NCBI GenBank assembly: GCA_002733545.1
Contig: NVVX01000001.1
Coordinates: 45,099-109,098, forward strand
Length of the DNA stretch: 64,000 nucleotides
Source of the DNA: Alkaliphilus sp.
Lineage (GTDB): Bacteria > Bacillota > Clostridia > Peptostreptococcales > NVVX01
Direction: 5' to 3'
The notes beneath the pieces were generated by a model. It made no database searches. It was not told the DNA's origin and worked only from the letters and a program-made list of their open reading frames with translations. The position numbers were made by a program, and so were the translations under genes. Positions within the stretch are counted from its first letter, which is position 1, and the number at the start of each line of letters is the position of its first letter. Below are positions 1 to 64,000 of the stretch, piece by piece.

Positions 1-759
1 TATGATATAGAAAACAACGTAAGAATGCCGAGGAATGAACTACAAGCACTAAGACGAGATATGCAGATAATCTTTCAAGATCCTTATGCTTCACTAAACC
101 CAAGAATGAACGTTGGAACAATTGTTTCAGAAGGTTTAGTTAAACACAAAATTGCAAATAAAAAAGAAGCAATAGAAAAAGCTAAGGAATTACTAGAGTT
201 ATGTGGGCTTAGCGCTGACAACGTTGTTAAATATCCTCATGAATTTAGTGGAGGGCAGAGACAGCGTATAGGTATAGCACGTGCTTTAGCATTGCAACCG
301 AAGTTTATTGTTTGTGACGAGCCAATAGCTGCTCTAGACGTGTCTATTCAAGCACAAGTTCTAACACTAATGCAAGAACTAAAAGAGAAGTTTAAGTTAA
401 CATACTTATTTATATCTCATGATTTAAGTGTAATTAAGTATTTTTGTGATAGGATTGCGGTTATGTATTTAGGATCTTTTGTAGAGTTAACAACTACAAA
501 GAGGTTGTTTGAAAAGCCACTGCATCCTTATACACAATCATTGCTTTCCGCAACTCCAAAATCTGATCCAACAATTACTAAAGAAAGGATTATTCTTAAG
601 GGAGATGTACCAAGCCCTGCAAATCCACCAAAAGGGTGCAAGTTTCATACGAGATGCCCACAAGTGATGGAGATGTGTAAGACTGTTGTTCCTGAATTTA
701 AGGAAGTTGAGCCGGGGCATACGGTATCTTGCCACCTAATGGATTTGGACGCACGATAG
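1..759 (+). CDS. oppF: Oligopeptide/dipeptide ABC transporter ATP-binding protein, OppF-type; 5' end outside window
   Basis: Frame is open from base 1 with no stop before the track Met at 25. Contains FQDPYASLNPR, ABC signature FSGGQRQR, Walker B FIVCDEP, H-loop ISHD and the Cys/His C-terminal oligopeptide-ABC tail. Clearly paralogous to the ORFs at 8700 and 14717. Confidence 0.9.
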   Translation, partial: YDIENNVRMPRNELQALRRDMQIIFQDPYASLNPRMNVGTIVSEGLVKHKIANKKEAIEKAKELLELCGLSADNVVKYPHEFSGGQRQRIGIARALALQPKFIVCDEPIAALDVSIQAQVLTLMQELKEKFKLTYLFISHDLSVIKYFCDRIAVMYLGSFVELTTTKRLFEKPLHPYTQSLLSATPKSDPTITKERIILKGDVPSPANPPKGCKFHTRCPQVMEMCKTVVPEFKEVEPGHTVSCHLMDLDAR

Positions 760-869
760 CACTCAAATTGCTGCGTTCCACCTTATTTGCTCAATCTTCA
801 CGTACAAGTGCGTACGCTTCATCAATCGCAAATCGGCGCGCCTTGCAATTTAAGCACTATCGTGCGTCC
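747..869. repeat. MITE-like foldback element: 25-bp terminal inverted repeats (747-771 / 845-869, 22 of 25 complementary) around a ~73-bp core; left TIR contains the oppF stop codon
   Basis: Reverse complement of ggacgcacgatagcactcaaattgc is gcaatttgagtgctatcgtgcgtcc; the sequence at 845-869 is gcaatttaagcactatcgtgcgtcc. The region is visibly more GC-rich than its surroundings. Confidence 0.6.
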
Positions 870-969
870 AAACGGATGAAAGGATAGCACTCAAATTGTT
901 GCGTTACACCTTTATGCTCAATCTTCACGTACAAAAGCGTACGCTTCATCAATCGCAAATCGGCGCGCC
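755..969. repeat. Tandem direct repeat, two copies of ~88 nt (755-842 and 883-969), period 128 bp
   Basis: Hand alignment of the copies gives about 5 differences in 88 positions, including a 1-nt indel. Both end in cgcaaatcggcgcgcc. Confidence 0.85.
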
Positions 970-1012
970 CCCTCGTGGGTACCCGGAATTATCTTTAAAA
1001 AGAGTGGTGTTT

Positions 1013-1156
1013 ATGATGGATGATGAAAACAGAATATCGTGGAGGGATGCTGTTGCTATTTGGATAGCTACATTTAAAATAATTGGTCCACGAATATTAA
1101 CGATTATATTTGGGTTTATTTTAGCGCATGTTCTGCTTAGAATACTGTTTTCTTAG
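1013..1156 (+). CDS. Hypothetical small membrane peptide (47 aa, acidic N-terminus plus one TM)
   Basis: Internal ATG-ATG of track ORF 896..1156. The portion upstream of 1013 reads through the repeat and is probably not coding. Hydrophobic stretch AIWIATFKIIGPRILTIIFGFILAHVLL. The RBS is weak (agagtggtg). Confidence 0.3.
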   Translation: MMDDENRISWRDAVAIWIATFKIIGPRILTIIFGFILAHVLLRILFS

Positions 1157-1326
1157 AGCGTGTAAAATAAATAGTAACTAAGCTGTAGGCGTAGTAATTT
1201 TTTGCTAGTCTATCAAGTAAATTAGTGTTTCTTGATTATGCACTTGTTTTTGATAGATAAACTTTACTTACCCTACAGTTTTTCTGCAATATTGGGTAAT
1301 AATATTCAAAATTTGGGGGAGATTAA

Positions 1327-3498
1327 ATGCATTTATTAAAAAAACACAAATTAGTAGTGTTGAAGATACTTATAATTTTTATTGTTTTAAGCTTAGCACT
1401 ATTAGGGTGCGAAAGCAAAGAAGATCTGGCATTTAGAGAGATAAATACTACAAGAGTCAAAGAGCATATCAAAGTTTTAACATCAGACGAATTTGAAGGA
1501 AGAATGATTGGAACAGCTGGAAATGAGAAAACAGTAGAATACATAGTGAATCATTTTAAGGAAATTGGGTTAGAACCTCATATTGAAAACGAATACATAA
1601 CTACTTTTAACGCGATTAAACCCGTACTAGGTCATCCTGTAATTTTTAATGTTGTTGATAGTGATGGCAATGTCGTTAGAGAATTTATACAGGGAGCAGA
1701 ATTCTTAGTTAGGGTTGATGATTTTGCAATGGGAGGTAAGTTTAGGGGGAGCATCTATCATATTAGCACGGACGAAGCCCTTAATAGCAAGGATGATTTA
1801 TTTGAAGGGTTAGCTATTCTTGCAGATTTTGATGATAAGAGCATTATGCCAACAGGATTTACGCAGAGTGATGCTTTACGTAGGCTGAGGCGTGAAAATG
1901 CGGAAGTAATAATTTATAGAGAAAATAGAGCAGCAAATAGCAGAAATATTAATTTAGGCAGAAAAAACCAGGTTAGAACTACTACTGGACCAATTATCAT
2001 AGGAGTAAGTGATGATGCATATGATGAATTAATAGAGTTTTACAATCAAGGCTACAAAATTACAATCGACTCAAGTCTTAAATTTATAGACGTCAAAGCA
2101 AACAATGTATTTGGTGTTATCCCAACTATAAATACTACTTATGAAAATTATATAATGATTGCAACTTCTTTTGACGGTTTAGGAATTGATGAACAAGGAA
2201 AGATGCATAAAAGTAAAACTGATAATGCTTCGGGGGTAGCGACTGTATTAGAACTTGCTAGTTATATCAAAGAAAATAATATGGAATTTGATTCTACAAT
2301 TATCTTTGCAGCATTCAATGGAAAACATACAGGACATGTGGGAGTGTCGCATTATAACACTTTTTCTCTGTATCCGCCTGATAGAACACAAGTAATATTT
2401 GTTGACAATATTACAGGAGTTGATGAAGCTCTCTTTACGCTTGGGAGTTACGAGTCTAGGAATTCGCAAAGAGGATTTAAGCACTCAACAATACAAACAA
2501 AGCGACTTTCAAGTATCGCGAATGAGCTACACATTGATAGCGTTGTAGATATGAATCATTTTAGAGCAGAGCACTCAGCATTTAGAAATAATGGAATCGT
2601 TGCTACTATTATTAGCACTATGCATGTAGAAGATTACTTGGCAAACGAGCCTGACCTAAATGCAATTGCAAATAATTCGGAGCATGTGTCTAGCATTATC
2701 ATAAACTTCTTAAATCAGCATTCGGGATTAATGATAATGAGCGAGTTAGCTTATCCACTTCGTAAATTCGCATGGTTTTTCGTGATAATTGTAGTTATTG
2801 CGCTTTTAAAGCACAGATATTTCATAAAGAACAACATGAGCGACAACAAATACAAGTTTGATATCTATAAAGGAAAAAGTAGTATAGATAAAATAATGAT
2901 GCAACCTATAGTAAGTGGTTTAAGCGTAGCTTATATATTGTTGATGATTAGCACATTAAGTGCTAGACATGTTGTCTCAAACACTATGGGGGTACCACTT
3001 GAAGAAGCATACACTAATTTTTCATCATTAATGCATCAGCTTTTAACAACTATTTTTACTGCTCCAGTACTTTTATATATGCTAGTTTTCACGTACCCAT
3101 TATTTATAGTTTTATTTATGGCGCTGATAATTAAGTATGTATTTAACAAATCAGGTGTATTGGTACATTCTTTGCTAGTAGCTTTAGCTATAGGAATACC
3201 ATTTTACTTCTATACTACTAAAACCATAGTAAAAGAATACGCAATGTTGTTCCCAGATATATTATCAAAAAGCAATGCTCCACTATTTGTAGTTGTATGC
3301 TTGATTCTACTCTCAGTTGGATTAAGCCTGTTGTATTCTTATGAATATACAATTAAGAGGGGGCACGGGTTTAAGAGCAGAATTCTAATAAGTACTTTAA
3401 TAATCTTTTTGGCTTTCTATTTAATGCTATTAGGACCCAATTTATTTTCAGCAGACATGATTAAACTTTTCAGACTTGGGATAAGAGTAAGATTATAG
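1327..3498 (+). CDS. Lipoprotein with M28-peptidase-like ectodomain (apparently degenerate active site) fused to a polytopic C-terminal membrane domain
   Basis: RBS GGGGGAG. Signal peptide with lipobox LLGC. M28-like blocks NVFGVIP, TDNASGVATVLELA and FAAFNGKHTGHVG. About 7-8 hydrophobic helices in the last ~260 aa. Paralog at 19264. Confidence 0.75.
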   Translation: MHLLKKHKLVVLKILIIFIVLSLALLGCESKEDLAFREINTTRVKEHIKVLTSDEFEGRMIGTAGNEKTVEYIVNHFKEIGLEPHIENEYITTFNAIKPVLGHPVIFNVVDSDGNVVREFIQGAEFLVRVDDFAMGGKFRGSIYHISTDEALNSKDDLFEGLAILADFDDKSIMPTGFTQSDALRRLRRENAEVIIYRENRAANSRNINLGRKNQVRTTTGPIIIGVSDDAYDELIEFYNQGYKITIDSSLKFIDVKANNVFGVIPTINTTYENYIMIATSFDGLGIDEQGKMHKSKTDNASGVATVLELASYIKENNMEFDSTIIFAAFNGKHTGHVGVSHYNTFSLYPPDRTQVIFVDNITGVDEALFTLGSYESRNSQRGFKHSTIQTKRLSSIANELHIDSVVDMNHFRAEHSAFRNNGIVATIISTMHVEDYLANEPDLNAIANNSEHVSSIIINFLNQHSGLMIMSELAYPLRKFAWFFVIIVVIALLKHRYFIKNNMSDNKYKFDIYKGKSSIDKIMMQPIVSGLSVAYILLMISTLSARHVVSNTMGVPLEEAYTNFSSLMHQLLTTIFTAPVLLYMLVFTYPLFIVLFMALIIKYVFNKSGVLVHSLLVALAIGIPFYFYTTKTIVKEYAMLFPDILSKSNAPLFVVVCLILLSVGLSLLYSYEYTIKRGHGFKSRILISTLIIFLAFYLMLLGPNLFSADMIKLFRLGIRVRL

Positions 3499-3701
3499 AA
3501 AAAAATTTAAGTGTCAGATAAAATATTTAATATATAAAAATAAAGGATATTACAATTACATGTCGAATAATTAAAAATAGGTAACAAAGACACAATAGAG
3601 ATATCTGAGATTTGAAATTACGGAAATATTTTGAGGGGAGGAAATAATAGTTCGTTTTTTGTAGTTTTATAATTAATACTATATAAAAGGAGGATTTATT
3701 A

Positions 3702-5438
3702 ATGAAAAAAAGTTTGTTATTATTATTGGTTTTTACTCTAATGGCATCAGTATTTTTAGTAGGGTGTCAACCTGCAGAAACTGATGAGCCAGCTGTCGCA
3801 GATGAACCTGCAGCAGACGCAAAAGCAGAACCAGCACCAGAGCCTGTTGATGATAATCCAGCGCTTGCAAGAGGAAATGTTTTAACAGTTGCAACTGGAA
3901 GTTTAGATGGAAGATTCAATCCAATATTATCTGGAAATGTATACGACACATGGGTTGTTAACCTTATTTTCGACTCTTTAATATCTGGAGATCCTGCAGG
4001 TAACGTTATTCCTAATGCAGCACATAAGTGGGAAGTTTCTGAAGATAAGTTAACATATACTTTCTTTTTAAAAGAAGGCATGAAGTTTCATGACGGTGTA
4101 GAAGTTACAGCGGAAGATGTAGCGTTTACTTATTACACAATAGCGCATCCTGATTATACAGGATCACGTGGTAGTGTAGTCAATGACATCGTTGGGGCAC
4201 AAGAGTATAGAAAATTAAACGGCGATGATGATGATGATAATGATATTGAAAAAATTGAAGGAATCAATGTTATTGACGATTACACTATTTCATTTACTAT
4301 TATTGAACCAAATGTTAAGAAAATTAGAGATTTTTGGCCAGGAATTATGCCGAAACATTATTATGACTTTACAGATTATGATGATTTCATTATGTTAATG
4401 CAAAATCCTATGGGTTCAGGAATGTTTACATTCCATAGATACCTTGTAGGTCAATATGCAGAAGTTAGAAGATTTGAAGATTATCATGGCGATAAACCAG
4501 AAGTTGAGGGAGTTATTATTAGATTAATGCCTTCTGAAACACAAGCTGCTGCTGTTGCTGCAGGAGTAGTAGATTTAGCAAATCCTTCAGCGAACTTAGA
4601 AAATTATGAAATAATGATGGAAAGTGGATTTGCCAATGTACAAGAATTTTTAGGAAACTCATATAGATATATTGGTTTTAATCTAAGATTAGATAAATTC
4701 CAAGATAGAAGAACTAGACAAGCTTTATTTTATGGTCTAAATTTAGTTGATTTTATTGAAGCAGAATGGGAAGGCTTTGCATCACCAGCGTTTTCACCTA
4801 TTTCTCCAGTATCTTGGGCTGCTCCGGAAGAAGGCGTATTAACGGAGTACCATTTCAATCCTGAAAAAGCTAAAGAATTGTTAGCAGAAGCTGGTTGGAA
4901 GGACACTGACGACGACGGATATCTTGACATGAATGGCGAGAGATTTACGATTACATGGACAGCATATGATGATGTTTCATGGCCAGTTAATTTAATTGCG
5001 GTTGCTAAAGAAAACTGGGGAGACTTAGGTATTGAACTTATAGCAAACTTAATGGAATTTAACGCAGTTGTTGAATTAGTTTATGACAATCAAGACTTTG
5101 AAATTTATAACATGGGTTGGTCTTTAGCAATTGATCCGGATCCAACTTCAATATTTGGACCGGCAGCTGATGTGCCAGGTGGATTTAACAGTATTGGATT
5201 CCACCATGAAAGAGCTCACGAAATCTTTAAACTTGCGTTACTAGAATACGATCAAGATAAGAGAGCGGAACTATATAGAGAGTGGGCTGAAATTGCAAAC
5301 TATGAACTTCCATACTTATTTGTTTCTATTGGAAATAGAACTTGGGGAGTTAATAGAAGAGTTCATGGAATGGAACTTGGACCTTATTATACATGGGTGA
5401 GCAATATAGACAATATAAAACTAGATTATACTGAATAA
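3702..5438 (+). CDS. oppA: Oligopeptide ABC transporter substrate-binding lipoprotein (family 5 SBP)
   Basis: RBS AAAGGAGG. Lipobox LVGC followed by an Ala/Pro/Glu-rich linker. Length and sequence typical of family 5 SBPs. First gene of an A-B-C-D-F ordered operon. Confidence 0.88.
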   Translation: MKKSLLLLLVFTLMASVFLVGCQPAETDEPAVADEPAADAKAEPAPEPVDDNPALARGNVLTVATGSLDGRFNPILSGNVYDTWVVNLIFDSLISGDPAGNVIPNAAHKWEVSEDKLTYTFFLKEGMKFHDGVEVTAEDVAFTYYTIAHPDYTGSRGSVVNDIVGAQEYRKLNGDDDDDNDIEKIEGINVIDDYTISFTIIEPNVKKIRDFWPGIMPKHYYDFTDYDDFIMLMQNPMGSGMFTFHRYLVGQYAEVRRFEDYHGDKPEVEGVIIRLMPSETQAAAVAAGVVDLANPSANLENYEIMMESGFANVQEFLGNSYRYIGFNLRLDKFQDRRTRQALFYGLNLVDFIEAEWEGFASPAFSPISPVSWAAPEEGVLTEYHFNPEKAKELLAEAGWKDTDDDGYLDMNGERFTITWTAYDDVSWPVNLIAVAKENWGDLGIELIANLMEFNAVVELVYDNQDFEIYNMGWSLAIDPDPTSIFGPAADVPGGFNSIGFHHERAHEIFKLALLEYDQDKRAELYREWAEIANYELPYLFVSIGNRTWGVNRRVHGMELGPYYTWVSNIDNIKLDYTE

Positions 5439-5455
5439 TTTTTAAACTAGATATA

Positions 5456-5493
5456 AGTTATATAGCCTAGCTATGAAGCTAGGCTATATAACT
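5456..5493 (+). promoter_or_regulatory. Perfect 16-bp stem / 6-nt loop hairpin between SBP and permease genes (intra-operon attenuator or mRNA stabiliser)
   Basis: agttatatagcctagc tatgaa gctaggctatataact. No strong T-tract follows. Confidence 0.5.
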
Positions 5494-5555
5494 GTAACAA
5501 ATAATTTTAATGGACAAACAATTGATGAAAACATAGTATTTTAGGAGGTAATATA

Positions 5556-6524
5556 ATGAAGAATTATCTCATAAGGAGATTAATACAAACTCTACCCGTT
5601 TTGTTAGGTATAACGATAATTGTATTCACACTAGCAAACGCTGCTCCAGGAAATCCTACTTCTAATATGATGGATCCCACAATGACAGCAGCAGAGAGAG
5701 CCCGTATTTTAGAAAGATTTGGTATGAATCAGAGTGTTACTGTAAGGTATGTAAACTGGCTTAGAGAAATAGTTTTTCATAGAAATTTGGGTCATTCAAC
5801 AACTTTTATAGTACCAGTTGCGCAGGTAATAGGGGCCCATATGTGGAATACTTTCTATTTATCAGCAGTGGCACTAGCCATTAGTTTGTTAATAGGTATC
5901 CCCGCGGGGGTAATCTCTGCTACTAAGCAGTACTCAATAAGAGATGGAGGTTTGACAATCTTTTCTCTAATTGGAATTTCTATGCCATCTTTCTTTTTTG
6001 CTTTACTTCTTATTAAATGGTTTGCAATTGACCGGCAAATACTACCTATGGCTGGTATGAGCCAACCTGGCATGATTGATATTGGAGGTTGGGAGTATAT
6101 AAAAAATGTAATGTTGCATACCGTGTTACCAGCTATTGTACTAGGATTAGGATCAACCGCTGGATTCATGAGGTATACAAGATCTAGTATGCTTGAAGTT
6201 ATAAGACAAGATTATATAAGAACAGCAAGAGCCAAGGGTTTGGGTGAAAGAATTGTAATATATAAGCATGCTCTAAGAAATGCAATGATTCCTATAATCA
6301 CACTTTTAGGGTTCTGGATACCTGGTTTGTTTTCAGGAGCATTCATTGTAGAGAGCATATTTGCATGGCCTGGAATGGGGACTATTGGACTAAGAGCAAT
6401 AAGCGATAGAGATTATTCTCTGTTGATGGGAGTGTCTTTCTTCCTATCTTTTTTAACACTTTTAGGAAACTTAACTGCCGATATTTTATATGGATTTGCT
6501 GACCCGCGAATTAAGTACGATTAA
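5556..6524 (+). CDS. oppB: Oligopeptide ABC transporter permease OppB
   Basis: RBS AGGAGG. N-terminus MKNYLIRRLIQTLPVLLGITIIVF and the block YIRTARAKGL are typical of OppB/DppB permeases. Confidence 0.92.
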   Translation: MKNYLIRRLIQTLPVLLGITIIVFTLANAAPGNPTSNMMDPTMTAAERARILERFGMNQSVTVRYVNWLREIVFHRNLGHSTTFIVPVAQVIGAHMWNTFYLSAVALAISLLIGIPAGVISATKQYSIRDGGLTIFSLIGISMPSFFFALLLIKWFAIDRQILPMAGMSQPGMIDIGGWEYIKNVMLHTVLPAIVLGLGSTAGFMRYTRSSMLEVIRQDYIRTARAKGLGERIVIYKHALRNAMIPIITLLGFWIPGLFSGAFIVESIFAWPGMGTIGLRAISDRDYSLLMGVSFFLSFLTLLGNLTADILYGFADPRIKYD

Positions 6525-6535
6525 GGAGGAAGACC

Positions 6536-7699
6536 ATGAGTTCAGATATGAAAACTAGAAAACAAGATGAAGGTAATATAACTAATGAAAAAACTAGAAT
6601 TGATTCCCCGACGAGAGTAGCTTTTAGAAGATTAAAGAAAAGCAAAATGTCTATGGTAAGTCTTGTTGTTATAGCACTTTTCATGCTAATGGCAATATTT
6701 GCACCTTTTGTTACACCAGTTGGATACAATGACCTTAATATGAGAGGTAATGAGATTTCTGCTAATTTAGTTACTTTCCAAATCGATGAGGACAATTTTG
6801 TTCTATATAAACTGAAAGATCACTCTTTTCATGCAATTACAGAAGATGCTAGATATATTGAAAGGGTTGATCCTTTAAAAAGGAATAGGAAAGAAAGATA
6901 TAATATTTACGATTTTAATGGCAAAGAAGTGATTATGGATTATACTAATGCTAGAGCGGTTGGGTTCCCTATTGTCACTATAGACGGACAAGCAGTAACT
7001 ATGGAAAGAAGATGGAACAGATCAAACATACTTGGAACTGACAACTTAGGACGCGATGTGTACACACGTATTGTTTATGGTGCTAGAATTTCACTTTCAG
7101 TTGGATTGGTCGCTGTTGCAATTAGAGTCTTTTTAGGAATACTAATTGGTAGTATCGCTGGGTATTATGGAGGAAAAATAGATAATATTTTAATGCGCTT
7201 TGCAGACATGGTAATGTGCTTTCCGCAGCTTCTAATTATAATAACGATTATTGTAATTGTAGGACCAAGTATTTTTAACGTAATGATTGTACTAGGGATT
7301 CTAGGTTGGCCAGGTATTGCAAGGATTGTTCGTGGTCAGATTCTGTCCTTAAGAGAACAAGAATTTATGGAAGCGGCAGAAGCACTAGGACTAAGCGACT
7401 TTAGAAAAATATTTAGGCATCTTTTGCCAAATATTATGGCTTCGGTTGTTGTTTTTGCTACTATTGGGATTGCTGGTGCAATATTGACTGAGGCAGCATT
7501 AAGTTTTCTAGGCCTCGGAGTTCAACCACCTACTCCTAGTTGGGGAAATATGATTCAAGCAGCTAGAAGCATATATGCTTTGCAGAGACAATGGTGGTTA
7601 TGGGTACCGCCTGGGCTAGCAATTTTTATTACAGTTATGAGCTTTAATATCTTAGGTGATGGATTAAGAGATGCTCTAGATCCTAAGTTGAAAAAATAG
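6536..7699 (+). CDS. oppC: Oligopeptide ABC transporter permease OppC, with an enlarged first external loop
   Basis: RBS AAGGAGGAAG. C-terminal LGDGLRDALDPKLK and the block EFMEAAEALG are typical of OppC/DppC. At 387 aa it is about 100 aa longer than the paralog at 12839. Confidence 0.9.
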   Translation: MSSDMKTRKQDEGNITNEKTRIDSPTRVAFRRLKKSKMSMVSLVVIALFMLMAIFAPFVTPVGYNDLNMRGNEISANLVTFQIDEDNFVLYKLKDHSFHAITEDARYIERVDPLKRNRKERYNIYDFNGKEVIMDYTNARAVGFPIVTIDGQAVTMERRWNRSNILGTDNLGRDVYTRIVYGARISLSVGLVAVAIRVFLGILIGSIAGYYGGKIDNILMRFADMVMCFPQLLIIITIIVIVGPSIFNVMIVLGILGWPGIARIVRGQILSLREQEFMEAAEALGLSDFRKIFRHLLPNIMASVVVFATIGIAGAILTEAALSFLGLGVQPPTPSWGNMIQAARSIYALQRQWWLWVPPGLAIFITVMSFNILGDGLRDALDPKLKK

Positions 7700-7718
7700 G
7701 CAGACAGGAGGTATCTAC

Positions 7719-8699
7719 ATGGCTAAAAAAGTGATTGAAGTTAAGAATTTAAAAACATATTTTTTTACTGAAATGGGTACAGTTAAGGCTGTTGATGGAG
7801 TGGATTTTCATGTTAATGAAGGCGAAACGTTAGGGATAGTAGGAGAGTCAGGATGTGGTAAAAGTGTTTCATCAATGTCAATTCTAAGACTTATTCCAAA
7901 CCCGCCAGGCAAAATTGTAGAAGGTGAGATATTTTTCAATGACGTTAATTTGTTAGACTTAAGCATAAGTGACATGAGGAAAATTAGAGGAAATGACATT
8001 GCTATGATATTTCAGGAACCTATGACTTCATTGAATCCAGTGTTTACTATTGAAAAACAAATTGCCGAAGTGTTAATGATGCATAGAGGTATGAGTAAAG
8101 AGGAAGCTAGAATTGAAATTATAAGGTTATTAGATATTGTTGGAATACCAAGATCTGATGAAGTTATAAAGGATTATCCTTTTGCTTTAAGCGGTGGAAT
8201 GAAACAAAGAGCTATGATTGCTATGGCATTGGCATGTAACCCTAAACTATTAATTGCTGACGAGCCTACAACAGCGCTAGATGTTACAATTCAAGCACAA
8301 GTACTTGAATTAATGAAAAAACTACAAAGAGATTTTAACACCTCTATTATGTTCATAACACATGATTTAAGCGTTATTTCAGAGATGGCAGATAGAGTTA
8401 TAGTAATGTACTCAGGAAGAGTTGTGGAAGAAGCAAGTGTTTACGATATTTTTGAAAAACCATTGCATCCTTATACGGAAGGTTTGTTAAATTCGAAACC
8501 AGATTTGAATCTTGGCACCGAGAAATTACACGTAATACCTGGAGCAGTGCCAAATCCACTTGATCGTCCGGATGGATGTCAATTTGCCCCAAGGTGCGAG
8601 TATGCGATAGATATTTGCAGAGAAAAAGAACCTACACTAGTACAAATTGAGCCAGCAAGAAAAGTTAGATGTTGGCTTAGAGATGGGAGTGTGACATAG
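7719..8699 (+). CDS. oppD: Oligopeptide ABC transporter ATP-binding protein OppD
   Basis: Walker A GESGCGKS, signature LSGGMKQR, Walker [14 protein letters not shown]-terminal Cys-rich oligopeptide-ABC domain. Confidence 0.93.
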   Translation: MAKKVIEVKNLKTYFFTEMGTVKAVDGVDFHVNEGETLGIVGESGCGKSVSSMSILRLIPNPPGKIVEGEIFFNDVNLLDLSISDMRKIRGNDIAMIFQEPMTSLNPVFTIEKQIAEVLMMHRGMSKEEARIEIIRLLDIVGIPRSDEVIKDYPFALSGGMKQRAMIAMALACNPKLLIADEPTTALDVTIQAQVLELMKKLQRDFNTSIMFITHDLSVISEMADRVIVMYSGRVVEEASVYDIFEKPLHPYTEGLLNSKPDLNLGTEKLHVIPGAVPNPLDRPDGCQFAPRCEYAIDICREKEPTLVQIEPARKVRCWLRDGSVT

Positions 8700-9674
8700 A
8701 TGAGAAATGAACCTATTGTAAGAGTAGAAGGACTAAAAAAGCATTTCCCAATTAAGTCAGGAGTAATGAGAAAAACTGTAGGATATGTAAGAGCCGTAGA
8801 TGGTTTGGATTTTGAAATAAAAGAGGGAAGAACATTAGGATTAGTAGGCGAATCAGGATGTGGAAAATCAACCACCGGTCGAACTATTATTAAATTGCTA
8901 GAAGCAACTGCAGGTAAAATATATTTTGAAGGACAAGATATTACATCTTTGTCTAAAAAAGAAATGCGTAAGTTAAGAACTAAAATACAAATTATTTTTC
9001 AAGATCCGTATAGTTCACTAAACCCAAGAATGACGGTAGGTGAAATTGTAGGGGAAGCACTGAAAGAGCATGGAATTGCATCGGGTAAAGAATTAGAGAA
9101 AAAAGTAATTGAAACTATTGAAAAATGCGGTTTAAGTTCTTATCATATTAGCAGATACCCGCATGAATTTAGTGGTGGGCAAAGACAAAGAATTGGAATA
9201 GCTAGAGCATTAGCACTAGATCCAAAATTTGTTGTATGTGATGAAGCGGTGTCAGCGCTGGATGTTTCTATTCAGGCGCAAGTTATTAATTTATTAAAAG
9301 AACTACAAAAGGAAATGGGTTTAACTTACCTGTTTATTTCGCATGATTTAAGTGTAGTAAATTATATTTCCGACGAAGTAGGAGTAATGTATTTAGGAAA
9401 TATAGTTGAACTAGCAGAAAAAAACGAACTATTTAACAATCCTAAACATCCGTATACACAAGCTCTTCTAGAAGCTATACCAAGCTCTAACCCTAGAGAG
9501 AGAAAGGAAGTAGTGCCACTAGAAGGTGAAATTCCATCGCCATCTAATCCACCATCTGGGTGCAAGTTTAGAACGCGTTGTCCTAAAGTAATGGATATTT
9601 GTTCGGAACAAGCTCCAGAATTTAAGGACATTGGAAATGAACATTTTGTAGCTTGCCACTTGATGGATATGTAG
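8700..9674 (+). CDS. oppF: Oligopeptide ABC transporter ATP-binding protein OppF
   Basis: ATG abuts the oppD stop. Walker A GESGCGKST, signature FSGGQRQR, Walker B FVVCDEAVSALD. Confidence 0.93.
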   Translation: MRNEPIVRVEGLKKHFPIKSGVMRKTVGYVRAVDGLDFEIKEGRTLGLVGESGCGKSTTGRTIIKLLEATAGKIYFEGQDITSLSKKEMRKLRTKIQIIFQDPYSSLNPRMTVGEIVGEALKEHGIASGKELEKKVIETIEKCGLSSYHISRYPHEFSGGQRQRIGIARALALDPKFVVCDEAVSALDVSIQAQVINLLKELQKEMGLTYLFISHDLSVVNYISDEVGVMYLGNIVELAEKNELFNNPKHPYTQALLEAIPSSNPRERKEVVPLEGEIPSPSNPPSGCKFRTRCPKVMDICSEQAPEFKDIGNEHFVACHLMDM

Positions 9675-9675
9675 C

Positions 9676-9843
9676 ATGTACGATATGTATGATAATAAAC
9701 AAAAAGAGAGCGACGAAAAGTTTAAAAGCACAGATATACTTGCTATGTGTCTAGCAGCCTTATGGATTGTTATACCATATGCTTTAGGTATTCTTGCAGT
9801 AATTTGGATCTTCTTTATATTATTTTCTGTGTTGTTTATATAA
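9676..9843 (+). CDS. Hypothetical small membrane peptide (55 aa), not in the supplied ORF track
   Basis: ATG 2 nt after the oppF stop. MYDMYDNKQKESDEKFKSTD followed by a ~35-aa hydrophobic tail. No obvious RBS; translational coupling is possible. Confidence 0.3.
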   Translation: MYDMYDNKQKESDEKFKSTDILAMCLAALWIVIPYALGILAVIWIFFILFSVLFI

Positions 9844-9906
9844 GCTAAACAGCTAAATAGGAGTATAAGAAAGAAATTAATTTAATAATCGCAGAATAGT
9901 TTAATA

Positions 9907-9946
9907 ATAGAGCAGTTATATTACATGTGTAATATAGCTGCTCTAT
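9907..9946 (+). terminator. Long hairpin (19-bp arms, one G-U) ending the opp operon
   Basis: atagagcagttatattaca tg tgtaatatagctgctctat followed by ttt. The T-tract is short. Confidence 0.5.
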
Positions 9947-10194
9947 TTGAATAAAAATAGAATTAATCAAGCAAATATTGATAAATATAACTATTAATAA
10001 TTGTCAACAATAAAAGTGGAAATATTAATTAATATTCAGAATTGGCTATTTTGCTTGATTATAGAGAATTTAAGTATTATAATACTTTTGTAGATAGAAA
10101 TTGAAGTGAAGTGAATTGTACTACAAATGAACGTGGCTTAGTTTTCATTATTTTTACCAAAAGGTAAAAATGCTTATAATAGGAGGGAAATAAT

Positions 10195-11757
10195 ATGATT
10201 AAGAACAAAAAGATTTTAGTATTATTGAGTTTGGTATTAGTATTTTCTTTATTTGTTGTCGGATGTGGAAAAACTGAAGACACACCTGGTACTGACCAAC
10301 CAGCTGACAAAGCACCAGAAGTAAGAGACACTTTGATTGTTGGACAAGGTGCAGATGCAAAGATTTTAGACCCACATGCAACAAATGATCAACCATCTTC
10401 AAGAGTTATGAAACAGATTTATGAAACTCTTATTACACAAAACGAACAAATGGAATTAGAACCTGGCTTAGCAGTATCTTGGGAAAAAGTTGATGATTTA
10501 ACTTTTGAATTCAAGTTAAGACAAGGTGTTAAATTCCACAATGGCGAAGAATTTAAAGCAAGCGATGTTAAATTTACACTATTAAGAGCAGTAGAATCGC
10601 CAACAATTGGACATATTGTTGGAGCGATTGACCCAGAGTCAATTGAAATAATTGATGACTACACTATTAGAATTTCTACAAAGAATCCATTTGCTCCTCT
10701 ACTTGCACATTTAGCTCATGGAGCATCAAGCATGCTTAATGAAAAAGCTGTAGCTGAAGGTGGAGATGACTACGGGCAAAACCCAGTAGGAACTGGACCA
10801 TTCAAACTATATGAATGGAAATCAGGAGATTCTATCGAACTAGTTAGATTTGAAGATTTTCATGGTGCTCAACCAAAAATCGAAAGAATTATTATGAGAA
10901 ATATACCAGAAGGAACTAATAGAGCAATTGAATTAGAAACTGGAGCAATTGACATAGCTTTTGATATTGCACCAACAGATGTTAATAGAATTGATGAAAA
11001 CAAAGAGTTAACACTTGTTAGAGACCCTAATTTATCTACAGCATATATCGGTTTTAACGCCGCTAAAAAGCCTTATGATGATGTTAGAGTAAGACAAGCA
11101 ATTAACTATGCAATTGATATGGATTCAATCATCGAAGCTGTATACCTAGGAATAGGCGAACCAGCTATTGGACCTCTAGGTGCTAATGTATGGGCTTCTC
11201 ATAGAGGACTTACACCTTATGGATTTGATGTTGATAAAGCAAAAGAATTAATGAAAGAAGCTGGTCTAGAAGACGGTTTCAAAACTACAATTTGGACTAA
11301 TGAAAACCAACAAAGAATGGATATAGCAGAAATAGTACAAAATCAATTAAAAGCAATTAATATAGAAACTGAAGTAAAAGTACTTGAGTGGGGTTCATAC
11401 CTTGATGGTACAGCTGCTGGAGAACATGATATGTTTATCCTTGGATGGACTACTGTAACAGGTGACCCTGATTATGGATTATATCCTCTATTCCACTCTG
11501 AGCAATATGGTAGTGCAGGAAACAGAACTTTCTGGTCTACACCAAGATCTGATGAGTTATTAACTCTTGGAAGAACAACTGCAGATCCAGAAAAGAGAAA
11601 AGAATATTATATGGAAGCTCAAGAAATTATTAGAGATGAAGCACCATGGGTGTTTACATGGAATGGCGAGAACGTTTCTGGAACAAGAAACAATGTAAGA
11701 GGATTTATGCAACATCCAGCAGGACATCATAAACTATTTACAGTTTATTTTGAATAA
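10195..11757 (+). CDS. Peptide (Dpp/Gsi-like) ABC transporter substrate-binding lipoprotein, family 5
   Basis: RBS AGGAGGG. Lipobox VVGC. Typical family 5 blocks: VKFHNGEEF, GTGPFKLYEW and LGWTTVTGDPDY. Confidence 0.88.
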   Translation: MIKNKKILVLLSLVLVFSLFVVGCGKTEDTPGTDQPADKAPEVRDTLIVGQGADAKILDPHATNDQPSSRVMKQIYETLITQNEQMELEPGLAVSWEKVDDLTFEFKLRQGVKFHNGEEFKASDVKFTLLRAVESPTIGHIVGAIDPESIEIIDDYTIRISTKNPFAPLLAHLAHGASSMLNEKAVAEGGDDYGQNPVGTGPFKLYEWKSGDSIELVRFEDFHGAQPKIERIIMRNIPEGTNRAIELETGAIDIAFDIAPTDVNRIDENKELTLVRDPNLSTAYIGFNAAKKPYDDVRVRQAINYAIDMDSIIEAVYLGIGEPAIGPLGANVWASHRGLTPYGFDVDKAKELMKEAGLEDGFKTTIWTNENQQRMDIAEIVQNQLKAINIETEVKVLEWGSYLDGTAAGEHDMFILGWTTVTGDPDYGLYPLFHSEQYGSAGNRTFWSTPRSDELLTLGRTTADPEKRKEYYMEAQEIIRDEAPWVFTWNGENVSGTRNNVRGFMQHPAGHHKLFTVYFE

Positions 11758-11810
11758 GTAACATAACAGCGAATAACAAAGAAACTCTTTGGAAATACTG
11801 AAACTGACAC

Positions 11811-11841
11811 AATATAGGGTCATATTATATGGCCCTATATT
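11811..11841 (+). promoter_or_regulatory. Hairpin between SBP and permease genes
   Basis: aatatagggtcatat t atatggccctatatt, with one mismatch. Confidence 0.4.
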
Positions 11842-11881
11842 AATGCTTAATCTACAGCAAATCATGGAAGGAGTAGTTTGA

Positions 11882-12811
11882 ATGCATAAGTACATTTTAA
11901 GAAGACTATTATTACTGATTCCTGTAATGCTTGGCGTTGCATTCATTGTATTTACAATGATGTACTTTACACCAGGAGATCCTGCAGCAATTATGCTTGG
12001 AGAAGCAGCATCTGAACACGATGTAGAGAGACTTAGAGAAGAAATGGGATTAGACAGACCATTTATTGTTCAATTCTCTACTTATATTAAGAACTTAGTT
12101 GTTCACCAAGATATTGGTAGATCCTATCAGTCGAAAAAACCTGTTGTTACAGCGATACTAGAACGTTTTCCTACTACGCTTAAATTAGCAGCTTTAGGAG
12201 TGTTAGTAGCCGTGCTACTGGGGATACCGACAGGAATAATTTCTGCTACAAAGCAGTACTCAATATTTGATTCAGCTTCAATGGTAGCAGCTTTACTTGG
12301 AGTATCTATGCCAAACTTTTGGCAAGGATTAATGAGTATTATAGTATTTTCAGTATGGTTAGGATGGTTGCCATCGTCAGGGTTTTCTACCCCTATGCAT
12401 ATGATTTTACCCGCACTGACAATAGGTACAAGTTCAGCGGCTATAATTACTAGAATGACAAGATCTAGCATGTTAGAAGTAATTCGTCAAGACTACATTA
12501 GAACTGCTAGAGCAAAAGGACAAAAAGAGTTTATAGTAATTACTAGACATGCATTAAAAAATGCATTGATTCCTGTGCTCACTGTAGTTGGACTACAATT
12601 TGGATATCTTTTAGGAGGAGCAGTTTTAACAGAAACTATTTTCTCTATACCAGGAGTTGGAAGACTAATGGTTGATGCAATTAAGCAAAGAGATTTTCCA
12701 ATAGTACAAGGTGGAGTGCTTTTTCTTGCAATTACATTTAGTTTTATGAATTTGCTTATTGATATTTTATACGCATTTGTCGATCCTAGAATCAAATCAC
12801 AGTACAAATAG
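11882..12811 (+). CDS. Peptide ABC transporter permease (DppB-like)
   Basis: MHKYILRRLLLLIPVMLGVAFIVF N-terminus and the block YIRTARAKGQ. Confidence 0.92.
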   Translation: MHKYILRRLLLLIPVMLGVAFIVFTMMYFTPGDPAAIMLGEAASEHDVERLREEMGLDRPFIVQFSTYIKNLVVHQDIGRSYQSKKPVVTAILERFPTTLKLAALGVLVAVLLGIPTGIISATKQYSIFDSASMVAALLGVSMPNFWQGLMSIIVFSVWLGWLPSSGFSTPMHMILPALTIGTSSAAIITRMTRSSMLEVIRQDYIRTARAKGQKEFIVITRHALKNALIPVLTVVGLQFGYLLGGAVLTETIFSIPGVGRLMVDAIKQRDFPIVQGGVLFLAITFSFMNLLIDILYAFVDPRIKSQYK

Positions 12812-12838
12812 ATGTTTTTAAGTGAAGGAGGTATATAA

Positions 12839-13699
12839 ATGAATAAACAAGGTCAAAAAAGAGGACCATGGAGAGAAGTATGGAGAAGATTGAAACAAAA
12901 TAAAGCTGCAATGGTTGGATTAGCAATCATTTTAATACTAGTATTCTCAGCAATTTTCGCAGATTTTATTGCTCCATACGGATATGACGATCAAGATTTG
13001 AAAGCAAGGTTACAAGGTCCAAGTATGCAACATTTTTTAGGAACAGATAATTTTGGTAGAGACATTCTTAGTCGTATAATTTATGGTTCAAGAGTTTCTT
13101 TACAGGTAGGATTTATTGCTGTTGGTATAGCGATTGCTGTTGGTGGAACGTTAGGTGCCATTTCTGGTTACTATGGCAAAAGACTTGACAACGTTATCAT
13201 GAGACTTATGGATGTTCTGCTAGCAATTCCGGGTATATTATTAGCTATCTCAATTGTAGCAGCGCTAGGGTCTGGTTTGCAGAATGTTATGATAGCCGTT
13301 GGAATAGGTAGTATTCCAGGATACGCTCGTATAGTAAGATCTTCAGTATTAACAATTAGAGAGCAAGAATTTATAGAAGCTGCAAGAGCAGTAGGTGCGA
13401 GCGATTTTAGGATCATTACAAAGCATATTATTCCGAACGCACTAGCTCCAATTATAGTGCAATCTACATTAGGAGTTGCTGGAGCTATTTTATCAGCTGC
13501 AGGGTTAAGTTTTATTGGATTAGGGTTTCAGCCACCAACACCTGAGTGGGGCGCGATGCTATCAACTGGAAGAAATTTCATTAGGGACCACTGGCACATG
13601 ACAGCTTTTCCAGGACTTGCAATTATGATTACAATTTTTGGTCTGAATCTTTTAGGAGATGGACTAAGAGATGCACTTGATCCTAGGTTAAAGAATTAA
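12839..13699 (+). CDS. Peptide ABC transporter permease (DppC-like)
   Basis: RBS GAAGGAGG. Blocks EFIEAARAVGAS and LGDGLRDALDPRLK. Confidence 0.92.
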   Translation: MNKQGQKRGPWREVWRRLKQNKAAMVGLAIILILVFSAIFADFIAPYGYDDQDLKARLQGPSMQHFLGTDNFGRDILSRIIYGSRVSLQVGFIAVGIAIAVGGTLGAISGYYGKRLDNVIMRLMDVLLAIPGILLAISIVAALGSGLQNVMIAVGIGSIPGYARIVRSSVLTIREQEFIEAARAVGASDFRIITKHIIPNALAPIIVQSTLGVAGAILSAAGLSFIGLGFQPPTPEWGAMLSTGRNFIRDHWHMTAFPGLAIMITIFGLNLLGDGLRDALDPRLKN

Positions 13700-13720
13700 G
13701 TTGAATAGGAGAGTAAAATA

Positions 13721-14692
13721 ATGGATAAAAACAAAAAAATGCTAAGTATAAATAACTTATCGATTCATTATATAACTGAAGAAGGTACTGTTGCAGCTGT
13801 TCAAGATATGAACCTTGAAGTTGCTGAAGGTGAAACGCTTGGACTAGTTGGAGAAACAGGCGCGGGCAAAACGACTACTGCACTTGGAATTATGAGATTA
13901 ATTCCTGAACCTCCAGGTAAAATAGTACAAGGTGAAATTGTTTTCCAAGGCAAAAACTTACTAGATATGACGACAGAGCAAATGCGTGAGATACGTGGGA
14001 ACAAGATTTCAATGATTTTCCAAGATCCAATGACTTCACTAAACCCTGTTATTCCTGTTGGAGAACAAATAGCTGAGGTAATTATACTACATCAAAACGT
14101 TAATGCTAGAGAAGCTCTAGAAAGAGCAGCTGAAATGTTAGAAAAAGTAGGTATCCCGCCTGAGAGAATAAAGGAATATCCGCATCAATTTAGCGGAGGA
14201 ATGAGGCAACGTGTAGTTATTGCTATTGCACTTGCATGTAACCCCAAATTATTAATTGCAGATGAACCAACAACAGCATTAGATGTAACTATACAAGCTC
14301 AAGTTTTAAAATTAATGAACAACTTGAAAAAAGAATTTAATACTTCAATGATTATGATTACTCATGACTTGGGTGTAGTTGCTGAAGTTTGCGATAAAGT
14401 AGCGATTATGTATGCTGGAAACGTTATTGAGTATACCGATAAAAAATCTTTATTCACTGAACCTAGACATCCATATACTTTAGGTTTATTTGGATCGATT
14501 CCTAGTATAGAAGATGATGAAGAACGGTTAAATCCAATTAAAGGGCTAATGCCTGATCCTACAAACATTCCTTCTGGGTGTCCGTTTCATCCGAGATGTC
14601 CTAAGGTTATGGAAATTTGCTCTGAAAAAGTGCCTAAAGATACTGAAGTTTCAAAAGGTCATTTTGTAAAGTGCTTATTGTATGAAGAGTAA
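13721..14692 (+). CDS. Peptide ABC transporter ATP-binding protein (DppD-like)
   Basis: Walker A GETGAGKT, signature FSGGMRQR, Walker [13 protein letters not shown]. Confidence 0.93.
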
Positions 14693-14716
14693 AATAAAAC
14701 GTACTGAGGTGATAAC

Positions 14717-15688
14717 ATGCAAAAAAAATTAATAGAGGTAAAAAACCTTAAAAAATATTTTCCTACAAATAAAGGAATGCTGCACGCAGTGGATGGTGTT
14801 AATTTCTACATTAATGAAGGTGAAACTCTTGGTTTAGTTGGAGAGTCAGGATGTGGTAAATCGACAACTGGTAGAGTTGTTTTAAGACTATTAGAAGCTA
14901 CAGCGGGAGAAATTATTTACGATGGGAAAGATATTTTAAAAGTCGATAAACGACGAATGAGGGAATTAAGAAGAGATATGCAAATTGTATTTCAAGATCC
15001 GTATGCATCACTAAATCCTAGGATGAGCGTGTCTCAAATTATTGCTGAGCCTTTGACTGTTAATAAAGTCTTCAAAAATAAAAACGAACTTGATGCTAGA
15101 GTTAAAGAATTAATGGATACAGTTGGATTAACTCAAAGACTAGTCAACACATATCCACATGAGCTAGACGGTGGAAGGCGACAAAGGATAGGAATTGCGC
15201 GTGCATTAGCACTAAAACCAAGGTTTATTGTTCAAGATGAACCTGTGTCAGCATTAGATGTGTCGATACAAGCCCAAATATTAAATCTTATGTCTGATTT
15301 ACAAAAAGAATTTAGCTTAACTTACTTGTTTATTTCACACGATTTAAGTGTAGTAAAGCATGTAAGTAACCGTATTGCTGTAATGTATTTAGGGAAAATC
15401 GTAGAACTGTCGGAATATGGAACTATGTTTAAGAACCCAATTCATCCATACACACAGGCATTATTATCTGCAATTCCTGTGCCTAGGTTACATTCAACTA
15501 ACGAGAAGATTATTTTAGAAGGTGATGTTCCTAGTCCAATAAATCCACCAGAAGGGTGTAGATTTTATGGTCGATGTATGTATAGACAAGACATATGTAA
15601 TCAAAAAACGCCAGAATTAAAAGATATCGGAGAAAAGCGTTATGTTGCATGTCACTTTGCAGAGAACTTAAAACCTGCAAAAAAATAG
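14717..15688 (+). CDS. Peptide ABC transporter ATP-binding protein (DppF-like)
   Basis: Walker A GESGCGKST, a signature variant LDGGRRQR, Walker B FIVQDEPVSALD. Confidence 0.92.
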   Translation: MQKKLIEVKNLKKYFPTNKGMLHAVDGVNFYINEGETLGLVGESGCGKSTTGRVVLRLLEATAGEIIYDGKDILKVDKRRMRELRRDMQIVFQDPYASLNPRMSVSQIIAEPLTVNKVFKNKNELDARVKELMDTVGLTQRLVNTYPHELDGGRRQRIGIARALALKPRFIVQDEPVSALDVSIQAQILNLMSDLQKEFSLTYLFISHDLSVVKHVSNRIAVMYLGKIVELSEYGTMFKNPIHPYTQALLSAIPVPRLHSTNEKIILEGDVPSPINPPEGCRFYGRCMYRQDICNQKTPELKDIGEKRYVACHFAENLKPAKK

Positions 15689-15708
15689 ATTTTAGTTGAA
15701 TCAAATTA

Positions 15709-15737
15709 AAATAAGGGTGCCCACCCTTATTTTTTTA
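15709..15737 (+). terminator. Rho-independent terminator
   Basis: ataagggtg cc cacccttat followed by a run of T. Confidence 0.8.
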
Positions 15738-15797
15738 GTTGAGTATGTTTTTTGAAAACTATTATGATAGAATAAAAGAAAAAAGGAGTGTGATTCT

Positions 15798-16340
15798 TTG
15801 ATGAAAAATGAAATTGATAGAGTTTTATTTTCAAAAGAAGCAATTGCTTTAAAAGTGAAAGAGATTGGGTTGCAAATAACAGAAGAATACCAAGATGAGA
15901 AAAATTTGGTTGTTGTCGGTATATTAAAAGGCGCAAATATTTTTTTAAGTGATTTGATTAGAGAAATTGATATTCCGCTCTACATTGACTTTATGGCAGT
16001 ATCTAGTTATGGAAATTCTACTGAGAGCTCTGGAGTAGTGAGAATATTGAAAGATATAGAAATAGATTTAACCGGGAAGCATGTCTTAATTGTAGAAGAC
16101 ATTGTAGATACTGGGCTAACTTTAGAGTATCTTACTTCTAACATTCTATCTAGAAATGTTGCATCTCTAAAAGTTTGCACTCTTTTAGATAAGCCTGCTA
16201 AGAGAAAATCTAAGGTCAAAATTGATTATATAGGTTTTGATATACCAGATGAATTCGTTGTTGGGTACGGAATTGATTATGCTGAAAAGTATAGAAATTT
16301 ACCTTACATTGGAGTTTTAAAAGAAGAAGTATATAAGTAA
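15798..16340 (+). CDS. hpt: Hypoxanthine phosphoribosyltransferase
   Basis: PRPP-binding block VLIVEDIVDTGLTL and C-terminal VVGYGIDYAEKYRNLPYIG. The start could be TTG 15798 or ATG 15801. Confidence 0.92.
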   Translation: MMKNEIDRVLFSKEAIALKVKEIGLQITEEYQDEKNLVVVGILKGANIFLSDLIREIDIPLYIDFMAVSSYGNSTESSGVVRILKDIEIDLTGKHVLIVEDIVDTGLTLEYLTSNILSRNVASLKVCTLLDKPAKRKSKVKIDYIGFDIPDEFVVGYGIDYAEKYRNLPYIGVLKEEVYK

Positions 16341-16425
16341 TCGCTGTGTTTTAACTGATTTGTATGTATACATGCATCTTTCTTTACGCATACTAGATGA
16401 TGAATTCAATATAGGAGGTAATAAT

Positions 16426-16599
16426 ATGCGTAATGAAAAGAGTTTTGAACAAATGAAAGAGGAGTTTATTCAAGCAAACTTAGATGCTAAAATTGACATG
16501 TACAAAACAGCAGAAGGACTTTCAGTCGATCAATTTAAGCAACTACTAAAGCATTTTCCCATTCAGCACATTGATAAACTAGAAAGAGCATTGAGTTAG
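16426..16599 (+). CDS. Hypothetical small helical protein (57 aa)
   Basis: Strong RBS TAGGAGGT 7 nt before ATG 16426. The longer track form from 16360 has no RBS. Confidence 0.5.
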   Translation: MRNEKSFEQMKEEFIQANLDAKIDMYKTAEGLSVDQFKQLLKHFPIQHIDKLERALS

Positions 16600-16745
16600 A
16601 ATCAAAATAATAGTATAGCAAATGAAAATGGAGACGCTTCTCTTGACATGCTTTGCTTAGGATTTTGATTTCTACGTATGGAAATATCAAGGGACGTTCC
16701 GTTTCATATGTTATCTGTATAGTTCTTGCAAGCTGGAGGTTTGAT

Positions 16746-17756
16746 GTGAACAAGTCAGAAATTTTTTTAGAAAAAATGATTAAACAAATTAGATGCTATA
16801 AAAAAAACAGATCTAATAGCAGAAGATTTAATGCGTACTACCTGAGTAATAAAGAAGACTTGAGAAATAATATAGCTAGAAAAATTGATTATGTTGTTAT
16901 AAGAGTATTCATTTTACTGTCTATTTTTGTAGTGGTTTTTTTGAGTTTGAAAAATATTGTAAATTCATTTTTTGTTGCCAGTATTTTTCTAAGCATATTT
17001 CAAATTATTACTATAAGAAAACGCAATAAAATGCTATCTTACCAAAAAAAGTATAAGCGAAGACTTGTGGCGAGTCAGAAAGTATATAAAGATATTATAA
17101 ATAAGCCGATGGAAGAGTTAAAAAAATATATAGTAGAAATTTTGCAAAAGAGCGATTTAAGAGATATAGAAGAATTAATGTCAAATAGCAGTAACTTTAC
17201 ATATAATGCGACGTATAAAAATGAAATAATTTCTGTTTCTTTTTTTATCTATAAAGTAGACTATCTTATAGAATTAAAAGAATTGAAAGAATTTCTTTTT
17301 AATTCAAAAAATAATAAGGTAAACAAAGGGATCGTTATCACCACTTCAGATTTTACAAAGGATTGCTACGAATTAACAAATGAAATATCAAAAAACTATA
17401 AGTTGTTACTAATTAATAAGGAAAAATTAATAATGCTAATTGAAAGTGGCGATATGTTTCCGACAGAAGAAGAAATAGACGAAAGCATAGAAGAGATAAT
17501 ACATAAAAAATTTAAAACTCCAGAAAAATACAAAACAGTACTATTTAACGAAACTAAAATAAAAAAATACTTATCTTTGAGCTTTTTTTTATTTATTTTG
17601 TCTTTTTTTACGCCATATATTATCTATTATATGTCAGCAGCGGGTTTTACATTTGGCTTAGCATGTGTTACGTCTATACTTAAAGTAAAAAACATAAGAG
17701 AAAACACAAAAAAATGTTCAGATGAAGATGAAAGACTGCTAGATTTAGACACGTAA
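16746..17756 (+). CDS. Hypothetical membrane protein with a restriction-endonuclease-like (Mrr_cat-like) central region
   Basis: GTG 16746 lies 6 nt after TGGAGG. TM pairs occur near both termini. The central block KGIVITTSDFTKDCYEL resembles the conserved Mrr-type motif. Confidence 0.45.
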   Translation: MNKSEIFLEKMIKQIRCYKKNRSNSRRFNAYYLSNKEDLRNNIARKIDYVVIRVFILLSIFVVVFLSLKNIVNSFFVASIFLSIFQIITIRKRNKMLSYQKKYKRRLVASQKVYKDIINKPMEELKKYIVEILQKSDLRDIEELMSNSSNFTYNATYKNEIISVSFFIYKVDYLIELKELKEFLFNSKNNKVNKGIVITTSDFTKDCYELTNEISKNYKLLLINKEKLIMLIESGDMFPTEEEIDESIEEIIHKKFKTPEKYKTVLFNETKIKKYLSLSFFLFILSFFTPYIIYYMSAAGFTFGLACVTSILKVKNIRENTKKCSDEDERLLDLDT

Positions 17757-17852
17757 GCATCTAATATCTGATTCGACAATTGAGTTGATTTTTACAACGA
17801 AAAAAAGTATAATAGTATAGCTTAGATTGTTTACGAATTGAGGAGGATAAAA

Positions 17853-18428
17853 ATGATTAATAACAAATTACCTATTTCACTGTCAAATAGACATCTTCAC
17901 CTTAAAAAAGAACATATTGACCTTTTATTTGGTTTAGATTATGAACTTACCAAAATGAAAGATTTGTCGCAGCCAGGGCAGTACGCTGCTATGGAAAAAG
18001 TAGATTTAGTAGGAAGAAAAGGCGTTATTAAAGGAGTAAGAGTATTAGGTCCTGCAAGAAACAAAACTCAGGTTGAAATTTCTAAGACCGACAGTTTTGT
18101 ATTGGGAATAGAGACCCCAGTACGTGATTCGGGTGATTTAGATGGAAGTGCAGGGCTTAAAATAATAGGTCCGAAAGGCGAGGTAGTTCTAGAAGATGGT
18201 GTAATCCTTGCTGCAAGACACATACATATGCATACTGAGGATGCTAAACGTTTTGGAGTGACAGACAAACAAGTTGTAAGGATTAAAACTAGTGGTGAAC
18301 GTGCTATTATATTTGAAAATGTTTTAGTAAGAGTTAACCCAAGCTATTCTTTAGAAATGCACGTTGACGTTGATGAAGGAAATGCAGCGCTAATTAATAA
18401 TTATGATTTAGTAGAATTAATTAAGTAG
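17853..18428 (+). CDS. pduL: Phosphate propanoyl/acetyl-transferase PduL
   Basis: RBS GAGGAGG before ATG 17853. Duplicated PduL motifs: SNRHLHL, and ARHIHMH with LEMHVDVDEGNA. Confidence 0.85.
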   Translation: MINNKLPISLSNRHLHLKKEHIDLLFGLDYELTKMKDLSQPGQYAAMEKVDLVGRKGVIKGVRVLGPARNKTQVEISKTDSFVLGIETPVRDSGDLDGSAGLKIIGPKGEVVLEDGVILAARHIHMHTEDAKRFGVTDKQVVRIKTSGERAIIFENVLVRVNPSYSLEMHVDVDEGNAALINNYDLVELIK

Positions 18429-18480
18429 AACCCTCTGCTTAAAAATATAATTATACTCGAAGGTATAGGAGGAAAGTAAT

Positions 18481-19152
18481 ATGAACATATCAAAATATAT
18501 AGATCATACAGTCTTAAAAGCGGAAACAAAGGAAGTTGACGTAAAAAGACATTGTATTGAAGCTAAAGAACATGGCTTTTTTTCAGTTTGTGTTAATAGC
18601 TCTTATGTTGAACTTGTAGCGAAGGAACTAAAAAATAGTGATGTAAAGATAACGGCAGTAGTTGGATTTCCTTTAGGAGCATCAACTTCTGAAACTAAAG
18701 CATTTGAAACTAAAGATGCAATTAAAAAAGGTGCAAGTGAGATCGACATGGTAATAAATGTAGGCGCACTTAAAGATAAAAAATATGATTATATTCTAGG
18801 TGATATTAAAGCAGTTGTTGATGCAGCAGATAAAAAAGCTATTGTGAAAGTAATAATTGAAGCATCACTATTAAACCTTGATGAAAAGAAAAAAGCATGC
18901 GAGATTGCAAAAGAAGCAAAAGCCGACTTTGTAAAGACTTCGACTGGATTTAGTACAGGTGGAGCTACAATAGAAGACATTAAGTTAATGAGAGAAATTG
19001 TAGGTAGCGAGTTAGGAGTAAAAGCTTCAGGTGGAATAAGAGATTATGAAACAGCGATGAAAATGATTAATGCGGGTGCGTCAAGACTTGGTTGCAGTGC
19101 ATCAGTGAGCATTGTTACCGGTGCAAAAGAAAATAATAGTGCAGGGTACTAG
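18481..19152 (+). CDS. deoC: Deoxyribose-phosphate aldolase
   Basis: IDHTVLK, GFPLGA, DMVINVG, and FVKTSTGF carrying the Schiff-base Lys context. Confidence 0.93.
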
Positions 19153-19263
19153 CTTCGTTTTGGAGGAATGCATGAACAAGAAAAAAGTCAATACGTTTTT
19201 GTTAGAGCGAATAAAGTGCTTCTAAATTTAAAAATCAAAGATTGTTAGAACCAAGGGGGATAT

Positions 19264-21387
19264 ATGAGTATATTAAATGGAACTAAGAGGATAAGTATGC
19301 TTTTATTTGTAATACTTGCACTACTAACTACTACTTTTGCTTGTACTAACCAAAATGAAACGACGAACTTATCACTTAATTCGGAAAGAATTAGGGAACA
19401 TTTAAATGTTTTAATTTCAGATGAGTTTGAGGGGAGGATGATTGCTACCAAAGGAAATGCCAAAACCATAAGTTATATTCAGGAGCATTTTAGTGAAATT
19501 GGTTTAATACCTGCAGGGAGTGACGGCTTTTTAACGGATTTCAAAGCCGTAGCGCCATCTCTAAAGTCACCAATTGTTTTTCGGGTACTTGACCATCATG
19601 GGAGTTTAGTGAGAGAACTTGTACAAGGTGAAGACTTTAAAACTAGATTTGACTCTTTTAGTATGGGTGGAAAATTTAGTGGGGAAACACATGTAATAAC
19701 CGAGCATCGAGAATTAGCTGATTTAGAAAAAAAGTTTGACAAGAAGGCAATACTAATTGATATGTCAGACGAGAAAATTACAGCAAATAGATTTGACGAG
19801 GAAGGAATTATCGAGTTACTTAAAATAAAACGTGCTGAAGTTATAATTTACAAGGAATCAGGTCCGTTGAATGTACGTGATATTCGGATAGGACTGAAAA
19901 ACACTTATATACCAGCAAGGGGGGTAATTCTCCTTGGCGTAAAGGAAGAAGTTTTTAATAGTTTGATTGAGTTTTCGAAAAAGGGATATAGTATTGAAGT
20001 TGATTCAGCATTAGCATTTAGTGAAATAGAAACTCACAATGTTTTAGGTGTAATACCAGGGACAAGTAGAAGTCGTAGCAATTATATTATGATTGCAACA
20101 TCATTTGATGGACTAGGAGTAGATGAACAAGGAACTATTCATAGAAGCATTACAAACAACGCAACAGCTGTAGCAACTATGTTAGAAATAGCAGAAACGA
20201 TAAAAGAAAATGATCTTACATTTGACTCAACAATAGTTTTTGCTGCATTTAATGGACAGCATACTGGGTTTGTCGGAATTAATGATTACGCAAGAAATAT
20301 GATTATTCCACATGACAGAACACAGGTAATAGTTTTAGAAAATATTGCAAGCAACGCAGGTAATCCACTAATCATAGGTACATTTGAAAGAGATGAAGCT
20401 ACTAGACAAAGATCAAGGCTACTTGTGAATAGACTCTCAGAAATTGCCATAATAAGTGGAGTAGAGCATACAACTGATTTTGAATATTTTATGTCTCAAC
20501 ATATGGCTTTTAGACATATGGGAACAGTAGCAGGGGTGTTAACTCACGGGCATATACAAGAACCAGCTACAAGTAGCTTGCTAGAGCAGCTAAGTAGTGC
20601 AAAAACAGCAGGGAATATAGCGCTTGGACATATTACTCAATATGCGAATATAGGGGTGATAGGTGACATTATACATCCATTTATGTATATGAGTCCGTTT
20701 ATATTTCTTTTGGCAATCTTATATATGTTAAAGTTCTACAAACGCCCTAAATCTGAAACTATATCTAGCAAGTATATCAATAAGATATTGGATTATCCAA
20801 TTGTTTCTACTACCTCATTATTTGTTGTGATAGGATTAGCGATAATATTACAGGTAAGACATTATGTAGCAGAGACTACAGGTGCGCTACACACAAATAT
20901 TGAGATAACTTTTGAATTAGTAATGATACATTTACTAGAAACAATTCCAGCTATGATACTATTGATATATCCTTTTTTGGTAATTTTAGTAGCAGTTGTA
21001 GTTTTGACCACTATTGCCATGATTGTATTTGCAAAAAAATCTTCAAATATTTACGCAATAATCACAATGATAATCACGTACTTCTCATTTTTGTTTGTAA
21101 TGATGAGTGTGTTTCGTTATGATTATTTAGTTGTCTTACCTAATTTACTTTCGTTTAACAACGCAGGAATAGTTCTACATACTATAATCACTTTAGTTTC
21201 TTTGCTAATTACGTTTATTTGGATGGCTGAAAAAAATAAGATAGAAGGCTACGATATGACTCACATAAAAGTTGCACTTTGTTATACTTTTGTATTTCTA
21301 ACAATTACGTTCATTACAGTTGCACCTTTTTTAAGTACAGACGAAATGTTTCAGTTAATGCAGTCGGGTAGTAGGGTTAGGTTTTAG
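19264..21387 (+). CDS. Paralog of 1327..3498: M28-like ectodomain (more degenerate) fused to a polytopic membrane domain
   Basis: RBS AGGGGGA. Blocks shared with the paralog: SDEFEGRMI, YIMIATSFDGLG, FAAFNG and a C-terminal SRVRF/IRVRL tail. Confidence 0.75.
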   Translation: MSILNGTKRISMLLFVILALLTTTFACTNQNETTNLSLNSERIREHLNVLISDEFEGRMIATKGNAKTISYIQEHFSEIGLIPAGSDGFLTDFKAVAPSLKSPIVFRVLDHHGSLVRELVQGEDFKTRFDSFSMGGKFSGETHVITEHRELADLEKKFDKKAILIDMSDEKITANRFDEEGIIELLKIKRAEVIIYKESGPLNVRDIRIGLKNTYIPARGVILLGVKEEVFNSLIEFSKKGYSIEVDSALAFSEIETHNVLGVIPGTSRSRSNYIMIATSFDGLGVDEQGTIHRSITNNATAVATMLEIAETIKENDLTFDSTIVFAAFNGQHTGFVGINDYARNMIIPHDRTQVIVLENIASNAGNPLIIGTFERDEATRQRSRLLVNRLSEIAIISGVEHTTDFEYFMSQHMAFRHMGTVAGVLTHGHIQEPATSSLLEQLSSAKTAGNIALGHITQYANIGVIGDIIHPFMYMSPFIFLLAILYMLKFYKRPKSETISSKYINKILDYPIVSTTSLFVVIGLAIILQVRHYVAETTGALHTNIEITFELVMIHLLETIPAMILLIYPFLVILVAVVVLTTIAMIVFAKKSSNIYAIITMIITYFSFLFVMMSVFRYDYLVVLPNLLSFNNAGIVLHTIITLVSLLITFIWMAEKNKIEGYDMTHIKVALCYTFVFLTITFITVAPFLSTDEMFQLMQSGSRVRF

Positions 21388-21395
21388 ACTATATT

Positions 21396-21435
21396 AAAGC
21401 TCTCGCAAAGTAAATTTTTATTTTGCGAGAGCTTT
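21396..21435. terminator. Bidirectional rho-independent terminator between convergent genes
   Basis: aaagctctcgcaaa ... tttgcgagagcttt, a 14-bp perfect stem flanked by A/T runs on both sides. Confidence 0.85.
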
Positions 21436-21461
21436 ATGTAAAGATCAAATTAGAGTATTAT

Positions 21462-22556
21462 TTAAACATTAAACCTAAACAAAATAACATCTCCATCTTT
21501 TACGATATAGTCTTTGCCTTCTAATCGAACTAGTCCTTTTTCTTTCGCAACAGCGTAAGTTCCACAGTCATTAATATCGTCATAAGCTACTATTTCTGCT
21601 CTAATAAAACCTCTTTCAAAATCAGTATGAATTTTGCCAGCAGCTTGCGGTGCTTTTAGTCCTTTTTTTAATGTCCAAGCTCTAGTTTCTTTTGGTCCAG
21701 CAGTTAAAAAACTAATTAGGCCCAGTAGTGAATAGGATGCCTTAATTAACTGATCTAAACCTGATTCTTGTAGTCCCAGTTCATCTAAGAACAGTTCTTT
21801 CTCTTCATCAACTAATTCTGAAATTTCAGCTTCTATTTTTGCACTAATAACTACAACTATAGCATCTTCGACTTTAGCATGCTCTCTTAGTTGCTGAACA
21901 TATTTATTGCTTTTTCCATCATCGGCAATATCTTCTTCAGATACGTTGGCTACATATATAACAGGTTTATTAGACAGCAAACTGAAGTTTTTGATAATCT
22001 CTAGTTCTGCTTCATCTAAATTCAAGGTGTATACAGGTTTTCCATTTTCTAACGCATCTTTTAATTTTTTTAGTAATTCAAGCTCTGGCAAAAGACTTTT
22101 ATCGCTTTTTGCTAATTTTCTAGCTTTTAAAATTCTTTTTTCAACTACTTCTAAATCAGAAAAAACTAGCTCTAAATTTATAGTTTCTATGTCACTTGCT
22201 GGATTAATTTTTCCATCAACGTGAATTACGTTAGAATCCTCAAAACACCTTACCACATGTAAAATGGCAGAAACTTCACGTATATGAGAAAGAAATTTAT
22301 TACCTAAACCTTCTCCTTTACTTGCACCTTTGACAAGACCAGCTATATCATAAAACTCTATAGCTGCAGGAATCACTTTTTCTGAATCATATATCTTTTC
22401 CAATCGATTCAATCTGTCATCAGGGACAGCAACTACTCCAACATTGGGTTCAATAGTGCAAAATGGATAATTGGCTGACTCAGCTCCTGCCTGAGTTATT
22501 GCATTAAACAGCGTACTTTTGCCAATGTTTGGCAATCCTACAATTCCTAGTTTCAC
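21462..22556 (-). CDS. ychF: Ribosome-binding ATPase YchF
   Basis: MKLGIVGLPNIGKSTLFNA, TIEPNVGVV, and the C-terminal TGS-like FIRAEIV..DGDVILFRFNV. Confidence 0.95.
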   Translation of the reverse strand: MKLGIVGLPNIGKSTLFNAITQAGAESANYPFCTIEPNVGVVAVPDDRLNRLEKIYDSEKVIPAAIEFYDIAGLVKGASKGEGLGNKFLSHIREVSAILHVVRCFEDSNVIHVDGKINPASDIETINLELVFSDLEVVEKRILKARKLAKSDKSLLPELELLKKLKDALENGKPVYTLNLDEAELEIIKNFSLLSNKPVIYVANVSEEDIADDGKSNKYVQQLREHAKVEDAIVVVISAKIEAEISELVDEEKELFLDELGLQESGLDQLIKASYSLLGLISFLTAGPKETRAWTLKKGLKAPQAAGKIHTDFERGFIRAEIVAYDDINDCGTYAVAKEKGLVRLEGKDYIVKDGDVILFRFNV

Positions 22557-22802
22557 CTATAAATCGTCCTCTCATTTATCTTAATGCCGCTAGTTTTTGA
22601 TTGGCATTACTAATATTATTATCTTAAAAATCAAACAAATACGATTATACATGAAACTGCATATAAAAGCAATAATAACTGTGAGAAAAAAAATAACAAC
22701 TAAAACGCAAAAAAATAAATCTTGTAAAAAAAAACAATAAACGAAAAAGTTAACTAAATAATTAAATTAAATTGTGAGAGAATAGATGTAGGAGGTGTTT
22801 TA

Positions 22803-23357
22803 ATGAGAAAGAAAAAAATCTTGTATTTGATATCTTTACTTGTTTTTGTTTTGCTGCTAAGTGTAGGTTGTAGAGCTCCAGCGAGACCAGCACCACAACC
22901 TGCACCTAGAATTGAAGGAGAAGCACCAGACAGTGAATTAAATGATCGTAACGAGGGTATTATTGATAGAGACAGAAATGTTAACGATCGAGACAGAAAC
23001 ATAGGTGAAGATGCAGGAGATGAAGATTTTGCTAGGAGAGCTGAAAAAATTGCAAGCGAAGTAACGAAATTAAAAGACGTAAAAAGTGCATCTGTAGTTA
23101 TTTCTCAAAACACTGCTTTAGTAGGAGTTAATTTGACAGAAGATACTAAAGCTGAGCTAAACACAGACATAAAAAGCGATATAGAAGATGCGGTGAAAAA
23201 AGCTGATAGAGAGATTGATCGGGTTTCAATCACAGCAGATCCTGATTTATTAAGTAGAATAGAAAATATGGGAAGAGAAATAGGGCGAGGTCGCCCAATT
23301 AGTGGTTTCGGAAGAGAAATAGAAGAAATTGTTAGAAGAATTACACCAGGATCTTAG
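22803..23357 (+). CDS. YlaJ/YhcN-family sporulation lipoprotein
   Basis: Lipobox SVGC. Block VKSASVVISQNTALVGVNL plus the ...DRVSITADPDL pattern typical of the family. Confidence 0.75.
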   Translation: MRKKKILYLISLLVFVLLLSVGCRAPARPAPQPAPRIEGEAPDSELNDRNEGIIDRDRNVNDRDRNIGEDAGDEDFARRAEKIASEVTKLKDVKSASVVISQNTALVGVNLTEDTKAELNTDIKSDIEDAVKKADREIDRVSITADPDLLSRIENMGREIGRGRPISGFGREIEEIVRRITPGS

Positions 23358-23527
23358 ATTTAGAAAATGAAAAAAGGTGGTAAAGTCCATCTTTTTTTCA
23401 TTTTTTGAGTGATGAAAGATTAAAACCTGTTGCATACTTAAAAAAGTGGGAATTATATCAACTTCGATTAAGTTATCAAAGTATAAAATAGCTAAATGAT
23501 TTAACACGAGTAATAATTTAATTAGAT

Positions 23528-23556
23528 TTGACATTTCAAGTATCCTTCACTATAAT
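23528..23556 (+). promoter_or_regulatory. Consensus sigma-A promoter upstream of lgt
   Basis: TTGACA (23528-23533), 17-nt spacer, TATAAT (23551-23556). Confidence 0.6.
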
Positions 23557-23698
23557 TGGCATAGAGTTATTTAAAATTTTACCCATTATAGAGTAATGAA
23601 TGTTTGATGAATAGGATTATTAACCAATTTATTTTGGATTTAAAACCTCGTTGTGTATTTGTGAAATATATGGGTAAATATGAATAGGAGAGATAAAA

Positions 23699-24427
23699 AT
23701 GAATCCGATAGCATTTGAATTGTTTGGTATAAGTATAGGATGGTATGGAATAATTATTTCTTTAGGGATACTGCTAGGGGTAGTTCTTGCTACGTACAGA
23801 GCAAAAAGAGAAAATCTTCCTGAGGATACGATTATTGATTTAGTGCTTTGGGCTGTTCCGATCGCTGTTGTTGGAACTAGGATTTACTATGTGGCATTTA
23901 ACTGGAGTTATTATGGTCAAAATTTGATCGAAATTTTCAATGTACGTCAAGGTGGTCTTGCAATACATGGAGGTATTATTGCTGGAGTATCAGTTGGTTA
24001 TTTTTTCTCTAAAATTAAAAACATTAGTTTTTGGAAACTTGCAGATATTTGTGCTCCAAGTATTATTTTAGGTCAGGCAATAGGTAGGTGGGGAAATTTT
24101 ATAAATCAAGAAGCGTATGGTAGACCAACGGAACTACCTTGGGCAATAGAAATAAACGGTGTTAACGTGCATCCTACTTTTTTATACGAATCTTTATGGA
24201 ATTTATTGGTGTTCGCTTTTCTTCTGTATTTTACCAAAAGAAAAAAATTCGATGGACAGATTTTTTTGCTCTATGTAGGCATGTACTCGTTCGCAAGGTT
24301 TTTTATTGAAGCTTTAAGAGTAGATAGCTTGATGTTTGGTTCATTCAGAATAGCACAAGTAATTAGCGTGGTAACAATTATAGGTGCTATAGGTGTTGGA
24401 CTGTATTTAGATAAGAAATGTGATTAG
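23699..24427 (+). CDS. lgt: Prolipoprotein diacylglyceryl transferase
   Basis: GWYGIIISLG, QGGLAIHGG, GRWGNFINQEAYG. Confidence 0.93.
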   Translation: MNPIAFELFGISIGWYGIIISLGILLGVVLATYRAKRENLPEDTIIDLVLWAVPIAVVGTRIYYVAFNWSYYGQNLIEIFNVRQGGLAIHGGIIAGVSVGYFFSKIKNISFWKLADICAPSIILGQAIGRWGNFINQEAYGRPTELPWAIEINGVNVHPTFLYESLWNLLVFAFLLYFTKRKKFDGQIFLLYVGMYSFARFFIEALRVDSLMFGSFRIAQVISVVTIIGAIGVGLYLDKKCD

Positions 24428-24442
24428 TAAGGAAATTTTTTG

Positions 24443-24471
24443 TTGACAATTTACATTGTTTGCTGTAACAT
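24443..24471 (+). promoter_or_regulatory. Candidate sigma-A promoter for the Spo0E-like small gene
   Basis: TTGACA (24443-24448), 17-nt spacer, TAACAT. Confidence 0.45.
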
Positions 24472-24613
24472 ATATATTGTGTGAAATTTAAATGTTGTAA
24501 TATGACAGGTGAATGTAGAGTCTACAACTCACTGTCGCCTTGTATATGCTTTGAAATATTATGAGATGCTACATTTAGACACGTAAAAGACCAATAATTG
24601 TTGAGGTGACAAT

Positions 24614-24766
24614 ATGTTAATGCAAAAAATTGCTTTTTTAAGAAAAAAAATAAATGAACTTATTGTAACAAATAGAAGCTCAGAAGAATTGCAAGATTTG
24701 AGCAGAGAACTTGATAAGCTAATAATAGAATATTACTCAAATAAAAAAAATACTGCCCTACATTAA
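24614..24766 (+). CDS. Spo0E-family aspartyl-phosphate phosphatase-like small protein (50 aa), absent from the ORF track
   Basis: RBS GAGGTG 6 nt before the ATG. ELQDLSRELDKLIIEYY matches the Spo0E-family S(Q/R)ELDKLI signature. A hairpin with T-run follows at about 24773-24803. Confidence 0.65.
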   Translation: MLMQKIAFLRKKINELIVTNRSSEELQDLSRELDKLIIEYYSNKKNTALH

Positions 24767-24917
24767 GATTATATAACACTCTGAATTCGAGGGTGTTTTT
24801 TTATGTGAAAAAAGCGAATAAAACAACGAATTAGTACTCAAGCACTAATTCAATTTTTATTGCAATATTTTTTTTGAAAAAAGAAGGATTCTATAAAGAA
24901 AGGTAGAAATAATAAAA

Positions 24918-24943
24918 AAGTGGTACAAAGTGGATTGAAGTGG
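24918..24943 (+). promoter_or_regulatory. Three AAGTGG direct repeats with exact 10-bp spacing: candidate MraZ operator
   Basis: aagtgg at 24918, 24928 and 24938, about 30 nt upstream of mraZ. MraZ is known to bind GTGG-type direct repeats spaced about one helical turn apart upstream of its own operon. Confidence 0.6.
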
Positions 24944-24970
24944 GGAATATAACCCTAAGGTGGGATGTAC

Positions 24971-25402
24971 ATGTTTATTGGCGAATATAATCATAGTATT
25001 GATGTAAAAGGAAGAGTGAGCGTCCCTGCAAAATTTAGGGAAACATTAGGCAGTTCATTTATTATTACTAAAGGGTTGGATAACTGTCTTTTTATTTATC
25101 CGCAAAATGAATGGGCAGTATTAGAAAAAAAATTAAAGCAACTTCCTATGACCAATAAAGATGCACGAGCTTTTGTTAGATTTTTCTTTGCAGGCGCATC
25201 AGAATGTGAGCTAGATAATCAGGGAAGAATAAGAATACCAAATAATCTAAGAGAACATGCACATTTAGAAAAAGAAGCGGTAATAATTGGCGTTGCTACA
25301 AGAATTGAGGTCTGGAGTCATGATGAATGGAGAGATTATAACGATAATGCAAACCTCAGTTATGATGAAATCGCTTCAAGAATGGAAGAAATGGGAATCT
25401 AA
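24971..25402 (+). CDS. mraZ: Transcriptional regulator MraZ
   Basis: [23 protein letters not shown] plus a second DxxGR repeat (DNQGRIRIP). ATG 24971 is preferred over 24965 because of spacing to the RBS AAGGTGGG. Confidence 0.93.
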
Positions 25403-25423
25403 AAGGATACATGAGGTGATGAA

Positions 25424-26359
25424 ATGAATTTTGAACATAAACCGGTATTACTAAACGAGTGCCTTGAAAACTTGAATATTGCTCATAACGGAGTCTATGT
25501 GGACGGGACTTTAGGTGGTGCTGGACATTCTATAGAGATAGTAAAATTATTAGGTGAAAATGGAATGCTTATAGGGATTGATCAAGATGAGAATGCAATA
25601 GAAGCTGCAAAAATAAAGCTAACAGACTATTCCGACAAAATCAAAATAGTGCGTGATAACTTTAGCAATTTAGAAAATATATTAAATGACCTAAATGTAG
25701 ATGAAATTGATGGCATTTTGTTGGATTTAGGTGTCTCATCGCATCAATTAGATGAACCAGAAAGAGGCTTTTCCTATAACGAGGATGCACCTTTAGATAT
25801 GCGTATGGACAATCGCGCTAAAGTTTCTGCAAAAACAGTTGTCAATACCTACAGTTTGGCGGATTTAGAAAGAATTATAAAGGAATTTGGCGAGGAGAGA
25901 TGGGCTAGAAGAATTGCTAATTTTATAGTTGAACATAGAGTTGAAAAAGAAATAGCTACAACATTTGAGTTGGTAGATATAATAAAAAAAGCTGTTCCTA
26001 AGAGTGCAAGAAGAGATGGACCGCACCCAGGAAGAAGAACTTTTCAAGCGATAAGAATAGAAGTAAATAAAGAACTTGAAATAATTGAGAAAACTATATA
26101 TACAGCTGTTAAAAAATTAAGGAAAGGTGGAAGAATTTGTATTATAACCTTTCATTCACTAGAAGATAGAATAGTTAAAAATACATATAAAAAATTGTTC
26201 AACCCTTGCACATGTCCGCACAATTTTCCAATATGTAAATGCGGTTTGCAAAGACAGATTAAAATAATAACTAGAAAGCCAATAATTTCAAATGAAGAAG
26301 AATTGCAGTTAAATCCTAGAGCGAGAAGTGCAAAATTAAGAGTTGCTGAGAAAATATAA
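25424..26359 (+). CDS. rsmH: 16S rRNA (cytosine1402-N4)-methyltransferase RsmH
   Basis: [40 protein letters not shown]. Confidence 0.95.
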
Positions 26360-26456
26360 AATAGCCGATGATTCTAGACGTTTGCAAAAGAGCAAGTTTC
26401 TGCCTAAGTCGCTTTAGTTACATATTTGTTCTAAAAAATTAAGGAGGTGAATAAAC

Positions 26457-26954
26457 TTGGAACTAGCAAGGAAAGAATACTACGAATTAGATGCACAACT
26501 ACAGCCTCAAAAACAGATGAAAAATGATAATAAAAAAAATAAAGAAAGCAACCAAAAGTCAATGTTAGTTTCTTGCATTGCTTTGATTTTCTTGATGAGC
26601 ATAACACTATTATTTAGATATTCATCAATTATTGAAGCAAGGCACCAAGTTTATTCCCTTAATAATCAACTTGAACTATTAACAAATCAAAAAAGAATGC
26701 TTAATATTGATATGGAAAGAGCTATAACATCTGAATGGATTGAACAAGAGGCTATGAAGAGATTAGACATGAATTATCCAACTGTTGAGAAAACACATTT
26801 TTTTGCTGTTGATCAAGTTAGACTTGCTAAATTAACAAAGCAAATAGAAAATGAAAATAGAATCGAATTGGTGAAAAAGCCAAAGAACAAAGCAAGTTTA
26901 TTTGCAAGATTCTTTAGTTCGGTTGTTGGATTGTTAGATAACACTGATTCTTAA
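26457..26954 (+). CDS. ftsL: Cell division protein FtsL-like (single TM plus coiled coil)
   Basis: RBS AAGGAGGTG before TTG 26457. One TM, then a coiled-coil region. Conserved position between rsmH and the division PBP. Confidence 0.65.
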   Translation: MELARKEYYELDAQLQPQKQMKNDNKKNKESNQKSMLVSCIALIFLMSITLLFRYSSIIEARHQVYSLNNQLELLTNQKRMLNIDMERAITSEWIEQEAMKRLDMNYPTVEKTHFFAVDQVRLAKLTKQIENENRIELVKKPKNKASLFARFFSSVVGLLDNTDS

Positions 26955-26992
26955 CATTGCTAGTCATCTAAGAAATAGAGGGGGAAAAGAGT

Positions 26993-29155
26993 TTGTCTCA
27001 GCCAAGCATTTCAAGCAAAAGAAGATTGCTTTGGATTTTTATGGTGATAATTATTGTGTTTTTTGCTCTTATTGTTAGACTTGGGTATATACAAATCGTA
27101 ATGGGAGAGAAGTATAAAACATTGGCAAATATACAACAAACTAGGGACATACCGATACCAGCAAAACGAGGGAAAATACTAGATAGAAATGGAAAAGTGC
27201 TAGCAGTAAGTGCTAGCACTAATACTGTTTGGGCAAAGCCTAGAGAGATTAGCAATGTAGAAACAACTGCAAGAAAACTTGCCGCAATTTTGGACATTAA
27301 TGAATTAGAAATTGCTGAGAGAATAGATAATAAGAAACATGGGCTCGTTAGAGTTGCTAAATGGGTAGATGACGAATATGCGCAAATGATTAGAGTAGCA
27401 AATTTACCAGGGGTATGGATTGCAGAAGATAGCAAAAGACATTACCCTTATGGAAGTTTTGCAGCCCATATAATAGGTCATACAACTCACGACGGTAAAG
27501 GGATGGTAGGAATTGAATTAGCATTCGACAGTTATTTAAGAGGAACCCCTGGTAGATGGATTAAAAGCACTGATGGAGCAGGTAGGCAGTTACCATTTGG
27601 CATAGAACAATACTTTCAGCCAGAAGAAGGTGTAAGTATTGTTCTTACAATTGATGAAACTATACAACATTTTTCGGAAAAAGCTGTTCATAGCGCATTT
27701 GAAATTAATTTAGCTAAAAGTGTAACTGCTATTGTAATGGATATTAAATCTGGTGATATTTTAGCAATGGCAATATCTCCTGAATTTGATCCTAACAATC
27801 CTAGAGTGCCTTTAGACGAAATACTATACCAAGAAATGCAAATTATGGAGAATGATGAAAAATTAGACACTTGGTTTGCAATGTGGAGGAATACTGCTGT
27901 TAGTGATATATATGAGCCAGGATCAACTTTTAAACTGATAACAACTGCCATAGCACTAGAACTTAACGAAGTTCAGACAAATAGTCAATTTTATTGTACT
28001 GGTTCAATTCAAGTTGCTGATAGAATAATTAGATGCTGGCGGCACTACAATCCGCATGGAAATCAAACACTGGCAGAGGCTGTTCAGAATTCTTGTAATC
28101 CTGTATTTGTTGATTTAGGGATGAGAATCGGGTTGGATTCTTTTTACGAGTATCTTGATGCTTTTGGTTTTGCAGATAGAACAGGGATTGATTTGCCGGG
28201 CGAGAGTAACTCTTTACTACTGCGAAAATCTTCTGTAGGTCCAGTAGAATTAGCTACAATATCTTTTGGGCAAGGCATAGCAATAACACCACTACAATTA
28301 ATAACTGCAGTTTCTGCAATCGCAAACGATGGAATGATGATGAGACCACGAATAGTAAAAGAACTACTTGACAGTGAAGGAAACAGCATAAAGAATTTTG
28401 AAGAAACATTTGTAAGGCAAGTTGTTTCTAAGAAGACTTCGGAAACGATGTTAGAAATAATGGAGTCGGTAGTTACTGATGGTTCAGGTAGAAATGCATA
28501 TATTCCTGGATATAGAGTAGGTGGAAAAACTGGAACTTCGCAAAAAGTTATAGATGGAGCTTACAAAGAAGGATTTTATGTAGCTTCTTTTATTGGAGTA
28601 GCCCCTTCAAATAATCCTACACTAGCAGTACTAGTTATAGTAGATGAACCAAATGGTGTAAGTAACTTTGGAAGTATAACTGCAGCACCAGTAGTAAGGG
28701 AAATACTAGAAGAAAGTCTAAGATACTTGGATATAAAGCCTAGCTATACTGAAGAAGAGGCTAAGGAACTGTTACTAGAAGACGTAGTTGTTCCAGAGGT
28801 AAGAAAAATGACTTTACAAGAAGCGACGAAAGTCTTAGCTAAAAGCAGTTTAAAATATAACGTGGAAACAATAAATTATAGTGATGAAAATGCAATTATT
28901 GTTGATATGTTCCCTAAGCCAAAGGCTGTGGTGCCAGAAAATTCAATAATTCTATTATACACATCTAATTCTAAAGATGAGTCTTTTGTATCAGTACCTG
29001 ACTTTACAGGTATGACAATAGCAGAGACGAATAATTTACTTAGAAAAATTGGACTTCGCCTAAGAGTGCAAGGTAGTGGGTTTGCAACTAGTCAGTTTCC
29101 ACGAGCTAGCACAAGTGTTACACCAGGAACCATTGTTAGTGTCGAGTTTGAGTAA
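26993..29155 (+). CDS. Class B penicillin-binding protein (PBP2B/SpoVD/FtsI family) with two C-terminal PASTA domains
   Basis: TTG start after the RBS GAGGGGGA. Motifs SxxK (STFK), SxN (SCN) and KTGT (GGKTGTSQK). Confidence 0.92.
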   Translation: MSQPSISSKRRLLWIFMVIIIVFFALIVRLGYIQIVMGEKYKTLANIQQTRDIPIPAKRGKILDRNGKVLAVSASTNTVWAKPREISNVETTARKLAAILDINELEIAERIDNKKHGLVRVAKWVDDEYAQMIRVANLPGVWIAEDSKRHYPYGSFAAHIIGHTTHDGKGMVGIELAFDSYLRGTPGRWIKSTDGAGRQLPFGIEQYFQPEEGVSIVLTIDETIQHFSEKAVHSAFEINLAKSVTAIVMDIKSGDILAMAISPEFDPNNPRVPLDEILYQEMQIMENDEKLDTWFAMWRNTAVSDIYEPGSTFKLITTAIALELNEVQTNSQFYCTGSIQVADRIIRCWRHYNPHGNQTLAEAVQNSCNPVFVDLGMRIGLDSFYEYLDAFGFADRTGIDLPGESNSLLLRKSSVGPVELATISFGQGIAITPLQLITAVSAIANDGMMMRPRIVKELLDSEGNSIKNFEETFVRQVVSKKTSETMLEIMESVVTDGSGRNAYIPGYRVGGKTGTSQKVIDGAYKEGFYVASFIGVAPSNNPTLAVLVIVDEPNGVSNFGSITAAPVVREILEESLRYLDIKPSYTEEEAKELLLEDVVVPEVRKMTLQEATKVLAKSSLKYNVETINYSDENAIIVDMFPKPKAVVPENSIILLYTSNSKDESFVSVPDFTGMTIAETNNLLRKIGLRLRVQGSGFATSQFPRASTSVTPGTIVSVEFE

Positions 29156-29235
29156 AATTGAATTTAAGTGGATATATTCTATATCATGCTATATAATATA
29201 GAATATCATGGTTTGAAAGCTACGGAGGATAATCT

Positions 29236-30774
29236 ATGCAATTAGAAAAATTGTTGAAAAACGTACAAAAAATAAATATAGTTGGAAAAGCCGAAATAAA
29301 CATAGAGAAGATTTGCTATGATTCTAGAAAAATAGAAAAAAACGACATGTTTATATGCATAAAAGGATTCGAGCATGACGGACATTTATTTATTGAAGAG
29401 GCAATAGAAAATGGTGCTACTGTTATTGTTGTTGAAGCAGGGCACAAATGGAAACACAAGGGGACGGTTCTCTTGTGTCTCTCTAAAAGGACACAACAGG
29501 ACACAAGAGAACCGTCCCCTTGTGTTTCTCTTCCTACAATAGTGTATGTAGAAGATACAAGAAAAGCGATGGCAGAGATAGCTAATAATTTTTATGAAAC
29601 TCCTAGTGCTAAGATGAAAATAGTAGGGATAACAGGGACTAATGGAAAGACGTCGGTCTCGTATATGCTTATGGACATACTGAAAAAAAATGGGAACAAA
29701 TCAGGCTTAATAGGAACTATTTCATATACTACAGGCAAAGCTAAACAAACTGCTATGAGGACAACACCAGAATCTATAGACTTGAATAGATTATTAAATG
29801 ACATGGTCGTTAATAATATGGATAGTTGCGTTATGGAAGTATCTTCTCATTCATTAGAGTTGGACAGAGTATGGGGAATTCATTTTAATGTTGGAGTTTT
29901 TACTAATCTCTCATCTGACCACTTAGATTTCCATGGAAATTTAGAAAACTACAAGAATGCAAAGAAAAAACTATTTACTAAAACTGAGCAATTTAATGTG
30001 ATAAATATTGATGACGAAGTAGGAGCAGAAATAGCAAAAGAATTTGACAAATTATCAACACCAGTATTGACGTATGGTATAAATAGTTGTGCTAGTATTT
30101 ATGCCAAGGAGATTAAGCTTACAAACTTGTCAGTGGATTTCGACCTTGTTACACCTACGTTTAATACTAGAGTTAGAATTAATACCCCAGGTTTGTTTAC
30201 AGTATACAATGCGCTTGCTGCTATTTCTAGTGCATACGCCCTAAAGATCTCTGAATCTGCAATTGTTAAAGGCATAACAAGCTTTAGAGGAGTTCCGGGA
30301 AGATTTATGAGAGTGCAAGAATTTAATGAAATTTCTGTAATAGTTGATTACGCACATACTCCCGACGGATTATTGAATGTGCTAAACACAATAAATGCTT
30401 TCAAAAAGAATAGAATTATCACTGTCTTTGGATGTGGTGGAGATAGAGATAAGAAAAAAAGATCTGTCATGGGTAGAATTGCTGGCAAATTGAGCGATTT
30501 TACAATTATAACATCAGATAATCCTAGGTCTGAAAAAGCAGAATTAATAGCATCAATGATAGTAGAAGGAATAAAAGAAACAGATGCTAATTACAAGGTC
30601 ATTCTAAACAGAAAAGACGCAATCAATTATGCAATAAAACATGCAAAAGTAGGAGATACTATTTTAATTGCAGGTAAGGGACATGAAACGACGCAAGTTG
30701 TTGGAGAGAAGACACTCTATTTTAACGATACAGAAACCGCAATTTTAGTGGGTAGAGAAGAGGGTATTATATGA
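29236..30774 (+). CDS. murE: UDP-N-acetylmuramoyl-L-alanyl-D-glutamate--2,6-diaminopimelate ligase MurE, carrying an in-frame repeat insertion
   Basis: GITGTNGKTS; DYAHTPD; and GCGGDRDKKKR followed by DNPR, typical of MurE. The ORF is intact at 512 aa despite the palindromic insertion. Confidence 0.93.
   Translation: MQLEKLLKNVQKINIVGKAEINIEKICYDSRKIEKNDMFICIKGFEHDGHLFIEEAIENGATVIVVEAGHKWKHKGTVLLCLSKRTQQDTREPSPCVSLPTIVYVEDTRKAMAEIANNFYETPSAKMKIVGITGTNGKTSVSYMLMDILKKNGNKSGLIGTISYTTGKAKQTAMRTTPESIDLNRLLNDMVVNNMDSCVMEVSSHSLELDRVWGIHFNVGVFTNLSSDHLDFHGNLENYKNAKKKLFTKTEQFNVINIDDEVGAEIAKEFDKLSTPVLTYGINSCASIYAKEIKLTNLSVDFDLVTPTFNTRVRINTPGLFTVYNALAAISSAYALKISESAIVKGITSFRGVPGRFMRVQEFNEISVIVDYAHTPDGLLNVLNTINAFKKNRIITVFGCGGDRDKKKRSVMGRIAGKLSDFTIITSDNPRSEKAELIASMIVEGIKETDANYKVILNRKDAINYAIKHAKVGDTILIAGKGHETTQVVGEKTLYFNDTETAILVGREEGII
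29442..29528. repeat. REPIN-like palindromic element inside murE: two degenerate 10-mers plus exact 29-bp inverted arms (29451-29479 / 29500-29528) with a 20-nt spacer
   Basis: Left arm gaaacacaaggggacggttctcttgtgtc. The right arm is its exact reverse complement. Each arm is itself a 7-bp-stem mini hairpin: ACACAAG-GGGACGGTTCT-CTTGTGT. Confidence 0.9.
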
Positions 30775-32291
30775 TACAACTAACAATTGAGAGCATTGTA
30801 AATGCGTGTAATGGAATAATAATCCGTAAAGGCGCTAACAACTATATCAAGGGTATTTCAACAGACACACGTAGGATACAACCAGAGATGTTGTTTATTC
30901 CATTAGTAGGTGAAAACTATGATGGACACGACTTTGTTATAGATGCGAGCAAAAAAGGAATTTACGCTACTTTAGTAGAAAAGAACAAGAAACTTACATT
31001 CTTAAATGAATTGGAGAACATCTATGTTATAGAGGTTGAAAACACACTTAAAGCTCTAAAAGACATCAGTAAAAAGTATAAAGAGCGTTTTCAAATACCA
31101 TTCATTGCCGTAACAGGCAGCAATGGCAAGACATCTACTAAGGATATGATTAGCGCAGTTTTGTCTTCAAGATACAAAACTCTTAAGAGTGAAGGCAATT
31201 TTAATAATCAAATAGGTTTACCTCTAACATTGTTTAATTTGGATAAATCTCATGAGTTCGCAGTTTTAGAGATGGGAATGTCGTCATTTGGAGAAATAGA
31301 AGGTCTAGTTGACATAGTTAATCCAAATATAGCTGTGGTTACAAACATTGGCATGGCACATATTGAAAACTTAGGAAGTAAAGAGAACATAATGAAAGCA
31401 AAAATGGAAATATCTAAAAATCTATCAGAAGAAGATATTCTATTATTTAACGGAGATGATGAGTACTTAAAGTCTATACAACACAAGGAACACATGGAAC
31501 ACATGGAACACATGGGGACGGTTCTTCTGTGTTGCTCTGAACTTGATTGCAACAACACAGAAGAACCGTCCCCGTGTGTTCAACAGAACGACACAGAAGA
31601 ACCGTCCCCTTGTGTTCCAAGATATAAAGCTATCAGTTTTGGAATGGATAAAACTAATGACTTTTATCCTGAAAAAATATATGATTTAGGGGATAAAGGA
31701 GTTGCTTTTGATATACTCATTAATAGGGAGACAGAAAAATTCTACATAAAGCAACCCGGATTACATAATGTTTATAATGCCTTAGTTGCAATTTGGGTAG
31801 GGCTGTTTTATGAAATTACACCTAAAGAAATAAACAAATCCCTACATTCATATATACCAACAAAAATGAGAATGGAAATAATAGAAAATAACAATTGTAA
31901 AATTATTAATGATTGCTACAACGCTAGCCCCAATTCTATGAAAGCAGCTTTGTCTGTATTAGCAAACTCAGTTGGAAAAAGAAAAATAGCAATTTTAGCT
32001 AATATGTTAGAAATGGGAAGATTTTCTGAAAAAGGACACCGATTTGTAGGAAAATGTGTAGCTGAGAATAAGATTGATATTTTGATAACTGTCGGCGAAG
32101 AAGCTAAATGGATAGCTGACGAAGCGAAAAACGCTGGACTTGATAAAAGAAATATATTTAAGGTTGGCAAAATTCAAGAAACAAACCTACTCTTACTAGA
32201 AATTATCAAGCAAGGGGATACTATATTAGTCAAAGGTTCAAGAGGTATGCAAATGGAAAATATTGTCCAACTTTTACTAGAGAGGTGCTAA
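30771..32291 (+). CDS. murF: UDP-N-acetylmuramoyl-tripeptide--D-alanyl-D-alanine ligase MurF, carrying an in-frame repeat insertion
   Basis: Start overlaps the murE stop by 4 nt. VTGSNGKTSTKDM, NFNNQIGLPLTL, DCYNASPNSM, VKGSRGMQME. Confidence 0.93.
   Translation: MIQLTIESIVNACNGIIIRKGANNYIKGISTDTRRIQPEMLFIPLVGENYDGHDFVIDASKKGIYATLVEKNKKLTFLNELENIYVIEVENTLKALKDISKKYKERFQIPFIAVTGSNGKTSTKDMISAVLSSRYKTLKSEGNFNNQIGLPLTLFNLDKSHEFAVLEMGMSSFGEIEGLVDIVNPNIAVVTNIGMAHIENLGSKENIMKAKMEISKNLSEEDILLFNGDDEYLKSIQHKEHMEHMEHMGTVLLCCSELDCNNTEEPSPCVQQNDTEEPSPCVPRYKAISFGMDKTNDFYPEKIYDLGDKGVAFDILINRETEKFYIKQPGLHNVYNALVAIWVGLFYEITPKEINKSLHSYIPTKMRMEIIENNNCKIINDCYNASPNSMKAALSVLANSVGKRKIAILANMLEMGRFSEKGHRFVGKCVAENKIDILITVGEEAKWIADEAKNAGLDKRNIFKVGKIQETNLLLLEIIKQGDTILVKGSRGMQMENIVQLLLERC
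31480..31618. repeat. Same repeat family inside murF: four tandem 9-mers (AACACAWGG), one forward core unit (31506-31534) and two reverse core units (31553-31581, 31590-31618)
   Basis: gaacacatggggacggttcttctgtgttg pairs with caacacagaagaaccgtccccgtgtgttc with one G-U. A third unit is gacacagaagaaccgtccccttgtgttcc. Confidence 0.9.
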
Positions 32292-32297
32292 AAAAAC

Positions 32298-33290
32298 ATG
32301 CAGTTTAAACAACTACTATACATAATAATAATTGCTTTTATAATAACTATGGTTTTAGGTCCGTTAATTATTCCGCATTTAAAAAAACTCAAAGTAGGGC
32401 AAATGATTCGAGAAGATGGGCCTAAGAGTCATAAATCCAAAAGAGGAACTCCTACAATGGGAGGGATAATAATAATTGCTTCAATTTTTGCAACTTCACT
32501 TACCGCAGGAATCATAGATAATGACTTGATTATCGCTCTTGTAGCAACATTGGCTTTTGGTCTAATTGGATTTATAGATGATTTTATTAAAATAGTATTA
32601 AAGCGATCGCTTGGTCTACGAGCATATCAAAAAATGGCATTGCAATTGATAGTTGCTTCCGTATTAGCAATATACCAAGCAAATTCTTCAATAATTGGCA
32701 CAAGAATTATTATACCATTTATTCAGGGGAGTATAGAGATTGGAAATATTGTAATTCCTCAATATTTTGACTTAGGAGTATTTTTTGTTCCTTTTACAGT
32801 GCTAGTTGTTGTTGCAATAGTGAATGCTGTTAATTTAACGGATGGACTAGATGGTTTAGCAACAGGGGTAACACTGATTGTTGCAGCATTTTTCACGTTA
32901 ATTGCATTTAACTGGGGATATACGAGTTTAGCAATATTTGCTGGGGCTCTTACAGGGTCATGTTTAGGCTTTTTAAGATATAATTCGCATCCAGCTCAGA
33001 TTTTTATGGGAGACACTGGATCTCTAGCTTTAGGAGGCGCAATTGCAGCAGTTGCAGTACTAATGAATATTACATTAATTATTCCTATTGTAGGTGGCAT
33101 ATTCTTTGCCGAAACAATATCAGTCATTATCCAAGTTATTTCATATAAAACAACAGGAAAGCGTGTATTTAAAATGAGTCCACTACATCATCACTATGAA
33201 TTAAGTGGGTGGGCAGAAACAAAAATAGTAGTTGTATTTTGGATTATAACAGTTGTGCTTTGTTTATTAGGAGTAATAGCGTTAAGTTAA
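32298..33290 (+). CDS. mraY: Phospho-N-acetylmuramoyl-pentapeptide transferase MraY
   Basis: GTPTMGG, NAVNLTDGLDGLA, MGDTGSLALGG, PLHHHYE. Confidence 0.95.
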   Translation: MQFKQLLYIIIIAFIITMVLGPLIIPHLKKLKVGQMIREDGPKSHKSKRGTPTMGGIIIIASIFATSLTAGIIDNDLIIALVATLAFGLIGFIDDFIKIVLKRSLGLRAYQKMALQLIVASVLAIYQANSSIIGTRIIIPFIQGSIEIGNIVIPQYFDLGVFFVPFTVLVVVAIVNAVNLTDGLDGLATGVTLIVAAFFTLIAFNWGYTSLAIFAGALTGSCLGFLRYNSHPAQIFMGDTGSLALGGAIAAVAVLMNITLIIPIVGGIFFAETISVIIQVISYKTTGKRVFKMSPLHHHYELSGWAETKIVVVFWIITVVLCLLGVIALS

Positions 33291-33313
33291 CGAATAGGAA
33301 AGTGGGTAAAAAA

Positions 33314-34699
33314 ATGTTTTTAGCAGATAAAAGAATACTGATTATAGGATTAGCAGTAACTGGGGTGCCATTGGTGAAAGTATTAAGTAAACTAGGTGCA
33401 AAAATAGTAGTAAATGATATGAAATCTAGAGAAAAGTTAGAAGAATCAATTTTGGAACTCGAAGACTATAAAATAGAATATATTCTTGGAAAACACCCAG
33501 CCAGTCTCGATGAAATTGGTCATATTGACTTAGTAGTTGTTTCTCCAGGAATCCCACTAGAGATTCCTTTCATCAAAAATATTATTAATAATCAAATTGA
33601 GATTATAGGAGAAATTGAACTTGCATATAGATTAACAAAAGCAAGTATAGTAGCCATAACCGGTACTAATGGAAAAACAACTACAACTGCATTGATTGGA
33701 GAAATTTTCAAAAAAGCAAACTTGAAAGCGCATATTGTGGGAAACATTGGAGTTGCAGCTATTTCAAAGGCACTAGAATCTAAACCTGAGGACGTTATGG
33801 TTATGGAAGTGAGTAGTTTTCAACTAGAGACCATAGTAGAATTTCATCCTAAGATATCAGTTTTGCTTAATATAACATCTGACCACCTAGATCGACATAA
33901 GACTATGCAAAATTACAAAAATGCGAAAGCTAATATATTTAATAAGCAAAATAGTAATGATTATGCTGTAATTAATTTTGATGATCCTTTAGTTAGAGAA
34001 ATGAGCAAAAAAATTACTGCAAAGAAAGTTTTTTTTAGTAGAAAGAAGATATTAAATGAAGGGATTTATGTTGAGGACGACAATATCGTAATTTTTTTCG
34101 GAAAAAAAGTAAGGGTAATACAAATTGACAAACTAAAAATACTAGGAAAACACAATCTAGAAAATGCCTTAGCTGCTACAGCTATTGCATATATAATGGG
34201 TATTGAAGCCAGCGCAATTAAAGATACATTAGAAACTTTTGAAGGAGTTAAGCATAGACTTGAATTTGTTGACACTATAAATGGTGTTAAGTTTATTAAT
34301 GACTCAAAAGGTACTAACCCGTGTGCATCTATTAAGGCAATTGAAGCTGTAAAAAAACCAATTATATTAATAGCTGGAGGGATGGATAAAGGTGGAGAGT
34401 TTAGAGAGTTCGTCAAAGCATTCGCTGGTAAAGTAAGTAGGATGTTAGTTTACGGAGAAACTACAGATAAATTATACTGTGCAGCATTAGAAGAAGGTTT
34501 CATAAAAGTGCAGAAAGTATGTGATTTAGAAAAGGCAGTGCGTGTTGCTTTCGAAAATTCTACTTCTGGAGATACAATATTACTTTCACCAGCGTGCGCT
34601 AGCTGGGATATGTATTCGAATTTTGAAAAAAGGGGAGAACATTTCAAAGAAATAGTTTCATCAATAAGGGGTGCTGTAATTGAAGAAAAAAAATCCTAG
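33314..34699 (+). CDS. murD: UDP-N-acetylmuramoylalanine--D-glutamate ligase MurD
   Basis: ATG 33314 gives MFLADKRILIIGLAVTG (Rossmann N-terminus). The track start at 33209 overlaps mraY. ITGTNGKTTT and DSKGTN. Confidence 0.92.
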   Translation: MFLADKRILIIGLAVTGVPLVKVLSKLGAKIVVNDMKSREKLEESILELEDYKIEYILGKHPASLDEIGHIDLVVVSPGIPLEIPFIKNIINNQIEIIGEIELAYRLTKASIVAITGTNGKTTTTALIGEIFKKANLKAHIVGNIGVAAISKALESKPEDVMVMEVSSFQLETIVEFHPKISVLLNITSDHLDRHKTMQNYKNAKANIFNKQNSNDYAVINFDDPLVREMSKKITAKKVFFSRKKILNEGIYVEDDNIVIFFGKKVRVIQIDKLKILGKHNLENALAATAIAYIMGIEASAIKDTLETFEGVKHRLEFVDTINGVKFINDSKGTNPCASIKAIEAVKKPIILIAGGMDKGGEFREFVKAFAGKVSRMLVYGETTDKLYCAALEEGFIKVQKVCDLEKAVRVAFENSTSGDTILLSPACASWDMYSNFEKRGEHFKEIVSSIRGAVIEEKKS

Positions 34700-35798
34700 T
34701 GACTCAACAATAACTCTTGTAGTAGCTTCTCTTGTAGCTATAGGCGTGATAATGGTTTTTAGTTCAAGTTTTGCGTATGCACTAGTTAATATGAATGACG
34801 GATACTTTTTTTTAAAAAGAGTTAGTATGTGGGCAGTTATAGGCTCTATATCAATGTATATTTGTGCTAAAATTCCATACCGCCAATGGAGCAAATTTGC
34901 TAATTTGATACTACTTATTAGCATAGGACTGCTAATAACCGTTTTAACACCAATAGGTACAGAAATCAACGGAGCCAGTCGGTGGATAGTCATAGGTGGA
35001 ATTTCTATTATGCCTTCTGAAATTGCTAAATTTGCTGTAATTATATTTATTCCAATAAGTATTCATAGAAAAAAAGAAACAATCAGGACTTTTTCAAAGG
35101 GAGTAATGCCATATTTACTTATAATTGCTGTTTTTTTCATATTAATATACGAGCAACCAGATTTGAGTACTGCTTTTGTAGTGGCAGTAGTAATAATGTC
35201 AATGCTTTTCGTTGGCGGAATGAGAATGCTGCATTTTGTAACATTGGCTGGTATAGGATTAACGAGTATAGGTGCTATGGTTACATATTTGCTAATGAGT
35301 GGTGATGGGCATATTGCAAGGAGAATAACTTCATTTCTAGATCCTTGGGCAGATCCTCTAGGAAGTGGATTTCAGGCAATACAATCATTACTAGCTTTGG
35401 GAGCGGGAGGTTTGTTTGGTAGAGGGCTTGGCAGAAGTGTTCAAAAACAATTTTACTTGCCAGAACCACAAAATGATTTTATCTTTGCAATTATAGGTGA
35501 AGAACTAGGCTTTATAGGCTGCGTAACGATTTTATTGTTATTTGTTTTATTAATTTGGAGAGGAATAAGAATTGCAATAAATGCTCCTGATTTAGTAGGA
35601 TGCCTAATGGCAACTGGGATTGTTACAATGATAACGGTTCAAGTTATAATTAATGTAGCAGTTGCAACTTCTTCAATGCCTGTTACAGGAATGGCATTAC
35701 CGTTTATAAGTTTTGGAGGGAATTCTCTAGTAATATTCATGGCATTGATAGGAATTTTACTAAACATATCCAAGTATTTGACTAGCGAAGGTGGGTAA
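34680..35798 (+). CDS. ftsW: SEDS-family peptidoglycan polymerase FtsW/SpoVE
   Basis: TTG start overlapping the murD end. About 10 TM helices. GASRWI, PSEIAKF, LPEPQNDFIFA, PFISFGG. Confidence 0.9.
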   Translation: MKKKNPSDSTITLVVASLVAIGVIMVFSSSFAYALVNMNDGYFFLKRVSMWAVIGSISMYICAKIPYRQWSKFANLILLISIGLLITVLTPIGTEINGASRWIVIGGISIMPSEIAKFAVIIFIPISIHRKKETIRTFSKGVMPYLLIIAVFFILIYEQPDLSTAFVVAVVIMSMLFVGGMRMLHFVTLAGIGLTSIGAMVTYLLMSGDGHIARRITSFLDPWADPLGSGFQAIQSLLALGAGGLFGRGLGRSVQKQFYLPEPQNDFIFAIIGEELGFIGCVTILLLFVLLIWRGIRIAINAPDLVGCLMATGIVTMITVQVIINVAVATSSMPVTGMALPFISFGGNSLVIFMALIGILLNISKYLTSEGG

Positions 35799-35889
35799 AG
35801 TGTAACACCTGTGAAGTTTACTCATATTATAACTATGTATTTCATTATACTTTTTCTTAATATGAACAATATTTTGGAGGTGTTTGCAG

Positions 35890-37143
35890 ATGAGCAAGTA
35901 CATTATTGTTGGTGGAAACAAAATTGAAGGAGAATTAAGTATACAAGGGGCAAAAAACGCGGTGTTGCCGCTAATTGCTGCTACTGTGTTAAATAGCAGT
36001 ACGAACATAATACATGACATACCTGAAATAACAGATGTTGAAATAATGATAAAAATATTAGAATCGCTAGGATGTACTGTGAAAAGAGAAAACAAAACGC
36101 TAATTGTTGATTCATCTAGGCTACATAATTATGAAATACCAGAAGTGTACGTAAGAGAAATGAGATCGTCAATAGTATTTTTAGGTGCGATGCTATCAAG
36201 ATTTGGAAAAATAAAAGTAAGCTATCCAGGAGGATGTGAAATTGGTTCAAGACCAATTGATTTACACTTAAGAGCTTTAAAGCAAATGGGTGCAGTTATT
36301 GAAGAAAAACATGGTTTTATAGTATGTGAAACTGTAAACTTAAGAGGATGTGAAATTCAATTAGATTTTCCTAGCGTTGGAGCAACTGAAAATATAATGC
36401 TAGCAGCAGTGCGTTCTCGTGGAACAACAGTAATTAGAAATGCGGCTAGAGAACCTGAAGTCATTGAGTTAGGCAATTATATTAATGCTATGGGAGGAAG
36501 AGTGTTCGGTGCAGGAACCGCAACTATTTTCATACATGGCGTAGAAAAATTACATGAGATTGAATACAAAATCATCCCAGATCGCATAGTTACAGGCACA
36601 TATTTGATTGCTGCAGCTATAACTGGTGGAGAAATTCTTCTCAAAAACGTTGTTCCTGATCACTTACAGTCTGTTGTTTCGAAGCTAAGAGAGACCGGAT
36701 GCATAATTAGAAGTGATAAAAATTCGATTGAATTAAAAACACCTAGAAAGCTTAATTCCCTCGAATCAATTAAAACACTTCCATATCCCGGTTTTCCGAC
36801 TGACATGCAGTCACAAATGATGGCATTAACAACAATTTGTGATGGAACAAGTCTATTTATTGAAAATATTTTTGAAAGTAGATACAAACATGTGAATGAA
36901 CTAATAAGAATGGGTGCAAACATTATACTAGATGGCAGAGTCGCATTAGTTAAGGGTGTGAAAAAATTAACTGGTGCAAGTGTCACTGCAAGAGATTTGA
37001 GAGGGGGGGCATGTCTACTTTTAGCTGGGTTAGCAGCAGAAGGAGAAACAGTTTTAGAAAATGCTCATCATATTGAAAGAGGATACGACAACATACACAA
37101 AGACATTTCAAAAGTTGGAGGAAATATAGTTAAAATACAATAG
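35890..37143 (+). CDS. murA: UDP-N-acetylglucosamine 1-carboxyvinyltransferase MurA
   Basis: RBS GGAGGTG before ATG 35890. GAKNAVLPLIAA, GGCEIGSRPIDLH (catalytic Cys loop), GFPTDMQ. Confidence 0.93.
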   Translation: MSKYIIVGGNKIEGELSIQGAKNAVLPLIAATVLNSSTNIIHDIPEITDVEIMIKILESLGCTVKRENKTLIVDSSRLHNYEIPEVYVREMRSSIVFLGAMLSRFGKIKVSYPGGCEIGSRPIDLHLRALKQMGAVIEEKHGFIVCETVNLRGCEIQLDFPSVGATENIMLAAVRSRGTTVIRNAAREPEVIELGNYINAMGGRVFGAGTATIFIHGVEKLHEIEYKIIPDRIVTGTYLIAAAITGGEILLKNVVPDHLQSVVSKLRETGCIIRSDKNSIELKTPRKLNSLESIKTLPYPGFPTDMQSQMMALTTICDGTSLFIENIFESRYKHVNELIRMGANIILDGRVALVKGVKKLTGASVTARDLRGGACLLLAGLAAEGETVLENAHHIERGYDNIHKDISKVGGNIVKIQ

Positions 37144-37164
37144 CTTAGAAAGATGTGAAGGAAT

Positions 37165-37932
37165 ATGAACAATAAAATTATTAGAAAAAAATTATTACTT
37201 AGAAGAATAACCACAATCTTTCTATTTTTCATTTTGTTTGTTTTATGGACATATTACTATTTTATGCAATCAGATTTTTTTGAATTGCGCGAAGTTCTAG
37301 TTAGTGGGAATAGTATTATAGAAGAAAATGTAGTTGTAAAACTATCTGAATTAGAATTTGGAAGAAACATTTTAAAATACAATCTAACCAATATTGAAAA
37401 TTCAATTTCTACACATCCGTATGTAAAAAATGTAAACGTTAGAAGAAAACTATTTAATACAATTATTATAGATATAACAGAAAGGCTAGAATATGCTATA
37501 ATTATATATATGGGATCAAATATTTATATTGATAAAGATGCTAAAATATTAAAAGCTGATGATAGCTACTTCAAACAAAATCTTCCTCTTATTACTTCAG
37601 TAGAGTTGCTAGATTTTAGCGTAGGCGAATATCTTGTTCTATCTAATGAGAATAAATTAGAAAGAGCATTACAAATAATTCAAGCAGCTAAAGCAACTGA
37701 AATAATAAATTTGATATCGGAGATAAGCCTAAGAGAAGAGAATATTAGAATAATCACTGTAGATGGGATTGAAGTAATAGTTTCAGAAACTGAGTGTCCT
37801 GTCTACATGATGCTAGCACTAGAAGAAATATTAAGCGAGTTAGAATCAATAAACAGAAAAAATGTTATTGTTGATATGAGAAATGATGGGGTTGTTACTG
37901 TAAGAGAAAGAGACGTGCAGGAGGAAGACTGA
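37165..37932 (+). CDS. ftsQ: Cell division protein FtsQ/DivIB (POTRA-containing)
   Basis: N-terminal TM followed by a POTRA-like region (VLVSGNSIIEENVV...HPYVKNVNVRRKLFNTIIIDITER). Conserved position in the dcw cluster. Confidence 0.75.
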   Translation: MNNKIIRKKLLLRRITTIFLFFILFVLWTYYYFMQSDFFELREVLVSGNSIIEENVVVKLSELEFGRNILKYNLTNIENSISTHPYVKNVNVRRKLFNTIIIDITERLEYAIIIYMGSNIYIDKDAKILKADDSYFKQNLPLITSVELLDFSVGEYLVLSNENKLERALQIIQAAKATEIINLISEISLREENIRIITVDGIEVIVSETECPVYMMLALEEILSELESINRKNVIVDMRNDGVVTVRERDVQEED

Positions 37933-38642
37933 TGATAGATTTAAAAGGAAAAATCGCAATTATTATACTGTGCGCAATACTGGGATTTGTAATTGCTATG
38001 CAAATTCAAGCTGTAAGACAAGCAACCGGAGGAAACAAATTCCTCAATCAAAGAGCACAGCACATGGTAAGTGAACTTAGAAGTCTACGTAATGAAAAAG
38101 AAAAACTTAATCAAGAATTGGACGATATTGAAAATAGATTGCGTGAATATGAAATTAGTGAAGCTGATGAGAGTATTATTGTAAGAAATTTAAAAAAGGA
38201 TCTTAGTAAATACCATATATTCACAGGATTTGTTCCTGTTCAAGGACCAGGTATTACAATTACACTCGATGATAAACAATCTGAAGGGGTTAGTTTTCTT
38301 ATGTATAATTATGAAATACTATTGGATTTAGTTAATGAACTAAACGCAGCTGGTGCTGAAGCTATTGCTATTAACGATCAAAGACTTCTATCTACGACAG
38401 GTATTCATTATTTTTCAAATGCAGTAATGATAAATTCTATACCAACTACCCCACCTTTTGTGATTACTGCAATAGGTAATCCGCAGGCGTTAGAAGCATC
38501 TGTAAACATGAGGTTTGGAATAATATGGAATATAAGGCAAGAAAATAATTTGACAGTGATTACAAAGGAAGAAGAAAACATAACTTTACAAATATATAGT
38601 GAAACAATACAGTTTAAGTATGCGAGACCTATTGAAAATTAG
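37932..38642 (+). CDS. DUF881-family division/sporulation-associated membrane protein (YlxW-like)
   Basis: N-terminal TM, coiled coil, and the block ELNAAGAEAIAINDQRL. Start overlaps the ftsQ stop. Confidence 0.75.
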   Translation: MIDLKGKIAIIILCAILGFVIAMQIQAVRQATGGNKFLNQRAQHMVSELRSLRNEKEKLNQELDDIENRLREYEISEADESIIVRNLKKDLSKYHIFTGFVPVQGPGITITLDDKQSEGVSFLMYNYEILLDLVNELNAAGAEAIAINDQRLLSTTGIHYFSNAVMINSIPTTPPFVITAIGNPQALEASVNMRFGIIWNIRQENNLTVITKEEENITLQIYSETIQFKYARPIEN

Positions 38643-38748
38643 CACTAATTTGTGGTATCATATGAAGTTGTTTTTAATCACTACTTGCTTTGTTTTGAGT
38701 TATAGTTTTAATGTTCACTAAAGAGAAGATTTTAGCAGGAGGACACAA

Positions 38749-39471
38749 ATGAGAAAAACAGCCTCGGCATTTATTATTATAATTACATTTGTTGTTTTAG
38801 GATATTTTATTACATTCCACTTTAGAAATATTTCTGAAGAGTATTCTTTTGTTAGCATAAGAAATATTACAGAATTACAGAATGAAATAAATAGAAAAAA
38901 AGAGGAAATAAGAAGTATTAATGGTATAATAGTAAAGAAAAGAGACCAGCTTAAGCAATATGAGGTTGCAATAAAAGAAGAAGGAACAATAAAAGAAGTT
39001 TTACGTAGCAAAATAGAAATCGCGAGAATTCATGCTGGGTTTGTCGACATTGAAGGTACTGGTGTAATAATTGTATTAAGAGATAGTGAACGTGACCTTT
39101 ATAAAAATGAGGACCCTAATAATCTAATTGTACATGAAAGTGATATTTTAGTTCTTTTAAATGAATTGAAAGTTGCAGGAGCTGAAGCATTGTCTGTAAA
39201 TGGACAAAGAGTATTATTTATGACAGGCGTTAAATGTACGGGACCTACTATAACAATAAATGGTTTTACATATGGACAACCATTTATTATTAAAGCTATT
39301 GGTAATACTACTGCCTTAAATGCTGCTATAATGTCTCCTAACGCGTCTGTGGTTATTTTAAAAGAAGTTTTTGGCTTAGACATTAAGTCAAGAATAAGCC
39401 CTCGAGTAAGGATTGCAAAATTTAGTGAGAGTACAAGCTTTAAACACCTCACAGTAAAGGAAGGTTATTAA
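38749..39471 (+). CDS. DUF881-family protein, second copy (YlxX-like)
   Basis: Same architecture as the copy at 37932. Block ELKVAGAEALSVNGQRV. Confidence 0.75.
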   Translation: MRKTASAFIIIITFVVLGYFITFHFRNISEEYSFVSIRNITELQNEINRKKEEIRSINGIIVKKRDQLKQYEVAIKEEGTIKEVLRSKIEIARIHAGFVDIEGTGVIIVLRDSERDLYKNEDPNNLIVHESDILVLLNELKVAGAEALSVNGQRVLFMTGVKCTGPTITINGFTYGQPFIIKAIGNTTALNAAIMSPNASVVILKEVFGLDIKSRISPRVRIAKFSESTSFKHLTVKEGY

Positions 39472-39472
39472 T

Positions 39473-39811
39473 ATGTTAATTGCTCTACTTGGACTAGCTA
39501 TAGGGATATTTTTGGGATTTTACCTACCCATAACATATCCAATCGCTTTTTCGTTGTATATTTCAATTGCAATTTTAGCAGCGCTAGATTCTGTGTTTGG
39601 TGCATTAAAAGCTAGTTTAGAAAAAACGTTTAATACTGCAATATTTGTATCAGGTTTTTTTGGAAATGCTATTCTTGCTGGCGGATTGGCATATATTGGA
39701 GACAGAATGGGTATTCCACTGTATTACGCAGCAATTTTCGCTTTCGGGAATAGGTTGTTTAATAATTTTGCAATAATAAGAAGACATATGTTAAATATTA
39801 AGAGTGATTAA
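39473..39811 (+). CDS. sbp: Small basic protein Sbp (DUF1290)
   Basis: 112-aa membrane protein. Conserved position directly downstream of the DUF881 pair and upstream of ftsZ. Confidence 0.65.
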   Translation: MLIALLGLAIGIFLGFYLPITYPIAFSLYISIAILAALDSVFGALKASLEKTFNTAIFVSGFFGNAILAGGLAYIGDRMGIPLYYAAIFAFGNRLFNNFAIIRRHMLNIKSD

Positions 39812-39915
39812 CAAAAAGTATAGAAGGAACTTAAGTTGCTATGTTGAATAATAAAGGTAATAGACTAGAATACGAAATTGAAAAGGCTTCGTATTACATA
39901 ATAGGGGGTTATAAA

Positions 39916-40986
39916 ATGTTAGAATTTGATATAGAAATGGAAAGATTTGCACAAATCAAAGTTATTGGAGTTGGAGGTGGCGGGAGTAACGCTGTCAATA
40001 GAATGATTGATTCGGGCTTGAAAGGGATAGAATTTATTGCCATTAATACTGATAAACAAGCTTTGCTTAGTTCAAAGGCTGAGTATAAAATACAAATCGG
40101 AGAAAAACTAACAAAAGGGTTAGGTGCAGGAGCCAACCCAGAAATAGGAAAAAAGGCAGCAGAAGAAAGTAGAGAAGAAGTACATAATTATTTGCAGGGA
40201 GCAGACATGATATTTGTTACTGCTGGAATGGGAGGCGGAACAGGTACTGGAGCAGCCCCTATAATTGCAGAAATGGCTAAAGAAATGGGAGTTCTAACCG
40301 TAGGCATTGCGACTAAACCGTTTACATTTGAAGGAAAAAGAAGAATGCTACATGCAGAACAAGGAATCCAGGAATTAAGAAAAAGTGTCGATACACTAGT
40401 GACTATTCCAAACGACCGATTATTGCAAGTTATAGAAAAAAAGACAACTATGTTAGATGCTTTTAAAATAGCTGATGACATATTGAGGCAAGGAGTGCAA
40501 GGTATTTCTGATCTAATAGCAGTACCTGGTCTTGTCAACCTAGATTTTGCAGATGTTAAGACAATTATGCTTGAGCAAGGTTTAGCACATATGGGTATTG
40601 GTAGAGCAAGCGGTGAGAATAGAGCCGTAGATGCTGCAAAACAAGCGATACAAAGCCCGTTGTTAGAAACTACAATTGTAGGAGCGAAAGGTGTGTTGTT
40701 AAACATTACAGGAGGAGAGGGACTAGGGTTATTTGAAGTAAATGAAGCTGCAGAGATAATTACTCAAGCTGCTGATCCTGATGCTAATATTATTTTTGGT
40801 GCAGTTATTAACGAAGAATTAAATGATGAAATTGTGATCACTGTAATAGCAACTGGATTTGAAAAGGACAAAACAAAAAGCAAACAAACTGAACCACTGT
40901 TTAGCAAAGCAAAGCAGGAAGCCTGCGCAGAACAAGAAACAGAGGAGCTAGATATTCCAGTATTCTTGAGAAGGAAAAAACAGTGA
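39916..40986 (+). CDS. ftsZ: Cell division GTPase FtsZ
   Basis: RBS AGGGGG before ATG 39916 (MLEFDIEME...). [13 protein letters not shown], the tubulin signature [17 protein letters not shown], and the C-terminal peptide DIPVFLRRK. Confidence 0.96.
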
Positions 40987-41043
40987 TACTAATTTACTAG
41001 ACAAACCAACTATATAGAATATCACACAATTACATTAACGATA

Positions 41044-41092
41044 AAAAAATATAAAAAGAGACTCAATTAAGAGTCTCTTTTTATATTTTTTT
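41044..41092 (+). terminator. Rho-independent terminator after ftsZ
   Basis: aaaaagagactc aattaa gagtctcttttt embedded in extended A/T palindromic flanks. Confidence 0.85.
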
Positions 41093-41208
41093 ATTTTTAC
41101 TACAATAAGCGACAAAAAAATTTGCTTTTATCTTATATACTAATCATATAAGTTTGTCAACATGAATAATTCTATAATAAGAATATGTCCTCTTTAGGAG
41201 TGGGTAGA

Positions 41209-42114
41209 TTGATTATTTATGCAGAGTACGTGTTCATTGAAAATTTTATAATGAACTTTATAATACTTTCATTAACGGCGAAGCTAGGTAAAGCAAAATT
41301 TAAGACTGGACAATTAATAATTGCCTCTACTATAGGTACAATGTATTCATTTATTATTTTTTTTCCAACGCTATATTTTCTTTTTACAACTTTAATGAAA
41401 ATCTCTTTCTCAATTTTGTTAATTGTAATTGCTTTTAGTCCATACAAATTTAAAGAGTTTTTTAAGCTGTTAGTTACTTTTTATCTAATAACATTTGTCT
41501 TTGGAGGTGCTGGTTTTGCAATATTTTATCTGACAAATTTTTCAGGTATAATAGGAAATGGGATATTTTACATAGTTGACTTATCTGCAAAACAAGTGTA
41601 TCTTTCATGCGGTTTAGCTTATATTTTAATACATATCAGTTGGAATTTTATACAAAGGCAGATTGTCAAAGAGAGAATTTTTATGAAGGTTAAAATTGAA
41701 ATGGAGGGCAAAAAAATCTCTTTTAATGGAATGGTAGACACAGGCAATAGTCTGACAGATCCTATTACTAAATATCCAGTGATAATAGTTGAATATGACA
41801 CATTAGTAGATTTGTTTCCAGACGATATAATAAATGCTTTTGAAAACAGCAAGCCGCTAGATTTCGAGAAAATAATAGCTGTTTTAAGTGGTACAACTTG
41901 GTTAAAAAGATTTCGTGTAATACCATTTGAATCAATAGGAATTGAAAAAGGGATGTTAGTGGGCTTTAGGCCAGATTTTGTAGTTGTCGAAAAAGAAACA
42001 AAAACAAGCAACATAAAAAATGTAATTATAGCAATGTATAGTAAAAAGCTTTCTACCACAGGAGAGTACAGCGCGCTACTGCATCCAGATATAATGTTTT
42101 ACGAGAAACTTTAA
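41209..42114 (+). CDS. spoIIGA: Sigma-E processing peptidase SpoIIGA
   Basis: TTG 41209 after GGAG gives MIIYAEYVFIENFIMNF, typical of SpoIIGA. The catalytic block is VDTGNSLTDP. Located directly upstream of sigE. Confidence 0.88.
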   Translation: MIIYAEYVFIENFIMNFIILSLTAKLGKAKFKTGQLIIASTIGTMYSFIIFFPTLYFLFTTLMKISFSILLIVIAFSPYKFKEFFKLLVTFYLITFVFGGAGFAIFYLTNFSGIIGNGIFYIVDLSAKQVYLSCGLAYILIHISWNFIQRQIVKERIFMKVKIEMEGKKISFNGMVDTGNSLTDPITKYPVIIVEYDTLVDLFPDDIINAFENSKPLDFEKIIAVLSGTTWLKRFRVIPFESIGIEKGMLVGFRPDFVVVEKETKTSNIKNVIIAMYSKKLSTTGEYSALLHPDIMFYEKL

Positions 42115-42135
42115 ATAAATTTTAGGAGGAAAAAA

Positions 42136-42849
42136 ATGAAGTATTCAATTAAATATTACGTGACCAAAATACTGCTATTTTTAAAAATTACAAAAAGAGA
42201 AAAGATTTTTTATATAGGCGGAAGCGAAGCCTTACCGCCTCCACTATCAAGAGAAGAAGAAGTTACTCTATTAGCTAAGTTAGGAAAAGAGGAAAATTCA
42301 GTAAGAAGCACCTTGATTGAGAGAAACTTACGTTTAGTTGTATATATTGCACGAAAATTTGAGAACACTGGAGTAAATGTAGAGGATCTAATCTCAATTG
42401 GTACAATAGGCTTAATTAAGGCTGTAAACACTTTTAAACCTGATAGAAACATAAAGCTAGCTACATACGCGTCAAGATGTATTGAAAATGAAATTCTAAT
42501 GTTTTTAAGAAGAAACAACAAAAAAAGATCAGAAGTATCGTTCGATGAACCGTTAAACACAGATTGGGATGGAAATGAGTTGCTTCTCTCAGATATTCTA
42601 GGTACCGCAAATAACGTGATTTCTTTAGAAATAGAAAAAAAAGTTGACAGAGAACTTTTGCTACTAGCATTAAATAGGTTGTCAAAGAGAGAGAAGAAGA
42701 TAATGGAGTTGCGATTTGGACTTATATTTGGGAATGAGAAAACGCAAAAAGAAGTCGCAGACTTATTAGGCATTTCACAGTCCTATATATCACGATTAGA
42801 AAAAAGGATATTTCAGAGATTAAAAAAAGAAATGAAAAAAATGATATGA
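42136..42849 (+). CDS. sigE: RNA polymerase sporulation sigma factor SigE (with pro-sequence)
   Basis: [32 protein letters not shown], and region 4 [20 protein letters not shown]. Confidence 0.95.
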
Positions 42850-42938
42850 AGTAGAATATAATCTACAAAATTGTTAATAATTAAATTGTACAGCTTTGCA
42901 CTTAAAGGGGTAATTCAAAGTGAGAGGATTGTTGATTT

Positions 42939-43712
42939 ATGTATATTAACAAAGTGGAAATCTGCGGCGTAAACACATCGGAATTACCAGTATTGACAGA
43001 CAAAGAAATGAAAAAATTATTTGTGAGAATTGATAATGGCGATGAAACTGCAAGAGAGGAATTTATTCAAGGTAATCTAAGACTAGTACTAAGTGTAATT
43101 AAAAGGTTCAACAATAGAGGAGAACATGTTGACGACCTGTTTCAAGTAGGATGTATAGGACTTATCAAAGCAATTGATAATTTTGATCTAAGCCACGGAG
43201 TGCGGTTTTCTACTTATGCAGTACCCATGATTATTGGGGAAATTAGAAGGTACTTAAGAGATAACAACACTATAAGAGTTAGTAGATCCTTAAGAGATAC
43301 TGCATACAAAGCACTTCAAGTAAGAGATCAATTAACTAAATCAAAGGGTAGAGAACCAACAGTCGCAGAGATAGCAGAAAATTTAAACATGAAAAGAGAA
43401 ACTATAGTTTTTGCCCTTGATGCGATTCAAGATCCGGTTTCGTTGTTTGAACCTATATACCACGATAGTGGTGATGCGATTTTTATTATGGATCAAGTGA
43501 GTGACAATAAAAACGCTAGCGAAATGTGGGTAGATGAAATTGCAATAAACGAAGCTATGTTAAGATTAAACGAAAGGGAAAAACATATAATATCATTAAG
43601 ATTTTTTGCGGGGAGAACACAAATGGAAGTTGCAGATGAAATAGGAATTTCGCAAGCACAAGTTTCTAGACTAGAAAAAACTGCACTCAGACAAATGAGA
43701 AAGCATATCTAA
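42939..43712 (+). CDS. sigG: RNA polymerase sporulation sigma factor SigG
   Basis: VEICGVNTSELPVL, GNLRLVLSVIKRF, QMEVADEIGISQAQVSRLEK. Located immediately after sigE. Confidence 0.93.
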   Translation: MYINKVEICGVNTSELPVLTDKEMKKLFVRIDNGDETAREEFIQGNLRLVLSVIKRFNNRGEHVDDLFQVGCIGLIKAIDNFDLSHGVRFSTYAVPMIIGEIRRYLRDNNTIRVSRSLRDTAYKALQVRDQLTKSKGREPTVAEIAENLNMKRETIVFALDAIQDPVSLFEPIYHDSGDAIFIMDQVSDNKNASEMWVDEIAINEAMLRLNEREKHIISLRFFAGRTQMEVADEIGISQAQVSRLEKTALRQMRKHI

Positions 43713-43736
43713 AATAATTGTATACATTGCTTAAAA

Positions 43737-43762
43737 ATAAAACACCAGAAATGGTGTTTTAA
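43737..43762 (+). terminator. Rho-independent terminator after sigG
   Basis: aaaacacca gaaa tggtgtttt. Confidence 0.8.
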
Positions 43763-43840
43763 ATTATTGAGTAATAAAGTGTAGGTTAAGTTTATAAATA
43801 TAGTATTATGCACAAATACTAGAAGAAAGGTGTGGTGAAC

Positions 43841-44161
43841 ATGATAAAAGCCTCAGAATTAACTCAAAAAGAAGTTATAAATGTTATAGACGGGAAAAAA
43901 ATTGGTATTATAACAGATGTTGAAATAGATCTTAGTAAAGGATTGATTACCGCAATAATAGTACCAGAAAACGAACGATTTATGGGAGTGTTTGGGAAAG
44001 AGTATGATTATGAAATTAGCTGGGAAGAGATAAAAAAAATTGGGGAAGATGTCATTCTTGTAGAAACTAACGCAAGTGTTGAATTAAATCACCAAAGGCT
44101 TGAAGGTCAAAAGCATAGTATAATTAAGCCAGAATTTATTGAGAAAAACAAAATAGTGTAA
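43841..44161 (+). CDS. ylmC: YlmC/YmxH-family PRC-barrel sporulation protein
   Basis: MIKASELTQKEVINVIDGKKIGIITDVEIDL. ATG 43841 is preferred over the GTG at 43832. Confidence 0.8.
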   Translation: MIKASELTQKEVINVIDGKKIGIITDVEIDLSKGLITAIIVPENERFMGVFGKEYDYEISWEEIKKIGEDVILVETNASVELNHQRLEGQKHSIIKPEFIEKNKIV

Positions 44162-44265
44162 AAAATAAAGGGTTTTTATTTTTAAGAGAGAAGTAAGACT
44201 TAGAAAGGTTGAAATATTACGATACTATGAAAAGATAAAACGATAGATTAACTGGAGGAGATTTA

Positions 44266-44727
44266 ATGAATTGCCCGTTTTGTTCATATGCAGACAGTAG
44301 AGTTATTGATTCAAGACCAACAGATGAAGGGTATGTAATTAGGAGAAGAAGAGAGTGTAACTCATGCAATAAAAGATTTACAACATATGAGAAAATAGAA
44401 GAAATCCCTTTGCTTATTATAAAAAAATCTGGTAATAGAGAGCCTTTTGATAGAAACAAAATATTAAAAGGTATAGTTAGATCATGTGAAAAAAGACCAG
44501 TCGCGCTTTCGGATATAGAAAAAATTGTTGATGACATCGAAAAAAACCTATATAATTCAATGAAAAAAGAAATAGCAGCTGAATGTATTGGAGAAATTGT
44601 TATGGAGCGAATAAAAGAACTTGATGAAGTTGCATACGTACGGTTTGCTTCGGTATACCGTGAATTTAAAGACATTAACACATTTATGAGTGAACTTAGT
44701 AAAATACTTAGCGAGAAAAAACTTTAA
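44266..44727 (+). CDS. nrdR: Transcriptional repressor NrdR
   Basis: MNCPFC...CNSC zinc ribbon followed by an ATP-cone ([10 protein letters not shown]). Confidence 0.95.
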
Positions 44728-44746
44728 GTCGTAGGGAGAGATATGG

Positions 44747-45442
44747 ATGACAAGACAGAGAATACTAGTTGTTGACGATGAAGAGCATATATTAGAACTA
44801 ATCAAATTCAACTTAGACAAAAATGGGTTTGAAGTTGTCACGTGTGATAACGGAGAAGAAGCTATAAATTTATTAAATAACGATCTGTTTGATTTAGTGA
44901 TACTCGACTTAATGCTTCCAGGAATTGATGGCATAGAAGTATGCAAATATGTACGGAAAATTGATGGATTAGAAAAACTACCTATAATCATGTTAACAGC
45001 GAGAAGCGAAGAAACTGATCGTGTCCTCGGACTAGAATTAGGTGCTGATGATTATATGGTAAAGCCTTTTAGCGTGCGAGAATTGGTAGCTAGAATAAGA
45101 GCTGTACTAAGAAGAAGTGAAGATAAAAAAGAAAATACATACAAAATATTAAAAGTCAATGATTTAACTATAGATACTGAGAAGCATGAAGTTAAAGTGA
45201 AAGGAAGAATGCTTGAACTTACTCTAAAGGAGTTTGATTTGCTTAGAATACTAACTATAAACAGAGGAAAAGTGCTTTCTCGAAACTATTTGTTAGACGA
45301 AGTTTGGGGATATGATTTTTTTGGTGAAACAAGAACTGTAGATGTTCATATAAGACATTTAAGAAAAAAGATAGAAGATGCCAATGGCAACCCAATTGAT
45401 TACATCTCTACCATTAGAGGAAGAGGTTATAAAATGAAGTAG
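44747..45442 (+). CDS. OmpR-family response regulator (PhoP-like)
   Basis: ILVVDDEE, DLVILDLMLPGIDG, KPFSVRELVARI, winged helix TIRGRGYKM. Confidence 0.9.
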   Translation: MTRQRILVVDDEEHILELIKFNLDKNGFEVVTCDNGEEAINLLNNDLFDLVILDLMLPGIDGIEVCKYVRKIDGLEKLPIIMLTARSEETDRVLGLELGADDYMVKPFSVRELVARIRAVLRRSEDKKENTYKILKVNDLTIDTEKHEVKVKGRMLELTLKEFDLLRILTINRGKVLSRNYLLDEVWGYDFFGETRTVDVHIRHLRKKIEDANGNPIDYISTIRGRGYKMK

Positions 45443-45450
45443 GTGTTAGA

Positions 45451-46857
45451 ATGAAAAGAAAGATACTAATTATATTTTGTTCAATTTTGCTTGTTGGAAT
45501 CTTGCTAACAGGTTTTTTGTCGTTAAGTCTTATCAAAGCTAACTACAGCAATTTGTTAGATGATAAAATATACACAATAATTGGGTTGTCGATAATTATA
45601 GGATTGTTAGCATCGTTTGTACTAGCATATCGATTCATTAATAAAATGGTTGGACCATTAGTAGAGATGACAGAAGCCACTAAACAAATATCTGATGGTG
45701 ACTTAACAAAAAGAATCTCAGTTAATTCTTCTGATGAAATAGGGAAACTTGCTACCAATTTCAATAATATGGCAATAAGACTTTCAGAAACTATTAAAGA
45801 ACTATCTGAAAGCAATATAAATTTGAGTGCAGTATTAACAAGCATAATAAATCCAATTATTGCTGTTGATAATAATCACAGGATTGTGCTAATTAATCCT
45901 GCTGCAGAACAGTTATTCGAAGTAAGTGCAGAAGAAGCGAAAAACAAGCATATTTTAGAAGTGTTTAGAAATAATATTTTAGATGAAGAGTTAACTCATA
46001 TATTGGAAAACAAAATTGAAAGACAAATTGAAATATTCGTCAAAATACCACAAGAAAAAATATTGAAAATCTACACGAATTTAATAAAACCTAAAAACCA
46101 GCCAGATAAAATAATTGGAGTTGTAGTATTGATTCAAGACGTAACAGAAATCAGAAAATTAGAAAAAATGAGATCTGGCTTTGTAGCAAATGTATCACAT
46201 GAGCTAAGAACCCCACTAACATCAATTAGTGGGTTTATCGAAACTCTAAAGTCGGGAGCTATTGATGATGAGAAAACAAAAAGAAGATTTTTAGACATTA
46301 TTGATATAGAAACAGAAAGATTAACGAGGTTAATCGATGATATATTAACTTTATCTGACATTGAAAATACAAAACATAGAGATACTAGGCAAAAAATCTT
46401 GACTAGCGATTCAATTATAGAAGTAGAAGAGATTATGAAATCTGTAGCTAAGGCTAAAGGAATAGAAATACTATCAGAAATCGAATCAAATCTACCAGCG
46501 CTATATGGCAATAGAGATTGGTTTAAACAAATGATGATTAACTTACTTGACAATGCTATAAAGTACACAATAAGTGGTGGTAAAGTTCATATTTACGCAT
46601 ACGAAAAATATAATAAAATATTTATTTCAGTGAAAGATTCTGGAATAGGAATTCCAAAGAGTGATCTTCCAAAATTATTTGAAAGATTTTACCGAGTTGA
46701 TAAAGCAAGAAGCAGAAAAGTTGGGGGAACAGGACTTGGACTTGCAATAGTTAAACATATTGTCTTATCTTTTGATGGAAAAATAAAAGTTAGTAGTGAA
46801 AAAGGAAAAGGAACGGAATTTACTGTGATAATACCTATAAATAATGCAGTAAAGTAA
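45451..46857 (+). CDS. Sensor histidine kinase (PhoR-like: 2 TM, HAMP, PAS, HisKA, HATPase)
   Basis: H-box VSHELRTPLTSISGFIETL, N-box LLDNAIKYT, FYRVDKARSRKVGGTGLGLAIVKHI. Confidence 0.9.
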   Translation: MKRKILIIFCSILLVGILLTGFLSLSLIKANYSNLLDDKIYTIIGLSIIIGLLASFVLAYRFINKMVGPLVEMTEATKQISDGDLTKRISVNSSDEIGKLATNFNNMAIRLSETIKELSESNINLSAVLTSIINPIIAVDNNHRIVLINPAAEQLFEVSAEEAKNKHILEVFRNNILDEELTHILENKIERQIEIFVKIPQEKILKIYTNLIKPKNQPDKIIGVVVLIQDVTEIRKLEKMRSGFVANVSHELRTPLTSISGFIETLKSGAIDDEKTKRRFLDIIDIETERLTRLIDDILTLSDIENTKHRDTRQKILTSDSIIEVEEIMKSVAKAKGIEILSEIESNLPALYGNRDWFKQMMINLLDNAIKYTISGGKVHIYAYEKYNKIFISVKDSGIGIPKSDLPKLFERFYRVDKARSRKVGGTGLGLAIVKHIVLSFDGKIKVSSEKGKGTEFTVIIPINNAVK

Positions 46858-46941
46858 GCGATTTCAATTAACAATTCTATGCGTCAAACATAAAACCAAC
46901 AAGTAAGTGTAAAAAAGCAAGAGAGAGGATGTGGAGAAAAC

Positions 46942-47667
46942 ATGGGTGTTTCAAGTAAAGGCAAGAAGCCATTAGCTAATAAGTACGTAATGTTAGTAAT
47001 TGTACTGATGATTTTTTCGGTGCTTTACTCATTATACAACGAGTTGAGGATGGAGCGTGTAGTTATTTTTGTAGGTGAAAACACAGAATCTATCGAAAGA
47101 AGAATTACGAGAAAGGTTGAGGATTTTAGCGACATTTTTATGAACAACCCACAAAATTACGTTGCAGAGACTAAGAAACCGACTAGAGGACAAGGCGCTT
47201 TTTTTACATCACTAGATGAGGTGCAATCAACATACACTTCACTATCTTATCATAACTCTTGGTTGTTAAATAGAATTTTAATAATTATCATGAGTAGAGG
47301 GCAAGTCTATATGGTTTTTGTTGGAATTTTGCTGGCGACTGCAGTATACACTAATAAAGAAAGTTTGAATAGCGATAAATATAAACCTGCTAAAAGTATT
47401 ATAAAAAAACAAATGTATAAAATTCTCGCTATTATAATGTGTATTTTAATTGTAGGGCTTGTCTTAGGGCTAATCTTAGGAAATGTTATGTACTCTGCCT
47501 CGTTAAATGAAACGGAACAAATTAAGTATTTAAACAATCTCTTTATAGAGAAAAATATATGGAATCCTGATTTAATCTATACAGCTATATCTATTTTGGG
47601 TGGCATGATATACCTCTTCACATATGCTGTTTGGGGGATTATTTATTGGTCATATATTAAAAGATAG
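46942..47667 (+). CDS. Hypothetical membrane protein, N-terminal part; probably one gene with 47624..47914, interrupted by a frameshift
   Basis: RBS GGATGTGGAGA. N-terminal TM, a ~90-aa loop, then TM helices. Terminates 30 nt after a T3G5 tract. Confidence 0.6.
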   Translation: MGVSSKGKKPLANKYVMLVIVLMIFSVLYSLYNELRMERVVIFVGENTESIERRITRKVEDFSDIFMNNPQNYVAETKKPTRGQGAFFTSLDEVQSTYTSLSYHNSWLLNRILIIIMSRGQVYMVFVGILLATAVYTNKESLNSDKYKPAKSIIKKQMYKILAIIMCILIVGLVLGLILGNVMYSASLNETEQIKYLNNLFIEKNIWNPDLIYTAISILGGMIYLFTYAVWGIIYWSYIKR

Positions 47668-47914
47668 AGTGTTTGCATTGTTGCTTACTTTCTTAACGGC
47701 AAACCAGTGGTTTTTATATGCAATTACAACACCTATAGCTCCAATGTACTTTTTGCATCGTATTATATCTAAATTTATTTTTATACCTGGTGGCATGTTG
47801 ATAACTGTGCCAGACTTTAAGTACTATTATATTTTTATTTTGCTTACTTTCTTGGCTCTTATGTTACTGCTTTCTCAAAAGCTATTGCACAAAAGATTTG
47901 CTAGAGCAGAGTAA
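47624..47914 (+). CDS. Hypothetical membrane protein fragment (+1 frame continuation of the preceding ORF)
   Basis: Overlaps the upstream ORF by 44 nt, has no RBS of its own and is strongly hydrophobic. Removing one G from 47633-47637 fuses the two ORFs. Confidence 0.45.
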   Translation: MLFGGLFIGHILKDRVFALLLTFLTANQWFLYAITTPIAPMYFLHRIISKFIFIPGGMLITVPDFKYYYIFILLTFLALMLLLSQKLLHKRFARAE

Positions 47915-47930
47915 TCTATTAAACATTGGA

Positions 47931-47975
47931 AAAGTTACAAAAACTGTACTAACAGTTTTGTGACTTTTTTTGTTT
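47931..47975 (+). terminator. Rho-independent terminator
   Basis: gttacaaaaactg tactaa cagttttgtgac followed by a T-run. Confidence 0.7.
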
Positions 47976-48096
47976 TTTTGTATCTCTGAATAATCTTCTT
48001 TAACAAAGGAAACGATAGTTATATTAACTATATAATTGCAGCATATTTACTAAAAAACCTACAATTAATAAAAATGGATTCAAAAGGAGGAATATC

Positions 48097-48777
48097 ATGA
48101 CAATAGGATTGATTGTGTTAATAGGAATTACTGCTCTAGTATTTATGGGAGTTGCTGAAAGAGCATTAGATAGAATAAGATTAAGTGATAAAACAGCTGT
48201 TTTAGTATTGATAGCAATAATTGTCACAACATTATTCATACCTAATCTTTATATAACAAAAAACGTAGCTATAAATATTGGAGGATTCGTTATTCCAATG
48301 TTGCTTGTTGTTTACTTATTTTCTAAAGCTGGTACTACTAAAGAGAGAATAAGATGCATTGTTGCATCACTAATAACTGGAGTCGTTATTTACATTACAC
48401 AAAGATTTGTATTACCAGTAGAACCAGAGCAACTTAATGTAGATCCTAACTTTGTGTATTCGATTTTGGCAGGATTAATAGCATACTTAGCAGGTAGATC
48501 AAGAAGAACTGCATTTATTGCAGGTATTACAGGAGTAGTTCTCAGCGACATCATTCAACTAGTTGAAAACATAATTTATGAAATCCCTTCACCAACATTA
48601 TTTGGTGGGGCAGGTGGAGCAGATACAACCTTTATGGCAGGCATAATTGCACTACTATTAGTGGAAGTAATAGGAGAAATTCGCGAGAGACTACAGGGTG
48701 GTACAGAGAAAAAAGACTTATTTGTTAAAGAAGGTCAATTTATAAAAAAGAATGAAAATATAAAAAAAAGAAAATAA
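48097..48777 (+). CDS. Integral membrane protein, DUF1614-like
   Basis: RBS AAGGAGG. Multi-TM protein with a Gly-rich FGGAGGADT block. The family assignment is from memory only. Confidence 0.5.
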   Translation: MTIGLIVLIGITALVFMGVAERALDRIRLSDKTAVLVLIAIIVTTLFIPNLYITKNVAINIGGFVIPMLLVVYLFSKAGTTKERIRCIVASLITGVVIYITQRFVLPVEPEQLNVDPNFVYSILAGLIAYLAGRSRRTAFIAGITGVVLSDIIQLVENIIYEIPSPTLFGGAGGADTTFMAGIIALLLVEVIGEIRERLQGGTEKKDLFVKEGQFIKKNENIKKRK

Positions 48778-48807
48778 GTGAATTTGACGAAAAGAGGCAT
48801 AAAACAT

Positions 48808-49929
48808 ATGAAAACTAAAATGAGAATAATCATGCTTTGCATATTGGTTTTAATATTTTCTTCTTCAGTTGCTTACGCTGATGATTGGAATACTGAATAT
48901 GGAAAATATTTTGAAGTATATGATATAGAAAATGAAGAAATTTTATTTGTTACTGCAATGTTAGTAACAAAAGGAGACCAATACTTAAGTGGTGACAATA
49001 GAATGTATAAAGTAGTCGAAGTAGACGTGGACAATTGGAGAGCATATGCCGAATTTATTAACGAAGTCTCACTACCAGTAATTGATGAAGTGGCTTTTAG
49101 TGAAATAAGACTTAATTTAGAAAATGGATTGGGACTTGCAACCATGGTGGCTCAAAAAGAAAATAAAAAGATTGCGATTTATACAACACATACGGCAGAA
49201 TCCTATATTCCTTCAGATGGTAAATACAGCATAAAAGGAGCAGGTGGGATAGAAAAAGTTGCAGAAGTATTACGTGCAAACTTAGAGAAGCTTGGTGTTG
49301 ATGCTACCTATGATTCAACAAATCATGACCCACATGATGCAGGTTCGTATAAACGTTCAAGAAGAACCGCTGTACAAATGATGAGAGAAAAACAACCAAC
49401 TGCAATCATTGATGTACACCGCGATGCAACTCCTGCAAAACCTTATCTTACCGAAATTAATGGAAAGCCTGCTTCTAAGGTACGGCTTGTCGTTGGAAGA
49501 AGAAATCAAAATTTTAAATCTAATGAAGAAATGGCTTGGAAGATAAAAGCAGTTGCGGATAAAATGCATCCAGGTTTAATTAAAGATATTTTTTATGCCA
49601 AAGGGAACTACAATCAAGACTTAAGCCCTAAAGCAATGCTAGTAGAAATGGGAACATACAAGACATCGCGTGAGCGTGCAGAAAAATCAACAGTTTTTTT
49701 ATCAGAGGTACTTACTACAGCATTATTTGGAGGAACTTTCAAGGAACAAAAAGATCAGGCGGCCAAAGGAGAAGAGGGAGAAGCAGAGAAAGGCAGAGCT
49801 GAAGAAACTAAGGAAAACAAAGTTGAACCAATGAAGCCAGCAAGTAAAGGCATGGGAACAGGAGTTATCTGGTTGGTTTTAATTGCAGGTGGAGGATTAG
49901 CAGCCTTTGCGTTATTAAGAAAAAAATGA
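48808..49929 (+). CDS. spoIIP: Stage II sporulation protein P (SpoIIP)
   Basis: IAIYTTHTAESY, AIIDVHRDA, RLVVGRRN, MLVEMG. ATG 48808 is preferred. There is an unusual C-terminal charged linker plus TM. Confidence 0.85.
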   Translation: MKTKMRIIMLCILVLIFSSSVAYADDWNTEYGKYFEVYDIENEEILFVTAMLVTKGDQYLSGDNRMYKVVEVDVDNWRAYAEFINEVSLPVIDEVAFSEIRLNLENGLGLATMVAQKENKKIAIYTTHTAESYIPSDGKYSIKGAGGIEKVAEVLRANLEKLGVDATYDSTNHDPHDAGSYKRSRRTAVQMMREKQPTAIIDVHRDATPAKPYLTEINGKPASKVRLVVGRRNQNFKSNEEMAWKIKAVADKMHPGLIKDIFYAKGNYNQDLSPKAMLVEMGTYKTSRERAEKSTVFLSEVLTTALFGGTFKEQKDQAAKGEEGEAEKGRAEETKENKVEPMKPASKGMGTGVIWLVLIAGGGLAAFALLRKK

Positions 49930-49940
49930 TTTGTATATTT

Positions 49941-49978
49941 AAAAAGGTGAGAGGATTATACAATCTCTTGCCTTTTTG
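49941..49978 (+). terminator. Rho-independent terminator after spoIIP
   Basis: aaaaggtgagagg ...cctcttgccttttt with G-U pairs, followed by a T-run. Confidence 0.65.
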
Positions 49979-50094
49979 AATATAGACCGTTGCAAATTAT
50001 AATTCTATGTAAATTTGCTTATTTATATGTTACAATAACAATGTAGAAATCTAGCAACTCAAAAATAAGAAGAATTTTAAAAGCAGGTGTTTAA

Positions 50095-51411
50095 TTGAAA
50101 AAAAGTAATAATGTAATAAGCAGTGTACATACTAACAGCATAGCCGAGGAATTAGGTATAGAAGTTGGGGATATATTAATTAGTATCAACGACCATGAAG
50201 TTGAAGATATTATAGAGTATAAATACCTCTTGACTGAAGAATACCTAGATGTAGAAATAAAAAAATCTGATGGAGAGACATGGATATATGAAATTGAGAA
50301 AGATTATGACGAAGACTTAGGAATTGAATTTGAAAATCCAATACTCTCACATATGAAATCTTGCACAAATAAGTGCATATTTTGCTTTATAGATCAACTA
50401 CCTCCTAACATGAGAAAAAGCATGTATTTTAAAGACGACGACTCTAGAATGTCTTTTTTACATGGAAATTATATCACACTTACAAATATGTCTGAAGATG
50501 ATATTAATAAGATTATCAAGTATAGAATTAGCCCTATTAACGTATCTGTACATACGACAGATAGCGAACTAAGAAAAAAAATGCTAAACAATAAATTTGC
50601 GGGTGATATTCTAAGTAAACTTAAAAAGTTTGCAGAGAATCAGATTGCAATTAATTGTCAAATTGTTCTGTGCAGAGGAGTAAATGATAGTCAAGAGCTA
50701 GATAAAACAATAGAAGATTTGATGAAGTTGAGTTATGCCATTAGAAGTGTTGCAGTAGTTCCAGCTGGGCTAACTAAATATCGTGATGGTTTACATAGCT
50801 TGATTGCTTATGATGCTGTTTCGGCAAAAGAAGTAATTAAGAAAGTAGAAAAATGGCAAAAAGAATTTCAAGTAAAATTAAAGCGTAGTTTTATTTATAT
50901 AGCAGATGAATTTTACATATTAGCTGATCACGCATTTCCAAGTTATAAATCTTATGACTCTTTTCCGCAGTTAGAAAATGGAATAGGGATGATGGTAAAT
51001 TTTCAACAGGAATTTTATCAATGCTTAAATAAACTAACAGTAAGACTAATGCAACAAAAAAAAGTAACAATAATTACAGGTGAATTATCTTACGGATATA
51101 TTCTAGAAATGTGCGGTGATTTAGAAAAAAAAGTAGGTAATTTAGAAATTAATCTAGTACGTGTAAAAAACGAATTTTTTGGTGGTCATGTATCAGTATC
51201 AGGATTAGTTACAGGAACTGATATATTTAGAGCCGTAGAAAATATTGAAGTAGGTGACAAGATAATTATTCCGAAAAATATGTTGAAATCAGATGAAGAT
51301 ATTTTTTTGGATGACTTTAAAGTAGTCGACTTAGAAGCACTAAAAGAGAAACCAGTTGTCATTAGTGAAGTTGATGGAAAAAAGTTCATATTAAGCATTA
51401 TAGAGAATTAA
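50095..51411 (+). CDS. PDZ plus DUF512 protein with a radical-SAM-like CxxxCxxC motif
   Basis: TTG start after AGGTG. CTNKCIFC followed by YFKDDDSRMSFLHGNYITLTN. From memory, this gene sits upstream of der in Clostridia. Confidence 0.7.
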   Translation: MKKSNNVISSVHTNSIAEELGIEVGDILISINDHEVEDIIEYKYLLTEEYLDVEIKKSDGETWIYEIEKDYDEDLGIEFENPILSHMKSCTNKCIFCFIDQLPPNMRKSMYFKDDDSRMSFLHGNYITLTNMSEDDINKIIKYRISPINVSVHTTDSELRKKMLNNKFAGDILSKLKKFAENQIAINCQIVLCRGVNDSQELDKTIEDLMKLSYAIRSVAVVPAGLTKYRDGLHSLIAYDAVSAKEVIKKVEKWQKEFQVKLKRSFIYIADEFYILADHAFPSYKSYDSFPQLENGIGMMVNFQQEFYQCLNKLTVRLMQQKKVTIITGELSYGYILEMCGDLEKKVGNLEINLVRVKNEFFGGHVSVSGLVTGTDIFRAVENIEVGDKIIIPKNMLKSDEDIFLDDFKVVDLEALKEKPVVISEVDGKKFILSIIEN

Positions 51412-51454
51412 TAGGTAAAAAAGAATTGAAAATCGAGAATGGAGAATGAAAAAA

Positions 51455-52780
51455 ATGTCAAAACCAATTGTAGCAGTAGTAGGCAGACCAAACGTTGGAA
51501 AGTCAACTTTTTTTAATAGAATAGCAGGGAAGAGAATATCTATTGTAGAAGATACACCGGGAGTTACAAGAGATAGAATATATACTGAAGTTGAATGGCT
51601 AAATCACAATTTTATTTTAATCGACACAGGTGGAATAGAACCTATGTCAGAAGATAAAATACTAATTCAAATGCGTTTGCAAGCTGAAATAGCAATAGAA
51701 ACAGCAGATGTAATTGTATTTATGGTAGACGGGAGAGACGGATTAACATCTACGGATAGAGAAGTATCTACTATGCTTAGAAAATCTAAAAAACCTGTGA
51801 TACTTGTAGTAAATAAAGTTGATACAAAAGAACCATCAGAATTCTTTTATGAATTTTATGAACTTGCTATGGGAGATCCAATAGAAATATCTTCAGCGCT
51901 TGCACTAAATTTAGGAGATTTACTGGATTCCATCGTAGATTATTTTCCAGAAAAACATGAGGAAGACGATAATGACGAAACAATAAAGGTTGCAATTATT
52001 GGAAAACCAAATGTAGGAAAATCATCTATTTTAAACAAAATACTAGGAGAAAACAGAGTAATCGTAAGTGAAGTTGCAGGAACAACTAGAGACGCAATTG
52101 ACACTCCTTTTACTGATGGAGAAGATGAGTATATACTAATTGATACAGCAGGACTAAGAAGAAGATGCAAAATAAAAGAGAACATAGAAAGATATAGCAC
52201 AATTCGCTCTATAACAGCAATTGAAAGAGCAGATGTATGCTTATTAATCATTGATGCAACTGAAGGAGTAACAGAACAGGACAAAAAAATTGCTGGCTAT
52301 AGTCATGAAAACGGTAAGGCAATTGTAATAGTTGTTAACAAATGGGATTTAATAAAAAAAGATACTAAAACAATGAAAGAGTTTACTAAGAATTTTCGTA
52401 ATGATTTAGCTTACTTAGAATATGCACCACTTATATTTATTTCTGCTTTAACAGGACAAAGATTGAACAAGTTGTTAGAAGTTACCAAATTTGTTGCTAA
52501 TCAAAATTCAATGCGTGTAGCAACTGGGACATTAAATGAAGTTATTGGTGAAGCGACTTTGCTAAATCAACCACCAAGTGATAAAGGAAAGAGATTGAGA
52601 ATTTATTACACAACTCAAGTATCAGTTAAACCGCCTACATTTATATTGTTTATTAACGATAAAAAACTAATGCATTTTTCATATCAAAGATATTTAGAGA
52701 ACAAAATTAGAGAAAACTTTGGGTTTGAAGGTACGCCATTAAGATTTATTTTACGCGAGAAAAAAGGGGATGATAAGTAA
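51455..52780 (+). CDS. der: Ribosome-associated GTPase Der (EngA), double GTPase domain plus KH-like domain
   Basis: GRPNVGKST and [10 protein letters not shown]-loops, DTGG and DTAG, NKVD and NKWD. Confidence 0.95.
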
Positions 52781-52782
52781 TC

Positions 52783-53352
52783 ATGACTTATTTTGTTATT
52801 GTTATTGCTTATATACTTGGGAATTTTACAACATCGTATATTGTTGGTAAATTAATGGGAAACATTGATATAAGAAAGCATGGTAGTGGCAATGCAGGAT
52901 CTACAAATGTTTTTAGAACATTAGGAAAAAAAGCAGGAGCTTTAGCATTTGCAGGCGACGCCCTTAAGGGCGTTTTGGCGGTGTATTTGGGCATGCTTGT
53001 AGGAGGGCAAATTCTTGCAATGGTATGTGGAGTTGTTGTTGTAATAGGGCATAACTGGCCTGTTGTTTTAAAATTTAAAGGCGGTAAAGGAATGGCAACT
53101 TCAATTGGAGTGGGATTAATGTTATATCCGATACCTGCATCGATATGCATTATTTTTGCTGTGGCACTAATAGCTATATTTAAAATGGTTTCGCTTGGGT
53201 CGGTTGTCTCTATGGCCCTACTACCATTTGCTTTAATAATTTTTGAAGATAGAAATGCTGTTATTTTCGGTGCAATTCTTGGAACAATGGCTATTTATCG
53301 ACATAAGGCGAATATATACAGAATATTTAAAGGCGTTGAGAGGAAAATTTAG
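52783..53352 (+). CDS. plsY: Glycerol-3-phosphate acyltransferase PlsY
   Basis: GSGNAGSTNVFR, and HNWPV followed by FKGGKG. Confidence 0.93.
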   Translation: MTYFVIVIAYILGNFTTSYIVGKLMGNIDIRKHGSGNAGSTNVFRTLGKKAGALAFAGDALKGVLAVYLGMLVGGQILAMVCGVVVVIGHNWPVVLKFKGGKGMATSIGVGLMLYPIPASICIIFAVALIAIFKMVSLGSVVSMALLPFALIIFEDRNAVIFGAILGTMAIYRHKANIYRIFKGVERKI

Positions 53353-53393
53353 GGATGTCACCCTGAGAATTGTAAAAAACAAGGAGTGAAATA

Positions 53394-54422
53394 ATGCAAA
53401 AATCACCTATTGCAGTTATAGGCGCTGGAAGCTGGGGAACAGCTCTTAGTTTGTTATTACATAATAAAGGGCACGATGTGAGACTATGGATGCGGAGTCC
53501 TGAACAATTTAATGCTTTAGTGAAAACGAGAGAAAACAAAGACTATTTATCAGGGATACATCTTCCTAAGGAACTAAAAATATTTAACGAAATTGAAAAA
53601 GCTATTAAAAAAACTAATATAATCTTATTAGCGGTACCTACGCAATCGGTAAGAAACATATTAAATATACTTGAGCCATATATTAAACCTAATCAAATTA
53701 TTGTAAATGCATCAAAAGGACTGGAATTAAACAGTTATTTAAGAGTCTCTCAAATAACAAAGGAGATACTACCAGGAAACAATTTCGTCGCTCTTTCTGG
53801 CCCATCACATGCTGAAGAAGTGTGTAAAAAAATACCGACAACTATCGTAGTATCAGGAGAAGATAAAGAGTCTACAGAATATGTACAAGATGCATTTATG
53901 ACTAAAGAATTTAGAGTATATACTAATCCAGACTTAATTGGGGTGGAACTTGGTGGAGCATTAAAAAATATTATTGCTTTTGGTGCAGGAGTATCTGATG
54001 GCTTAGGCTACGGAGATAATGCTAAAGCAGCGTTAATGACCAGGGGGCTTAGTGAAATGTCAAGACTAGGTAAAGCTATGGGCGCTAACCTATCTACGTT
54101 TGCAGGACTAACAGGGATTGGAGACTTAATAGTTACATGCACAAGTATGCACAGCAGAAACCGTAGAGCAGGAATTTTAGTTGGACAAGGTAAAAACTTA
54201 GAAGAAGCAATAAAAGAAATTGGAATGGTAGTAGAAGGGATTACAACTACTAAAGCTGCTTATGAACTTTCAAAAAAATACGAAGTTGAAATGCCTATTA
54301 CTGAGGAGATATATAAAATATTATATGAAAATGATAGTGCAAAAGATGCAGTTACAAGATTGATGACAAGAAGTAAAAAACATGAAATAGAAGAAATTGT
54401 TGATTTAAACTTCTTTAACTAA
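53394..54422 (+). CDS. gpsA: NAD(P)H-dependent glycerol-3-phosphate dehydrogenase GpsA
   Basis: IGAGSWGTALS, SKGLE, GPSHAEEV, LKNIIA, SRNRRAG. Confidence 0.95.
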   Translation: MQKSPIAVIGAGSWGTALSLLLHNKGHDVRLWMRSPEQFNALVKTRENKDYLSGIHLPKELKIFNEIEKAIKKTNIILLAVPTQSVRNILNILEPYIKPNQIIVNASKGLELNSYLRVSQITKEILPGNNFVALSGPSHAEEVCKKIPTTIVVSGEDKESTEYVQDAFMTKEFRVYTNPDLIGVELGGALKNIIAFGAGVSDGLGYGDNAKAALMTRGLSEMSRLGKAMGANLSTFAGLTGIGDLIVTCTSMHSRNRRAGILVGQGKNLEEAIKEIGMVVEGITTTKAAYELSKKYEVEMPITEEIYKILYENDSAKDAVTRLMTRSKKHEIEEIVDLNFFN

Positions 54423-54451
54423 TACGTGACTAGTGAACTTCTGACTTGCAC

Positions 54452-54640
54452 GTGAAATAAAAAATGCACACGGAACTACTTTAGATTCTGACAATTCAAC
54501 AACTCTTGAGAAGCAAAAATCCTAAAACTTGCGAACTCGCTATGCTCAAACAGCGCAAGTTTCTAAACAGATTTTAACTTCTCAATCGTTAAGAATTATA
54601 GCAAAATCTACAGATGTTCCGTGTGCATTTTCTATTTCAC
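54452..54640. repeat. 189-nt imperfect foldback: near-perfect 25-bp terminal inverted repeats (gtgaaataaaaaatgcacacggaac / gttccgtgtgcattttctatttcac), internally palindromic with bulges, 20-nt apex
   Basis: Hand alignment of the left half with the reverse complement of the right half. Outer arms match 24 of 25. The inner blocks tagatt, aattc, ttgagaag, aaaatc and aacttgcg are all mirrored. Confidence 0.75.
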
Positions 54641-54780
54641 TAAACGTTGTTGCGACTTTTGTCATATTTGTTGACTAGGTTTTTGTTTTTTTGATATTGC
54701 TATGTCATATTCTATTGCCATACTCATATATTTATAAAGTAGACATGTGTATAAAGATTATTCATAGAGGAGGTATAGAG

Positions 54781-56250
54781 TTGGAAATTTATAAAGATAT
54801 TGCCAGTCGAACTCAGGGGGATATTTATATAGGGATAGTAGGCCCTGTTAGAACTGGAAAATCGACCTTCATTAAGAGAGTTATGGACCTGTTCGTATTG
54901 CCTAATATGGAAAACGAGTTTAAGAGAGAAAGAACAATAGACGAACTGCCTCAAAGCGGAGCGGGTAAAACAATTACAACTACAGAACCAAAATTTGTTC
55001 CTAGTGAAGCTGTAGAATTGCATTTGAAGGATAATGCATCGTTTAGAATGCGCATGATTGATTGTGTAGGCTACTTAGTTAAAGGTGCAATTGGGCATGA
55101 TGAGGATGGAAAACCACGCATGGTAAATACACCGTGGTTTGAACAACAAATTCCATTTGAAGAAGCAGCTGAAATTGGTACTAGAAAAGTTATTAAAGAG
55201 CACTCAACGATAGGATTAGTAGTTACAACAGATGCTTCAATAACAGAAATAGAAAGAGAAAACTACATAGAGGCAGAAGAGAGGGTCATTAGAGAGTTAA
55301 AAGATATTAATAAACCTTTCGTCATTATACTAAATACGCTAAACCCATATGATGAGTCTACAGAAGAATTACGTAAAGAATTAGAATTAAAATACGAAAT
55401 TCCTGTTCTAACAAAAAATTGTGCAAAGATGGATATGAACGATATTCACGAAATATTAGAAAAAGTGCTATTTGAGTTCCCTATTATTGAAATTAATGTT
55501 AATCTCCCGGGTTGGTTAGAAAGGATAGACTCAGATCATTATGTTAAAAAGGATATGATAAGTGAAATTTTTGATTTTGTGAAAAAAATGAAAAAAATAA
55601 GTGACATGGAATTAGCAATTAAAAATTTAAGCGAAATCAACAAAATTTCCTTGGCAGTTTCAAAGAACATAAAAATGGGGGAAGGCTCTGTATTGATTGA
55701 AATCGCTACTGAAGAAGATTTGTTCTATCAAGTGTTAGAAGAAATGACTGGTTTTTCAATTACGGGAGAGCATCAATTATTTGGCTTGATTATTCAATTA
55801 GCACAATCTAAAAAGGAGTATATTAAAGTAGAAAATGCTCTTAAAGATGTATTAGAGATTGGTTACGGTCTTGTTCCGCCAGCATTAGATGAGTTAACAT
55901 TAGAAGAACCAGAAATTTTTAGACAAGGGAATCAATTTGGAATAAAACTCCGAGCTAATGCGCCATCTTTGCACTTTATTAGAGCTGACATCTCGACGGA
56001 AATTTCGCCTATAATTGGTACAGAAAAGCAAAGCGAAGAACTAATAGATTACTTAATGAAAGAATTTGAGAACGACCCAAGCAAAATATGGAATTCTAAC
56101 ATGTTTGGAAGATCACTACATGACTTAGTTAAAGAACAGCTGCAAAACAAGTTATACAGAATGCCAGATGATACAAGAATGAAGTTGCAAAAAACAATAC
56201 AAAAAATTGTTAATGATGGCTCTAGTGGTATAATAGCTATAATTATTTAG
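54781..56250 (+). CDS. spoIVA: Stage IV sporulation protein A (SpoIVA)
   Basis: RBS GAGGAGG 7 nt before TTG 54781. IYKDIASRTQGDIYIGIVGPVRTGKSTFIKR carries the Walker A motif. The track start at 54691 adds a non-homologous extension. Confidence 0.93.
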   Translation: MEIYKDIASRTQGDIYIGIVGPVRTGKSTFIKRVMDLFVLPNMENEFKRERTIDELPQSGAGKTITTTEPKFVPSEAVELHLKDNASFRMRMIDCVGYLVKGAIGHDEDGKPRMVNTPWFEQQIPFEEAAEIGTRKVIKEHSTIGLVVTTDASITEIERENYIEAEERVIRELKDINKPFVIILNTLNPYDESTEELRKELELKYEIPVLTKNCAKMDMNDIHEILEKVLFEFPIIEINVNLPGWLERIDSDHYVKKDMISEIFDFVKKMKKISDMELAIKNLSEINKISLAVSKNIKMGEGSVLIEIATEEDLFYQVLEEMTGFSITGEHQLFGLIIQLAQSKKEYIKVENALKDVLEIGYGLVPPALDELTLEEPEIFRQGNQFGIKLRANAPSLHFIRADISTEISPIIGTEKQSEELIDYLMKEFENDPSKIWNSNMFGRSLHDLVKEQLQNKLYRMPDDTRMKLQKTIQKIVNDGSSGIIAIII

Positions 56251-56276
56251 AATTTAGAAAAGATTTCGAAAATGTG

Positions 56277-56305
56277 TTGACATATTACTTTCCATAGATT
56301 ACTAT
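56277..56305 (+). promoter_or_regulatory. Sigma-A promoter for the leader ORF and ABC exporter operon
   Basis: TTGACA (56277-56282), 17-nt spacer, TACTAT (56300-56305). Confidence 0.6.
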
Positions 56306-56342
56306 ATAGAAGTAGTTAAAAATCAAGAAGGAGGTAGGAATT

Positions 56343-56438
56343 ATGATTAAACGAGATTGCGTAACAATAAACAGTAATAAAACTAAATTAAACAAAGAAA
56401 TCCTGCCTTTTTTGAGTGTACTGACCTATAAATATTGA
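56343..56438 (+). CDS. Candidate leader peptide (31 aa: MIKRDCVTINSNKTKLNKEILPFLSVLTYKY)
   Basis: Strong RBS GAAGGAGG 7-8 nt upstream. It sits between the promoter and a hairpin-rich leader about 230 nt before the ABC exporter genes. Not in the ORF track. Confidence 0.5.
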   Translation: MIKRDCVTINSNKTKLNKEILPFLSVLTYKY

Positions 56439-56473
56439 TTTTCATTTTGTGAAAATAATATTACTTGTATATA

Positions 56474-56531
56474 AAGCCATGGATTTCTAATCCATGGCTT
56501 AAATTATAGCCATGGTGAACCCATGGCTTTT
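56474..56531 (+). promoter_or_regulatory. Twin hairpins with interchangeable AGCCATGG/CCATGGCT arms; the second is followed by TTTT (attenuator/terminator candidate)
   Basis: aagccatgga tttctaa tccatggctt (56474-56500). agccatgg tgaac ccatggct tttg (56508-56532). All four arms are mutually complementary. Confidence 0.5.
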
Positions 56532-56669
56532 GCTATGCAAAGAGACCTTTGCTACACTGGTAATTTGTAAGGGGCCTCTCGTGGGTACCTGCAGTGCAGC
56601 TGACAGGTCTATCTAGAGTATGCTTAAAAAAGGGACGAAAACAGATACAGAATATAAGGGGGAAACAAC

Positions 56670-58412
56670 TTGAAGAGAATTTTAAAGTACGTAATGGAAT
56701 ATAAATTTCGATTTATCATACCAACAATTTCCATGATAATAATAGTGGCGTTAGCTATGTATACGCCGCATGTGATGAAACTAATAATTGATAAAGTGGT
56801 AATTGGAAGAGAGTATGACTTGCTTACAAATCTTTTAATTGGTTTGTTAGCAATTACAGTAGGAAGATCAATATTCGGGTTTATACAAGAATATTTGTTT
56901 GATATTGTAGGTGCTCAGATTGCACAAGACATTAGGAGGGATTTATTTACTCATATACAAAACTTGTCATTTGGTTTTTTTGATAAAACTAATACAGGTG
57001 AAATCATGTCAAGGACTACAGGAGACATAGGGAATATATGGATGGTAACGGGATTTGTTGCAGTTTTTTTTACGCAACAAATATTATATTTCACTTTAGG
57101 AGCTATAATGATTTTTTCAACAGAATGGAGATTAGCTACTATAACACTAGCTTTCATGCCTATTATTGCTTATCTAGCAATTAAACTTGATAAAGAAGTA
57201 GGTAAAGTATACGAAGAGATAAGCGACCAAGATGCAGCTTTAAATACCACTGCACAAGAAAATATTGCGGGAGTTAGATTAGTGAAAGCATTTGGTAGAG
57301 AAAAGCATGAAGTAAGTAAATTTTTAAAAGAAAACAAACAAAAATACAAGCTAAATGTCAAACGAGTTAAAACATGGGTGAAATATCAACCAATTATTGA
57401 GCTGATAACTAACGTAGTTATAATCATAGTTGTCTGTTTTGGTGGAGTAATGGTAATTAGAAATGAACTGACATTAGGCAGTCTAGTAGCGTTTTATGGA
57501 TATGTTATGCTAATGATATGGCCAATGAGAATGTTAGGCTTCCTAATAAATAACCTAGCACAATGTAATGCTTCAGCAAAAAAAATATTTAAGATTATGG
57601 ATATTAAGTCAAGCATTACTTCGCCTCAGAATCCTCTTTTTCCTAAAGAAGAAGTTGGAAACATTGTATTTGACAGAGTATCGCTAAAATATGATAATAG
57701 CGTAGTTTTAAATGATGTTAGTTTCGAAGTGAAAGCAGGTAAAACAATTGCTATTATGGGGACTACGGGTTCTGGTAAATCTTCTATTGCTAACTTAATT
57801 GCAAGATACTATGATTGCACCGAAGGCGAAATTTTAGTAGACGGAATTAACATAAAACAAAGAGAACTAGCTAATCTAAGATCACAAATATCAGTTGTTA
57901 TGCAGGATACTTTCCTTTTTTCTGACACTATTTCAGCAAACATTAAATTTGGTCACAATGAAATTGGCGACGAAGAAATGATTAATGTATCTAAATTAGC
58001 GAAAGTGCATGGTTTTGTAGAAACTATGAGCGATAAATACGATACAGTAATAGGAGAGAGAGGAGTAGGGTTATCAGGTGGGCAAAAGCAAAGAATCGCT
58101 ATAGCTCGTGCTTTATTAAAAGAAGCAAACGTACTTATTTTAGACGACGCTACATCATCCTTAGATACTGAAACTGAATTTGATATTCAAAAAGGACTTG
58201 TAAAGTTAAAAACTCTTACAAAAGTTATAATTGCACATAGAATATCAGCTGTAAAGGATGCAGACGAAATAATTCTACTTGAAAATGGCGAAATTATTGA
58301 AAGAGGTAATCATAAAAGTCTTTTGAAAAAGCAAGGACGTTACCATAATATTTTCAAAGAACAATACGGAGACATTGAAGTTATAAAAAATGAGGTGATA
58401 TTATGCCAGTAA
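56670..58412 (+). CDS. ABC exporter half-transporter (TMD-NBD), subunit with the degenerate catalytic position (Walker B followed by D)
   Basis: TTG after the RBS AAGGGGGA. Six-TM domain, Walker A GTTGSGKSS, signature LSGGQKQR, Walker B VLILDDATSSLD. Confidence 0.9.
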   Translation: MKRILKYVMEYKFRFIIPTISMIIIVALAMYTPHVMKLIIDKVVIGREYDLLTNLLIGLLAITVGRSIFGFIQEYLFDIVGAQIAQDIRRDLFTHIQNLSFGFFDKTNTGEIMSRTTGDIGNIWMVTGFVAVFFTQQILYFTLGAIMIFSTEWRLATITLAFMPIIAYLAIKLDKEVGKVYEEISDQDAALNTTAQENIAGVRLVKAFGREKHEVSKFLKENKQKYKLNVKRVKTWVKYQPIIELITNVVIIIVVCFGGVMVIRNELTLGSLVAFYGYVMLMIWPMRMLGFLINNLAQCNASAKKIFKIMDIKSSITSPQNPLFPKEEVGNIVFDRVSLKYDNSVVLNDVSFEVKAGKTIAIMGTTGSGKSSIANLIARYYDCTEGEILVDGINIKQRELANLRSQISVVMQDTFLFSDTISANIKFGHNEIGDEEMINVSKLAKVHGFVETMSDKYDTVIGERGVGLSGGQKQRIAIARALLKEANVLILDDATSSLDTETEFDIQKGLVKLKTLTKVIIAHRISAVKDADEIILLENGEIIERGNHKSLLKKQGRYHNIFKEQYGDIEVIKNEVILCQ

Positions 58413-60181
58413 ATACTGTAAGAGAAGATGAAGTACTAAAAGATAGTATTAATATCAACATTATTAAAAGACTAGCAAAATACTTAAGTAAATATACAAA
58501 AGAAATCGTATTAACACTTTTACTTATGCCAATTGTTATAGGAGTTACTCTATTTAATCCTTACCTTCTTAAAATAGCTATAGATAGTTTTATTGAAGAT
58601 AGTAATGTACGAGGGTTAATAATTTTGGCAGTGGCTGCGATTTTTGTAAACTTGGTAGGGGTGTTAGCCTCAAGAGTGGTTACGGTCACTATGTCAGTAG
58701 TTGCAAGCAAGATACTTGTTACTATTCGCCAGGAAATGTTTCATCACATTCAAAAACTATCATTTTCATTTTTTGATAGTCGACCAGTCGGAAAAGTTTT
58801 AACAAGAATAATTGGAGATGTAAATTCATTAAATGCATTATTCATTGACAGTGTAACAGTGTTAATTCCTGATTTTATCACAGTAATTGCTATAGCTTTA
58901 GTAATGATATCAATAAACTACAAACTAGCAGTAGTTGCATTAATTACTCTGCCATTTTTAATAATTTTCATGTTTCTAATAGAAACAACTCTTAGGAAAA
59001 GGTGGCAAGTATTTAGAAAAAAACAATCTAATATGAATGCATATATTCATGAAAGCTACTCTGGAATACGAATAGTGCAGAGTTTTACTAGAGAAAAAAG
59101 AACACGTGGTGTTTTTATAGAAACAATGAATGACATGTTAAACTCGTTTAAATCTGCAATTGTTATTGCAAATAGTTTTTGGCCATTAGTGCAGTTAGCT
59201 GAAGGTATTGGAACTATAATAGTTTTTTGGTATGGAGTTACACTCCTAAGAGCTAATGAAATATCTGTAGGGACATTAGTTGCATTTATAAGTTACCTAG
59301 CACTCTTTTGGTTTCCAATAATGAAACTGAGTAATTTCTATAATATACTTGTTACTAATGTAGCAGGAGCTGAAAGAATATTTGAAATCTTAGACATTGA
59401 TCCTGAGATAGTAGATAATGATAAGGCGATTGAACTGCCTAAAATTAACGGAACAGTAGAGTTTAAAGATGTAACTTTTTCATACGGAAACGGAGTAGAC
59501 GTTCTAAAGAACGTAAGCTTCAAAGTTGAACCTGGCAAAACTATTGCATTAGTAGGTGAAACAGGAGCAGGTAAAACTACAATAGTAAGCCTTATTAGTC
59601 GTTTTTATGACATTGAAAAAGGGAAATTGCTTATTGATGGACATGACATAAAAGATGTTACAGTAGAATCTTTAAGAGGACAAATGGCAATAATGACACA
59701 AGAGACTTTTCTTTTTTCAGGAACAATAAAAGAAAACATTCGTTATGGAAGACTAGATGCAACTGACGAAGAAGTAATTGAAGCTGCAAAAGTTGTAAAC
59801 GCACATAGTTTTATTATGAAGCTAGAAAAAGGATATGATACAGACGTAAACGAGCGTGGAGCGAGACTTTCTGTAGGGCAAAGACAGCTAGTGGCACTAT
59901 CAAGAGCAGTTTTAGCAGACCCAAGGATACTAATACTTGACGAAGCTACTTCTAGTATAGACACAGAAACTGAAAAACTCGTTCAAAAAGGAATTAGCAA
60001 CTTACTATCAGATAGAACAGCCTTTGTAATTGCACATAGACTATCTACAATTAAAAATGCCGACAGAATTATGGTAATAGGTGACGGAAGAATTATTGAA
60101 GAAGGAAGCCATAATGAACTCCTAAAAAAACGGGGAGAATATTACAACTTGCATATGGCACAGTTTAAGTTTTTGGATTAA
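58403..60181 (+). CDS. ABC exporter half-transporter (TMD-NBD), subunit with the canonical catalytic Glu and a variant signature
   Basis: Overlaps the upstream gene by 10 nt. Walker [10 protein letters not shown], signature LSVGQRQL, Walker B ILILDEATSSID. Confidence 0.9.
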   Translation: MPVNTVREDEVLKDSININIIKRLAKYLSKYTKEIVLTLLLMPIVIGVTLFNPYLLKIAIDSFIEDSNVRGLIILAVAAIFVNLVGVLASRVVTVTMSVVASKILVTIRQEMFHHIQKLSFSFFDSRPVGKVLTRIIGDVNSLNALFIDSVTVLIPDFITVIAIALVMISINYKLAVVALITLPFLIIFMFLIETTLRKRWQVFRKKQSNMNAYIHESYSGIRIVQSFTREKRTRGVFIETMNDMLNSFKSAIVIANSFWPLVQLAEGIGTIIVFWYGVTLLRANEISVGTLVAFISYLALFWFPIMKLSNFYNILVTNVAGAERIFEILDIDPEIVDNDKAIELPKINGTVEFKDVTFSYGNGVDVLKNVSFKVEPGKTIALVGETGAGKTTIVSLISRFYDIEKGKLLIDGHDIKDVTVESLRGQMAIMTQETFLFSGTIKENIRYGRLDATDEEVIEAAKVVNAHSFIMKLEKGYDTDVNERGARLSVGQRQLVALSRAVLADPRILILDEATSSIDTETEKLVQKGISNLLSDRTAFVIAHRLSTIKNADRIMVIGDGRIIEEGSHNELLKKRGEYYNLHMAQFKFLD

Positions 60182-60237
60182 ATAGCAATCACTATTAAAA
60201 CATTACGGTTAATTAACAACAGATTGCAGAAACTTAC

Positions 60238-60280
60238 TTGACATGACAATGATAATCCATTACACTTATCATTGCAATGA
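60238..60280 (+). promoter_or_regulatory. Sigma-A-type promoter (TTGACA-17-TACACT) overlapped by a Fur-box-like sequence, followed by a perfect 12-bp palindrome
   Basis: gacaatgataatccattac (60245-60263) resembles the GATAATGATAATCATTATC consensus in its first 13 nt. tcattgcaatga (60269-60280) is self-complementary. Confidence 0.4.
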
Positions 60281-60311
60281 AAGTTGTTATCACATCAATG
60301 GAGGTTAATAA

Positions 60312-61355
60312 ATGACAAGACAGACAAAAACATTAATTACAGTACTTTTAATTTCACTTTTTTTACTTTCAGGTTGTACAACGCCTAAAGTAGAAAAAGA
60401 AGCACAAGTGGTAAATTTGTACACGGACAGACATTATGACACTGATGCAGAATTGTATGAGTTGTTTACAAAAGAGACGGGAATCGTGGTTAATGTTGTA
60501 AAAGCAAAGTCAGACGAACTTATTGAACGACTAGATAGAGAAGGCGAAGACACCGAGGCTGATCTTTTGATTACTACCGACGCCGGAAGATTGTTTAGAG
60601 CAAAAGATAAAAACTTGTTGCAAGTTGTAAACAGTAGCATTTTGGAAGAAAACGTACCAGCTAATTTAAAAGATATTGACAATGAGTGGTTTGGGCTTAC
60701 AGTAAGAGCAAGAGTTTTCGTTTACGCAAAAGATAGAATTTCACCAGAACAGTTTTCTACTTATGAAAACCTAACAGAGTCAGAATGGAATGGCAAAATA
60801 TTAGTAAGGACTTCAGGAAACATCTACAACCTTTCGTTAATAGCATCATTTATTGAAATTATGGGCGAAGAAGCAACGCTTGAATGGGCAAAAGGCATAG
60901 CGAACAATTTAGCAAGAGTTCCAGCAGGAAATGATAGAGCTCAAGCAAAAGCAGTTGTAGCAGGTGAAGGCGATGTAGCTATTATGAACACATACTATAT
61001 TGGTAAAATGCTTAACTCTGCTGATGAAGAAGAGGTTAAAGTAGCAAAAGCAGTGGGAGTATTCTTTCCAAATCAAGAAACAACTGGTACTCATATTAAC
61101 GTAAGCGGTATCGGATTAACAAAGTATGCAAACAATACAGAAAATGCTATAAAGCTTATGGAATTTCTTTCAGGAAAAGAAGCACAAAAACAATATGCTG
61201 AGGCAAACTTTGAATACCCAGTTAACCCTAATGTAGAACCAGCAGAACTACTAAAATCGTGGGGCGAGTTTAAGGCACAAGATATTAACCTTACTAAATT
61301 GGGAGAAAATAGCGAGAGAGCAGTACAATTACTATTGAAATCAGGATGGCAATAA
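60312..61355 (+). CDS. Iron(III)-type ABC transporter substrate-binding lipoprotein (FbpA/AfuA-like)
   Basis: Lipobox LSGC. Size and context (fused double permease plus ATPase) are typical of the Fbp/Afu/Sfu family. Confidence 0.75.
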   Translation: MTRQTKTLITVLLISLFLLSGCTTPKVEKEAQVVNLYTDRHYDTDAELYELFTKETGIVVNVVKAKSDELIERLDREGEDTEADLLITTDAGRLFRAKDKNLLQVVNSSILEENVPANLKDIDNEWFGLTVRARVFVYAKDRISPEQFSTYENLTESEWNGKILVRTSGNIYNLSLIASFIEIMGEEATLEWAKGIANNLARVPAGNDRAQAKAVVAGEGDVAIMNTYYIGKMLNSADEEEVKVAKAVGVFFPNQETTGTHINVSGIGLTKYANNTENAIKLMEFLSGKEAQKQYAEANFEYPVNPNVEPAELLKSWGEFKAQDINLTKLGENSERAVQLLLKSGWQ

Positions 61356-61357
61356 AC

Positions 61358-61379
61358 AGAAGCAGCTTACGCTGCTTCT
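61358..61379 (+). promoter_or_regulatory. Hairpin after the SBP gene
   Basis: agaagcagc ttac gctgcttct. Confidence 0.45.
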
Positions 61380-61394
61380 AATTCTTTACTTAGG

Positions 61395-63056
61395 ATGTTG
61401 ACAAATATGAAACTGCGAAATTTTAAAATTCATTTTAATGCATGGTCTGTTTCGAGTACTATTTTTGTTTTATTAGTTTTGCTTCCGAACCTAAGCATTT
61501 TAGGATACTTAAACCACAGTCCAAGTGAAAACTGGTATTATGTAAAGGAATACATGCTGAATAAATACGTCATAAATTCAACTTTGATGGTTTTGTTTAC
61601 AGCATTTTTTACAATTACAATTGGAATAAGTCTTTCCTGGCTTGTGGTAGCTTATGATTTTCCAGGAAGAAAGTTATTGAATTGGGCACTAGTATTACCT
61701 ATTGCAATACCACCATATATAGGTGCCTACGCATACAATGGGATTTTTGACTATACAGGAGTCGTGCAGGTATTTTTAAGAGAAGCTTTTAATTTTGAAA
61801 AAGGTATAAAATTTTTTAACATCATGAATATTCGAGGAGCAATTTTCATATTTACTATCTTCCTCTTTCCTTATATCTTTATTGTTACGAAATCTTTTTT
61901 AGAAAAACAGTCGTCATCAATTGTTGAAAGCGCAAAAATTTTGGGTAGAGGGTCTGTAGACATTTTCTTTAATATTGTAATACCAATATCTAGAGTTGCA
62001 ATAATTGGAGGTGTTAGTCTTGTAATCCTAGAAGTGCTTAATGACTACGGAGTTGTAAAATACTTTGGAGTGCCAGCATTTTCAACAGGAATATTTCAGA
62101 TTTGGTTTTCCATGGGGGATATTAACTCAGCTATTAGGTTAGCTGCTGTTTTAATGATTTTTGTTATAGCAATCCTATTTTTTGAAAGAATTATTAGAGG
62201 CAGAAAAAAATACAGCAATACTAACAGCAAAGTAACTCCTCTAAGCAGGTCTAAATTAAAAGGCAAGTTAGCTTTTTTTGCGTCTTTTTATGGGTTTAGT
62301 ATATTATCTCTTGGGTTTTTTATTCCTGTAGCGCAGCTGTTTAGGTGGTTGAGTATGACTATAAATAGAAATGTTCGTCTTGACTTGCTAGAATTAACTA
62401 TGAATTCACTGCTAGTTGCATTTATTGCAACTATTTTAATTGTTATTAGTGCATTGATAGTTGCCAATTTTACTAGAATTACAAACAATAGCATATCAAA
62501 ACTTTATGCAAAAATAACCATAGTTGGATATTCGATACCAGCATCAGTGATTGCGCTAGGTGTTATTGTATTTTTCTTATATTTAGACAGGAATCTACAC
62601 GGCTTTTTAAGAATATTAAGCCCAGATGTAAAAAAATTATTCTTGAGCTCGAGTTTAGCTATGCTTATATTTGCGTACTATATACGTTTCTTAGGTATTG
62701 GGTTTAATGCGATAGAGGCTGGATATGAAAAAGTGGGCAACAAATTTTTTGAATCATCGCGAATGTTAGGTGAAAGCATTTTTAAAACTTTTTATAAAGT
62801 AGATATGCCTATGATTAAAGGAGCAATTATTAGCGGATCAATTCTTGTGTTTGTAGATATTCTTAAAGAATTACCACTAACACTAATTTTAAGACCATTT
62901 AATTTCGATACTTTTTCTACCAGAGCGTTTGAATACGCTAACGACGAAATGTTACAAGAAGCTTCAGTTGCTTCTTTGATTATTATTTTCATCAGTACAA
63001 TTGCAATTTATCTTTTCTATAAAATAGGAAGTAAGGGTGATGAAAAATGGAACTAA
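61395..63056 (+). CDS. Iron(III)-type ABC transporter permease (duplicated 2 x 6 TM, FbpB-like)
   Basis: 553-aa polytopic protein with two permease halves. The exact start is uncertain: ATG 61395 or 61407. Confidence 0.8.
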   Translation: MLTNMKLRNFKIHFNAWSVSSTIFVLLVLLPNLSILGYLNHSPSENWYYVKEYMLNKYVINSTLMVLFTAFFTITIGISLSWLVVAYDFPGRKLLNWALVLPIAIPPYIGAYAYNGIFDYTGVVQVFLREAFNFEKGIKFFNIMNIRGAIFIFTIFLFPYIFIVTKSFLEKQSSSIVESAKILGRGSVDIFFNIVIPISRVAIIGGVSLVILEVLNDYGVVKYFGVPAFSTGIFQIWFSMGDINSAIRLAAVLMIFVIAILFFERIIRGRKKYSNTNSKVTPLSRSKLKGKLAFFASFYGFSILSLGFFIPVAQLFRWLSMTINRNVRLDLLELTMNSLLVAFIATILIVISALIVANFTRITNNSISKLYAKITIVGYSIPASVIALGVIVFFLYLDRNLHGFLRILSPDVKKLFLSSSLAMLIFAYYIRFLGIGFNAIEAGYEKVGNKFFESSRMLGESIFKTFYKVDMPMIKGAIISGSILVFVDILKELPLTLILRPFNFDTFSTRAFEYANDEMLQEASVASLIIIFISTIAIYLFYKIGSKGDEKWN

Positions 63057-63727
63057 AGATAAAAGAACTATCGTTTAGATATCGAAATTCAAGCGAGAAA
63101 GTACTAGATCAGTTTCACCTAAGCGTCAGTAAGGGGGAAATTGTATCTATACTTGGTGATAGTGGGAGTGGGAAAAGTACTGTTCTAAGATTAATTGCAG
63201 GTCTTGAAATTCCGAAAATAGGTACTATCACACTAAAAGAATCTATTTTAGTTGACGCTAAAAACTTCATATTGCCAGAAAAGCGCGGTATAGGTATGGT
63301 TTTTCAAGATTACGCGCTATTTCCACATCTTACAGTTGCTAATAATGTTTTGTTTGGAATAAAACATCTTAGAAAAGCTGACCGCTTTAAACGTATGGAT
63401 GAAATGCTCGAACTTGTAGAAATGGGGGAGTATAAAAAAAGATATCCTTACGAACTTAGCGGTGGGCAACAGCAAAGGGTAGCGCTAGCTAGAGCCATTG
63501 CTCCGAAACCTTCGATTTTACTTTTAGACGAACCTTTTAGCAACTTGGATACAGCTCTGCAAATGAAAATTAGAAGAGATGTCAAAAATATATTAAAAAA
63601 AGCGAATATGACTTCCATTTTTGTAACTCACGATAGAGAAGATGTTTTGGATATTGCAGATAGAGTAGTCGTCTTAAAACATGGAAAAATAGTTAAAAGT
63701 GGCGCACCGAAAGATATACTTGCGTAA
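63047..63727 (+). CDS. ABC transporter ATP-binding protein (FbpC-like, short form)
   Basis: Walker A GDSGSGKST, Q-loop VFQDYALFPHLTV, signature LSGGQQQR, Walker B LLLDEPFSNLD. Confidence 0.9.
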   Translation: MELKIKELSFRYRNSSEKVLDQFHLSVSKGEIVSILGDSGSGKSTVLRLIAGLEIPKIGTITLKESILVDAKNFILPEKRGIGMVFQDYALFPHLTVANNVLFGIKHLRKADRFKRMDEMLELVEMGEYKKRYPYELSGGQQQRVALARAIAPKPSILLLDEPFSNLDTALQMKIRRDVKNILKKANMTSIFVTHDREDVLDIADRVVVLKHGKIVKSGAPKDILA

Positions 63728-63811
63728 GCTCAAACATAGAAATCAAGTAGAGAGCAACACTAATTTATACAAACTAGTGCTGATTTTTGTTATGTTTAGA
63801 AGTAAATATTA

Positions 63812-63958
63812 GTGGTTTTGGTCAGCCAGAGAGATTGGGAAGACATGCAAGAAACGATTTTTTTATTGTCGCAAAAAGATTCTAGAGAAACAATTCTAGC
63901 TGCAAAAAATCAACCAATTGAAGAAGGGGTTGAAATCGATTGGAGAAATGGAAATTAG
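63812..63958 (+). pseudogene. C-terminal remnant of a Phd/YefM-type antitoxin
   Basis: VVLVSQRDWEDMQETIFLLSQ matches the conserved VLxS..(Y/W)E.(L/M)QET.(Y/F)LL region. An in-frame stop at 63803 removes the N-terminal half. A possible N-terminal trace (NLYKLV) lies in another frame at 63762-63779. Confidence 0.4.
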
Positions 63959-64000
63959 TATTTTCAAAACGCGCAAAAAAAGATTGGACTTTTATAAATG
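63940..64000 (+). CDS. Possible start of a RelE/YoeB-superfamily toxin gene, running off the window
   Basis: TTG overlapping the antitoxin remnant end. MEKWKLVFSKRAKKDWTFIN resembles the KLxFSxxAxKD toxin N-termini. Only 20 codons are visible. Confidence 0.3.
   Translation, partial: MEKWKLVFSKRAKKDWTFIN

Follow-up and report, generated by a model that had tools for sequence, protein, structure and literature searches.

The stretch of DNA considered here, hereafter the window, is 64 kb long, belongs to the COA82 Alkaliphilus MAG and opens within the first opp operon. The 3' part of oppF occupies positions 1..759 of the + strand (ORF 25..759, stop TAG 757-759), the start of the gene lying upstream of the window; the full gene in L001 encodes a 332-aa ABC ATPase with PF00005 and PF08352. 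Further along the + strand, a feature at 1002..1156 comprises a ribosome-binding site (GAGTGGTG, 1002-1009) and an ORF (1013-1156) for a 47-aa single-pass membrane protein, which is conserved by codon position and matches no Pfam family. A long-range inverted repeat (1183-1197 / 1264-1278) followed by TTTTT comes next on the + strand (1183..1283); the same repeat is found in L006, and it is likely the terminator of the opp transcript. The gene for an M28-family membrane peptidase (1327..3498, + strand) then follows, in synteny in all element-bearing lineages.

Between oppF and the small ORF lie tandem units of a foldback element of 127-129 nt. In unit 1, a repeat search identified inverted-repeat arms of 28 nt each (744..771 and 845..872 on the + strand) that are 25/28 complementary (89%) and enclose a core of 73 nt (772..844); the inverted repeat originally predicted at 747-771 / 845-869 is real and forms the inner 25 nt of these arms. 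The left arm, which is the 5' side of helix P1 on the + strand, holds the Leu-Asp-Ala-Arg codons and the oppF stop, and the right arm is also marked out by conservation. Within the core, alifold and pair counts place a covarying helix P2, an invariant helix P3 (TTGC/GCAA and TCAAT/ATCAA) and a central hairpin P4 (CGTAC 801-805 / GTACG 812-816, + strand). The blocks TTGCTCAATCTT and CATCAATCGCAAATC are invariant across all units, neither arm has an internal palindrome on inspection of the sequence, and the ends of the unit read ATTTGGAC / GTCCAAAT. The G+C content of the element is 47-48% vs 33% for the window. Directly after the stem the + strand reads CGGAUGAAAG; an intrinsic terminator was rejected for lack of a U-tract at this position, and no stem with a T-run was found in 600-1400 on either strand, in agreement with the earlier view that this is no standard terminator.

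The end of oppF has been rewritten at this junction. The OppF ORF terminates in ...CHLMDLDAR, its native Met-Asp codons being ATGGAT (739..744, + strand) and its TAG falling in the left arm. By comparison, the in-genome paralogue (8700-9674) ends ...ATG GAT ATG TGA, or ACHLMDM*, with a small ORF 2 nt later, as had been noted for its C-terminus. Two relatives present similar empty sites: in L010 OppF ends ...CHLVDK* and is followed by 34 nt and then the small ORF, and in L011 it ends ...CHFVDKM* and is followed by 40 nt. The small membrane-protein ORF thus lies 2-40 nt 3' of oppF wherever the module is missing in these relatives and the paralogue, and OppF ending in ...MD[LM]DAR occurs only in the closest clade (>=90% identity). 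Because the relatives and the paralogue show empty sites, the module can be read as an insertion supplying Leu-Asp-Ala-Arg-stop, as originally predicted. On sequence comparison, it is shown that a 127-128-nt G+C-rich foldback was inserted in the ancestor of one Alkaliphilus-like clade, right after the OppF Met-Asp codons, and that the native last codon(s) and stop of OppF were replaced by Leu-Asp-Ala-Arg-TAG from the module. Unit 1 is flanked by a 6-nt direct repeat, ATGGAT (739-744) / ACGGAT (872-877) in the window, ATGGAT/ATGGAC in L006 and ATGGAC/ATGGAC in L005, and an ATGGAY repeat is seen in all four lineages that carry the module; it resembles a target-site duplication, but could just as well be where the following tandem unit starts, in degenerate form. 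At the same junction, L012 has a different insertion of ~355 nt flanked by a duplicated oppF end.

The tandem duplication with a 128-nt period was borne out. Segment 755-842 matches 883-969 at 93.2% identity over 88 columns, with 5 mismatches and 1 gap at a spacing of 127-128 nt, much as first described. All five original observations hold with minor adjustments, one of them to the claim that the second copy lacks a right terminal repeat: a covariance model scores unit 1 at 147 bits and unit 2 (879-987) at 58 bits, and unit 2 is full-length but degenerate, its right arm decayed with no clean truncation. The junction of the units (872..882, + strand) reads ACGGAT and then GAAAG, the hexamer being either the right copy of the flanking repeat or the degenerate left end of the next unit; unit 2 as annotated spans 883..987 on the + strand, the part up to 969 being the 93% identical copy and 970-987 the decayed remnant of the right arm. 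Head-to-tail units number from about 1.3 to 3.4 among the four lineages: about 1.7-2 in the window, 3 identical units and a 55-nt partial unit in L006 (GCA_053577075.1), 1 unit and about 30 nt in L005, and at least 1.4 in L004/L016 (L016 being GCA_021129785.1), where the junction 3' of unit 1 in L004 has 8 nt more than in the window. Lineage-specific variants are common to the units of one array, and units 1 and 2 of the window share window-specific variants; these patterns show, at the level of sequence comparison, that units expand, contract and homogenise within lineages by concerted evolution. The extra units may be by-products of slippage or unequal recombination. Contigs of L002, L004, L007 and L008 break inside the repeat; these breaks were rejected as a sign of dispersal, since a local tandem repeat loops a k=31 assembly graph.

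The comparison set consists of four Alkaliphilus-like lineages with the module at the oppF locus (the window, L004/L016, L005 and L006), all of them MAGs or metagenome contigs; a search with the M28 homologue added no independent lineage. Four-fold sites of oppF in the window are identical to those of L004, L006 and L005 at 0.70, 0.64 and 0.54, vs 0.92, 0.86 and 0.905 for unit 1 of the foldback. The arms are closer still, with 52/52, 47/52 and 51/52 matches in the same order: the left arm is identical in L004 and has a single change in L005, and the changes in L006 keep or improve pairing. Between the window and L005, the spacer from the small ORF to the M28 gene is unalignable (0.35), and identity rises abruptly from 0.68 to 0.92 on crossing the boundary of the element. 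Unit 1, the outer stem of which spans the oppF stop, is intact in every lineage. Divergence between the window and L006 shifts abruptly across the array, from 80-87% identity on the left to 94-96% on the right; the comparison is a recombination mosaic, and part of the similarity of these two could reflect gene flow instead of selection.

As the original prediction had suggested should be checked, the region was folded, and on either strand its fold is more stable than that of any of 200 dinucleotide shuffles (261 nt; -76.2 kcal/mol and z -3.6 on the + strand, -99 kcal/mol and z -5.6 on the - strand). Among the four lineages, both-sided changes affect 4 pairs (6 cells), compared with 0-1 in slid controls and, where cells are counted, 0-1 of 500 shuffles. 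In P1 the compensatory change is from A-U to G-C; in P2 three pairs change between L005 and L006. Unit 1 is thus intact, conserved far above neutral and marked by compensatory changes; by this comparison of sequences, a folded nucleic acid is shown to be under purifying selection at the oppF end. Above-neutral conservation and compensatory substitutions are the general signs of a conserved structured nucleic acid, here read from four lineages only. The right arm of unit 1 and the left arm of unit 2 can also pair (-19 to -29 kcal/mol in three lineages, weakly in L005); a ribosome-gated alternative hairpin of this kind was set aside as evidence, being an automatic consequence of tandem foldbacks and so not independent.

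The explanation favoured here, held tentatively as quite possible though short of probable, is a locus-specific, selectively maintained foldback of MITE/REPIN-like anatomy, with a probable cis role in the opp operon as a structured nucleic acid. The array is probably transcribed in the + sense within an oppABCDF-small-ORF mRNA, because the downstream ORF is still conserved and no convincing promoter lies between it and oppF; the surrounding genes are all on the + strand, and the small ORF is under codon-level constraint. Promoter searches found no convincing candidate inside the array on either strand and no excess in 600-1400. In such an mRNA, unit 1 would form a 28-bp stem-loop that closes only after the ribosome terminating on oppF departs. 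Most likely, unit 1 would serve as an intercistronic RNA structure that blocks 3'-to-5' decay or sets a processing site, and would thereby determine how much opp mRNA there is relative to mRNA of the downstream small ORF, like REP/BIME and ERIC in enterobacteria. The origin would be simplest as the insertion of a MITE/REPIN-like foldback that was fixed and then co-opted. This RNA role is an inference, and some observations count against it. Structure alone would suffice for a decay-blocking hairpin, yet the sequence is nearly frozen (P3 is invariant, and the arms match at 51/52 where neutral divergence is about 50%), a sign of a sequence-specific partner. The better fold of the - strand in every lineage, set out below, also weighs against it, as do the small number of lineages behind the covariation and the mosaic window-L006 comparison. 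The mRNA-hairpin model does not name the partner of the near-invariant arms and P3. A bolder version, which we regard as doubtful, would make unit 1 a structured RNA not described before, one that arose by domestication of a foldback insertion, is restricted to this Alkaliphilus clade and has an outer helix gated by the ribosome as it terminates on oppF. Such an RNA could couple to translation and act as a riboregulator of the genes for the downstream small membrane protein and peptidase; alternatively, on the - strand, it could be an antisense small RNA with a rod-like fold. Tandem copy number would then act as a heritable dosage dial.

Among known systems, the closest in anatomy are the REPIN and REP-BIME elements of Pseudomonas and enterobacteria, which like the module have two inverted arms of ~25 nt, ~71-73 nt apart, that form one long hairpin. 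REP hairpins stabilise upstream mRNA. The spacer of the REPIN hairpin is 71 bp (PMC3116915), and the module, with its 73-nt spacer and long hairpin, shares the REPIN geometry of an inverted doublet with a spacer of about 70-110 nt. However, REPINs occur in tens to hundreds of copies per genome and depend on a RAYT, whereas the module was found at one locus in the data searched, with no RAYT in 64 kb; the REP arm is a small palindrome, and the arms of the module are not palindromic and sit in a Firmicute host, so that high copy number, RAYT and palindromic arms were all missing from the data searched. ERIC/IRU, Correia (NEMIS), RUP and BOX elements are non-coding foldbacks of 100-150 nt with terminal inverted repeats that are co-transcribed, fold in mRNA and alter its stability or processing. 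The ERIC, Correia, RUP and BOX elements sometimes overlap gene ends, and BOX varies in internal subunit number. To our knowledge these families are all dispersed and multi-copy, and none is a single-locus head-to-tail array at one orthologous site; the module has no sequence similarity to them and no Rfam match. In its fixed 128-nt period, a copy number of 1.3 to 3.4 between close lineages and homogenised units, the module resembles bacterial intergenic VNTR or minisatellite repeats; the units of such repeats do not normally show, as the module does, conservation between species well beyond the neutral level or compensatory base-pair changes. ToxI-like type III antitoxin repeats were rejected on the 128-nt period, as opposed to 34-45 nt, and on the occurrence of the 47-aa ORF without repeats in relatives and the paralogous operon. 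A diversity-generating retroelement was likewise rejected: 13 nt of copy 1 lie before the oppF stop, the units of L006 are identical, and the 64-kb window encodes no reverse transcriptase. Small bacterial foldback repeats are usually treated as selfish, dispersed and decaying, in contrast to a module that occupies one orthologous site, has altered how a conserved ABC-transporter gene ends and varies in copy number between close lineages, yet is under purifying selection with compensatory changes. Should the favoured explanation be confirmed, the module would offer a clear case from nature of a foldback insertion recruited into an operon as a structured cis element, and this in a phylum with little-studied REP-like biology.

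Under the first alternative, judged unlikely, the module is a single member of a mobile foldback family of low copy number (MITE or REPIN-like); the other members and the transposase would lie elsewhere in the genomes, and conservation would stem from constraint on the family (transposase recognition) and gene conversion from other copies rather than from a host function. The MITE-like label first given to the element stands as far as a foldback insertion with terminal inverted repeats and empty sites is concerned, these repeats (25-28 nt, with the 73-nt spacer) bounding a short non-coding element; the dispersed family it implied did not appear. No second copy was found in the 64-kb window, a covariance model found no second locus in 133 kb of window and related loci, and BLAST gave no match of the element to plasmids and phages. 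A pattern for both arms, which would miss L006-type arms, had as its sole match in 185,579 species genomes the orthologous locus L004. The scan of a metagenome collection, apparently without the window's own contig, returned with the invariant core motif one chance match, in a response-regulator gene of a high-G+C organism, and two viral scans gave chance matches only. A six-frame probe of the unit had no match among 5.8 billion proteins, where only ORFs of more than ~25 matching residues could score. As a positive control, an unrelated foldback family was readily detected, both in the window and in L005 (2 copies each). These collection scans used exact patterns, and the copy search covered the window, the related loci (133 kb) and collections, not a complete genome of the clade, which leaves room for the mobile family. 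Several dispersed copies, a mark of MITEs, were thus not seen in the searched data, with exact patterns applied to the collections, and the 64-kb window encodes no transposase, RAYT, Y1 transposase, integrase, tyrosine recombinase or relaxase. A literature search on Alkaliphilus repeats and on MITEs in Clostridia that give stop codons found nothing relevant. The flanking ATGGAY repeat would suit transposition, but it equally well starts the next tandem unit. The G+C content is foreign to intergenic DNA of the host; the different insertion in L012 at the same junction, and another foldback family in the window genome, inserted in frame in murE and murF, also fit mobility, as does the likeness to REPINs, which match the module in the geometry of arms and spacer and likewise occur as tandem arrays whose units are nearly identical (PMC3116915). 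Against this, four lineages have retained the orthologous copy and show compensatory changes in it, whereas a dead copy would be expected to decay. It had been stated at the outset that no other copies, together with conservation 3' of oppF in distant relatives, would point away from a mobile repeat, and this is largely the pattern seen, only the oppF locus having been found in the data searched and being kept in four diverged lineages.

Quite unlikely, in turn, is a functional molecule read from the - strand, which would be a small RNA with a rod-like fold, about 130 nt long and one per unit, transcribed antisense to the 3' end of oppF and acting on opp expression or in trans. Folding argues for it: the free energy of unit 1 is lower on the - strand in every lineage (-61 to -68 vs -51 to -60 kcal/mol), and the same four-helix rod is recovered in three of the four. 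This one rod of 50 pairs keeps 47-50 pairs on the - strand, with 4-8 G.U that the + strand shows as C.A mismatches (C.A accounts for all three mismatches in P1 on that strand), vs 40-46 pairs with 0-1 G.U on the + strand, although the rod was derived by folding the - strand, which biases the pair count. Lineage-specific changes run from G.U to A.U and from G-C to G.U on the - strand, and its z score is the more extreme. Structured RNA genes typically stand out by their high G+C in A+T-rich genomes, as the element does. However, P2 pairs slightly better on the + strand (91% vs 80% of cells), the surrounding genes are all on the + strand, and the array holds no convincing - strand promoter or terminator; a -10-like GATAAT/TATAAT beside the RBS of the small ORF has no -35 box and is not conserved in L005. 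Searches of Rfam 15 over 500-1400 on both strands at E <= 10 gave no relevant match, and ARAGORN found no tRNA or tmRNA.

A DNA-level site, in which units form an array of sequence-specific protein-binding or recombination sites (as dsDNA or as a strand-specific single-stranded hairpin like those of attC, IS200/REP or oriT), is very unlikely. The near-invariant arms and P3 fit protein recognition better than a generic RNA hairpin, and the abrupt shift in window-L006 divergence across the array is as expected at a recombination-prone site. The module also resembles attC in being an imperfect hairpin (about 60-140 nt in attC) that starts at or within the preceding stop codon, and its preference for bottom-strand folding at an ORF 3' end recalls attC, where the better-folding bottom strand is functional. 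Unlike attC, its ends are not RYYYAAC / GTTRRRY, and there is no integrase and no gene cassette between units; the attC reading was rejected, as the core sites are absent and the window holds no tyrosine recombinase, nor is an integrase, recombinase or relaxase encoded in 64 kb. The compensatory changes in P2 moreover indicate that selection acts on pairing within a strand and not on a site bound as duplex. That the module has no function, being a palindrome inserted by chance and duplicated by slippage, is extremely improbable: copy number does drift, terminal units decay (the right arm of window unit 2, and unit 2 of L005) and extra C-terminal residues on OppF are unlikely to matter, but unit 1 stands at 0.86-0.92 against 0.54-0.70 for four-fold sites beside an unalignable spacer, compensatory substitutions are present, and L005 retained the module despite the loss of most of its opp operon. 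A peptide encoded in the unit was rejected, since translations show no reading frame conserved across lineages, the frames carrying stops in other lineages. For annotation it matters that, in public records, gene callers extend an 80-aa ORF, which is spurious, across unit 2 and that assemblies are interrupted within the array.

The foldback behind the oppF-type gene spans 129 nt (744-872; unit 1), with 28-nt arms (744-771 and 845-872) that are complementary at 25 positions and enclose a 73-nt core, in agreement with the inverted repeat of the original prediction. The ORF ends in ...CHLMDLDAR and its TAG (757-759) falls within the left arm. Positions 755-842 recur at 883-969 with five mismatches and one gap, at a spacing of 127-128 nt, confirming the proposed tandem duplication; this second copy (unit 2, 883-987) is full-length yet degenerate, scoring 58 bits in a covariance model vs 147 bits for unit 1. 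The region was also described correctly as relatively GC-rich (47-48% G+C vs 33% for the window) and as something other than a standard terminator, as no stem-plus-T-run was found around it. Its predicted folding energy is -76.2 kcal/mol on the + strand (z -3.6) and -99 kcal/mol on the - strand (z -5.6), more stable on both strands than 200 of 200 dinucleotide shuffles. Promoter-like sites around the foldback show no excess over expectation, and searches of the region with Rfam and ARAGORN gave no match.

The M28 peptidase gene next to the array led to three public contigs that match the window in this region at 100% identity, and the OppF protein is annotated to an Alkaliphilus sp. MAG. Among 120 OppF homologues, the ...MD[LM]DAR ending occurs only in the closest clade at ≥90% identity (P0001-P0005, P0071), and all those at ≤77% identity end at or just past CHL[VY]. 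In the related locus L010 (OppF 77% identical) the protein ends in ...CHLVDK-stop and a 46-aa membrane ORF begins 34 nt downstream; in Caloranaerobacter (L011) it ends in ...CHFVDKM-stop, followed by a 40-nt spacer. The paralogous OppF of the window's second opp operon (8700-9674) ends in ...ACHLMDM-stop, lacking the element's residues as had been claimed, with a similar small ORF 2 nt past the stop. This same small ORF lies 3' of the array in the window and in every element-bearing lineage. As the junctions in the relatives and the paralogue are array-free, the empty sites that were to be sought, the foldback array is an insertion between oppF and the small ORF. Leu-Asp-Ala-Arg-TAG took the place of oppF's original final codon(s) and stop, which supports the claim that the element supplies the end of the protein.

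Several Clostridia, as well as two opp operons of the window, have the small ORF (46-59 aa, single-pass membrane) directly 3' of oppF (window 1013-1156 and 9676-9840; L010 5025-5165; L011 5034-5180; L012 5391-5570). Its copies share a motif of roughly [WF]-[RK]-D-x-[IVF]-A-x-x-I-A-x-[YF]-x-I-x-x-P-[RK] and match no family in Pfam; one possibility is an accessory subunit of these Opp transporters that has escaped annotation. Public gene calls run an 80-86-aa ORF from within unit 2 into it (window 896-1156; L001, a related contig, 5588-5830); translation most likely begins at ATG 1013 or 1016, downstream of the ribosome-binding site GAGTGGTG. The more distant relative L012 carries another, A+T-rich insertion of ~355 nt at the same junction, flanked by a 28-nt duplication of the oppF end (4974-5001 and 5329-5356, 82% identical), thus the junction may be a recurrent landing site. 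Between the small ORF and the M28 gene, 15-nt inverted-repeat arms (1183-1197 and 1264-1278) lie 66 nt apart and are followed by TTTTT; the repeat is kept in L006 and L016, has no Rfam match, and is read as a large-loop terminator or, alternatively, as a leader structure of the peptidase gene.

The element occupies this same site in four diverged lineages and varies in copy number. The window holds unit 1 and the degenerate unit 2; L004, continued by L016, has unit 1, 8 extra nt and a partial unit; L006 has three identical 128-nt units and a partial fourth of 55 nt; and L005 and L015 have one unit and a decayed stretch of ~30 nt. Units adjoin head to tail, the left end of internal units being diverged with ATGGACGAGGG replacing TTGGACGCGC, and lineage-specific variants are common to the units of one lineage, a pattern of concerted evolution in the sequences compared. 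The short-read contigs L002, L004, L007 and L008 stop inside the array; as the local tandem repeat itself accounts for these breaks, they were rejected as a sign of dispersed copies. L004 (CAZLXQ010000156.1) is a 1.7-kb contig binned in an 'uncultured Sulfurospirillum' MAG; it encodes an OppF with 96% identity to the Alkaliphilus protein, has this repeat as well, and was almost certainly assigned to the wrong bin.

In comparisons of the window with L004, L006 and L005, respectively, four-fold degenerate sites of oppF are 0.70, 0.64 and 0.54 identical and the foldback 0.92, 0.86 and 0.905, with arm matches of 52/52, 47/52 and 51/52 and core identities of 0.82-0.87. In a sliding-window comparison with L005, the last 60 nt of oppF are 0.68 identical; identity steps up to 0.92 at the element, holds at 0.83-0.92 across unit 1 and collapses beyond. 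The stretch from the small ORF to the M28 gene is unalignable with L005 (0.35). L005 retains the element although its opp operon is just the last 244 codons of oppF; this remnant (within L005 2327-3864, foldback intact) adjoins sigma-70 and TrmK genes, and is itself conserved in a codon-position-specific manner (0.93, 0.96 and 0.60 against the window at positions 1, 2 and 3). The L005 M28 gene is interrupted at a G-run, perhaps through a sequencing error. Compared with L006, the window shows a recombination mosaic: over -1000 to 3000, identity of L001 and the window to L006 is 92-99% upstream of position 0, 80-87% over 150-900, 94-96% right after the array (995-1200) and then variable (67-91%), a pattern that points to homologous recombination, one of whose transitions falls at or near the array. 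Gene flow may therefore contribute to similarity for that pair, and it was rejected as the cause of the sharp island against L005. At unit 1, purifying selection acts on a folded nucleic acid.

The small ORF remains under codon-level constraint, is separated from oppF by no convincing promoter and, in relatives, trails oppF by 2-40 nt. Sense transcription of the array as part of the operon mRNA is therefore the likeliest arrangement. On this mRNA, unit 1 would form a 25/28-bp stem taking in the oppF stop, which would close only after the terminating ribosome departs. Such an intercistronic stem-loop would shield the upstream opp message or define a processing site, thereby setting how strongly the opp genes are expressed relative to the small ORF. 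By analogy this is the most economical function, tentatively preferred; REP/BIME and ERIC elements set expression ratios of neighbouring genes in this way. Two things count against it: the sequence is near-frozen, suggestive of a sequence-specific partner, and folding favours the - strand.

A low-copy mobile family, its similarity maintained by family-level constraint, is an unlikely explanation. No further copies were found in the window by BLAST or unfiltered covariance-model search, in 133 kb comprising the window and ten related loci, or among PLSDB plasmids and INPHARED phages. The collection scans relied on exact patterns: the arm pattern found only the L004 orthologue in one genome per species across 185,579 species, the invariant core motif gave one chance match in JGI metagenome contigs (a high-G+C response-regulator gene), and IMG/VR yielded chance matches only. 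A six-frame protein probe of the element, of low power, had no match. All 56 window ORFs are housekeeping genes; they make up three opp operons and the dcw cluster, besides sporulation and M28 peptidase genes, and include no transposase, recombinase or reverse transcriptase. A high-copy dispersed family is excluded within the collections so scanned and the loci searched, and the mobile MITE originally claimed finds no support in the data at hand, with no copy seen at another locus and no transposase in the window. What is seen is largely the pattern that the original prediction had set against mobility, with no other copy found and the element kept at the oppF locus of four lineages. The element is thus an inserted, copy-variable foldback, locus-specific as far as searched.

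RNAalifold predicts a four-helix rod on either strand, and four base pairs (6 cells) are changed on both sides: A-U to G-C in P1, the outer arm helix, of L006, and three pairs of P2, a helix within the core, that differ between L005 and L006. A slid structure gives 0-1 such changes and 0-1 of 500 shuffles reach the observed cell number; with four lineages, these compensatory changes are supportive, not conclusive. Unit 1 is predicted to be more stable on the - than the + strand in every lineage (-67.9/-51.0, -61.3/-53.0, -62.4/-60.2 and -64.3/-53.1 kcal/mol). Of a 50-pair consensus, itself derived on the - strand, that strand retains 47-50 pairs (4-8 G.U) and the + strand 40-46 (0-1 G.U). All three P1 mismatches on the + strand are C.A, and L006 converted two of the three to pairs, a change from G.U to A.U on the - strand; for P2, however, pairing is slightly better on the + strand (91% vs 80%). 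A rod-like small RNA from the - strand is somewhat less probable than a low-copy mobile family. A DNA-level site for protein binding or recombination is doubtful, and neutral junk, set beside the selection on unit 1, is very improbable.

ERIC/IRU, Correia, RUP and BOX are foldback MITEs of ~100-150 nt that are co-transcribed with genes, and the oppF foldback is close to them in build. Closest in anatomy are REPINs, hairpin-forming inverted arms of ~25 nt, ~71 bp apart, whose near-identical units sometimes form tandem arrays (PMC3116915). REPINs and the ERIC/IRU-type families are dispersed and have an associated transposase, whereas the oppF element, as tested, shows neither. Also rejected were an attC site (core sites and integrase absent), an intrinsic terminator (no U-tract), ToxI-type antitoxin repeats and a DGR repeat pair (defining features lacking in both cases), and any Rfam family (no match). 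As far as searched, the element is a MITE/REPIN-like foldback repeat present at a single locus, as a tandem array that selection maintains. Known from four metagenomic lineages, it offers a clean, testable case in which a foldback insertion was probably domesticated.

An unrelated short foldback family with the core CACAAGGGGACGGTTCT, which served as a positive control, was readily detected, with arms of 29-36 nt that are 92-100% complementary and copies in the window (29451-29528 and 31480-31620), L005 (1660-1776 and 4187-4218) and L015 (224-255). Both window copies lie in frame within essential Mur ligase genes (ORF 29236-30774 and murF, 30771-32291), recalling Rickettsia palindromic elements, which insert in coding sequence. 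The murF insert adds ...HMEHMEHMGTVLLCCSELDCNNTEEPSPCVQQNDTEEPSPCVP... and has a 36-nt partial duplication and three 9-nt repeats. A further inverted repeat, with 39-nt arms (54452-54490 and 54602-54640) that are 87% complementary and 111 nt apart, lies in the spacer upstream of spoIVA.

Follow-up and report, generated by a model that had tools for sequence, protein, structure and literature searches.

The perfect palindrome inside the murE gene of this Alkaliphilus genome is probably a REPIN-like doublet, composed of a hairpin unit that occurs across the Bacillota and is linked to a transposase of the RAYT/TIRYT type, and inserted in the reading frame of its host gene. A sequence-only reading of the same DNA had proposed a REPIN-like mobile doublet lying in frame in the manner of Rickettsia palindromic elements (RPEs), and our analyses support this, including on the three points that it had named as capable of overturning it (a homologous peptide in distant MurE proteins, a core motif confined to this locus, or an assembly artefact), none of which was borne out. 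Below, "the window" denotes the whole stretch of 64 kb that was analysed, and the features discussed are collected in Table 1.

The two arms of the murE element are each 29 nt long and 100% complementary, with 20 nt between them and a total length of 78 nt, and each arm includes a mini hairpin in which GGGACGGTTCT is enclosed by the 7-bp stem ACACAAG / CTTGTGT. This anatomy, the 512-aa ORF that stays open across it, and two degenerate 10-mers preceding it had all been described from the sequence, and we confirm each of them. The second of these 10-mers (aaacacaagg, 29452-29461) coincides with the 5' end of the left arm, and in the pair that it forms with gcacaaatgg (29442-29451) the stem is therefore partially duplicated in tandem. 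The complementary strand had likewise been reported as free of stops, and indeed two of the three frames are open on each strand, the remaining two being stopped in the spacer. Within the window the 12-nt core is matched 7 times (0.66 expected) and the 25-nt unit 5 times (0 expected). The hairpin is predicted to be very stable, both as RNA (-58.1 kcal/mol, z = -10.2, with a stem of 31 bp) and as DNA (-35.5 kcal/mol, z = -10.3).

The adjoining murF gene holds a second, related composite element, also in frame and read in the same element frame as the murE copy, and the 9-nt tandems before its '+' unit are analogous to the 10-mers before the left arm in murE. This composite element was absent from the earlier reader's note. 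A scan of positions 29300-31800 against Rfam 15 at a permissive threshold gave just generic long-hairpin matches to miRNA precursor models, far below the gathering score, and a known RNA family was consequently rejected as the identity of the murE and murF elements.

Table 1 Features of the murE and murF region, in positions of the window
Feature	Position	Strand	Remarks
murE (UDP-MurNAc-tripeptide synthetase), 512 aa, intact	29236..30774	+	ORF; MurE homologues; Pfam Mur_ligase, Mur_ligase_M, Mur_ligase_C
Two degenerate tandem 10-mers	29442..29461	+	gcacaaatgg / aaacacaagg; partial duplication of the left unit's 5' stem
Left arm	29451..29479	+	One repeat unit, '+' orientation; core GGGGACGGTTCT at 29460-29471; fits family consensus
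Spacer, 20 nt	29480..29499	+	Loop of the long hairpin; unconserved in the orthologous element of relative L125
Right arm	29500..29528	-	One repeat unit, '-' orientation; exact reverse complement of left arm
murF, second host gene, 506 aa, intact	30771..32291	+	Adjoins murE
Three tandem 9-mers (acacaagga acacatgga acacatgga)	31481..31507	+	Copy the next unit's 5' stem; translated ...HKEHMEHMEHM
murF element, '+' unit	31508..31532	+	25-nt unit match
murF element, first '-' unit	31555..31579	-	25-nt unit match
murF element, second '-' unit	31591..31615	-	25-nt unit match; tandem copy of right arm

The murE product, which reads ...VVEAGHKWKHKGTVLLCLSKRTQQDTREPSPCVSLPTIVYVED... across the insert, keeps every invariant column of a 62-sequence alignment, and its AlphaFold model (mean pLDDT 88.8) matches solved MurE structures with TM scores of 0.73-0.88. 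Residues 70-97, between the strands formed in the model by residues 61-67 and 101-105, are the only segment with a pLDDT below 50. The structural check suggested by the earlier note thus finds the extra residues in the one low-confidence loop of the model, and places the insert as the sole disordered loop predicted within an otherwise confident MurE fold. The insert is probably tolerated as an extra surface loop and would be neutral for the enzyme, and its translation is suggested by the kept reading frame.

The 25-nt unit, ACACArGGGGACGGTTCTyyTGTGT, is present in at least 118 stretches from at least about 83 species-level genomes, most of them belonging to the Bacillota. The 313 units among the matches listed share the consensus gaACACArGGGGACGGTTCTyyTGTGTy, with unconserved flanks. 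Orientation pairing and genic location, both of which the sequence-only reading had proposed to record, show a fixed polarity and a mostly extragenic distribution: adjacent inverted units among the matches listed are arranged + - in 49 cases and - + in 1, and 13% of the units listed lie inside long ORFs, compared with 60% of random positions. Compensatory double changes occur at stem pairs -7:19 and -5:17 to -2:14, whereas covariation at -1:13 is not significant (P = 0.11), and this position is a tolerated mismatch rather than a pair. Since the inner stem pairs are G.T wobbles (92% at 1:11), the hairpin of the unit is strand-specific. Furthermore, the unit is free of stops in all six frames, a property shared by 4% of its shuffles and 1.5% of 29-mers from the window. 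In other genomes, copies lie in frame in dnaE, dnaG and genes for a RecD-like helicase, PyrF, an amidase, an ABC transporter and a xanthine-dehydrogenase-like enzyme; long "ORFs" over units at three further loci (L077, L062, L108) were left out of this count, as they are probably either not genes or have their units upstream of the true start. A match in a dehalococcoidian sequence (L012), inside ClpP, was dismissed as chance, as were six singleton matches in a scan of viral contigs, all without the ACACA stem, such that we see no sign of carriage of the family by phages. When the motif and its complement were looked for in the literature, eukaryotic primer coincidences were all that was returned, and this family, although widespread in the Firmicutes, is apparently undescribed.

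Comparison with related genomes reveals filled, empty and decayed sites. MurE orthologues at 56% identity or less are without the insert, while the three closest relatives (MurE 91, 75 and 69% identical) have it inserted at an identical codon position, where it is decayed, intact or nested: in the sister lineage L126 the core is mutated and the right arm has a 12-nt deletion, and in L127 units are nested at the murE site. The murF site is filled in the window, L125 and L127. The closest relative, L126 (91%), provides the empty site that the earlier note had recommended looking for, with a murF of 464 aa, and no target-site duplication is apparent when this empty site is compared with the three filled ones. 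L125 also carries a copy in murG, so that the copies seen in this clade (murE and murF in the window, murG in L125) are all intragenic, unlike those of the family at large. Between the window and L125 the arms are identical at 98 of 104 positions, compared with an identity of 0.78-0.80 over the genes and of 0.57-0.60 at four-fold sites, and the murE spacer cannot be aligned; unit position 12 is C on both arms in the window and T on both arms in L125.

These comparisons bear on two simple alternatives. Assembly errors can generate perfect palindromes, yet an artefact of assembly or chimerism (a palindromic mis-join) is barely credible here, given that the JGI, Logan and NCBI assemblies, which are independent of one another, contain identical murE-murF DNA, that three other genomes hold diverged orthologous copies, and that the reading frame is kept; we reject it on the agreement of assemblies and on the orthologous copies. 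It is also highly improbable that the insert is a native, lineage-specific loop of MurE in which the palindrome is incidental. The insert does share its position in four related MurE proteins, but the same unit recurs in murF, in the murG of a relative and in the many stretches mentioned above, the units are read in other frames in P0003, it is the arm nucleotides and not the spacer peptide that are conserved, and disorder is predicted for the loop. The spread of the family, the shared consensus and the extragenic bias of its units refute this alternative.

A candidate for the mobilising enzyme is provided by a Y1/HUH transposase of about 250 aa, which is flanked in 8 loci of other genomes by a + unit on one side and a - unit on the other. 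This is the only protein family that recurrently adjoins the units (9 genes in 8 loci, at a median distance of 17 nt). Its members score 54-61 bits against Pfam Y1_Tnp (cutoff 23), and their best NCBIfam match is to the REP-associated tyrosine transposase model REP_Tyr_transpos (72-75 bits, below the equivalog cutoff of 80), with IS200 scoring 18. Their sequences show an HxH motif (NHIHLL) and RYIHQNP. A C-terminal extension of about 110 aa, ending ...LSIRQISRLTGVS..VVRK, has no significant match in Pfam, where only sub-threshold HTH matches were found (E 0.016-0.16), to models other than the Bac_DnaA_C, HTH_23 and HTH_28 types that characterise RAYT subclass 2.1. The earlier note had suggested looking for a gene of the RAYT or IS200 type, and this check was positive in those 8 loci and in an Alkaliphilus MAG (L065), where a transposase fragment is separated from units by 26 nt; it was negative for the window, as tblastn against the 64 kb and the dcw loci of relatives found nothing beyond the L065 fragment, and the gene is absent from the 21-kb L125 locus. 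Judging from sequence, the units are probably mobilised by this putative transposase. A classical MITE derived from a DDE element was rejected, there being no target-site duplication and the associated gene encoding a Y1 and not a DDE transposase.

Under our preferred reading, the doublet would consist of two hairpin units of about 25 nt in inverted order, + then -. Elsewhere these units enclose the transposase gene with an identical + ... - polarity, and such doublets therefore look like gene-less miniatures of the transposase cassette. The transposase would recognise the unit as a strand-specific hairpin in single-stranded DNA, then cut and rejoin it, and this could move doublets without a target-site duplication, with the majority of copies landing between genes. 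A copy whose length was a multiple of three would leave the gene functional if it fell in a surface loop that tolerates insertions, because none of the six frames of the unit contains a stop. We suggest that insertions into murE (between two beta strands of the N-terminal domain) and into murF took place in an ancestor of the Alkaliphilus-like lineage, and that the murE insert is present in the mRNA and forms, once translated, a disordered loop of about 25-30 residues (GTVLLC...EPSPCV). Since then it would have evolved as repeat DNA and not as protein, with arms held near the family consensus and a drifting spacer. Units may additionally duplicate or nest, and in one lineage the element appears to have decayed (murE) or been cleanly lost (murF).

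Possibly, however, the copies are relics: old, immobile remnants of REPINs whose transposase has been lost, the symmetry in murE being maintained by templated repair or gene conversion within the palindrome. The absence of the transposase gene from the window and from the L125 locus agrees with this, as do the exclusively intragenic copies of the clade (despite plentiful intergenic DNA in the window) and the state of L126, with its mutated core, truncated right arm and missing murF copy. Decay of REPINs following RAYT loss has been published (bioRxiv 10.1101/2021.07.10.451892), and the C/C versus T/T state of position 12 would fit correction from arm to arm. On the other hand, the arms are conserved far past neutral expectation over a four-fold-site divergence of 40%, nesting in L127 and duplication of a unit in murF of the window point to continued repeat dynamics, and the Alkaliphilus MAG retains its transposase fragment beside units. 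The only difference between this account and the mobile doublet favoured here is whether the system is still active in this lineage.

It is unlikely that the host keeps the murE, murF and murG hairpins for a function of their own, although the 31-bp RNA stem is highly stable (-58 kcal/mol), conservation of the arms exceeds that of the coding sequence around them while the loop that they encode is dispensable, and three independent events in the clade all fall in one operon. Such a function could be to tune expression along the long dcw operon transcript, with a 29-31-bp double-stranded RNA stem serving for RNase III processing or for stability, or to provide a DNA site linked to replication or recombination. 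Nevertheless, in the closest relative one copy is gone and only half of the other is left, yet both genes are intact, unrelated genes elsewhere host the same family, and conserved arms are also predicted by homogenisation of a repeat family.

The murE doublet, taken as a REPIN-like element, shares many features with REP sequences and REPINs (Nunvar 2010, PMC2817692; Bertels & Rainey 2011, PMC3116915). In both, short hairpin units form inverted doublets with a variable spacer that fold as one long hairpin, with arms more conserved than spacers; both are mostly extragenic, with clusters and tandem arrays, and place inverted units around a Y1/HUH transposase (the REPtron layout); and both show decay where a lineage has possibly lost the system. 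However, REPs and REPINs have been described almost entirely in Proteobacteria and REPINs are typically lineage-specific, whereas the present family is mostly from the Bacillota and its unit is nearly the same across many families of that phylum. Compared with RAYTs, the transposase found here (about 250 aa) has an additional C-terminal region that may be HTH-like and falls just under the NCBIfam RAYT cutoff. The unit also differs from the GTAG/CGTC-tagged REP superfamilies (Di Nocera 2013, PMC3733652) in having neither tag at its stem end: the consensus contains no GTAG, and CGTC appears only within the loop, on the complementary strand.

Also comparable are the TIRtrons and their TIRYT transposases (PMC3733652), which largely correspond to TnpA_REP subclass 2.1, a RAYT subclass with a C-terminal HTH (Quentin 2018, PMC6006769). 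As here, a RAYT-like Y1 transposase with a C-terminal extension is flanked by inverted repeats that start with a G-run motif (GGGGWSAS, compared with GGGGACGG), and repeats also occur singly, as dimers or in clusters around the genome. The fit of GGGGACGG to GGGGWSAS extends to 7 of 8 positions, position 7 being G and not A in 311 of 313 units among the matches listed, such that the TIRtron repeat is a close resemblance and was rejected as the identity of the unit. Examples of TIRtrons include S. maltophilia, Koribacter versatilis and other Acidobacteria, P. putida and P. fluorescens, and a term search of the main text of that paper found no mention of Firmicutes or Clostridia (PMC3733652); the same terms, within the text of RAYT/REPIN papers found by phrase search, gave only passing mentions of Clostridia. 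Quentin et al. reported no REP-like sequences around subclass 2.1 genes (PMC6006769), whereas the flanking repeat here is a self-complementary hairpin with a dispersed population; the transposase is a candidate member of subclass 2.1. Intragenic REPs are occasionally found, with dnaE, recB and other genes of replication and repair as notable hosts, according to PMC3733652; the present family similarly occupies dnaE, dnaG and a RecD-like helicase gene in other genomes, but those REPs belong to other repeat families and hosts, and the genes entered here are murE, murF and murG of a Gram-positive lineage.

In their location within genes, the copies described here recall the RPEs, palindromic repeats that lie in frame in functional and even essential genes and are translated as surface peptides. 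RPEs are about 100-150 bp long, and to our knowledge no transposase is associated with them. They are found in another group of organisms and have a longer and probably unrelated sequence, and we set them apart by the description of host phylum and by length (78 nt here). Moreover, unlike in RPEs, in-frame copies are a minority of a mainly extragenic family.

These comparisons place the apparently undescribed family and its likely transposase within a kind already known from REP/REPINs or TIRtrons, and from RPEs as regards in-frame insertion. REP and REPIN biology, which has been studied almost only in Proteobacteria, is thereby extended to a large and sharply defined family of Firmicutes, and the published gap concerning REP-like sequences around RAYT subclass 2.1 genes (PMC6006769) is addressed. 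A bolder reading, which we consider rather doubtful as a whole, would join several of these points: that this is the first REPIN-RAYT-type system recognised in Gram-positives and supplies a repeat population for HTH-bearing RAYT-like transposases, that its stop-free, near-invariant unit persists in essential genes (murE, murF, murG, dnaE, dnaG), and that long nucleotide constraint on the arms could mean a host role in the dcw operon, such as that of an RNA processing site. The insertions also offer natural examples of mobile DNA in essential genes, with a stop-free unit, sites in surface loops, in-frame loss and nesting, and such cases are useful for the study of protein insertion tolerance and repeat-driven protein evolution. 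For annotation, the units give rise to spurious antisense ORFs, to odd GTVLLC, EPSPCV, GDGSLV and RTVPLC peptides in Firmicutes and to lengthened versions of conserved enzymes, and recognition of the family allows them to be masked.

The palindrome that the sequence-only reading placed in frame in murE (29442-29528) proved to be as described there, with exactly complementary arms (the left being GAAACACAAGGGGACGGTTCTCTTGTGTC) separated by 20 nt, a small hairpin ACACAAG/CTTGTGT within each arm, and an ORF open over 512 aa (...VVEAGHKWKHKGTVLLCLSKRTQQDTREPSPCVSLPTIVYVED...). It is a doublet, i.e. two inverted copies ('+' and '-') of a ~25-nt hairpin unit. Homologues identify the product as UDP-MurNAc-L-Ala-D-Glu--2,6-diaminopimelate ligase, with three Mur ligase Pfam domains, and the neighbourhood is a standard dcw cluster (mraZ, rsmH, a PBP, murE, murF, mraY, murD, ftsW). 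The stability of the long hairpin is far above chance, with folding energies of -58.1 kcal/mol for RNA (z = -10.2) and -35.5 kcal/mol for DNA (z = -10.3). The murE-murF DNA is identical in the independent JGI, Logan and NCBI assemblies and is therefore not an assembly artefact, a possibility that the earlier reading had held against itself. A related composite element, overlooked in that reading, lies in frame in murF; the element frame is the same in both genes (GTVLLC ... EPSPCV), and the 64-kb window holds no further unit copies. Tandem copies of the 5' stem precede the '+' unit in both genes, suggesting slippage or repeated cutting and rejoining there.

Coordinates of units, host genes and candidate transposase genes in the window and in loci (L) of other genomes
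Locus	Feature	Position	Orientation	Remarks
window	murE	29236..30774	+	
window	5'-stem tandem duplication, murE	29442-29461		9-10 nt, immediately 5' of '+' unit
window	murE left arm	29451-29479	+	
window	murE right arm	29500-29528	-	
window	antisense ORF, murE	29316-29504	-	62 aa
window	murF	30771..32291		506 aa
window	three tandem 9-mers, murF	31481-31507		copy 5' stem; translated HKEHMEHMEHM
window	murF '+' unit	31508-31532	+	
window	murF first '-' unit	31555-31579	-	
window	murF second '-' unit	31591-31615	-	
window	antisense ORF, murF	31250-31558	-	102 aa
window	ftsW	34680..35798		
window	murA	35884..37143		
L125	murG doublet	17231-17290		in frame; gene 16515-17660
L127	murE nested doublet	2380-2493	+,+,-,-	
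L029	RAYT-like gene	536-1270		245 aa; own + / - units
L029	RAYT-like gene	2166-2909		248 aa; own + / - units; diverged from the first, 900 nt apart
L065	truncated RAYT-like gene	2-197		C-terminal end at contig edge; 26 nt from two '-' units
L124	DNA polymerase III alpha	5679-5886	+,+,-,-	four units
L053	DnaG primase; RecD/PIF1-like helicase	1415-1483 and 5380-5734		in-frame doublets
L080	OMP decarboxylase			in-frame copy
L063	amidase			in-frame copy
L085	ABC transporter			in-frame copy
L030	xanthine-dehydrogenase-type molybdoenzyme; M20 peptidase			in-frame copies

Scanning species-representative genomes with CANGGGGACGGTTCTNNTGTG returned at least 118 stretches from at least about 83 assemblies, and the matches listed are nearly all from Bacillota (Oscillospiraceae, Acutalibacteraceae, Syntrophomonadaceae, Pelotomaculum, Desulfotomaculum and relatives, Acetobacterium, Tissierella, Alkaliphilus pronyensis and three Alkaliphilus MAGs), with two Bacilli (Litchfieldia, Aquibacillus) among them. 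One match within ClpP of a Dehalococcoidia MAG (L012:6495-6519; …ASMGTVLLCAGAKGKR…) was rejected as due to chance, viral contigs yielded chance matches only, and no Rfam family matches the unit. The 313 units of the listed stretches give the consensus gaACACArGGGGACGGTTCTyyTGTGTy, outside which there is no conservation. Judged from these units the stem is real, with compensatory double changes at pairs -7:19 and -5:17 to -2:14 (at -5:17, 180 C:G, 26 G:C and 23 A:T); its inner pairs are G:C at 2:10 (97%) and G.T wobbles at 1:11 (92%), and therefore the hairpin forms well on one strand only. Among the matches listed, neighbouring inverted units run '+ then -' in 49 cases and '- then +' in one, direct tandem units are frequent (60 cases), and 13% of units fall well within ORFs of ≥200 aa, compared with 60% for positions drawn at random from these loci.

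When all ORFs of the listed stretches were clustered into protein families, one family alone systematically adjoined units (9 genes at 8 loci, median distance 17 nt), and in every complete case (L014, L029 twice, L051, L064, L116) the gene lies between a '+' unit and a '-' unit, the same polarity as that of the doublets. The proteins of this family, ~250 aa long, score 54-61 bits on Pfam Y1_Tnp (cutoff 23), and their top NCBIfam match is 'REP-associated tyrosine transposase' (RAYT), at 72-75 bits slightly below the equivalog cutoff of 80; their IS200 score is merely 18. They carry an HUH motif (NHIHLL), a tyrosine motif (RYIHQNP) and a C-terminal extension of ~110 aa with an HTH-like end (...LSIRQISRLTGVS..VVRK) that matches Pfam HTH models below threshold only. 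We consider this family the likely mobiliser of the units.

The strand-specific hairpin, the fixed polarity of inverted doublets, the preference for sites outside genes, the clustering and a RAYT-like Y1 transposase flanked by units fit a REP/REPIN-type system, in support of the REPIN-like interpretation proposed from the sequence. By analogy with TnpA_REP and IS200/IS605 enzymes (PMC2817692, PMC3116915, PMC6006769), the units would be substrates of the transposase in the form of single-stranded hairpins, and their movement would create no target-site duplication; none is visible on comparing empty and filled murF sites. Rare intragenic landings survive in tolerant loops because the unit is stop-free in six frames (the 78-nt murE element is open in 4/6); among shuffled units 4% are open in all six, and among random 29-mers of the window (GC 33%) 1.5%. 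Neither the window nor the dcw loci of the relatives yielded a RAYT-like transposase gene, and a truncated one is present in an Alkaliphilus MAG (L065). A doubtful though serious alternative is that the copies are old immobile remnants, the transposase having been lost from the lineage, so that the system is no longer active in Alkaliphilus sp.; this differs from a REP/REPIN-type system as proposed here only in activity.

In a 62-sequence MurE alignment (identities relative to the window protein), every orthologue at ≤56% identity carries a short linker where the insert sits, as stated in the earlier reading, and the insert is confined to the three closest relatives, at the identical position. 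In L126 (91%) the core is mutated (GGGGAATGTTCT) and the right arm carries a 12-nt in-frame deletion, in L125 (75%) the doublet is intact, and in L127 (69%) one doublet is nested within another (+,+,-,-), partly read in other frames (GDGSFV, NRPLVF), and it is the inner one whose reading frames differ. The murF element occupies one site in the window, L125 and L127, and a clean empty site is found in the closest relative, L126 (...KSIKLQKL followed directly by RYRAISFG...). Copies in the window and L125 are orthologous, having in common a private variant of the arm (TCTTCTGTG) and a portion of the spacer; as L126 is sister to the window lineage, its copy must have been lost by in-frame deletion. 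L125 has a third in-frame doublet, in murG, a gene absent from the window between ftsW and murA.

Between the window and L125, DNA identity of the host genes is 78-80%, and 57-60% at four-fold sites (saturation 32%), the arms are identical at 98/104 positions (P = 4e-5 even against 0.80), and the murE spacer is unalignable. On this comparison, it is the nucleotide sequence of the arms that is kept close to the family consensus, and the encoded loop is dispensable. The hairpins could in principle serve the host within dcw mRNA, an unsupported idea that we judge improbable.

An AlphaFold2 model from the 62-sequence alignment has a confident MurE fold (mean pLDDT 88.8, pTM 0.87; TM 0.73-0.88 against solved MurE structures), and its sole segment with pLDDT <50, residues 70-97, is the insert, which bears out the structural check suggested earlier; it lies in the N-terminal domain, between strands 61-67 and 101-105. 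Several alignments to solved MurE chains begin after the insert (residue ~97-107), one alignment is gapped there, and all invariant family columns are kept in the window MurE. Since the relatives show inserts that have decayed in frame, become nested or been lost, we infer that the inserts are translated and selectively near-neutral for the enzyme. Among the matches listed, genuine genes of other genomes also harbour in-frame copies, including a DNA polymerase III alpha gene patterned as in L127 murE and two genes of a MAG labelled Prevotellaceae (Bacteroidota; L053); in the latter case either the family has spread outside Bacillota or the bin is contaminated.

Of the kinds already described, the nearest are REPIN/RAYT systems, Bertels' Group 1 RAYTs, reported as 'also found in the Clostridia' (PMC5581495), and, more specifically, the TIRtrons/TIRYTs of Di Nocera, whose inverted repeats carry GGGGWSAS (PMC3733652). 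Several defining features argue against strict membership or are borderline: the unit has neither a GTAG nor a CGTC tag, GGGGACGG matches GGGGWSAS at 7/8 positions only, the RAYT score falls slightly short of its cutoff, and the C-terminal domain has no assignment. Behaviour within genes parallels that of Rickettsia RPEs and of the intragenic REPs described by Di Nocera, and in-frame REP/RPE insertion is an established phenomenon. The literature searched, whose incomplete coverage leaves room for an earlier description, contained none of the unit motif or of a Gram-positive REPIN-RAYT system, and this broad family is apparently undescribed. The family ties an orphan RAYT-like group to a repeat population and provides clear cases of mobile palindromes residing within essential genes. 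Additionally, the stop-free units give rise to spurious antisense ORFs in murE (…HKRTVPLC…) and murF (…HRRTVPMC…), an annotation hazard wherever the repeat family is present.

What the first reader, a model, noticed from the sequence alone, without database searches (positions are those of the whole stretch)
29442..31618. Both repeat insertions use the same reading frame and encode the same peptide modules in two adjacent Mur ligases
- In both genes the forward unit is read as GGG ACG GTT CTn nTG TGT (G-T-V-L-L-C).
- In both genes the reverse unit is read as GAA CCG TCC CCn TGT GTT (E-P-S-P-C-V).
- In the murE copy one of the three forward frames hits a stop (TAA in the spacer) and one other frame is open. 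The shared frame is therefore not forced, but it is consistent with selection for translatable insertions.
- The two copies are direct-oriented and about 2 kb apart in essential genes of one operon.
- They place very stable hairpins (29-bp stems) inside the polycistronic dcw mRNA.

As inference only, the possible consequences are RNase III-type processing, ribosome pausing, Cys-containing surface loops on both ligases, or recombination hot spots.
Basis: inference. Interest (0 to 1): 0.7.

Follow-up and report, generated by a model that had tools for sequence, protein, structure and literature searches.

The report
Palindromic repeat copies inside murE, murF
Two copies of a small hairpin-forming repeat, which normally sits just after genes in many bacterial phyla, have landed in frame in disordered loops of two essential cell-wall enzymes; their shared reading frame is a survivorship effect, not a special feature.

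Summary
murE (29236-30774) and murF (30771-32291) each carry a stop-free inverted-repeat insert, read in the same phase as G-T-V-L-L-C and E-P-S-P-C-V. The stems are 29 bp.

The inserts are intragenic copies of a dispersed REP/MITE-like palindromic repeat. Its 11-nt core, GGGGACGGTTC, recurs in Bacillota, Actinomycetota, Bacteroidota, Cyanobacteria and phage contigs, with lineage-specific flanking stems. The family usually lies about 16 nt after stop codons; about 12% of copies are inside genes.

AlphaFold models place both inserts in the only low-confidence loops of otherwise confident folds. Only 4 of 121 MurE and 3 of 116 MurF homologues carry an insert. The closest relative has a clean empty murF site.

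The shared frame is not a rule. Seventeen Pfam-verified coding copies of the same subfamily use all three frames (11:4:2), and the Mur frame is a minority. Three orthologous amidases read the element in different frames.

One point is unexpected. The arms are far better conserved than neutral sites of the host genes, which implies selection or homogenisation at the nucleic-acid level.

No transposase, Rfam family or published sequence matches. RNase III processing, ribosome pausing and loop function remain untested.

The parts
29236..30774 (+). murE coding sequence (UDP-MurNAc-tripeptide synthetase, DNPR motif type), host of insert 1
   Evidence: The ORF is 512 aa. It has the Pfam domains Mur_ligase, Mur_ligase_M and Mur_ligase_C. 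It carries all invariant residues of 121 homologues.
29443..29538 (+). Extra coding segment of murE (aa 70-101, HKWKHKGTVLLCLSKRTQQDTREPSPCVSLPT), absent from 117 of 121 homologues
   Evidence: Alignments A1 and A4 with column counts. In the AlphaFold model only residues 71-96 fall below pLDDT 50. They lie between strand 61-67 and strand 101-105.
29451..29479 (+). murE element, forward arm (GAAACACAAG-GGGACGGTTCT-CTTGTGTC); core GGGGACGGTTC at 29460-29470
   Evidence: It is 29/29 complementary to 29500-29528.
29480..29499 (+). murE element spacer (hairpin loop); holds the TAA that closes the GDGS phase
   Evidence: Sequence. The spacer is not conserved between orthologues (6/20 identical).
29500..29528 (+). 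murE element, reverse arm; core complement GAACCGTCCCC at 29509-29519
30771..32291 (+). murF coding sequence (D-Ala-D-Ala adding enzyme), host of insert 2
   Evidence: The ORF is 506 aa. A source names it an Alkaliphilus sp. MAG Mur-ligase family protein (the source's label is the murE-type 2,6-diaminopimelate ligase name; the murF assignment rests on its closest homologues, P0123 and P0126, named D-alanyl-D-alanine ligase).
31476..31622 (+). Extra coding segment of murF (aa 236-284), absent from 113 of 116 homologues
   Evidence: Alignment A5 with column counts. In the AlphaFold model only residues 243-276 fall below pLDDT 50. They lie between helix 234-244 and strand 286-290.
31480..31515 (+). 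9-nt tandem repeat AACACAWGG (about 3-4 units), an in-frame expansion of the outer stem of the forward arm; read as HKEHMEHMEHM
   Evidence: Family D3 and the codon view. The orthologous L005 copy has a single unit.
31506..31534 (+). murF element, forward arm; core at 31514-31524
31553..31581 (+). murF element, first reverse arm; core complement at 31563-31573
   Evidence: It is 97% complementary to 31506-31534.
31584..31619 (+). murF element, second (duplicated) reverse arm; core complement at 31599-31609. The duplication is 36 nt = 12 codons
   Evidence: It is 92% complementary over 36 nt to 31504-31539. It is absent from the L005 orthologue.

Best explanation
**What it is**
- The two inserts are intragenic copies of a dispersed, non-autonomous palindromic repeat of the REP/REPIN or MITE kind.
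- Each arm is a short stem (here AACACA-N / N-TGTGTT) around an 11-nt core, GGGGACGGTTC. Two arms in inverted orientation, about 60 nt in all, make a long hairpin.
- The family's normal place is the first few tens of bases after a stop codon.

**How the copies came to be in genes**
- A minority of copies land inside genes. They persist only where they add a stop-free segment of a multiple of 3 nt to a loop or inter-domain linker.
- In this Alkaliphilus-like lineage one copy entered a loop of domain 1 of MurE. Another entered a loop of the central domain of MurF. In one relative a third entered murG.
- The MurE copy predates the split of four lineages. The MurF copy is shared by three lineages and missing from the closest relative.

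**What the shared frame means**
The identical peptide modules follow from identical arm sequence, identical core-to-core spacing, and the same one of two open phases. They are passengers, not a selected protein feature.

**Inference, not shown**
- The element is mobilised in trans by an enzyme that recognises the core, presented on a folded single strand. A HUH-type (RAYT-like) transposase is the best analogy.
- That system, hairpin-templated correction, or selection on the hairpin keeps the two arms matched.
For: **A real, dispersed family**
- The pattern core-N20-50-core' gave at least 119 genome stretches from many phyla. It also gave 9 viral contigs.
- The AACACA subfamily gave at least 120 metagenome stretches.

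**Architecture**
- Within-arm stems of at least 5 bp occur in 162 of 445 arms, against 23 in the control, with 113 distinct stem sequences.
- Arm-to-arm pairs covary. The first inner pair is CG 50, GC 33, TA 19, AT 6, with 108 of 125 Watson-Crick.

**Usual position**
- Among 146 elements in loci of GC 0.50 or less, gene 3' ends face the element 129 times and 5' ends 69 times.
- The median distance to the stop codon is 16 nt, and 18 copies are intragenic (examples).

**Intragenic copies sit at linkers of real genes**
Examples are DnaE, PolA, AddB, RecD2, GH92, a histidine kinase, a radical-SAM enzyme, amidases and MntP, with Pfam domains on both sides of the element.

**Frames vary**
- The 17 verified coding copies split 11:4:2 across the three phases.
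- Orthologous amidases read the element in different phases.

**Local history**
- The insert is present in 4 of 121 MurE and 3 of 116 MurF homologues.
- L007 has an empty murF site and a decayed murE copy.
- L005 has a further copy in murG, in the same phase.
- L006 has a nested copy in murE.

**Tolerated loops**
The inserts are the only segments below pLDDT 50 in the models.
Against: - No mobilising gene was found beside any copy or in the window.
- No target-site duplication could be defined.
- Copy number in the source genome is unknown. The window holds only these two copies and none between genes, which is unusual for an active REP-like family.
- The arms are much better conserved than 4-fold degenerate sites of the host genes:
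  - murE, window against L006: 54/58 identical against 0.44 neutral, P = 2.5e-15.
  - murE, window against L005: 49/58 against 0.60.
  - murF, window against L005: 52/58 against 0.57.
- One compensatory change keeps the murE stem perfect in the window lineage.
- A pure 'neutral passenger' reading does not predict this conservation. It needs selection on the hairpin, concerted evolution, or re-insertion.
Confidence: 0.8

Rival explanations
1. The hairpins are selected cis-acting RNA or DNA structures of the dcw operon. They would act as RNase III or other processing sites, translation pause sites, or attenuators that set the ratio of murE, murF and downstream products. Under this reading the coding capacity is only a constraint.
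For: - The stems are perfect or near perfect, 29 bp long, with z about -10.
- The arms are far better conserved than neutral sites, while the murE spacer is not.
- A compensatory change restores pairing in the window lineage.
- Every copy seen in this clade lies in a dcw gene: murE, murF, and murG in L005.
Against: - The closest relative (91% identity) has no murF copy. Its murE copy is broken by a 12-nt deletion and core mutations, yet it keeps the same operon.
- The same element sits in unrelated genes and mostly between genes in other taxa.
- The loci of relatives were fetched through MurE, so 'only in dcw genes' is partly a sampling effect.
- No expression data are available.
Confidence: 0.1
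2. The inserted peptides are adaptive protein modules. They would be Cys-containing surface loops giving both ligases a shared property such as metal binding, redox sensing or a common partner.
For: - The same peptide motifs GTVLLC and EPSPCV occur in MurE and MurF, and in MurG of L005.
- The inserts hold 2 and 5 cysteines.
Against: - Both inserts are predicted to be disordered (pLDDT below 50).
- The insert is lost or decayed in the closest relative.
- The peptide differs between orthologues while the DNA arms are kept. R/K changes track stem pairing.
- Orthologous amidases translate the same element in different phases.
- The GTVLLC phase is a minority among verified coding copies.
Confidence: 0.03
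3. The copies at the same site in different lineages are not one inherited insertion. They are repeated independent insertions into a preferred target (a hot spot), and the empty murF site of L007 is ancestral.
For: - The arms are nearly identical between lineages whose neutral sites are close to saturated.
- Orthologous amidase sites read the element in different phases, with different junctions.
- Nested 'forward forward reverse reverse' arrangements suggest insertion into existing hairpins.
Against: - The murF spacers of the window and L005 are alike (13/20 ungapped, same orientation), as expected for a single event.
- The junctions with the host codons coincide in MurE in all four lineages.
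- Given the tree implied by MurE and MurF identities, this needs at least two hits at one codon position in the same phase.
Confidence: 0.15
4. The inserts are assembly or sequencing artefacts, that is, chimeric joins at a repeat.
For: Hairpin repeats often break or confuse assemblies. Many metagenome hits lie at contig ends.
Against: - Identical murE-murF sequence with both elements occurs in four contigs from different projects and assemblers.
- The reading frames are intact, and orthologous copies exist in three other lineages.
Confidence: 0.01

Closest known systems
Rickettsia palindromic elements (RPE; Ogata et al. 2000 and 2002, as summarised in PMC10969869 and PMC3733652)
   Same: - Palindromic repeats inserted in frame into unrelated, often essential genes.
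- They add a short peptide that is compatible with the fold.
- Copies are shared or lost between related genomes.
   Different: - There is no sequence relation.
- RPE-1 is about 100-150 bp and confined to Rickettsia. This element is about 60 nt.
- This element has an 11-nt core shared across phyla and is mainly intergenic.
- For RPEs a conserved peptide was emphasised. Here the reading phase varies.
REP / REPIN elements mobilised by RAYT tyrosine (HUH) transposases (Bertels and Rainey 2011, PMC3116915; PMC3337134)
   Same: - The unit is itself a short imperfect palindrome.
- Units occur as inverted doublets that fold into a long hairpin.
- The position is just downstream of genes, with no transposase beside the copies.
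- Singlets and clusters of units occur.
   Different: - There is no GTAG/GTGG tag.
- The conserved part lies in the middle of the unit, between the stem halves, not at one end.
- The family is found in Bacillota, Actinomycetota, Bacteroidota and others, rather than mainly in Proteobacteria.
- No RAYT has been linked to it.
- Copy density in the window is low.
CGTC-tagged REPs, including intragenic REPs (Di Nocera et al. 2013, PMC3733652)
   Same: - The core complement GAAC-CGTC-CCC contains CGTC.
- That paper reports REPs without a dedicated transposase.
- It reports REP dimers inside genes that encode 20-30 aa, notably in replication and repair genes. Here DnaE, PolA, AddB and RecD2 carry copies.
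   Different: - CGTC REPs have an unpaired end tag, then a stem of 8-9 bp, a loop of 4-5 nt and a CCA tail.
- Here CGTC lies inside the arm, between two stem halves, and no CCA tail is present.
- CGTC REPs are mainly alphaproteobacterial.
Correia elements, ERIC, BOX and other bacterial MITEs (review PMC10969869)
   Same: - Small non-autonomous inverted-repeat elements that are co-transcribed with genes and can form hairpins in mRNA.
- From my own knowledge, Correia hairpins are cut by RNase III.
   Different: - Those families have defined terminal inverted repeats and target duplications (TA for Correia).
- They are restricted to a genus or family.
- No target duplication could be defined here.

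Membership tests
REPIN / REP-RAYT system | The unit is a short (20-40 nt) imperfect palindrome | tested here: met
   Arms of about 25-29 nt have within-arm stems of at least 5 bp in 162 of 445 arms, against 23 expected. The window arm is ACACAAG-GGGACGGTTCT-CTTGTGT.
REPIN / REP-RAYT system | Two units in inverted orientation, separated by a short spacer, form a long hairpin | tested here: met
   Arm-to-arm covariation is seen in 125 distinct elements.
REPIN / REP-RAYT system | A conserved GTAG (GTGG) tetranucleotide at the 5' end of the unit | tested here: not met
   No GTAG is present at the arm ends. The conserved element is the central GGGGACGGTTC.
REPIN / REP-RAYT system | A RAYT gene in the same genome, typically flanked by the REPs | tested here: inconclusive
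   - No transposase cluster was found among 2523 ORFs near copies.
- ORFs flanked by elements are ordinary genes.
- There is none in the 64 kb window.
- Whole genomes could not be searched.
REPIN / REP-RAYT system | Tens to hundreds of copies per genome, mainly extragenic | not testable with these tools
   - Only 64 kb of the source genome is held, with 2 elements, both intragenic.
- Other genomes show 3-5 copies per 6-13 kb.
CGTC-tagged REPs (Di Nocera 2013) | An unpaired CGTC at one end, then a stem of 8-9 bp, a loop of 4-5 nt, and a CCA tail | tested here: not met
   CGTC lies inside GAACCGTCCCC, between the two halves of the arm stem. No CCA tail is present (compared).
Rickettsia palindromic elements | Sequence membership in one of the RPE families; a Rickettsia host | tested here: not met
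   The host is an Alkaliphilus-like Bacillota MAG. The element is about 60 nt with a different sequence. RPE sequences themselves were not aligned here.
Rickettsia palindromic elements | In-frame insertion into protein-coding genes at positions compatible with the fold | tested here: met
   The same holds for 17 other host genes.
MITE (DDE-transposon derived) | Terminal inverted repeats plus a direct target-site duplication | tested here: inconclusive
   - Inverted repeats are present.
- Comparing the empty L007 murF site with the filled sites shows no clear duplication, but the flanks have diverged.
- The outermost bases vary between lineages while the inner core is fixed. That is not the usual pattern for terminal inverted repeats.
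Any Rfam RNA family | A score at or above the family's gathering threshold | tested here: not met
   - There were 0 hits in the window and in 17 loci holding multiple further copies.
- Only sub-threshold generic miRNA-hairpin matches appeared in the permissive search.

The most novel reading that the evidence does not exclude
- The Mur inserts belong to a so far undescribed, cross-phylum family of REP-like elements.
- The family is defined by an invariant 11-nt core (GGGGACGGTTC), presented between lineage-specific complementary stems.
- A dedicated but unidentified protein (for example a HUH-type enzyme) or process recognises this core.
- That recognition keeps the arms homogenised over long evolutionary times, even inside essential genes such as murE, murF, dnaE and polA. 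It also gives scar-free excision, as at the empty murF site of the closest relative.
Probability: 0.3. Interest if true: 0.7.

Novelty: new member of a known kind. Interest (0 to 1): 0.42.

Why it matters
**For the finding as stated: little.**
- In-frame palindromic repeats in essential genes are a known phenomenon (RPEs, intragenic REPs).
- The shared frame has no special meaning.

**For the element family: more.**
- The survey exposed a repeat family with a core conserved across phyla.
- It has a strong preference for the first bases after stop codons.
- It enters linkers of replication, repair and cell-wall genes again and again.
- Its arms stay matched far longer than neutral DNA should.

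Identifying what recognises the core would add a mobile-DNA or genome-structuring system outside the Proteobacteria-centred REP/RAYT picture.

There is also a practical point. Such inserts inflate and confuse protein alignments, and they break metagenome assemblies.

Tried and rejected
- **Rfam.** The gathering search of the window and of 17 other loci gave nothing. The permissive search gave only generic miRNA-hairpin matches far below threshold.
- **Literature by sequence.** Searches with 10- and 11-mers of the core, as DNA and as RNA, returned only unrelated primers.
- **BLAST of the murE element.** There was no match against 72,556 plasmids or 50,697 phage genomes.
- **Search for a mobilising gene.**
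  - All-against-all clustering of 2523 ORFs around 119 genomic loci gave only large housekeeping families: ABC transporters, histidine kinases, GntR, LacI.
  - ORFs bracketed by elements are GNAT, MarR, ADH, a nucleotidyltransferase and phage tail proteins.
  - The whole window is housekeeping: opp transporters, the dcw cluster, and sporulation genes.
- **Resemblances rejected by inspection of the sequence.**
  - tRNA T-loop: GGTTC is followed by a pyrimidine, not by R-A.
  - Group II intron domain V: only ACGGTTC is shared, and the halves are in the wrong order.
  - CsrA GGA loop and the SinR GTTCTYT site: the host range does not fit.
  - IS6 and Tn3 terminal repeats: the conserved part is not terminal.
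  - Integron attC: there is no GTTRRRY.
- **Intrinsic terminator.** The scan flags only a single-arm hairpin on the minus strand, with no canonical T-run.
- **One look-up failed.** No record was found for the ORF at 51446-52780.
Full report
**1.
- The window carries a dcw cluster on the + strand: mraZ, rsmH, ftsL-like, a PBP, murE (29236-30774), murF (30771-32291), mraY, murD, ftsW, murA.
- murE contains a perfect inverted repeat. The arms are 29451-29479 and 29500-29528 (29/29), with a 20-nt spacer.
- murF contains a forward arm (31506-31534) and two reverse arms (31553-31581, 97%; 31584-31619, 92% over 36 nt). A 9-nt tandem repeat precedes them (31480-31515).
- The 12-mer GGGGACGGTTCT occurs five times in 64 kb, only here, against 0.04 expected. 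No further copy appears with up to 2 mismatches in the 11-nt core.
- Both inserts are read in the same phase, as G-T-V-L-L-C and E-P-S-P-C-V.
- The RNA hairpins are very stable: -58 and -71 kcal/mol, z about -10.
- Identical sequence in four independently assembled contigs excludes an artefact.

**2. The segments are insertions in otherwise normal Mur ligases.**
- Only the window and its three closest relatives have extra residues at the murE position. That is 4 of 121 MurE homologues: P0001/L007 at 91%, P0002/L005 (an Alkaliphilus sp. MAG) at 75%, and P0003/L006 at 69%.
- Only 3 of 116 MurF homologues have extra residues at the murF position.
- All invariant catalytic residues are kept.
- The AlphaFold models are confident: mean pLDDT 91.1 and 90.6.
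- In MurE the only segment below pLDDT 50 is 71-96, between strands 61-67 and 101-105.
- In MurF the only such segment is 243-276, between helix 234-244 and strand 286-290. These are the inserts.

**3. Local history.**
- The murE insert sits at the same codon position in all four lineages.
- In L007 the murE copy is decaying. The core is mutated to GGGGAATGTTC and the reverse arm has lost 12 nt.
- In L006 a second element is nested inside the first and is read in another phase, GDGSFV...KNRPLV.
- The murF insert is present in the window, L005 and L006. The window and L005 spacers are alike (13/20).
- L007, the closest relative, has a clean empty murF site...AAG CTA CAA AAA TTA AGA TAT....
- L005 has a further copy inside murG, in the GTV phase.
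- The window's murF copy has grown by in-frame duplications: 9-nt units and a 36-nt extra arm.

**4. The element belongs to a large family.**
- Scanning for GGGGACGGTTC-N20-50-GAACCGTCCCC gave 9 viral contigs.
- The genomes come from Bacillota, Actinomycetota, Bacteroidota, Cyanobacteria, Omnitrophota, Elusimicrobiota and Atribacterota.
- About one match would be expected by chance in 596 Gb (my arithmetic).
- The core is constant, but the 5-8 nt on either side differ between lineages. Examples are AACACA, GAGTCA, GGGACA and GAAGCA.
- Within one arm the two flanks are complementary to each other. Stems of at least 5 bp occur in 162 of 445 arms against 23 in a cross-locus control, with 113 distinct stems.
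- In the AACACA subfamily (at least 120 metagenome stretches) the unconstrained positions covary between arms. One pair is CG 50, GC 33, TA 19, AT 6.
- Concentric 'forward forward reverse reverse' arrangements are frequent.

**5. Usual position of the family.**
- In loci with GC of 0.50 or less, 146 elements were classified and 18 are intragenic.
- For the rest, a neighbouring gene's 3' end faces the element 129 times and a 5' end 69 times.
- The median distance to the stop codon is 16 nt, against 88 nt to start codons (examples).
- This is the position typical of REPs (PMC3733652).
- Neighbouring genes are ordinary. No transposase family recurs, and none lies in the window.

**6. The reading-frame claim.**
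- All three phases of both arms are free of stops, so the arms do not force a frame.
- In the Mur copies the GDGS phase is closed by stops in the spacers: TAA in murE, TGA in murF, TGA in the L005 murG copy (sequence). Two phases remain open, so a shared phase has a chance of about one half per extra copy.
- Among metagenomic AACACA-type copies, 21 of 124 are spanned by long ORFs.
- Seventeen of these were verified by Pfam domains on both sides or across the element:
  - DnaE, AddB, PolA, GH92, RecD2, a PlsX fusion, a B12/radical-SAM enzyme;
  - a CoA-activase, an IspD-RNase H fusion, a histidine kinase, TsaB/D;
  - three amidases, a molybdopterin enzyme, a GATase and MntP.
- Their phases are GDGS 11, GTVLLC 4 and GRF 2. 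My chi-square against equal use is 7.9 with 2 df, P about 0.02, and the copies are not all independent.
- All phases are therefore used. The bias favours the linker-like GDGS phase, not the phase used in MurE and MurF.
- Three orthologous amidases (55% identity) carry the element in the same loop in different phases.
The same-genome census remains undone.

**7. What a 'neutral passenger' reading does not explain.**
- Between the window and L005 or L006, 4-fold degenerate sites of murE and murF are 0.44-0.60 identical.
- The 58 arm positions are much more alike:
  - murE, window against L005: 49/58, P = 5e-5.
  - murE, window against L006: 54/58, P = 2.5e-15.
  - murF, window against L005: 52/58, P = 6e-8.
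- The murE spacer is at chance level (6/20).
- The arms keep G+C-rich codons. GC3 is 0.44-0.47 inside the inserts and 0.26-0.27 outside.
- At one position the window has C in the forward arm and G in the reverse arm. L005 and L006 have T and A. L007 has the mixed state. This is a compensatory change that alters an amino acid (K to R) to keep a base pair.
- The palindrome, not the peptide, is therefore what is maintained. The cause could be selection on the hairpin, arm-to-arm or copy-to-copy conversion, or repeated re-insertion. I cannot tell which.

**8. Comparison with what is known.**
- In-frame palindromic inserts are known from Rickettsia (RPEs) and from intragenic REPs. The latter were noted especially in replication and repair genes and encode 20-30 aa per dimer (PMC10969869; PMC3733652).
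- The present family works like a REP or REPIN: a palindromic unit, inverted doublets, a position after genes, and no adjacent transposase.
- It fails two defining tests. It has no GTAG tag, and it lacks the CGTC-REP layout of an end tag, an 8-9 bp stem, a 4-5 nt loop and a CCA tail.
- It is absent from Rfam 15.
- Its sequence is absent from the searchable literature.
- It was not found in the plasmid and phage collections.

**9. Verdict.**
- The finding is a correct observation of an ordinary kind of event. A mobile palindromic repeat is trapped in frame in tolerant loops of two adjacent essential genes.
- The 'same frame, same peptide' aspect is a by-product of identical arms and spacing plus a filter against stops.
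- The proposed consequences (RNase III cleavage, pausing, Cys loops, recombination) are untested. The loss and decay seen in the nearest relative argue against an essential role.
- The wider family and the unexplained conservation of its arms are the parts worth following up.

Noticed in passing
L017-L135 (genome scan) and L008-L016 (viral scan); window 29460-29470 etc.: The 11-nt core GGGGACGGTTC is invariant in palindromic elements from at least seven phyla and from phage contigs. The flanking stems differ (113 variants) but stay self-complementary. No Rfam family or paper matches the sequence.
   Followed up: partly
L141:210-1241, L191:563-1267, L210:2846-4069: Three orthologous amidase (GatA-like) genes, 55% identical, carry the same element in the same loop. 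It is translated in different phases (GRF or GDGS; RTVPLC, EPSPCV or NRPLV) and has different junctions.
   Followed up: partly
L242, L253, L232, L171 (metagenome loci): Four of the first ten verified intragenic copies lie in replication or repair genes (DnaE, AddB, PolA, RecD2), always between Pfam domains. This echoes the bias reported for intragenic REPs in PMC3733652.
   Followed up: partly
L007:6807-6875 against window 31449-31643: The closest relative (MurF 91% identical) has a clean, in-frame empty site where the window, L005 and L006 carry the murF element. This fits scar-free excision, or else independent insertions.
   Followed up: partly
L006:2380-2505 (murE) and L138, L171, L186, L190, L225, L232: Concentric 'forward forward reverse reverse' arrangements occur, as if a new element had inserted into the centre (loop) of an older one.
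   Followed up: partly
L005:16515-17660 (element at 17231-17290): The Alkaliphilus sp. MAG relative has murG between ftsW and murA, and murG carries a third copy of the element in the GTV phase. The window has no murG at that place (ftsW is followed directly by murA).
   Followed up: no
window 29501-29525 (minus strand): A single arm can also fold on its own into an 11-bp hairpin with two G-T pairs and a CGG triloop (ACACAAGGGGA CGG TTCTCTTGTGT). Only the strand carrying GGGGACGGTTC can do this, so the two strands are not equivalent as RNA or single-stranded DNA.
   Followed up: no
window 27196-27220: A perfect 10-bp palindrome with a 5-nt loop (AGTGCTAGCA GTAAG TGCTAGCACT) lies inside the PBP (ftsI-like) gene. 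It is unrelated to the element family.
   Followed up: no
L105:1731-3338 (minus strand): An aminotransferase-like ORF in a Bacillota MAG contains two copies of another repeat. It is translated as ...AGPAEVSGAGPAGYGTLASEDDARAQLRRHPQPQLRHDPQ..., which suggests a different intragenic repeat family.
   Followed up: no
L174:1127-2479 and L193:1379-4036: In two metagenome loci the element lies exactly between two domains that are usually separate genes (IspD + RNase H; DUF5940 + PlsX). The stop-free element may have fused neighbouring genes.
   Followed up: no
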